IMG/VR virus record: IMGVR_UViG_3300030207_003650
Span: 1 to 25,266 of that record
Length of the DNA stretch: 25,266 bases
Direction: 5' to 3' (one strand)
From: a virus
Lineage: Duplodnaviria > Caudoviricetes
Shown: piece after piece, positions 1-25,266 of the stretch
Numbering within the stretch: position 1 is the stretch's first letter
How the letters are laid out: the number at the start of each line of letters is the position of its first letter
Notes under the pieces: generated by a model
Databases searched by the model: none
Seen by the model: the letters and a program-made list of their open reading frames with translations, nothing else
What the model was told of the DNA's origin: nothing
Position numbers and translations under genes: made by a program

Positions 1-90
1 AAACATCCAAAAGCAGCAAAGAATCCTAATTCACCTTTACGGCTTTCCAGAAAAAGATGGAAATGCAAGGGGACAAAAAGTGCCAAGTAA
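1..90 (+). CDS. 3' end of a small basic phage protein (partial)
   Basis: Frame 1 is open from base 1: KHPKAAKNPNSPLRLSRKRWKCKGTKSAK*, TAA at 88-90. It resembles small basic proteins of aquatic phages (recalled, not searched). Confidence 0.65.
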   Translation, partial: KHPKAAKNPNSPLRLSRKRWKCKGTKSAK

Positions 91-238
91 AAAAGGTTTA
101 TACGCCAACATCCACGCTAAAAGAAAACGGATCAAGGCTGGCTCAAACGAGAAAATGAGGAAGCCTGGGAGCAAGGGCGCGCCTACAGCAAAAGCATTTA
201 AGAAAGCGGCTAAGACTGCAAAGAAGGGGAAAAAATGA
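80..238 (+). CDS. Small Lys-rich protein, 52 aa (not in ORF track)
   Basis: GTG at 80: MPSKKGLYANIHAKRKRIKAGSNEKMRKPGSKGAPTAKAFKKAAKTAKKGKK*. Its TGA overlaps the next ATG (ATGA, 235-238). Confidence 0.8.
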   Translation: MPSKKGLYANIHAKRKRIKAGSNEKMRKPGSKGAPTAKAFKKAAKTAKKGKK

Positions 239-555
239 AACGCATCCTAGATACAGACCCTGAATCTGGCATCACAACGGTTTTCCACTCAAATGAGCAT
301 GACCAGACTTACACAGTCGAAACGCGCCAGGATGTTTCACAAATTCTTAAAGAGAACGCGGCACAACGGAATTTAACTGACAAGCATACGCCTTATGGCG
401 ATCAGATCGGTCGGCAAACAAAAGTGGCCTCTATTCCAATGTCAATTTATGCGGATTGGATCAAGAAGGGCTACACGAAAGATCAGAAGAAAATGAAACA
501 GCTTCTGAACTCACCTGAGTACAAATATTTTAGGACCAGAGAAGGCAAAGTCTAA
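235..555 (+). CDS. Conserved hypothetical phage protein upstream of the adaptor
   Basis: 106-aa ORF with overlapping start/stop junctions on both sides (ATGA, TAATG). Confidence 0.85.
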   Translation: MKRILDTDPESGITTVFHSNEHDQTYTVETRQDVSQILKENAAQRNLTDKHTPYGDQIGRQTKVASIPMSIYADWIKKGYTKDQKKMKQLLNSPEYKYFRTREGKV

Positions 556-1178
556 TGGCTTCCAATTTCGGTGAATTAAAAACAGAGATCGCAGATACGT
601 TGAATAGGACCGATTTAACTTCAGTCCTCCCAACGTTCATAAAAAGCGGTCACGCAAAGATAAACCGGGAACTGCGAACTCGTCAGATGATCCAGAGAGC
701 TACGGCCTCCATTGATTCTGAGTACACACAGTTGCCGAGTGATTTTCTACAAGTACGGGATATTCGGCTAAATACGGACCCGGTTAAAAACTTGGAGTTA
801 ATTACGGCAGAACAACAGAATCAGGAACGTCAAAGATTTGGCAATACCTCTGGTGAGCCTAAATACTTCACCATAGTCGGTGAAACGTTTCAGGTCTTTC
901 CTACACCGGATACCACTTACACCTGTGAATTAGCTTACTACCAGAAGATCCCTGATTTTTTCAGCAGCGATGCGGATACAAATTGGTTACTGACCAAGGC
1001 GTCAGATATCTACCTTTACGGATCTCTGGTCTATACCGCGCCATATCTGAAAGACGATGAACGGGCGGTTGTATGGCAAACGCTTTATCGAGATGTATTG
1101 CAAAGTTTGAACACTGAAGAAGAGAAAAGTCGCTATAGCGGCACAACCCCTCGAATGAGACATAGGAGTTTCGGATAA
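555..1178 (+). CDS. Putative head-tail adaptor (podovirus type)
   Basis: 207 aa with motifs LPSDFL, GEPKYF, VFPTPD, TNWLL and DIYLYGSL, typical of podoviral adaptor proteins; located before the tail genes. Confidence 0.7.
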   Translation: MASNFGELKTEIADTLNRTDLTSVLPTFIKSGHAKINRELRTRQMIQRATASIDSEYTQLPSDFLQVRDIRLNTDPVKNLELITAEQQNQERQRFGNTSGEPKYFTIVGETFQVFPTPDTTYTCELAYYQKIPDFFSSDADTNWLLTKASDIYLYGSLVYTAPYLKDDERAVVWQTLYRDVLQSLNTEEEKSRYSGTTPRMRHRSFG

Positions 1179-1561
1179 TGGCAGGCACTAGCGATTACCT
1201 AGAAGCGGCGGTCCTTGATGCCGTCCTTAGAAACACATCTTACACATCCCCAACGACAGTTTTCGTGGCGCTTTTTACCAGCGATCCGACAGACGCCGGG
1301 ACGGGAACAGAATGCAGTGGTACGGGTTACGCACGACAGTCGGCAGCGTTCTCTCGAACAGCGGGAGTTGCAGATAACACCAGTGCGATCGAATTTCCAA
1401 CAGCGGGGGGATCGTGGGGGACCATATCTCACGTTGGTATTATGGACGCTGTTAGCTCTGGCAATTTACTGTATCACGCGGCACTTTCTTCCAGTAAGGC
1501 TATCACTACAGGTGACATCTTCCGCATCCCGGCTGGTGACCTCACGGTGACAATGACTTAA
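1178..1561 (+). CDS. Virion structural/tail-associated protein
   Basis: 127 aa with SDYLE...VALFTSDP...GYARQ...IEFPTA..SWGTISHVGI.DA...GNLL, a widespread phage structural family; GGAG SD and TAATG coupling. Confidence 0.75.
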   Translation: MAGTSDYLEAAVLDAVLRNTSYTSPTTVFVALFTSDPTDAGTGTECSGTGYARQSAAFSRTAGVADNTSAIEFPTAGGSWGTISHVGIMDAVSSGNLLYHAALSSSKAITTGDIFRIPAGDLTVTMT

Positions 1562-2172
1562 TGACGGACACATACGGATACGGTAATTACGGCGATGGTG
1601 TCTATCAGCCTCCCGTAGATAACGGATACGGATACGCGCTTTACGGTACAGGTGTTTACGGTACAGTTACAATTCGGACAGATGGTGAAGCTCACATAAC
1701 GAGCAGCACCAGTGTAGCTGCGGCAGGCGGCTATGCGATCGGTGGATCGGCGGCTATAACCTCTAGCACAGCAGTAAGCGCAGGAGCTACGGGCGGCGTC
1801 ATCGTTACCGATGGCAGTGCAGCGATCACAACGGTTAGCACTGTCGTTTGCACTATCGAAGGCTCAATAAGAACGGCAGCGGGTCACATGACTTCTGTTT
1901 CGCTCGTTGCCTGCGGTATCCAACCGAAAATTACAGGCGCAGCAGCGATAAACACGATATCGACTGTTGCCTGTGTGGGCGGCTATATACCGCTCATTGA
2001 TACAGGAACTATTTCCACAATCACAACTGTCTCTGCTTCAGGTGAACTGAAATGGGACAACGTACCAGATGCCTCAGAAAGCTGGACCAATATCCCGGCA
2101 GGCAGTGCGTCCTGGGCAAATGTAACTCCACCAAGCACGACTTGGACAGAAATTAACTCTCCTTACAGGTAA
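1561..2172 (+). CDS. Repeat-rich virion structural protein
   Basis: Two YGYGxYGxGVY units, several GxAAITxxSxVx units, and C-terminal Trp every 10 aa. Confidence 0.7.
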   Translation: MTDTYGYGNYGDGVYQPPVDNGYGYALYGTGVYGTVTIRTDGEAHITSSTSVAAAGGYAIGGSAAITSSTAVSAGATGGVIVTDGSAAITTVSTVVCTIEGSIRTAAGHMTSVSLVACGIQPKITGAAAINTISTVACVGGYIPLIDTGTISTITTVSASGELKWDNVPDASESWTNIPAGSASWANVTPPSTTWTEINSPYR

Positions 2173-2177
2173 GAATC

Positions 2178-2960
2178 ATGCCAACTAATACAGCAAATTA
2201 TTCCTTAAAAAAACCAACGGTCAGCGGAGACAGTGGGGTCTGGGGCGGCTATATCAATGACACAATCCAAGATCTGGATGATTTACTCGGCGGCACGAAT
2301 TCAAAAGTAATCACTGGTATTGATATTGATTCTGGCACTATTGATAACGCGCCGATTGGAGCCGCAACTCCCAACACTGGTGCTTTTACTTCTGTCGCAG
2401 TAGATAACATCACAATTGATGGTCAGCAGATCACCTCAACAAATACTGACGGCAATATTCAGTTATTCGCCAACGGTACTGGTTACGTTGAGATCTACGG
2501 TAATACTAACGCGGGTGCGATCCGTTTTAACTGCGAGTCGAACTCACACGGTGTCACATTAAAAGGACCACCGCACTCAGCGGCAGCTACTTACGCATTG
2601 GAATTACCAGACGCAGATGCCAGTGGATTTCTTCAGTCTGACGGTGCGGGTAAATTATCTTTTGGCACACCAGCGTCTGGACTACCTAATCCGACGATAC
2701 AAGCAACAGGTGTAACTGCGACCTCGGGCCAATTCCTTGTTGTCACCAACGGTGGTATTACGATCACTCTTCCAGCAACACCATCAGCGGGCAACTACGT
2801 GATTATCAAGGATGGTACAGGAGCTGCGGCTACATCGTCTTTTACGGTGGCAAGAAACGGTAGCAACATAGCCAGTGCACCATCCGATCTGACGTTTGAT
2901 AAAAACTTTGCCGAAATCACAATGACCTATGTTGATGCAACAATAGGCTGGAGCGTCTAA
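2178..2960 (+). CDS. Tail fibre (proximal/anchor) protein
   Basis: N-terminal T.NYSLKKPTVSG...WGG..N anchor; IDNAPIGAATPNTGAFT fibre motif; C-terminal ITLPATPSAG..VIIKD...FTVARNGSNI module resembling T4 gp34-type repeats. Confidence 0.75.
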   Translation: MPTNTANYSLKKPTVSGDSGVWGGYINDTIQDLDDLLGGTNSKVITGIDIDSGTIDNAPIGAATPNTGAFTSVAVDNITIDGQQITSTNTDGNIQLFANGTGYVEIYGNTNAGAIRFNCESNSHGVTLKGPPHSAAATYALELPDADASGFLQSDGAGKLSFGTPASGLPNPTIQATGVTATSGQFLVVTNGGITITLPATPSAGNYVIIKDGTGAAATSSFTVARNGSNIASAPSDLTFDKNFAEITMTYVDATIGWSV

Positions 2961-4489
2961 TGACTAATTTAGCCGATCTGCTACCAGCAGGTGGCGGTCA
3001 AAACAACACAGAGTTTGTCGCTGACGGAACTATTAGTTCTGGTGCGCCCGTTATTCTGACGAGTGATGGGAAGGCTGCGCCTATTTCACAATCTTCTATA
3101 TCTAATTCCGCAGCTACAGCTTCCCAATTTGACTCGGGAGTCGAGTTTTATATTTCATCAATGGTATACGATCCCGACACACAACGAGTTGTGCTTGTTT
3201 ACAGCAATACTGATGGCAGCTATTACGCTTATATCGTAGTAGGACAAGCCTCTGCTACGGGTGTCACTTGGGGTACTCCGGTCACTGTCTATAGTGGCGC
3301 AGTGGTGGGTGACATCGCGTGTTGTTATGACACGACAAATGATCGCGTAGGAGTTGCTTACGAAAGGTCTGGAGGTGGGGGGTGGTATGCTGCTTATTCA
3401 ATCAATGGAGGGACAAATACACCGACTTCCATTGCTTCTCATGTACAATTTTCTACTGGCGGCGAAAGTTTTATATCGCTGGCTTATCATCCTGGTGAAG
3501 ACGTTATGGTTTCCGCCTCTACATCTGCGGCCTACACTCCCAATAGAGGTAAGATTAGTGTAGCTAGGCTTGGGGCTAGTTCCATTACGCTAGGTAATGA
3601 AGTGTTTTTTCCTACTTATGGTGGCGGCACTTATAGTTACTCTAACGGCACTATAAATTTGATTTACGAGAAAAACCTTGGAGAGTTAGTTTTAAATTAC
3701 CCAGATGGAAGTAACAGTAGTTACATGACCACTTGTGTGGTGAGTCCGTCAGGCACAGGCAGTCCTACATTTGGTGCTTTAAATGTTTGGCTTTCGCAAG
3801 CGGGATCAGGTAATACGCTAACTTTCGATGAAACTTCAGGGAAATTATTATATACCTATTATTCTGCCGCAAACTCACCAGCAAATAGCGGAGCAGCTAA
3901 TGTTGGGTTGGCGAGTGGTACGAGTGTAACTGTTGACTCGACAAAACATTACTTTACGAGTACGGCTGTCACTAGAGAACAAGATGCGGCGTACGATGCA
4001 AACGCCAAAAAAATTGCTCTTCTGTATTACATCTATTCATCTGGTTCAGAAACCCGTTTTGTGGATGTTACTACTTCTGCCTCTGATTACTCGGCTACTT
4101 TCGGGACAGACGTTGCGGCGTACTCTGGAGCTACAGAGGGAGCTTGGGGTGATCCTTCTGTAGTTTATGATACGGCTCTGCAAAAATTAGTATGGGCTTT
4201 CAACAACGCTAGTACAGGAATATCGCAATCTACAATTTTAACAGTTGCTACAACCACCTCGAATCTCACCTCAACCAACCTCTTAGGTCTTGCTCCAGAA
4301 GCCATCAGCGACACAGCGACAGGCACTATTAACACTTGGGGATCTCGCAACGAAGCACAGACAAGTCTGACGATAGGTAGCGATTATTACGTTCAAGATG
4401 ACGGCACAATCACAACGGATACAGGTGGTCAGCTAATCGGCAGAGCAATCACAGCCACACAAATTAACATCAAGGACTATACAGGATGA
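2960..4489 (+). CDS. Tail fibre/receptor-binding-like protein, paralogue 1
   Basis: 509 aa, Ser/Thr/Gly-rich. Begins MTNLADLLPAG, has periodic YD motifs suggesting beta-propeller blades, and ends NLTSTNLLG...LT.GSDYYVQ.DGT. Confidence 0.75.
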   Translation: MTNLADLLPAGGGQNNTEFVADGTISSGAPVILTSDGKAAPISQSSISNSAATASQFDSGVEFYISSMVYDPDTQRVVLVYSNTDGSYYAYIVVGQASATGVTWGTPVTVYSGAVVGDIACCYDTTNDRVGVAYERSGGGGWYAAYSINGGTNTPTSIASHVQFSTGGESFISLAYHPGEDVMVSASTSAAYTPNRGKISVARLGASSITLGNEVFFPTYGGGTYSYSNGTINLIYEKNLGELVLNYPDGSNSSYMTTCVVSPSGTGSPTFGALNVWLSQAGSGNTLTFDETSGKLLYTYYSAANSPANSGAANVGLASGTSVTVDSTKHYFTSTAVTREQDAAYDANAKKIALLYYIYSSGSETRFVDVTTSASDYSATFGTDVAAYSGATEGAWGDPSVVYDTALQKLVWAFNNASTGISQSTILTVATTTSNLTSTNLLGLAPEAISDTATGTINTWGSRNEAQTSLTIGSDYYVQDDGTITTDTGGQLIGRAITATQINIKDYTG

Positions 4490-5994
4490 CGAATCTCTCT
4501 GACCTTTTTCCTGCGGGAGCGGGGAAGCAAGTAAGTTTTACGGCAAGCGGTAACGTCACCAGCTCTGGTAAGCCTGTTGTCTTGAATAGTGATGGGACAG
4601 TGAGTGAGGTGTCGGGTTCTTCAACAGTTATTGGATCACCTACTGATGTCTTGTATCAAGTGATGAACCCGCAGATTATTTCAGAAATTACGGGAACTAA
4701 TAAAACGTATGCGGGTTTACAAGACTACAATAGTGGCTCGAACAAAGGCACAGGGTTTATTTTAACGGCTTCAAGCAACGCCATCACCGTAGGTGCAGGA
4801 GCAGATTATACTTCAGCAGGTACGGAACCTTATTATCCTTGTAATTGTTATGACAGTGTAAATAGTCGGATTGTTCAGTGTTGGCAAGAATCAGGGAGCA
4901 CGAAATACCTTAAAGTTTGCGTAGGTTCCGTTTCGGGTACAGCGATTACTTGGGGTACTCCCGTTACAGTAAAATCGTGGACTGGCGGGGTTTTTATGTT
5001 TTACGCAAGAATGGCGTTTGACCCTGACACAGGTAATTTTTGTATTCTTTACAGAGATGGGAATAATGCTCAATATTTAACCGCGCATTGTGGAACAGTA
5101 CAAAGCGGGACAACCACCGCAACGATGGGTAGTTCAGCAGTGGTAATAAATTCTGCAACATCAGACTACAACCAACTATGCTACGACACAACGCAAAACA
5201 GGTTCATTTTTATTTACGATCAAGGTACTACTAACTTTTATGCCAGAGCAGTCACTTGTTCAGGGTCAGATGCAAGTGCAACAATAAGCTCTATTGGAAG
5301 CGCAGCCGAAATTGGTTCTAGTGAGTCTATATCTCAGTGGCCTCTAGTTGTACATGACTCCACAGCGGGTAAAAATGTTATTGGGTTCATTGGGGCAGGG
5401 AACACTTTAAAAGCGGCAACTGCGACAATAGACCCTTCTACAAATGCGACAACAGTGGGCGCGGTCACTACTATATCAGGGGCTGTGGTCACGGCAGACA
5501 GTCTGGGTCTCGCTTATGACCCTAATGCAAATAAAACATTATTAATTTACCGTGATAATGGAAGTCCTTATTACAGTTATTATGTTGAGCTTACTGTGAG
5601 TGGGTCAGATATAACGGCAAGTAGCTCTGCCGTATTTTATTCGCAAAGTTCGCAATATAAAGGTTTGGCATATAACGCCACTGAACAAGAAATAGTAGTA
5701 GTTATTGGAGATGCTTCTGTTGATTACAATAAAGGTTTGGTTTTTGTCTTTGGAGCAACCAACCTCACCACAACAAATTTTCTCGGCATATCAGACGCAG
5801 CCATTTCAAGCGCAGCTACTGGAAACATAACAATAAAAGGTGGCATAGCCTCGACAGGGTTGAGTTCTTTAACTCCGGCCAGTGACTACTATGTGCAGCC
5901 AGATGGAACATTCGGCACTTCTGCGGGTGATCCTAGCGTCAAAGCGGGTAAAGCCCTGTCAGCCACCGCACTTAATTTGGAGTATACATCGTGA
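4486..5994 (+). CDS. Tail fibre/receptor-binding-like protein, paralogue 2
   Basis: 502 aa, begins MTNLSDLFPAG, same terminal modules as paralogue 1, ATGA overlap. Confidence 0.75.
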   Translation: MTNLSDLFPAGAGKQVSFTASGNVTSSGKPVVLNSDGTVSEVSGSSTVIGSPTDVLYQVMNPQIISEITGTNKTYAGLQDYNSGSNKGTGFILTASSNAITVGAGADYTSAGTEPYYPCNCYDSVNSRIVQCWQESGSTKYLKVCVGSVSGTAITWGTPVTVKSWTGGVFMFYARMAFDPDTGNFCILYRDGNNAQYLTAHCGTVQSGTTTATMGSSAVVINSATSDYNQLCYDTTQNRFIFIYDQGTTNFYARAVTCSGSDASATISSIGSAAEIGSSESISQWPLVVHDSTAGKNVIGFIGAGNTLKAATATIDPSTNATTVGAVTTISGAVVTADSLGLAYDPNANKTLLIYRDNGSPYYSYYVELTVSGSDITASSSAVFYSQSSQYKGLAYNATEQEIVVVIGDASVDYNKGLVFVFGATNLTTTNFLGISDAAISSAATGNITIKGGIASTGLSSLTPASDYYVQPDGTFGTSAGDPSVKAGKALSATALNLEYTS

Positions 5995-7490
5995 GCAATT
6001 TATCTGATCTACTCCCCGCAGGAGCAGCGGCAAAACAACTGACCTTTACTGACAGCGGTAGTGGTATTACGAGTAAGAAACCTGTGATACTCAATAGCGA
6101 TGGGACGGTAAGTGAGGTGAGTGGGACTGCATCAAGTGTTGGTTCGCCCGACCAATTCACTCCCACTACAGCATATGGTGGGGGTGGCCCACAAAGCGTT
6201 TGTTACAACACTACAGATGATGTATTCATAATCGCGTTTAAAGATGCGGGTAGCAGCAACGCTCTTTCTGTCATAGCCGCCACTCTAAGTGGAACCAATT
6301 TTACTTATGGTTCAGCCGTAGCCGTTGCTTATACCGCAAACGCAGATACTTATGACATTGTTTTTGACTCTTTACGAAATTGTTTTGTGGTGGTGTACCA
6401 AGATAATAGTAATTTAAAGTGTATGACAGGCACAGTTTCAGGGACAACGATTACGATGAACTCTAGCTCGGCTTTAGTTGTTTCCTCTGCAACCTATGGA
6501 CTTGTTAGAGGGGTTTTTGATGCTACCAACAATAAAACCTTGTTGTTTTGTCGGGATAGTTCAAGCAAAGGGCAGTGTTTTGCAATATCTGTCGATGTCT
6601 CCTATGCCCCTTCTGCTTCTAGTGCGTACAACTTTTCCGGTACAGATAATGTTGACAACTCTTTTATAGCCCTCCGTGGAGTGCATGACCCAGATCAAGA
6701 GCGAGTTGTAATTAGTTATAGAGGGCCATCTGCTACTGGATATATCAATTTAGTTGATTGTTCAGGGTCAACACCAACAGGAACTAAAATAGTAAATAGT
6801 GCTTGGTCGAGTTCTGGTTTTGGAGGAGGCGATATTGGATATGATACGGTCAATAACAAGTGTGTCATAACCGTCTATGATGCAAACAATAGTAACTATC
6901 TGTCTTACCAAGTAGTAACAATCGACAGTGGTAGCACTGCAACATTTGGAACAAAGGTTACGCAATCAGCGGCAAACTCTCAGTACCCAGATATGCAATA
7001 CACCATCTATGATCCCACAGCCGCAGCCACGGTTTGTACCTTTACAAGTAATAATCTAGGAACTTACGCACAAAAAGCTACGGTTTCAGGAACTACGCTA
7101 ACCATTGATTCAACACTGTTAGAGATTGTAAATAGCACTTTAATTGCTAAACAACAGGGGGTGGTTTACGACCCTGACACTTCGCAGTTTGTTATGGCAT
7201 ATTACAATTATGACGGAACAGATGAGGGCTATGCAAAAGCCTACAAAGTAGCCACTAGCAATCTCACCGCAACGAATTTCGTAGGAATCGCCGACAGCGC
7301 AATATCAGCTTCTGCTGCGGGAAGCATCATAGTTCAAGGTGGTACAGTAACCGGATTATCAAGTTTGACCACTGGTAGTAAATATTTTGTGCAAACAGAC
7401 GGGACATTTGGCACTTCTGCGGGTGACCCTAGCGTCAATGCAGGATTAGCGATTTCAACAACATCTTTACTTTTGAACGGAGACTCATAA
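5991..7490 (+). CDS. Tail fibre/receptor-binding-like protein, paralogue 3
   Basis: 499 aa, begins MSNLSDLLPAG, same terminal modules, GTGA overlap, GGAG SD. Confidence 0.75.
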   Translation: MSNLSDLLPAGAAAKQLTFTDSGSGITSKKPVILNSDGTVSEVSGTASSVGSPDQFTPTTAYGGGGPQSVCYNTTDDVFIIAFKDAGSSNALSVIAATLSGTNFTYGSAVAVAYTANADTYDIVFDSLRNCFVVVYQDNSNLKCMTGTVSGTTITMNSSSALVVSSATYGLVRGVFDATNNKTLLFCRDSSSKGQCFAISVDVSYAPSASSAYNFSGTDNVDNSFIALRGVHDPDQERVVISYRGPSATGYINLVDCSGSTPTGTKIVNSAWSSSGFGGGDIGYDTVNNKCVITVYDANNSNYLSYQVVTIDSGSTATFGTKVTQSAANSQYPDMQYTIYDPTAAATVCTFTSNNLGTYAQKATVSGTTLTIDSTLLEIVNSTLIAKQQGVVYDPDTSQFVMAYYNYDGTDEGYAKAYKVATSNLTATNFVGIADSAISASAAGSIIVQGGTVTGLSSLTTGSKYFVQTDGTFGTSAGDPSVNAGLAISTTSLLLNGDS

Positions 7491-7852
7491 TGAGCCAGAC
7501 TATTACAAGAAATGACGGCAACGTAAGCGTTTATGTATTTGACGACAGCGTAAATGTCGATCTTTCAGCAACACCTAACGCTACTGTTAGAAATAACGGC
7601 GGCAACGATTTCGACATCGGTGACCTCAATGCCAGTAATGCAACTCTTCACACGGGCGTAACAGCTCCTGACGGTTGGGTTGGTGGTAAGCATACCTATG
7701 ACGGTAGTGATTGGGGTGATGTAGCAGGATGGGTTGATCCGGCAGCAGGAATGTTAGAGCAGGACAAGGTTCGATATGCTGCGAACGCAACTTACAGCAG
7801 TACGTTTACCGATGCGGTACAAGCTGAAATAGATCGAATCAAAGCTCTCTGA
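7490..7852 (+). CDS. Tail-fibre-associated protein (possible assembly chaperone)
   Basis: 120 aa directly after the fibre genes, with a V.APDGW.GGKHTYDG..W motif. Function inferred from position. Confidence 0.6.
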   Translation: MSQTITRNDGNVSVYVFDDSVNVDLSATPNATVRNNGGNDFDIGDLNASNATLHTGVTAPDGWVGGKHTYDGSDWGDVAGWVDPAAGMLEQDKVRYAANATYSSTFTDAVQAEIDRIKAL

Positions 7853-8043
7853 TCCAAGTTTTCATTCTCCTCATCTCGATTCAGGGTGAGGTCCAAAATA
7901 CATCGTGCGAATTTTCTCTTTGCTTTAACACCTTTAACCGATGTTGGTATTTTTCCCAACGAATCAACAACAATGCAGACAAAAATGTTACCGCAGATTG
8001 TCGTTCAATTTTTATACAGCCGCATGAGAGGTTTTTTCAATGA
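7849..8043 (+). CDS. Small Cys-containing protein with hydrophobic N-terminus, probable CTG start
   Basis: (M)IQVFILLISIQGEVQNTSCEFSLCFNTFNRCWYFSQRINNNADKNVTADCRSIFIQPHERFFQ*. It fills the gap exactly, with a CTGA overlap upstream and an ATGA overlap downstream. Confidence 0.6.
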   Translation: MIQVFILLISIQGEVQNTSCEFSLCFNTFNRCWYFSQRINNNADKNVTADCRSIFIQPHERFFQ

Positions 8044-8582
8044 TAGAAATTGGAATTGCGCTTGCGGCTGCAACAAAAAGTGTTGAGCTAATTAGGCAGG
8101 GTGTAAAGCTAGGACAAGATACAAAGTCCCTTTCTAGTGAATTCGCAAAGTTTTGTGATTTTAAAGACGATATCGCACAAGCGCAGAAAGAACGTCAGCG
8201 CGATGATTATTTAGAGAAGTACAACGAGAAGCAAATTCGCAAACACGCGATGGATCTCGCTATGGCTGAAGACAAAGCCAGAGAGATGGAAGATGCTATC
8301 CGCAGAGCTTTTTTTTCAGTTAACAAAATGGATGTTTACTTTCGGATGATAGAAATCCAAAAGCAAGAAACTAAACGCTGGAAACTTGCGAAGAGTAGAC
8401 AACAAGCAAAACGTAAAGACGATTCACTCACTGGAAAAGACGTAACTTACATCATGTTATTTTTTCTTTTTTCTGTCGCTGTGATTGGCGGCGTAATTTT
8501 TATGATTATTGCAGGAGAAGCAAATGCCCAAAGTTGGTGGGAAACATTTCAGTTACTCGAAGAAGGGCAGAGCAGCCGCTAA
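8040..8582 (+). CDS. Coiled-coil protein with C-terminal transmembrane helix
   Basis: GAGG SD; charged helical body; hydrophobic stretch YIMLFFLFSVAVIGGVIFMIIAG. Confidence 0.75.
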   Translation: MIEIGIALAAATKSVELIRQGVKLGQDTKSLSSEFAKFCDFKDDIAQAQKERQRDDYLEKYNEKQIRKHAMDLAMAEDKAREMEDAIRRAFFSVNKMDVYFRMIEIQKQETKRWKLAKSRQQAKRKDDSLTGKDVTYIMLFFLFSVAVIGGVIFMIIAGEANAQSWWETFQLLEEGQSSR

Positions 8583-8634
8583 GTCCTACGCAAAAAAAAC
8601 TGGTAAGAAAGTGACTAATAAAAAGAAAAAATAA
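8524..8634 (+). CDS. Lys-rich microprotein, 36 aa (not in ORF track)
   Basis: AGGAG SD then ATG at 8524: MPKVGGKHFSYSKKGRAAAKSYAKKTGKKVTNKKKK*. Its TAA overlaps the ATG at 8634. Confidence 0.75.
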   Translation: MPKVGGKHFSYSKKGRAAAKSYAKKTGKKVTNKKKK

Positions 8635-10121
8635 TGGCTTTAGTGAAATTAGAAATACCGCCGGGTCTTTCGGCCAATGGAACAATCTACCAAAACAGCG
8701 GTCGTTGGTACGACGGCAACCTAGTGCGTTGGTTCCAGAATACTATGAGGCCCGTGGGCGGTTGGACAAGTATGAGTTCGGATCAGTTCGCTGATGTCTC
8801 CCGAGGTATGCTCGCGTACTACGACAACTCGAATGCTCGACGGGTAATAGTTGGAACGCCCTCTAATCTTTATGTTTATGTGGAAGGTAAAAACCAATCT
8901 GACATAACACCGTCAGCTTTAGCTGCGGGATCGGTCGATGCTAGCGCGAATACAGGATACGGAGCCCAATTCTATAATGAAGGGACATATGGCACCCCCA
9001 GAGCTGATAATCAAACCTATAACCCTTGTACCACTGTTACCATTGATAACTTTGGTGAAAACGTAGTTGCTTGTTTTACCGGGGGCGGTGCAGATGGCAA
9101 GATTTACTACTGGCAGAATGACCCGGCAACAATAGCGGCTGTGCTTACCAATGCCCCAACGAACAACAAAGCTGTTTTAGTGACTGATGAAAGATTTGTG
9201 ATGGCATTAGGTGCAGACTCAAACGCCAGAAAAGTCCAATTTTCGGACCAGAGCGCGCCAACAGTATGGACCCCTAGTGCGACGAATGCAGCGGGTAGTT
9301 TTGAGCTAGCCTCTGAAGGTCAAATCCAAGCGGGTGTTGTGATACGGGGACAGATACTTATTCTGACAGATGCAGACGCTCATGCTGTGGATTACGTTGG
9401 GAGTCCTTTCTATTACACTTCTCAGAAAGTCGGTAGTAACTGCGGCATCATAGCACCCAAGGCAATTGCCTCATTTGGTACATCAGCGTACTGGATGGGT
9501 GAAAAATCTTTCTACGCTTACGATGGAGGTTATACAGTCCCGATAACGAGCGAAGTCTCTGACGCGGTGTTTACGGATCTCAATCAGGTCCAGCGTTCTA
9601 AAATATGGGCAGTGGTCAACGGTCAATTTAATGAAGTTTGGTGGTTTTATCCCTCGTCCGGTTCAACAGAGGTCGATAAGTACGTTTCCTTTAATTTCAA
9701 TAATCAATCGTGGGCGATGGGATCTTTAGCCAGGACAGCGGGCGTGGACAACGGCGTTTTCCAAAATCCGATATGGGCCTCTACTGACAGATACATTTAC
9801 GAACATGAAACAGGTTTCTCCTGGGACGGCGCTACACCTTTCGCTGAAAGCGGAGCTCTGCAAATCGGTGATGGTGAAAGAATTATGGATGTCACGGGAT
9901 TAATACCCGATGAATCTAACTTGGGCGATACGTCAGTCATCTTTAAAACCCGGATGTTTCCCACAGGTGATGAAACCGTATCAGGTAGTTTTAGTATGGC
10001 CAACCCTACCAACGTGCGTTTGTCAGCCAGACAAGTGCGAATTCGGGTGACCAGTAACTCGGCTAGTGATTGGCGTTTTGGCAATATGCGAATAGAAGTT
10101 CAGCCGGGGTCTGCACGATGA
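8634..10121 (+). CDS. Tail nozzle / DNA stabilisation protein (P22 gp10-like role)
   Basis: 495-aa beta-rich protein with FSDQ....W.P..TN.AG, GSNCGIIAP, YWMG, FNEVWWFYPS; located before the ejection genes. Confidence 0.75.
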   Translation: MALVKLEIPPGLSANGTIYQNSGRWYDGNLVRWFQNTMRPVGGWTSMSSDQFADVSRGMLAYYDNSNARRVIVGTPSNLYVYVEGKNQSDITPSALAAGSVDASANTGYGAQFYNEGTYGTPRADNQTYNPCTTVTIDNFGENVVACFTGGGADGKIYYWQNDPATIAAVLTNAPTNNKAVLVTDERFVMALGADSNARKVQFSDQSAPTVWTPSATNAAGSFELASEGQIQAGVVIRGQILILTDADAHAVDYVGSPFYYTSQKVGSNCGIIAPKAIASFGTSAYWMGEKSFYAYDGGYTVPITSEVSDAVFTDLNQVQRSKIWAVVNGQFNEVWWFYPSSGSTEVDKYVSFNFNNQSWAMGSLARTAGVDNGVFQNPIWASTDRYIYEHETGFSWDGATPFAESGALQIGDGERIMDVTGLIPDESNLGDTSVIFKTRMFPTGDETVSGSFSMANPTNVRLSARQVRIRVTSNSASDWRFGNMRIEVQPGSAR

Positions 10122-10324
10122 AACTATCCAGACCGCTCAGAGAATACGATCAATCACAGTTTGCCACGAATAATTTTACCATTGAGCAAGCTGACCGTAA
10201 CAATCACAAAAAAGATCAAGACATTGAGGTTGGTACAGCCTCTGTTATTTTAACCTCCGCAAACGGAACTCGATATAAATTAGTAGTGAGTGACGCTGGC
10301 GTTTTATCGACGAGTGCAGCCTAA
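10118..10324 (+). CDS. Small tail-associated protein, 68 aa (needle/plug-like)
   Basis: Start reassigned to ATG 10118 (ATGA overlap): MKLSRP...VILTSANGTRYKLVVSDAGVLSTSAA. Confidence 0.7.
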   Translation: MKLSRPLREYDQSQFATNNFTIEQADRNNHKKDQDIEVGTASVILTSANGTRYKLVVSDAGVLSTSAA

Positions 10325-12504
10325 TGCCGTTTATTAGATCGACAGGACAAGGGTCAGCCGATAAGACAGGAATGAGCGGTGGCTTGGGGCCGGATGATTT
10401 TGGCGGTTATGACGGTGCAGTTTTTAAAACGACATTTAAAGGCGGTTTTCGTGGATTAGAAGGTGGTCAAGTTTTTGGACCAGCAGGCTTTGATCCCGCC
10501 GCTGCGGTTGGGACAATTGGATATGACCCTATAGCAAATTTGGACGCAGCCGTGAGTAATGCCGCTTTCGGAATGCCTACGATAGATTTAGATATAAAAG
10601 GCGTACAAGACGATCTTAATACTTACGCGGCCAATAATCCGATGAGCCAGATTGCTCAGAATATTGCTGCGGCTGGTTTAGATCCAAGCGGTAGAGCAGA
10701 CCCACAAGGACCAGCATTTGACACAACGTTTGATCGTAATCTACCGGGCGGTGGTGCAGTTGATACCGGAACCAACACAATTGATATGTCAACGCAGGGT
10801 ACAGGTGCTGATGCTCTCGACCCCAACGTCATTATCGATGATGCCGCACGGGATGGTACGACGATTGAGGATTTAATTGGAACTTACAAAGATCCTGACG
10901 GTAATCCTTATTCAATCGCATCTGTGATTGGTGCGTTAATCCTATCCGGTAATAAAAACGCAGCAACAGTTTTAAGCAACAGTGGTTATAACCCTGATGG
11001 TACTCCAATGGGTGGCGCAGGCAATGTCCCCGCAGGCGGTGCAGGCAATGACACTGTAGCAGCGGGCGGCGGTGATGACACAGTTGGCGGTGGTGGAGGC
11101 GATGCAGACGCTGGAGTAGATGCGGGAGCTGATCCAGGCGATCTCGGCGTGAATAATCAACCAGACGGTAATCCACCTGGAGGAAATCCACCTGGAGGAA
11201 ATCCACCCAGAGGAAATCCACCCGGAGGTAATCAACCAGACAATGACACACTAGATGTTGATGACACAAACGACGACACAGGCGGCGGGTTATCAATACC
11301 AGATATTATTGAAGGCGGCGCAACAACGGCTGCTGCATTAGGAGGCGCTATGGCAAGCGGATTCGGATCAGGTTTTTCTAACACAGAAAGAACAACTAGC
11401 AGAATGGACCCGGACATCAAAAATCGGCTCACGGATCTTTACGGTCCAACGCCAGGTGTCATGAATAGTTTGGTTAATAGACTTAACACGGGCTATGGCG
11501 GTTTTACGGGTGATCGTTACGGTGACATGAATGAGGATCAACTGCGTTTTAACGAGATGGTAAGAAATAACATTGAGAATATTCCGGGTAAATCGATTTT
11601 CGATAAAGCTGTAACAAGAGCAGATTCCACAGCGACGCCTACGGGAATGGATGTTGCAAAAACAGCTTTCGGACCCACAGATCAACCTCTTGCTACAGCA
11701 GCCAGAGAAAACATAAAAGATGTTGTGGCGGGTCAGTTCGCAGGCACGAATTTAGACCCCTATCAAAATCCCTACAACAACGCAGTTATTGATACTGCGC
11801 TTGCTGATCTAGATCGTGCCACACAAATGCGGCTACGAACTGCGGATGATCAAGCTACCAAAGCAGGCGCTTATGGCGGGGATCGAGCAGCTATCGAGCG
11901 AGGGTTAATTGGTGAAGAGAGCTTACGGACTGCGGGTAGGATGGTTGCTGATTTAAGGGCCAGAGGTTTTGAAGATGCAGCTAATCGAGTAGAAGCAGAC
12001 CTAGATAGAAATTTGAAGGCACAAGAAGCTAATCAGTTAGCGGATCGTCAAACGAGTCGAGATGCATTAGATACAGCGACGGCAATCGAGCGTGATGATC
12101 CCTTAAACCAGTTGCGTACAGCAGAAGCACTAATTAATGCTTTTTCTACGGGCTCTGACCAGTACAGAAATAATTTAGGTGACTTTATGAGCGTTGGAGA
12201 CAGGCTCGATGCGCGAGATCAGAGAGAAAGAGATTTTCAATTTGCGGAATTTTTAGCCTCCATCGGTTACGACCAAGACATGATAAACAACATGATTAAC
12301 CTTCTCAGTACAGCAACAGGCGATCGTCAAGAAGAAACGAAAACAGAGATGGGTACTGTTGGGCAGCTTGCACAAATTGCTGAAATAGCTCCCGCTCTCG
12401 GCGGGATGATTGGCGGCGCAACTGATTTCATTGGCGGTTTGTTTAATCGTGGTGACAACGATAGAGATAAAGGCGCTTATCCCAACGCTCGATACAAAAA
12501 TTAA
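10324..12504 (+). CDS. Putative internal virion / DNA ejection protein 1
   Basis: 726 aa; acidic Gly-rich N-half; YQNPYNNAVID...AGAYGGDR motif typical of podoviral pilot-type proteins; Gly/hydrophobic C-terminus. Confidence 0.7.
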   Translation: MPFIRSTGQGSADKTGMSGGLGPDDFGGYDGAVFKTTFKGGFRGLEGGQVFGPAGFDPAAAVGTIGYDPIANLDAAVSNAAFGMPTIDLDIKGVQDDLNTYAANNPMSQIAQNIAAAGLDPSGRADPQGPAFDTTFDRNLPGGGAVDTGTNTIDMSTQGTGADALDPNVIIDDAARDGTTIEDLIGTYKDPDGNPYSIASVIGALILSGNKNAATVLSNSGYNPDGTPMGGAGNVPAGGAGNDTVAAGGGDDTVGGGGGDADAGVDAGADPGDLGVNNQPDGNPPGGNPPGGNPPRGNPPGGNQPDNDTLDVDDTNDDTGGGLSIPDIIEGGATTAAALGGAMASGFGSGFSNTERTTSRMDPDIKNRLTDLYGPTPGVMNSLVNRLNTGYGGFTGDRYGDMNEDQLRFNEMVRNNIENIPGKSIFDKAVTRADSTATPTGMDVAKTAFGPTDQPLATAARENIKDVVAGQFAGTNLDPYQNPYNNAVIDTALADLDRATQMRLRTADDQATKAGAYGGDRAAIERGLIGEESLRTAGRMVADLRARGFEDAANRVEADLDRNLKAQEANQLADRQTSRDALDTATAIERDDPLNQLRTAEALINAFSTGSDQYRNNLGDFMSVGDRLDARDQRERDFQFAEFLASIGYDQDMINNMINLLSTATGDRQEETKTEMGTVGQLAQIAEIAPALGGMIGGATDFIGGLFNRGDNDRDKGAYPNARYKN
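11164..11238 (+). repeat. Five 15-bp tandem repeats (GGAGGAAATCCACCY consensus) encoding GGNPP
   Basis: gacggtaatccacct / ggaggaaatccacct / ggaggaaatccaccc / agaggaaatccaccc / ggaggtaatcaacca. Confidence 0.9.
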
Positions 12505-12516
12505 AAGGTAACTACT

Positions 12517-14037
12517 ATGGCAGACGGTTTACTAGACAGAATTGGTCGCACATTAAGAACTGCCGGGAGTGGTATCGGTGACATCCTTGCAGCGGGGGGT
12601 CAGGCATACGCGCCACCCGATATGAATCTTACCCGGAACCAACAGATGGGTTTGCTGGGATCTCGCCTGGGAGACATGATGGTCGGGCCACGCGGTGAAA
12701 TGACCAACAACACGCCAGCTTATCTCGATAACATCAGACGCGAAAATGAATTGGCTAGGCGCAATCAGTCACGCGATCAGATAGTGCAAGATGTACGAGA
12801 ACTGATTGCAGATCAGACTATCACCCCTACTGTAGGCGCTGCGATTATTGAGCAAGCACAAGTCGATCCGTTAGCAGCGCGGGGCTCTTTGGATCAACAG
12901 ACAAGGCGTAGTGGTTTATTAAACGCTCTGCCTGGTCTAACAGAAGAAGGTCTGTCACCTGGTCTCCTAGATGTTATGAGTAATCTACCTACTGAGTCTA
13001 TTTCTAATATAACTGAAGGTTTGTTGGACGCTCGATTTGGAGGAACTACTGCTGGACTGACAGCGCCAGTTTTTAGAGATACAACCACTGGAAAACTTGT
13101 GCCTAGTCAATTATTAGATACGGGCGGTTTTTTGATAGGAGGTCAACAATATGGGGGTGTTGGTCAGCCGCCAATACCAGAAAACTTAGAATATATCGGA
13201 CCCACGATGGCTTATGATGTGCCAACAGCAGCGGATCTTGCTTATGTAAGGGCTGAACAAGATGTGCTTGGTGAAGCAGCGGGTAATTATGCAGTTTTTA
13301 CAAACGAAGAATACATGACAGCACAAGCTGATTTCCAAGGTTTTATTGAAGGTAATTTAGCCAGACAGCGTAGAGAAGCAGAACTCCGTGCAGATTTACA
13401 AGGAGCAGCTAGAGAAGCAGAATTAAAACGTATCGATGATCTACAAGATAATTTGCTCAATGCCTTTGCACGAACAGCTAGTAAAGAAACGCAATTCAAT
13501 TTGCTTGATGGCCTATTTGAGCAAGCCAGGGAGCAAGCCAGTAAACTTTCGACAGGTCTTAGCGGGCAAGCTCTATCAGGAATTGGTGGCACAGAAGCAC
13601 TCGAATTGCAGAAGACTATTGATGCAATCGCTGCCAACGTTGGTTTTGATAAGCTTCAGGCAATGCGCGATCTGTCAAAGACAGGCGGTGCTTTGGGTAA
13701 CGTGTCCAACGTAGAACTTAATCTACTAACTAGTTCATTGGGTAGTCTTAGCACAGAGGTTGGTTATAACACCTTCCTACGCAATTTAGAAAGAGTGCAG
13801 AACACAACTACTGCGTTGTGGGATCAGGCTCAAGAAAACTTTAGAAGAGAATTCGGTGTGGATTATTTCGATCCTAATGCCGAAGGTGCTGCAAAAGACT
13901 TGATTACTCAACGACGGCGCACATTGCTTGGTATTGAGGATCTATCACTCACTCCAACGCCAGTTGATCCAGTTGATCCAGTTGATACGCCAATAGATAC
14001 ACCACCACCCACCACTGCCGCAGATTTATTCAATTAA
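12517..14037 (+). CDS. Putative internal virion / DNA ejection protein 2
   Basis: 506 aa, helical, with GFDKLQAMR..SKTGGALGNVSNVEL motif; AAGGT SD; function from position. Confidence 0.7.
   Translation: MADGLLDRIGRTLRTAGSGIGDILAAGGQAYAPPDMNLTRNQQMGLLGSRLGDMMVGPRGEMTNNTPAYLDNIRRENELARRNQSRDQIVQDVRELIADQTITPTVGAAIIEQAQVDPLAARGSLDQQTRRSGLLNALPGLTEEGLSPGLLDVMSNLPTESISNITEGLLDARFGGTTAGLTAPVFRDTTTGKLVPSQLLDTGGFLIGGQQYGGVGQPPIPENLEYIGPTMAYDVPTAADLAYVRAEQDVLGEAAGNYAVFTNEEYMTAQADFQGFIEGNLARQRREAELRADLQGAAREAELKRIDDLQDNLLNAFARTASKETQFNLLDGLFEQAREQASKLSTGLSGQALSGIGGTEALELQKTIDAIAANVGFDKLQAMRDLSKTGGALGNVSNVELNLLTSSLGSLSTEVGYNTFLRNLERVQNTTTALWDQAQENFRREFGVDYFDPNAEGAAKDLITQRRRTLLGIEDLSLTPTPVDPVDPVDTPIDTPPPTTAADLFN
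13960..13986 (+). repeat. Three perfect 9-bp repeats CCAGTTGAT (PVD)
   Basis: Directly visible in the Pro-rich C-terminal tail. Confidence 0.9.
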
Positions 14038-14049
14038 TAAGGTAATTAA

Positions 14050-15726
14050 ATGGCTATCCCTCAAGAGTTACTACAACAAGCAATTGCTTTAGTGCAGAGC
14101 GGTGAAAAATCGTTAAGTGATCTGAAGCCAGAGTTCCGACAAGAAGTAGAAGCTGCGATGAACGCTGATTATGTGCCTAACGGTGCGCCTATTTTTCGCA
14201 GTGAGCCAGCAGTTACTCACTCAGGGCAAAGTGTGGAGTCGCAAAATACTGGGCCTAGTAACTATGAAAAACGTTTCAATTACGCAGTTTCTTTACCGTT
14301 TGAAGGTGCAGGGCAAAGATTAAACGAAATGTTGGGATTGTTAGGTGTTGATGAAAAACATAGAGTGGGGCTCCCAACACCAGAAAGTGTAGCTGCACGG
14401 CGTGAAGCAGCAGAAAAGTTTAAAAGCACCGGGGGCGGCTTAACTGGCAGTTTACTATCAAGCGCACCCTTAATGGCAGCACGAAGATTCCCACCAGTTG
14501 TAGCGGGAGGCGCGCTATTTGGCAGCCTAATGCCTACGACAGAAGACGAAAGTGTACTGATGAATATGGCAAGTGGTGCTGGGTTAGCTACAGTAGGTCA
14601 GGTTGCAGGGGATTTAATGCAAGGTATCGGCACAAGGATAATTAGAGGACCGCAATCGCAAGCTAGAGAATTGAGTGAGCAAGGCGTTGAATTAACACCG
14701 GGAATGTTAGAGGGCGGTACAGCTAACGTAATGGAACAACAAGCAACATCAACGCCCATTTTAGGCACGGCTATTATGGACGCCAGGGAAAGAGCTATCA
14801 CTGATTTTAATAAGGTAGCAATAAATAGAGCGTTGCAACCTTTAGGGCAAGAAGTGGTTGAAGCTGGGACACAAGGTATTGATGATGCAAGCAGAATCAT
14901 AAGTGACAGTTATGATGCAGCGTTAGAAAATATAGATAATATCGAAGTCGATTCAGCGTGGAATATAACTACGCAAGGGATTCGTAACAAATTAGCGGAG
15001 TCGGGCGATCTCCAACAATTAGAGGTATACGATGAAGTCATAAAAGAATTATTAGAAGAAGGCGTAGATTTAACGGCGGAAATAAATGCTAGAACTTGGA
15101 ATCAAATAAAAAAGAAAGTCGCTAATCGATCTTTCACGCTTGGTAAAGAACCTGAAAATTTTGCAGCTACAGAAGCTTTGGATGACGTTGTGGATGCAAT
15201 GATGGATATGATGGAGCGATCTGGCAGCAATGCTCCAGAAGCAGTCGCATTGTTGAAAAATGCAAATGCAGCATTTAGATTGTTCGAACCAGTAAGAAGA
15301 GCTGCTGGTAGAGCAAGTTCAGCACAAAGGGGCGGTGTGTTTACGCCAGAAGTCTTAATGTCAAATGTGGTTGCACGAAAACCAGCACAAGCAGCTAGGG
15401 GCGATTTGCCAATGCAAGATTTCGCTTTGCAAGGACAAAATGTAATAGGAAGGTCGGCTGGAGCAAGCGACTCTGGTACTGGTGGCAGACTCGGTTTGTT
15501 AAGCTTGAGTGCGTTGGCCGCTAACAGTCCATTAAGGGCGCTTGGTATGGGAGCGGGTCTATTAGGATCAAGATATGCATATGCACCTGGCACAATAGAT
15601 TTAGTAAACAGAGCAGCCAGAGCACGGCCAGATGCATTGCGTGATTTCGGTTTCCAAATGTCACCGGGTCTAAAAGGAGCGTTGGGTATCACGGCTGGAA
15701 GTGAACTAGGTTTACTAGGACGTTAA
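14050..15726 (+). CDS. Putative internal virion / DNA ejection protein 3
   Basis: 558 aa, helical, with LTPG, FTPE.L and DSGT motifs and Gly-rich hydrophobic segments; last gene of the late operon. Confidence 0.7.
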   Translation: MAIPQELLQQAIALVQSGEKSLSDLKPEFRQEVEAAMNADYVPNGAPIFRSEPAVTHSGQSVESQNTGPSNYEKRFNYAVSLPFEGAGQRLNEMLGLLGVDEKHRVGLPTPESVAARREAAEKFKSTGGGLTGSLLSSAPLMAARRFPPVVAGGALFGSLMPTTEDESVLMNMASGAGLATVGQVAGDLMQGIGTRIIRGPQSQARELSEQGVELTPGMLEGGTANVMEQQATSTPILGTAIMDARERAITDFNKVAINRALQPLGQEVVEAGTQGIDDASRIISDSYDAALENIDNIEVDSAWNITTQGIRNKLAESGDLQQLEVYDEVIKELLEEGVDLTAEINARTWNQIKKKVANRSFTLGKEPENFAATEALDDVVDAMMDMMERSGSNAPEAVALLKNANAAFRLFEPVRRAAGRASSAQRGGVFTPEVLMSNVVARKPAQAARGDLPMQDFALQGQNVIGRSAGASDSGTGGRLGLLSLSALAANSPLRALGMGAGLLGSRYAYAPGTIDLVNRAARARPDALRDFGFQMSPGLKGALGITAGSELGLLGR

Positions 15727-15760
15727 GTCTTCCTAGTTCTCCTGAGTACTGATGTAATGT

Positions 15761-16072
15761 TTATCCGTTTTTGCCGAAAGTTTTTTTAGTAAAGGTGACA
15801 TCGCCAGATGGATCAGAAAATGTTGTTTGCTCCCCAATGTTAAGGTCACACAGATCCATAATGAACTCGTAAGGTAGATCAAAACCTGAATCAGCCCAAT
15901 CCTCTTGAGATCTGCCAAGCTTATGGCCAATGATTGAATATAGAGATAATGTCTTTGGTTCAGCATTTGGATAACCATCTCCCCACTCAACAAAAAAATC
16001 TGTAAGCAATAATTGAATATGTAGTGCATCTAGCGTAGATCTTTCAATTGGTGTTAGCTCGTTCATTGTCAT
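15761..16072 (-). CDS. Hypothetical protein, 103 aa, with its own promoter
   Basis: GAGGA lies just before ATG 16072 (MTMNELTPI...). The in-frame ATG two codons later has better SD spacing. The track start at 16120 lies inside the promoter. Confidence 0.65.
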   Translation of the reverse strand: MTMNELTPIERSTLDALHIQLLLTDFFVEWGDGYPNAEPKTLSLYSIIGHKLGRSQEDWADSGFDLPYEFIMDLCDLNIGEQTTFSDPSGDVTFTKKTFGKNG

Positions 16073-16110
16073 GTGTCCTCTAACTAAATGTGTTTTTTCC
16101 GAACACCAAA

Positions 16111-16139
16111 ATGATATCAAGAGTATTCAGTAGATACAA
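16111..16139 (-). promoter_or_regulatory. Sigma70 promoter TTGTAT-N17-TATCAT with extended -10 TG
   Basis: -35 at 16139-16134, -10 at 16116-16111, 17-bp spacer; overlapped by the operator. Confidence 0.7.
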
Positions 16140-16150
16140 ATAGTATCTAC
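16130..16150. promoter_or_regulatory. Perfect palindromic operator GTAGATAC-AAATA-GTATCTAC
   Basis: 8-5-8 perfect inverted repeat; degenerate copies occur in the other early intergenic regions. Confidence 0.8.
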
Positions 16151-16228
16151 ATATAGGTTAATTTTAGAAAGGGTATGAAAAGTATATGGAAAGGGTGCTA
16201 AAATAGCACTATAGCGAATATGATGGTT

Positions 16229-16353
16229 CGTAAGGTATTGATTTAATTGACTAACCGCCTTCTTTGGGAGAAGGCAGTCAGACAATTTTTTAGATTTAAA
16301 TCAGTTACTTACGGAAGGTTAGATTGAAAAGTTCCCAAAAGTTCCCAGGAACT
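16229..16353. other. Putative attP: anticodon-loop core between inverted IHF sites, plus arm-type repeats
   Basis: Core GCCTTC-TTTGGGA-GAAGGC at 16257-16275. IHF-consensus (WATCARNNNNTTR) matches AATCAATACCTTA (minus, 16231-16243) and AATCAGTTACTTA (16299-16311). Direct repeat AAAGTTCCCA x2 at 16328-16347. Adjacent to int. Confidence 0.7.
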
Positions 16354-16370
16354 ATTTAAATCATCATATT

Positions 16371-16447
16371 CGGGGTATAGCGCAGCCTGGTAGCGCGCTA
16401 GCTTTGGGAGCTAGATGTCGCAGGTTCAAATCCTGCTACCCCGACCA
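16371..16447 (+). tRNA. tRNA-Pro(UGG), complete, CCA encoded
   Basis: Acceptor CGGGGTA/TACCCCG; D arm GCGC/GCGC; anticodon arm CTAGC-TTTGGGA-GCTAG (TGG at 16405-16407); T arm GCAGG-TTCAAAT-CCTGC; ACCA end. Confidence 0.97.
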
Positions 16448-16453
16448 ACCCCC

Positions 16454-17695
16454 TCATTTTACGACTCTTAAATGAGTTGGCTGCTTGTTAAGCAGTTCCT
16501 TTATCTGCTCGTTTTCCCATTCAACCGCAACGTCCTTTTTGGGTTTAAGCATCGTATTTGATGGCACGACATCAACAGAGTGATTGTAATACTCAGCCAT
16601 TGCCGGTGTTTTATGTCCCGAAAATTGTTGCCTCGATACGCCAGTGGCTTTCTCATCAAATTCAGTAATACTAGTATGCTTTAATTTGTGATAACTCAAA
16701 CCCTTTGGCCAAGGTTGGTCACTAACGCTAGGCCAAAGCTCTTTTGCCCGTCTAAACATTGAGGCAACGCCAGAGCCTTCATATCTCTCGCCATTTTCTT
16801 TGCAAAGTAAGGCTTTGGGTGCAGGTCTGCCTTTAAGCTCACACTCGGCTGCAATGCGAGTATGGCGTATTAGTGCTCTTTTTAACCATCTCTCAATATC
16901 AGGGTTAACACGTTTAACTTGCTCTTTTTGGGTCTTACTTTGTTTGATGTAAATACCGTTAGGCTTCACATCATCCACATCAAGCTGGATCATGTCCTTA
17001 CGCCTTGCAGCGAGTAAAAAAGATCCCACGACAAATAGATAGCCGATCTCTTTCAACAAAATCAGAAATTTATCCCAAGTCTCAAAATCAAAAATAGGTT
17101 TTTCTGTCTCTGGGACAATTACTTTTAACTTATCCGTTGGAACTTGGTCACAAAGCTCCCGGCGCGCTCCAAAAAACATCACTCTGCTGAACAGACCTTT
17201 TTCCTTTTTAGCCGATGAGGGTGACCCTTCCTCTTTCCAATTTGGATATCTTGATGGATCGACTGTCCGGTCTTTAATATCTGCAACACGGTTATCCACA
17301 TAATCTGTAATATCTTTCAGCTTCAATTCCGTAATGGGTTTGTTACCAAAAAATGCCGCAAGATTCTGTGCTTGTCTTTCATCTTCTTCCTTTGTGTCAT
17401 TCTCACGGGGCTTACCTTTATCGGTTAGCCGAAAAGAAGGATTAAGACGCTTGTATTGCTCCCACAGGTCGGAGAAGGTCAAACCTACTTCTGTTTGTGT
17501 TTCTTCTGTGGCTTTGTTAAAAGCCGCTGTAAGATCCGCTATGCTAACATCAGTCTTGCATAGTCTTTTCTCTCTAAACGTGCTCAGAGAACCGCTGTCG
17601 AGTTTTACGCGGTAATGTAACGCATAATACTCGCCACGCTTCTTGACCCTGGCACGGTCTGTCCTGAGACTTTTGTAAAAGTCAGTGTCTTTCAT
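16454..17695 (-). CDS. int: Tyrosine integrase
   Basis: 413 aa with catalytic R (LAARRKD), K (QSKT), HxxK (YHKLKH), GH (FSGHKT) and Y (AEYY); next to the tRNA and att site. Confidence 0.92.
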   Translation of the reverse strand: MKDTDFYKSLRTDRARVKKRGEYYALHYRVKLDSGSLSTFREKRLCKTDVSIADLTAAFNKATEETQTEVGLTFSDLWEQYKRLNPSFRLTDKGKPRENDTKEEDERQAQNLAAFFGNKPITELKLKDITDYVDNRVADIKDRTVDPSRYPNWKEEGSPSSAKKEKGLFSRVMFFGARRELCDQVPTDKLKVIVPETEKPIFDFETWDKFLILLKEIGYLFVVGSFLLAARRKDMIQLDVDDVKPNGIYIKQSKTQKEQVKRVNPDIERWLKRALIRHTRIAAECELKGRPAPKALLCKENGERYEGSGVASMFRRAKELWPSVSDQPWPKGLSYHKLKHTSITEFDEKATGVSRQQFSGHKTPAMAEYYNHSVDVVPSNTMLKPKKDVAVEWENEQIKELLNKQPTHLRVVK

Positions 17696-17709
17696 AGATA
17701 GCTACCCCA

Positions 17710-17883
17710 CTATTTAGATTTATTTACTGCATCCCACGAAACAATGACTCTAGCTTTCTTATCCTCACCATCTCTGGATAAGTAATGGGTGATATTCCAA
17801 GTGCGTAACCATTCCATTTGCTTGTGCATATGGGTATATCCGGTTAGCTCTTTCACCTCGTCTTTAGTCAAAAATCCGTGCAT
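17710..17883 (-). CDS. Excisionase-like winged-helix protein (DUF4224-like), 57 aa, not in ORF track
   Basis: MHGFLTKDEVKELTGYTHMHKQMEWLRTWNITHYLSRDGEDKKARVIVSWDAVNKSK*. It has the FLT.DE..ELTG...Q..WL pattern and lies directly upstream of int. Confidence 0.85.
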   Translation of the reverse strand: MHGFLTKDEVKELTGYTHMHKQMEWLRTWNITHYLSRDGEDKKARVIVSWDAVNKSK

Positions 17884-17933
17884 CTATATACTACCGCTAT
17901 CTATTATCATTGGCAAATACTAAAGGTATCTAT
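17884..17933 (-). promoter_or_regulatory. xis-int promoter (TTGCCA-N17-TAGTAT) with two operator copies
   Basis: -35 at 17916-17911, -10 at 17893-17888. Operators CTATATAC-N5-CTATCTAT (17884-17904) and GCAAATAC-N5-GTATCTAT (17913-17933). Confidence 0.55.
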
Positions 17934-17940
17934 TTAGGGG

Positions 17941-18243
17941 TTAAAAAGGTATATCATCGTCATCAAAACCGTCGGTTTTCGCGGGTTTTGCGGGCTTTTC
18001 AGTTTCTACGATAGGGGCTGTGATTTCTTTGCCGTCCTTATCCTTTTTGGGTTTACCGAGCTTTATGCTCAAAAAAGGCCCGTTCGAGCCATTTCTGATT
18101 TTACCGTTTACCCAATGTAGAACTAACAAATTTCGCTTCTCATCCTTCTCCCAACGTGAGCCGGAATAATCGTTACCGTAGTCATCTGGTTCTTTATTCT
18201 TGTTTAAGGTCTCTTCACCGTGTTTCGGGTCGTAATCACTCAT
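17941..18243 (-). CDS. Single-stranded DNA-binding-like protein
   Basis: Acidic C-terminal tip DGFDDDDIPF; lies in the recombination module. Confidence 0.7.
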   Translation of the reverse strand: MSDYDPKHGEETLNKNKEPDDYGNDYSGSRWEKDEKRNLLVLHWVNGKIRNGSNGPFLSIKLGKPKKDKDGKEITAPIVETEKPAKPAKTDGFDDDDIPF

Positions 18244-18994
18244 TTCTTAACTTTCTCCTGTTTTTCACTTGGTCATCACTTTCTTCTAATAGCAATTCAG
18301 CTCCCGCTAGAATTATGTCTATGTCTTCCTGATTACGTTGGATAGGTATAATCATGAGCTGCTCATCCTCATGTAGCCTGGGATCAAAAGTCACGAAGTC
18401 GCACCGATCGGTTTCCGTACAGTTCATTTGCAATTGCATTTGGTTGTAATAGCCTGACTTGCCTGCTGTCCCCAACGTCTTTACCTTTTCTAAAAAGGCT
18501 GGGTCATCTACAGGTATTCCCGCAGCTTTCATGTTTATAAATTCTTTATGATAGCCAGCGGAGTAGGGGCATTTAATTTCGATGATGGCATCACCGCTAA
18601 AGAGGACGCCGTCAGGTGACGCACAGATGCGCTCGTTTGTAGGATCCAGGTAGATGCCTACTTCATCCACTAAATTCCCTGATTCAATCTCATAAGCTTG
18701 GAAGGCTTTGGGCTCGTTATCAATGCCCCACTGGATTGAATCTGGTTTTCTTTTCTGCTCTTCTTTTAATATTTCAGCCAGACATTTATCAGGATCCAGG
18801 ATTTGGTCCACAATCTTGTTCTTAGAGTCTTCTCGCTTGCTAGAGTAAGCACCACGAGATCCTGGCACAACAACACCCGCGCCACTCGCTGAGAATCGAC
18901 CGAGCTTTGCCTTAAACCACTCTGGGGTGCGTTGCTTAATTTTTATTAACGGTGCTTCTAGCTCTTTTATCTTTTTTGTTTTTTTACGCGGCAT
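18236..18994 (-). CDS. YqaJ / lambda-exonuclease family protein
   Basis: QRTPEWF..KLG.FSAS, WG..NEP.A, ASPDG, EIKCP, YYNQMQLQM motifs. Confidence 0.92.
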   Translation of the reverse strand: MPRKKTKKIKELEAPLIKIKQRTPEWFKAKLGRFSASGAGVVVPGSRGAYSSKREDSKNKIVDQILDPDKCLAEILKEEQKRKPDSIQWGIDNEPKAFQAYEIESGNLVDEVGIYLDPTNERICASPDGVLFSGDAIIEIKCPYSAGYHKEFINMKAAGIPVDDPAFLEKVKTLGTAGKSGYYNQMQLQMNCTETDRCDFVTFDPRLHEDEQLMIIPIQRNQEDIDIILAGAELLLEESDDQVKNRRKLRNE

Positions 18995-19619
18995 CCTTTA
19001 AATCTTCCTTGAGTTTATCTTTAGCTATCCCTATTACTTGCTTCATGAAATTTCCTAACTTTTTTCTGTTCTCAGATTCCTTCTTCCAAATTGCTGCAAG
19101 TTCATCTCTTGTCGCAGCGGAATTCAACTCGGCAGTCAGCTCTGCCAAAATTTGCACTTCTTCAGCTTTAATGCCCGATAGGATTTTATCTGGAGAAACT
19201 TCTTCAGGCTGCACAACGCCATCGTTATCGTCAGCATCTTCCTCGATTGTGAGATTAAATGCGCCACACAGGTTGTATCTACGTCCGTAAGTGTGAGCTG
19301 CCCCGAGTTCTTGATTGTTGCTTGGATTGCTCAAAGTGATTGGCCAAGTATAACTTTTGCTTTCATTGCTCGGTATATGTATCAGAGTAGTGACAATATC
19401 TCGATCTGCTTCTTTACCTTTACCTTCAACACGCTTTATGTGCGTATCGATTTTTATTTCATTCTTTAACAGAGATGCTTGGATTGAGTTAACCACAGCA
19501 TATAAGTTTGCATAAGGTATTGGTTTGCCGCCCCGGAGTTGCTCTGCGTTGGGTTCTAATGCTTCAAAACTTTCTATCGCTGCAAACATTGCTGCGTTGA
19601 GTTTTTCTGATTCCTTCAT
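18984..19619 (-). CDS. erf: ERF-family single-strand annealing protein
   Basis: QELGAAHTYGRRYNL..AFNL...EDADDNDG matches the ERF motif; AAGGAG SD. Confidence 0.88.
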   Translation of the reverse strand: MKESEKLNAAMFAAIESFEALEPNAEQLRGGKPIPYANLYAVVNSIQASLLKNEIKIDTHIKRVEGKGKEADRDIVTTLIHIPSNESKSYTWPITLSNPSNNQELGAAHTYGRRYNLCGAFNLTIEEDADDNDGVVQPEEVSPDKILSGIKAEEVQILAELTAELNSAATRDELAAIWKKESENRKKLGNFMKQVIGIAKDKLKEDLKDAA

Positions 19620-19734
19620 ACTTTCTCCTTTTATGATTAGTCTCAGCTTTTGGACCTCTAGCTGAGTCAGAGTTGGATGCGCTGACTAGACCGCATTTTC
19701 CCAATCCTTGTCCGTGAGATATCTAAAACCATCA

Positions 19735-19755
19735 GTGGATATAATGTGTATCTAC
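19735..19755. promoter_or_regulatory. Operator copy GTGGATAT-N5-GTATCTAC at the leftward early (PL-like) promoter
   Basis: 14/16 match to the perfect palindrome; lies between cI and erf. Confidence 0.75.
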
Positions 19756-19770
19756 TGTGGGCAAATTTTT

Positions 19771-20409
19771 TTACTTGTGAATCTGGGTTCCTATGACTAC
19801 GCCAACTGTACTCATTCTCTTTGGCATCTTAAAAACTCTTTTCGGATAATCCTTGTTAACGAATTCACAAAAACCATCTCCCTTGTATCTTGCGTACTTC
19901 AATGTCTTGTCTGATAAAGCCATCATATCACCAACTTTCGGTTCTTTCTCGAAATCTACGATCGCTGTGCAGCCGTGTGGAAGCTCGGGATCGTTGGCCT
20001 CACCATTAACAGGTAAAGCATAGGTATGAATGCTATGCTTACCAGGCCAGTAGATTTGATTATCTACCACAACTCTATTTTTTATAATCTCTAATAATTC
20101 TTTCATCTCTGTACCAACGAGGTAACCTACGTCACCTACTATCCCGTTCACAGTACCCGTGACCATATTCACGAGGTTCGATGCCTCTCTTGCGAGGCGG
20201 GGTGAAAAGTCCTCTAACTCACACCCTATGTGTCTGCAAAATTGCAGCCCACGTTCCAAGTTAATCGGGTTGCGTCCATTGAGCATATGCGAGATTTGAG
20301 ATTTATCCGTTCCCATTGACTTAGCCATTTTCGGATGGCTAAGACCTCGCGCTGCCTCAACTGCTTGGTACAGCTTTTTTAACTTGCTTGCTTCAAGTTC
20401 TTTAGTCAT
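19771..20409 (-). CDS. cI: Lambda CI-like repressor (HTH plus degenerate S24 domain)
   Basis: LKKLY...GLSH...AKSMG...ISHMLNGRNPIN...EDFSPRLARE aligns by eye to the lambda CI N-domain. The C-domain reads YALPVNGEANDP...AIVD...PKVGD. Confidence 0.85.
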   Translation of the reverse strand: MTKELEASKLKKLYQAVEAARGLSHPKMAKSMGTDKSQISHMLNGRNPINLERGLQFCRHIGCELEDFSPRLAREASNLVNMVTGTVNGIVGDVGYLVGTEMKELLEIIKNRVVVDNQIYWPGKHSIHTYALPVNGEANDPELPHGCTAIVDFEKEPKVGDMMALSDKTLKYARYKGDGFCEFVNKDYPKRVFKMPKRMSTVGVVIGTQIHK

Positions 20410-20413
20410 AATC

Positions 20414-20457
20414 CCAAATACTATCAGTATCTAAATAAAAATACTATTCGTATCGGG
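20414..20457. promoter_or_regulatory. Two tandem operator copies upstream of cI
   Basis: CCAAATAC-TATCA-GTATCTAA (20414-20434) and AAAAATAC-TATTC-GTATCGGG (20437-20457), 23-bp period. Confidence 0.65.
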
Positions 20458-20587
20458 GTCAATTAGATTATCAAATTTTATTCATCAATCAACTCATGCG
20501 ACGAACTAAATCTAATAAAAATTTAAAGTAAGTTATAAAAAGTAGAGTTTTCTGCTCATAGGATGAAGATTAGAGGGGAGAGGCTTC

Positions 20588-20995
20588 ATGAATGTTAAAA
20601 AAAATTTTAGGAAAAATTTGCGTAAATTAATGTCGGAGCGTGGCTTTAAATCAAACGCTGAATTTGGAGAGAAGGTGGGCATGAGTCCAAGCAAGATACA
20701 ACGATTATCTAACTGCGCTAATGATGACCAAACGATTGACCTTGGAGATGCAGCGAAAATATCGGTGGCCTTGAACACTACACTCGGCCATATGACCGGA
20801 GCCGTTGCGACAGAGCAACTAATAGAAAGAACTAAGACGATGCATACAGGTATCGTAGGTGCGCTAGGTTATCTAGAAAAAGATTTGATTTTGCGAGAGC
20901 GCAGAATAAAAGAATTAAAACATGATCAAAAATTTATTGAGGAAATGTTGGCGGCTTTCTTTCCTCTAGATGCAATTGAAAAAAAATCTGAATAA
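20588..20995 (+). CDS. XRE-family HTH regulator with C-terminal coiled coil
   Basis: FRKNLRKLM.ERG..SNAEFGEKVGMSPSKIQRL...ISVALNTTLGHM; GGAGAGG SD. Confidence 0.85.
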   Translation: MNVKKNFRKNLRKLMSERGFKSNAEFGEKVGMSPSKIQRLSNCANDDQTIDLGDAAKISVALNTTLGHMTGAVATEQLIERTKTMHTGIVGALGYLEKDLILRERRIKELKHDQKFIEEMLAAFFPLDAIEKKSE

Positions 20996-21013
20996 AAACT
21001 TTTTTTTTGCTCC

Positions 21014-21034
21014 GTAGATATGTAATATATCTTA
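21014..21034. promoter_or_regulatory. Operator copy GTAGATAT-N5-ATATCTTA in the PR-like region before the cro-like gene
   Basis: Degenerate palindrome downstream of a T-tract/TTGC, the same layout as the 19735 site on the other strand. Confidence 0.6.
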
Positions 21035-21061
21035 AAGATATTAAACATATGGAGCGTGTAA

Positions 21062-21427
21062 ATGTATCCCCAACGATTCAAACGACCAATTCCCCTCAAA
21101 GATTGGATGGCCTCTAAAGGTTATACCATTGCAAAAACAGCGAAGTGTTTTGCAGATGGCAATAACCAATTCATCCCTGCCGCTATTCAAAAAATGCTTG
21201 CGAACGAAAAAAGAGATGTGGGCGTACAAAACGAAAAGTTGGTCGAAACGAAAAGAAAAAAAGTTGTTGGCGCTTTTGTAAACGGTCAGTATTTTGACAC
21301 TGAAGAAATCATCTACATCGAAGAATTAAAGCCGGGGAAAAAACTAGGGCCAAACCCAACCGCAGACAATGCCAGCAAAGGCGTTCATACCAATGGACTC
21401 TACGACAACAGAAGACGGGTAAATTAA
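21062..21427 (+). CDS. Cro-like protein with C-terminal extension
   Basis: IPLKDW...G...AKTAK...AAIQKML...RDV resembles lambda Cro (ITLKDY..FGQTKTAKD..SAINKAI..GRKI); GGAG SD; first gene of the replication operon. Confidence 0.6.
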   Translation: MYPQRFKRPIPLKDWMASKGYTIAKTAKCFADGNNQFIPAAIQKMLANEKRDVGVQNEKLVETKRKKVVGAFVNGQYFDTEEIIYIEELKPGKKLGPNPTADNASKGVHTNGLYDNRRRVN

Positions 21428-21432
21428 TTACG

Positions 21433-21846
21433 ATGCTAAAAGCTAGGGAGTTGGCACAGTTATTCGATCATGCGAGGGAGTTAGGGGAAGGGCGTTGGGT
21501 GGCTCGATGCCCGGTCCACGATCGGGGACAGAACCTATACGTCACTGATGGGGATTCAGGGAAGACACTTATGTTTTGTCAAAGCGGGTGCAATAACGTG
21601 GAGATATTAAAAAAAGTTGGACTTACCTGGCGAGATCTTTTTTCTGGCGATGCGCCAAAAAAACCTTACGACACTTTTGAGGATCATAACACTTTACTTT
21701 TCTATCGCCAGGGCCTCGCCAACGGCGAAAAAAACATGAGCCCAGCTTTTGTCAGACAAGCTGGTATCGCACAAGAGAGATTAAGAAAACACGGTTTCAT
21801 ACTCAAGAAATCAGGAGAACTGCAACGTGTCACTAGAGCTAATTAA
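21433..21846 (+). CDS. Stand-alone primase-type zinc-binding domain protein
   Basis: ARCPVHD...L...MFCQSGC....IL...GL...DLF (CxxH...CxxxC). Confidence 0.75.
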   Translation: MLKARELAQLFDHARELGEGRWVARCPVHDRGQNLYVTDGDSGKTLMFCQSGCNNVEILKKVGLTWRDLFSGDAPKKPYDTFEDHNTLLFYRQGLANGEKNMSPAFVRQAGIAQERLRKHGFILKKSGELQRVTRAN

Positions 21847-22600
21847 AATGCCTCACAGCGTTCTAAGCCTAAGTGACAGTCACGCTATCGCTTTCATGAT
21901 TCTTCTATACAGCAAACCCGAGGGCTTTGCTATCAGAGGACAGGAAGTGATGGATGCCTTTAAAATCGGGAAGTCGGTCTTTTACCGGGCCAGAAAAATA
22001 CTACTCGAAAACAACCTCATCACTGAGACTAAAAAGTTTAACCGTTTAGGGCATTTTGACGGTGTGTACTATCAACTTGTTGTTCCACATGAAACCGTGG
22101 TGCAAAAAATAGAACACGGTGACCAACCGCATGCCGAAAATCAAAACACGGTAGACTTGGCACGGTCTGTGCAAAAGCATAATTCTAGCTTAAAGAATAA
22201 TTCTAGCTGTAAGAATAATGCTAACAAGATTAATGCTAGCTGTAAGATTACTTCTAGCAGCTTGCTTAATTCTAACAAGCATTATTCTAACAGTCGGAAA
22301 TTTACCAAACAAAACTCCTACCCAGATGATTTTGAAAAGCTGTGGAAATCTTTTACCCCAACGTTGGGGGCATTAGGTTCTAAGTCTGCGGCCTTTCGAG
22401 AATTTAAAAAATTGCATATGGGTCCAGGTGATGTGGATTGGTTGGTCGGTAGGATTCGTGCAGAGATTAAACGCAAAAAACAAGCAAAGGCTGATAACGA
22501 GTTCGTTCCGTCGTTCGCTCATGTTTGCCGGGTATTAAAAAATGAAGATTGGGAAAGCTGGCCTGATTCCCCAACGTCAGTGGAGGAAATAATTCTGTGA
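21827..22600 (+). CDS. Replication initiator (lambda O-like architecture)
   Basis: N-terminal HTH-like region, a central low-complexity linker carrying DNA repeats, and a C-terminal FEKLWK..P...K..A...F.KL domain; followed by the helicase. Confidence 0.7.
   Translation: MSLELIKMPHSVLSLSDSHAIAFMILLYSKPEGFAIRGQEVMDAFKIGKSVFYRARKILLENNLITETKKFNRLGHFDGVYYQLVVPHETVVQKIEHGDQPHAENQNTVDLARSVQKHNSSLKNNSSCKNNANKINASCKITSSSLLNSNKHYSNSRKFTKQNSYPDDFEKLWKSFTPTLGALGSKSAAFREFKKLHMGPGDVDWLVGRIRAEIKRKKQAKADNEFVPSFAHVCRVLKNEDWESWPDSPTSVEEIIL
22094..22292. repeat. Putative replication origin: two 27-bp ACCG...CACGGT units and seven TAATTCTARCW-like iterons
   Basis: Units at 22094-22120 and 22126-22152. The 11-mers start at 22180, 22198, 22216, 22231, 22249, 22267 and 22282. 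Confidence 0.7.
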
Positions 22601-23544
22601 TTGTAGATAGGATATCGGTAAGTAATTTTGACAAGGAAACGTTGGAGCAAGTTCTAGCGGAAAAATCACAGCACAAGGTTAACTGGATCGATAGGTATGA
22701 GGACCAGATAACCGAGGAAGATCCCACCCAAGAAGGCATTAAACTGCCTTGGACCAAGACCCACGAAAAAATGATTTTACAGTACGGTGCGGTCTCAGTT
22801 TGGGCAGGGATCGATGGACACCGAAAGTCGAGTTTACTGGCACAAATCGCTGCCTACTCAGCGCGCGATGTGGTCACCGGGATAGCTAGCTTTGAGATGC
22901 CAATTAAGCACCAGATCAAGATGCTGACTCAGCTCGTGTCTGGGGCAATAGACCCGCCGATCGAGTACCAAAAACAATTCGCGAATTGGGGTAATGGGAA
23001 ACTTTTACTTTATGATCATCACGGCGATGTGCCGAGCATTGAGGCTTATGCGCTAGTGGTCAAGATGGCCAGAGATTACGGGGCAAAGCTCATCGTCATT
23101 GACTGCCTGCAAATGATCAAAGGGGTAGGGGGCGAGGCAGCGATCGAACGGGACATCATGAAAATGTTTGTGCAGCTTGCGAAGGCTTTCGATGTTCACA
23201 TCGCTATTGTTCATCACACACGCAAGCCAGCGCAGGGATCTGACGACTATGTACCGACTAGGTTTGATTTGCTTGGTAGCTCAAGCTACTCACAGCTAGC
23301 CTCGATCCTGTGCATAGTCTGGGCAGATAAGAAAAAAGACAAGCTCCGAGATTTACTTGCAGCCGGAGGTGAACTCACTGATGAGCAAGTTGACTATATG
23401 CGCCGCCCGGACACAAAAATAATCTGTAGTAAAAATCGACATCTCCCCTGGGAAGGTACGATTGGTCTTTGGTTGGAGAACAGGCAGTTTATCGGTCAAG
23501 ACAACTCCCAACGTCTATGGTTCACCGAGGAGCTCTCCTCATGA
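22597..23544 (+). CDS. SF4 (DnaB/T7 gp4-like) helicase domain
   Basis: Walker A-like WAGIDGHRKS, SFEM, Walker B IVIDCL, IVHHTRK, GSS and KNR motifs. Confidence 0.85.
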   Translation: MIVDRISVSNFDKETLEQVLAEKSQHKVNWIDRYEDQITEEDPTQEGIKLPWTKTHEKMILQYGAVSVWAGIDGHRKSSLLAQIAAYSARDVVTGIASFEMPIKHQIKMLTQLVSGAIDPPIEYQKQFANWGNGKLLLYDHHGDVPSIEAYALVVKMARDYGAKLIVIDCLQMIKGVGGEAAIERDIMKMFVQLAKAFDVHIAIVHHTRKPAQGSDDYVPTRFDLLGSSSYSQLASILCIVWADKKKDKLRDLLAAGGELTDEQVDYMRRPDTKIICSKNRHLPWEGTIGLWLENRQFIGQDNSQRLWFTEELSS

Positions 23545-23966
23545 TTTATGAGAAGGAACAAGACAGAGAAAACGAGCGAATTCTAGCGAAGGCCCTAGAA
23601 GAAAAGTACGGGGGTCAGCTTTATCAAACCAACTCGCTGCACAGAATTGATTATCTTTGGTTTAACGAGAAAGGACCAAAATGGCTCGAAATAAAAAAAC
23701 GCGAAATACCCTCAACTAAATTCGACACAATTTTTATTCCACTCCATAAATTGCAGTACGCCAACGAATTAAAACAAGCGACAAATTACGACACCTATTT
23801 GGTCGTATGGTGGACTGATATGGTCGGCGTTACGCAACTGTCTGATTTGAGATGTGAAGACGACTTCACACTAGATTACAAAGCGCGCAACGGTCGAACT
23901 CCAGAGCCAGTGATACATCTGGCACGCGACAAATTTAAAACCATTGAGGTGCAGTTAAATGGTTGA
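23541..23966 (+). CDS. PD-(D/E)xK nuclease-like protein, 141 aa
   Basis: Start reassigned to ATG 23541 (GAGGAG SD, ATGA overlap); IDY...WLEIKKR motif. Confidence 0.7.
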   Translation: MIYEKEQDRENERILAKALEEKYGGQLYQTNSLHRIDYLWFNEKGPKWLEIKKREIPSTKFDTIFIPLHKLQYANELKQATNYDTYLVVWWTDMVGVTQLSDLRCEDDFTLDYKARNGRTPEPVIHLARDKFKTIEVQLNG

Positions 23967-24423
23967 TGGCCTACAAATAAACGTGAGCTCAACGGATGAC
24001 TTCCCGCGTGTCAAAAATTCGATGGTGGAGTATTTAAAGAAGTACGGGAAGATTGTTGTGAACATTGTTGATGCCAGGCGTCGAAGTGACCTGCAGAATC
24101 GATTACAACACGCAATGTACAGGGAGATCGGCAAGCAGCTTTACGGAAACGATGACCATTTTGCCAAGTGCGAATGCAAATTAACAATCGGCGTGAAACT
24201 GTTAAGAGACAGCAGCGAAGATTTTAAAAAAGTTTATGACAAAAATTTAAAACATTTGGACTACGAAACGAAGCTAGAAATTATCAGTGTGATACCAGTT
24301 TCTAGCCTTTTAAGTATGGGAGCAGCACATCAGTACATCGAAAAGATTTACGATGACTATGCTCAGAAAGGGGTGAACTGGTCCGATTTCGTTAACCAAA
24401 GCCGTAATGCGCTGAATGCTTAA
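23959..24423 (+). CDS. ninB: NinB/Orf-like recombination protein
   Basis: RRSDLQNRLQHAMYREIGKQ motif and C-terminal VSSLLS..helix..GV.W; GAGGT SD. Confidence 0.65.
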   Translation: MVDGLQINVSSTDDFPRVKNSMVEYLKKYGKIVVNIVDARRRSDLQNRLQHAMYREIGKQLYGNDDHFAKCECKLTIGVKLLRDSSEDFKKVYDKNLKHLDYETKLEIISVIPVSSLLSMGAAHQYIEKIYDDYAQKGVNWSDFVNQSRNALNA

Positions 24424-25266
24424 AGTTTTGGATCTGTTCGCCGGGATTGGTGGTTTCAGTCTGGGACTAGAAATGACGGGTGGTTTTGAGACTGTAGCTT
24501 TTTGTGAAATTGAAAAATATCCGCAAGAAATTTTAAAAAAAAATTTTCTAGATGTGCCAATTTATGAAGACGTTCGAGAACTCACAGCAGATAGACTTAT
24601 TCGGGATGGTATCGGAAGAATCGATGTCATCACCGGAGGCTACCCCTGTCAGCCATTCTCCGTCGCCGGGAAGCAAAAAGGCGAAGCAGATGACCGCCAC
24701 CTCTGGCCGTTCATGCTTGAAATTATTGCACAAGTCAGACCCTCTTGGGTCATTTGCGAAAACGTTTCTGGTCACATCGCCCTGGGCCTCGACCAAGTGT
24801 TATTTGACTTGGAAAACAAAGGCTACGCCTCAAGGACGTTTGTTGTTCCAGCTTGCGCCGTTAATGCCCCGCACAGAAGAGACAGACTCTGGATTGTGGC
24901 ACACGCCGAATGCAATGGATTCGCTCCCGCCGAGAGGGGAAGAGGCGTTAAAAAGGCAATACGAAGGAAACAGAAAGGGTCGGAAAGAACATTCGACACT
25001 CAGGGAGCAAGTGGTTTACCCGCCACCCGGGAAGATGTGGCCCACGCCAACAGCAGCAACAAACGGTCCAGGGAAAGATCCAAACAACAAGAGGGGGATT
25101 CATCAGGGCAACGCGCTAGCGACGGCGGTGATGTGGCCCACACCCACGGTGCAGGATTCAAACAAAGCGACGAAAAAGTGGCGGGAAAATCATCAGAACA
25201 ATTTGACAGCAGCGGTGTTCAACCCGGAGAAAATGCTTTGGCCGACAGCGTCAGCAGCGAACGCGA
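24416..25266 (+). CDS. C5-cytosine DNA methyltransferase, catalytic polypeptide (runs off the window; not in ORF track)
   Basis: MLKVLDLFAGIGG (motif I), GGYPCQPFS.AG (IV), ENV (VI), HRRDR (VIII); frame open to the end. Confidence 0.95.
   Translation, partial: MLKVLDLFAGIGGFSLGLEMTGGFETVAFCEIEKYPQEILKKNFLDVPIYEDVRELTADRLIRDGIGRIDVITGGYPCQPFSVAGKQKGEADDRHLWPFMLEIIAQVRPSWVICENVSGHIALGLDQVLFDLENKGYASRTFVVPACAVNAPHRRDRLWIVAHAECNGFAPAERGRGVKKAIRRKQKGSERTFDTQGASGLPATREDVAHANSSNKRSRERSKQQEGDSSGQRASDGGDVAHTHGAGFKQSDEKVAGKSSEQFDSSGVQPGENALADSVSSER
24552..25266 (+). CDS. Nested +1-frame polypeptide with WPTP repeats (putative MTase beta/TRD subunit, partial)
   Basis: Open from ATG 24552 (or 24564) to the window end with no stop: ...QIDLF...SGLWHTPNAMD...WPTPTA...WPTPTVQD...WPTASA. 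Confidence 0.75.
   Translation, partial: MCQFMKTFENSQQIDLFGMVSEESMSSPEATPVSHSPSPGSKKAKQMTATSGRSCLKLLHKSDPLGSFAKTFLVTSPWASTKCYLTWKTKATPQGRLLFQLAPLMPRTEETDSGLWHTPNAMDSLPPRGEEALKRQYEGNRKGRKEHSTLREQVVYPPPGKMWPTPTAATNGPGKDPNNKRGIHQGNALATAVMWPTPTVQDSNKATKKWRENHQNNLTAAVFNPEKMLWPTASAANA

Follow-up and report, generated by a model that had tools for sequence, protein, structure and literature searches.

Integration into the anticodon loop of tRNA genes, with the integrating element supplying the tRNA's 3' half, is said to have been described by Williams (Nucleic Acids Res 2002). The integrase of phage lambda is a heterobivalent tyrosine integrase that works on IHF-bent arms; it does not insert lambda into a tRNA gene, and lambda itself is without a tRNA.

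The systems closest to the one considered here are those of tRNA-dependent lysogeny, reported by Guerrero-Bustamante and Hatfull (mBio 2024, PMC10865867) for actinobacteriophages that include Fionnbharth (K4), Cluster L, Cain (K6), Gaia (X) and the Gordonia phages BrutonGaster, OneUp and Mollymur. The work is experimental, and in those parts of the report that deal with attachment sites the common cores are 8-17 bp long and lie within tRNA-Lys, tRNA-Ile2 or tRNA-Leu genes, no tRNA is rebuilt at the junctions, and the cognate phage tRNA is required for lysogeny. Putative arm-type sites flank the core, and related phages with different targets each carry a matching tRNA (Lys-TTT in BrutonGaster, Ile2-CAT in OneUp). 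The same text suggests that the phenomenon is wider and names the Lactobacillus johnsonii prophage Lj965 outside the actinobacteriophages (PMC10865867). Substitution of a host tRNA gene has been described for Sinorhizobium meliloti prophages as well (PMC11476347), and a further account concerns prophages resembling Mesorhizobium phage vB_MloP_Lo5R7ANS (PMC12429752).

Here we consider a locus in the IMG/VR viral contig IMGVR_UViG_3300030207_003650, the whole of which (25,266 bp) is the window of this analysis. With a probability that we put at roughly 0.6, crossover takes place in the TTTGGGA loop of a short hairpin next to the integrase gene int, the host tRNA-Pro(UGG) gene is split without being rebuilt, and a tRNA carried by the phage takes over. 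The first-pass annotation of this DNA had offered the idea of breaking a host tRNA and replacing it. The idea is already published as tRNA-dependent lysogeny (PMC10865867), so that what we present, within the scope of that account, is a predicted further case and not a new principle, and the gain is one of breadth and not of concept.

Like the phages of PMC10865867, as that text describes them, the present one has a tyrosine integrase and a predicted attP with no more than a short segment in common with a tRNA gene, here 24 tRNA-like nucleotides from which the gene is not rebuildable, and repeats that are putatively of the arm type lie on both sides of the core. The switch of target between BrutonGaster and OneUp has its likeness in the UGG and GGG anticodons found here, and as the Fionnbharth tRNA (gene 37) overlaps a protein gene on the opposite strand, so a tRNA of our GGG clade overlaps int (PMC10865867). 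The locus differs from the known cases in habitat, in phage type, in its tRNA-Pro target, in the placement of the tRNA inside the attP-int block, and in the co-variation of two anticodons within one integrase family. Set against the actinobacteriophages as they are portrayed in PMC10865867, our phages are marine, fall outside the Actinobacteria and have lambdoid features (ERF, YqaJ, NinB, an S24-type repressor, IHF-consensus sites), tRNA-Pro is not among the targets named there, and the case is predicted from sequence alone, with no host or junction. The tRNA of our phages starts 105-138 nt from the core, with attP on one side and int on the other, and points the same way as the gene that would be broken, whereas that of Fionnbharth lies elsewhere and has its own demonstrated promoter (PMC10865867). 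With the Sinorhizobium prophages, a case from Proteobacteria in what the two reports say of them (PMC11476347, PMC12429752), we share bioinformatic evidence and a host tRNA gene replaced, in our case by prediction, by an element-borne one, which their authors link to tRNA-dependent lysogeny; the hosts, integrases and tRNAs are different (PMC11476347). In the literature on tRNA-dependent lysogeny, judged by title, there was nothing on marine phages or tRNA-Pro among the matches listed.

If confirmed, the prediction would add uncultured marine lambdoid phages to the actinobacteriophages, and tRNA-Pro to the targets, for which tRNA-dependent lysogeny is on record, and the joint change of anticodon in attP core and spare tRNA within one integrase family would be a natural record of retargeting. 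An isolated anticodon hairpin between IHF sites, beside a complete cognate tRNA and int, would then be a signature with which metagenomes can be searched, and compact attP-tRNA-int cassettes suggest themselves as integration vectors.

The predicted attachment region and the integrase

The contig is linear and has a completeness rating of 67%; its relatives come from marine metagenomes. The G+C content of these phages is ∼45% and their gene order is lambdoid:

Up to 15726, plus strand: virion and tail genes
15733-16120, minus strand: small reading frame
16121-16370: intergenic stretch (250 nt) between the small reading frame and the tRNA
16371-16447, plus strand: complete tRNA-Pro(UGG) with encoded CCA, the predicted replacement tRNA (ARAGORN; Rfam RF00005, 70.9 bits)
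16454-17695, minus strand: tyrosine integrase, 413 amino acids (Pfam PF00589, 36.8 bits against a cut-off of 27.1; PHROG 1 integrase)
Same strand as the integrase: YqaJ-type exonuclease, ERF annealing protein and S24/HTH repressor
Rightward: regulatory and replication genes, NinB and methyltransferase

Lambdoid genomes have attP in the interval from the tail genes to the int 3' end, and the stretch 16160-16370 is most likely the attachment site of the adjoining tyrosine integrase. Its elements are:

16160-16255, plus strand: predicted P arm of attP, with the direct repeats GAAAGGGTATGAAAA (16167-16181) and GAAAGGGTGCTAAAA (16189-16203), putatively of the arm type
16231-16243, minus strand: predicted left IHF-consensus site, reading AATCAATACCTTA on this strand and spanning -35 to -23 relative to the loop centre
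16245-16287, no strand assigned: imperfect palindrome with 19-nt arms, 16/19 complementary; predicted core-type integrase sites C and C'
16256-16279, plus strand: hairpin CGCCTTC-TTTGGGA-GAAGGCAGTC, corresponding approximately to positions 25-48 of tRNA-Pro(UGG), that is anticodon stem, loop and variable loop
16263-16269, plus strand: the 7-mer TTTGGGA, equal to the anticodon loop of tRNA-Pro(UGG); predicted overlap (crossover) segment
16299-16311, plus strand: predicted right IHF-consensus site AATCAGTTACTTA, unchanged in three aligned variants
16327-16346, plus strand: tandem repeat AAAAGTTCCC in two copies, at +61 and +71 from the loop centre; predicted P' arm

The counterpart of the hairpin in the complete tRNA is the anticodon arm CGCTAGC-TTTGGGA-GCTAGATGTC at 16396-16419, and when the two are aligned in register they agree at 16 of 24 positions. 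The stems have different, though in each case complementary, letters at three of the five pairs, with six perfect pairs flanking the loop that starts at 16263 in the hairpin and five flanking that at 16403 in the tRNA. Both the register and the picture of one loop on two different but fully paired stems, as drawn in the first-pass annotation, are thus borne out, coordinates included. The hairpin sits at the centre of the palindrome, the arms of which (16245-16263 and 16269-16287) are 84% complementary around TTGGG, and the predicted single-stranded DNA fold of 16225-16317 has an energy of -16.3 kcal/mol compared with -4.95 +/- 2 in shuffled sequences (z -5.68; none of 200 shuffles was as stable). 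Mononucleotide shuffles of the 250-nt intergenic stretch served as chance controls; in these, TTTGGGA with a flanking stem of at least 5 bp was never obtained (0/20000), a 24-mer with at least 16 matches to the tRNA arm was obtained 15 times in 3000, and TTTGGGA anywhere on the plus strand 483 times in 20000. A second TTTGGGA is present on the minus strand at 16333, within the P' tandem repeat, and the uniqueness of the 7-mer is weakened accordingly.

Neither Rfam, even at E<=10, nor ARAGORN, for which the tRNA-Pro(UGG) is the only tRNA in the contig, gave a second tRNA-like match near the hairpin. A T arm and an acceptor are therefore missing 3' of it, in agreement with what had been noted at first, and if the hairpin is the core then a tRNA gene could not be rebuilt from it. 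The P' arm has a candidate for a decayed T loop (GATTTAAATCA versus GGTTCAAATCC, 8/11 by eye), which we set aside because it coincides with the IHF consensus. The locus is like classical anticodon-loop integration in its predicted crossover within a 7-nt loop, in a symmetric stem that would supply the inverted sites and in tRNA-like sequence pointing towards int, and unlike it in that the T arm and acceptor are missing after the core.

The right half of the hairpin stem is not conserved among relatives. In the variants L003 and L005 it reads GAAGACGGTC and the outermost tRNA-like pair is broken; the right stem half GAAGACGG occurs in these two variants and also in contigs from two runs, the outer tRNA-like pair again being lost. 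Since this pair is broken in relatives, the perfect stem of the present contig may reflect symmetric protein-binding sites and not tRNA ancestry.

The strict IHF consensus WATCARNNNNTTR has five sites in the whole contig, both strands counted, and two of these flank the hairpin in inverted orientation. Each is contained in one arm of an 18-nt inverted repeat (16229-16246 and 16296-16313) that is 83% complementary, or 15/18, just as had been read from the sequence at the outset, and in L005 the sole change to the left site falls within the NNNN part of the consensus. With a palindromic core, flanking IHF-consensus sites and repeats in both arms, TGAAAAGT being present in both, the hairpin is, to judge from these motifs, the centre of a lambda-like attP layout. 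The succession of arm repeats, IHF site, inverted core sites at a 7-nt spacer, IHF site, tandem repeats and int 3' end is like that of lambda attP; unlike lambda, this phage carries a tRNA, and a tRNA target is predicted for it.

The integrase itself fits a lambda-type enzyme as far as it can be modelled. Residues 72-197 of the model match the core-binding domain of lambda Int (1z1b_A) over 102 aligned residues with Z 13.4 and an rmsd of 2.0, the sequence identity in this structural alignment being ∼11%. Residues 15-67 are modelled with fair confidence (block-mean pLDDT 73-85) as three strands and a helix, a shape that would suit an arm-binding domain; their best structural match is weak (Z 4.8, the AP2 DNA-binding domain 6sy0_A). 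The catalytic domain is modelled at pLDDT <50 and a sequence search for a matching solved structure found none. R231, K254, H336, H361 and Y370 are invariant in 6/6 aligned integrases, their assignment as catalytic residues being by motif position only, and HKLKH, of which K339 is invariant, occupies the place expected for the HxLRH box.

The complete tRNA-Pro(UGG) begins 91 nt past the hairpin in the same orientation, +105 from the loop centre, and its 3' end is 6 nt from the int stop codon. It has one change in L003 and none in L005. Its altered anticodon stem may, as the first-pass annotation proposed, keep it from acting as an att site and so protect against self-recombination. The anticodon stem of Pseudomonas-type tRNA-Pro(UGG) is probably CCTGC/GCAGG; when E. 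coli was searched with the phage tRNA the matches were the CGG and GGG proline tRNAs, and the UGG one was absent from them.

Core and tRNA in two clades

The integrase family is rare, with five protein clusters among 5.8 billion proteins, and integrase loci were found in 11 metagenome and 4 viral cases. Species-representative genomes yielded 67 candidate stretches and one distant integrase relative (28% over 77 residues, in a Melioribacteraceae MAG); in the phage collection integrases are at most <=26% identical and there is no DNA match to this phage. No relative of P0004 (Int 53% identical) was found in viral contigs.

Two loci, L004 and L006, are 99.99-100% identical to this contig, and are therefore the same phage and not independent of it, and two variants have integrases that are 92% (L003) and 96% (L005) identical. 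In L003, L005 and contigs of other runs similarity begins at 16147-16163; in L003 and L005 it continues through int, and further left there is different DNA or an indel; in contigs of three other runs 15731 is joined straight to 16160-16163, with the small minus-strand reading frame skipped. The attP region, the tRNA and int thus make up a single conserved block, and the tail-end DNA in front of it is variable.

A second clade, whose integrases are 35% identical to ours, consists of L008, L009, L010, L011, L015 and L016 and is referred to here as the GGG clade. Its order is tail-side genes, an intergenic block of ∼260 nt that is conserved, a tRNA-Pro(GGG) abutting int, and int; across the six loci this block is nearly identical, and three different genes are found upstream of it. 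In a GGG-clade record rated at 100% completeness the block is in mid-genome and the tRNA-Pro(GGG) is the only tRNA. A tRNA scan of 12 loci found a tRNA beside int in 8; L006, L007 and L012 are cut inside int, and L013, with an integrase 27% identical, has no tRNA beside int. L002, L014 and L017 were outside the scan and the tRNA of L003 was found separately, so that a tRNA lies beside int in 9/9 loci with an integrase at least 35% identical and DNA past the int stop (L003-L005, L008-L011, L015, L016).

The two clades can be compared in register by anchoring on the 7-mer that is TTTGGGA in this contig and CTGGGGG in L008. In both, the left IHF-consensus site is at -35 to -23, and an ungapped comparison gives 8/10 and 6/10 identities in the bins over it. 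The 10-nt P' tandem repeat is at +61/+71 in this contig and at +62/+72 in L008, the repeat sequences themselves being different, and the tandem repeats of the left arm are at -99 and -77 here and at -80 and -69 in L008. The tRNA, on the other hand, starts at +105 in this contig and at +138 in L008. Given conserved offsets to the hairpin and a 33-nt shift of the tRNA, the layout is fixed relative to the hairpin and not to the tRNA. When one arm-type consensus was sought for the P and P' repeats across clades, its orientation seemed flipped between them.

These distances bear directly on the best-surviving alternative, classical integration that restores the tRNA, in which crossover would occur inside 16371-16447, the host tRNA would be rebuilt, and the hairpin would be an accessory integrase or IHF site in a long P arm. 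Many elements keep a tRNA-derived att core beside the end of the integrase gene, and here the tRNA abuts the int stop, or even overlaps int by 22 nt, as in L008, with the same 7-mer in its loop. Restoration of the gene by the element is, moreover, given as the rule for tRNA targets in the relevant part of PMC4383910. We nonetheless regard this alternative as unlikely. It is on the hairpin that the IHF sites, tandem repeats and palindrome are centred, the recognisable arm repeats would all be on one side of a crossover in the tRNA, with int coding sequence as the other arm, and a second, upstream copy of the anticodon loop that switches with the tRNA anticodon in both clades would be left unexplained.

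This switch is the main support, from sequence comparison, for the preferred reading, namely integration into the anticodon loop of a host tRNA-Pro gene without repair. TTTGGGA is paired with tRNA-Pro(UGG) and CTGGGGG with tRNA-Pro(GGG), so that each clade has for its core 7-mer the anticodon loop of its own tRNA, and the three positions at which the 7-mers differ are those at which the two tRNA loops differ. CTGGGGG was obtained in 8/20000 shuffles of the L008 block. The tRNAs are identical at 61/77 positions and hence homologous. Proline codon use is nearly the same in the UGG-clade and GGG-clade phages (CCA 35% versus 37%, CCC 18% versus 11%), and codon supply therefore does not explain why they carry different anticodons. 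The simplest reading would be that each phage carries the tRNA that its own integration destroys.

The likeness between core and tRNA arm is not equally good in the two clades. The GGG-clade core is CCAAC-12 nt-GTTGG, with a centre of symmetry that is 1.5 nt off the centre of the 7-mer, and is not a clean mimic of an anticodon arm. Both clades have GAAGG immediately after the 7-mer, and since it is common to both and the stem is variable, the symmetry of the stem may serve integrase binding and need not record tRNA ancestry.

Features of this kind would also suit a core whose chromosomal target is not a tRNA gene at all, the tRNA-Pro then serving translation or escape from an anticodon nuclease. 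A match between attP and attB need be only 7 nt long, the flanks may be plain symmetric integrase sites (GAAGG in both clades, a stem that varies among relatives), and phage tRNAs are discussed as a counter-defence in the corresponding part of PMC10865867. That the core 7-mer should be the carried anticodon loop in two separate clades (483/20000 and 8/20000 in shuffles) would, however, be a coincidence under this explanation, as would the extension of the UGG-clade match to 16/24 in tRNA register, and proline codon use that is independent of the anticodon carried speaks against a role in translation; we consider it quite improbable. A regulatory or structural role of the palindrome that has nothing to do with integration (as an operator, a terminator of convergent transcripts or something origin-like) is highly improbable, for despite its strong predicted fold (z -5.68) and its location between convergent transcription units there is no T run after the stem on either strand, a terminator scan made no call, no Rfam family reaches threshold over it, and it occupies the usual lambdoid attP spot beside the int 3' end with IHF sites and arm repeats around it.

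Predicted course of integration

Under the preferred reading, in which the hairpin is the core, Int, with the arms bent by IHF, would pair it with the host's tRNA-Pro(UGG) gene at the anticodon stem-loop; more generally, the target would be the host tRNA-Pro gene of matching anticodon. The integrase would cut on either side of the 7-nt loop and strands would be exchanged across it. The predicted products are an attL made up of the host promoter and tRNA 5' half, the P' arm, the phage tRNA and int, and an attR made up of the phage P arm and the host tRNA 3' half. Both attL and attR would be non-functional as tRNA, which follows from the sequence if the core is correctly placed, and the phage tRNA-Pro would supply tRNA-Pro(UGG) in the lysogen. 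Being downstream of attL and in the same orientation, the phage tRNA might be transcribed from the promoter that the broken host gene leaves behind; a crude scan scored no sigma-70-like promoter between hairpin and tRNA in either clade, a result that we do not count as evidence. For the lysogen to depend on the phage tRNA, the host would need to have a single tRNA-Pro(UGG) gene.

A more speculative extension, which we hold to be doubtful though worth stating, sees in attP, tRNA and int a portable cassette, retargeted by a joint switch of the 7-nt core and the anticodon arm of the tRNA (UGG to GGG), with a promoterless tRNA that is read from the captured host promoter. As the tRNA would come to lie 105-138 nt downstream of the broken host gene and in its orientation, the supply of this tRNA in the lysogen would, on the cassette idea, depend on integration.

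The proposal of the first-pass annotation, that the hairpin is the attP core, that the host tRNA is broken there and that the phage copy replaces it, has thus gained from the layout and from the co-variation in two clades; the crossover is a step that we infer, no junction having been found.

Search for integrated forms

Searches of genomes, metagenomes and viral contigs with the integrase gave no host, attB, attL, attR or prophage junction. In the metagenome and viral contig scans, wherever DNA past the int stop is present, only phage-form contigs were seen; the exact arm patterns returned only contigs already known among viral contigs, and an Atlas search for a clue to the host returned viral clusters only. 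A 17-nt core of the hairpin was found in 13 stretches, of which 12 have neither a tRNA call nor tRNA-like flanks, and the remaining one belongs to the tRNA-Pro(UGG) of a 197-kb viral contig; none of the 13 is informative as to the host.

Contigs from five public runs were also inspected at the places where integrated forms would be expected to break. There was no loose contig end at 16256-16279 among the matches listed, and, since contigs drop rare forms, lysogens are neither shown nor excluded by this. Loose ends at the edges of the tRNA belong to other tRNA genes and to GGG-clade phage. In four of the runs (X18, X5, X13 and X9) a single contig per run covers both hairpin and tRNA unbroken; in X18 the phage has a depth of ∼110x.

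Motifs in the predicted attP arms and the two phage clades

The P' arm of the predicted attP contains a tandem repeat (window 16327-16346) made up of two copies of AAAAGTTCCC. Read on the minus strand, this repeat includes TTTGGGA, the loop 7-mer of the hairpin core, at 16333. Two copies of TTGGGTCAAT form a tandem repeat at L008, one of the loci of the clade that carries tRNA-Pro(GGG) beside int, and here TTTGGGT is included on the plus strand. It is possible, judging from these repeats, that a TTTGGG-type arm motif is common to both clades in opposite orientations. An L008 feature is also present at the GGG-clade loci L009-L011, L015 and L016:

11158-11179 (L008 coordinates), feature shared by these loci

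In public runs X5 and X13, the loose ends at window positions 16417 and 16448 include contigs that carry the GGG-clade tRNA and the beginning of its integrase side; the UGG-clade phage is found in the same runs, so both phage clades are present in the same samples.

By eye, the P' arm segment 16293-16303, GATTTAAATCA, is similar to the tRNA T-loop segment GGTTCAAATCC at 8 of 11 positions. The segment overlaps the right IHF-consensus site, itself a consensus match, and could be either a decayed leftover of an earlier tRNA 3' half or a product of chance.

Reading frames flanking the predicted attP and int

Two small reading frames border the region:

15733-16120, minus strand, short frame separating the final tail gene from attP
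17941-18243, minus strand, frame of 100 aa immediately upstream of int

The first, for which a family search of the window proteins returned no match, is missing both in L003, a UGG-clade variant, and in contigs of runs X13, X8 and X9, where 15731 is joined to 16160-16163 with 17-19 different letters in between; it looks like an inserted accessory gene. The second occupies the position of an excisionase gene and gave no match in Pfam and PHROG searches.

Putative integrase catalytic box and hairpins 3' of the tRNA

Tyrosine recombinases usually carry an HxLRH box. At the expected position the integrase (window 16454-17695, minus strand) has HKLKH, residues 336-340, and K339 is unchanged in all six aligned family members, at identities down to 35%. 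A lysine seems to stand in place of the second catalytic arginine, an assignment made by motif position only.

A terminator scan of the region returned two hairpins, vs 0.6 expected from shuffles:

16462-16497, plus strand, pair of terminator-like hairpins close behind the tRNA 3' end, antisense inside the end of int

These might terminate the tRNA transcript.
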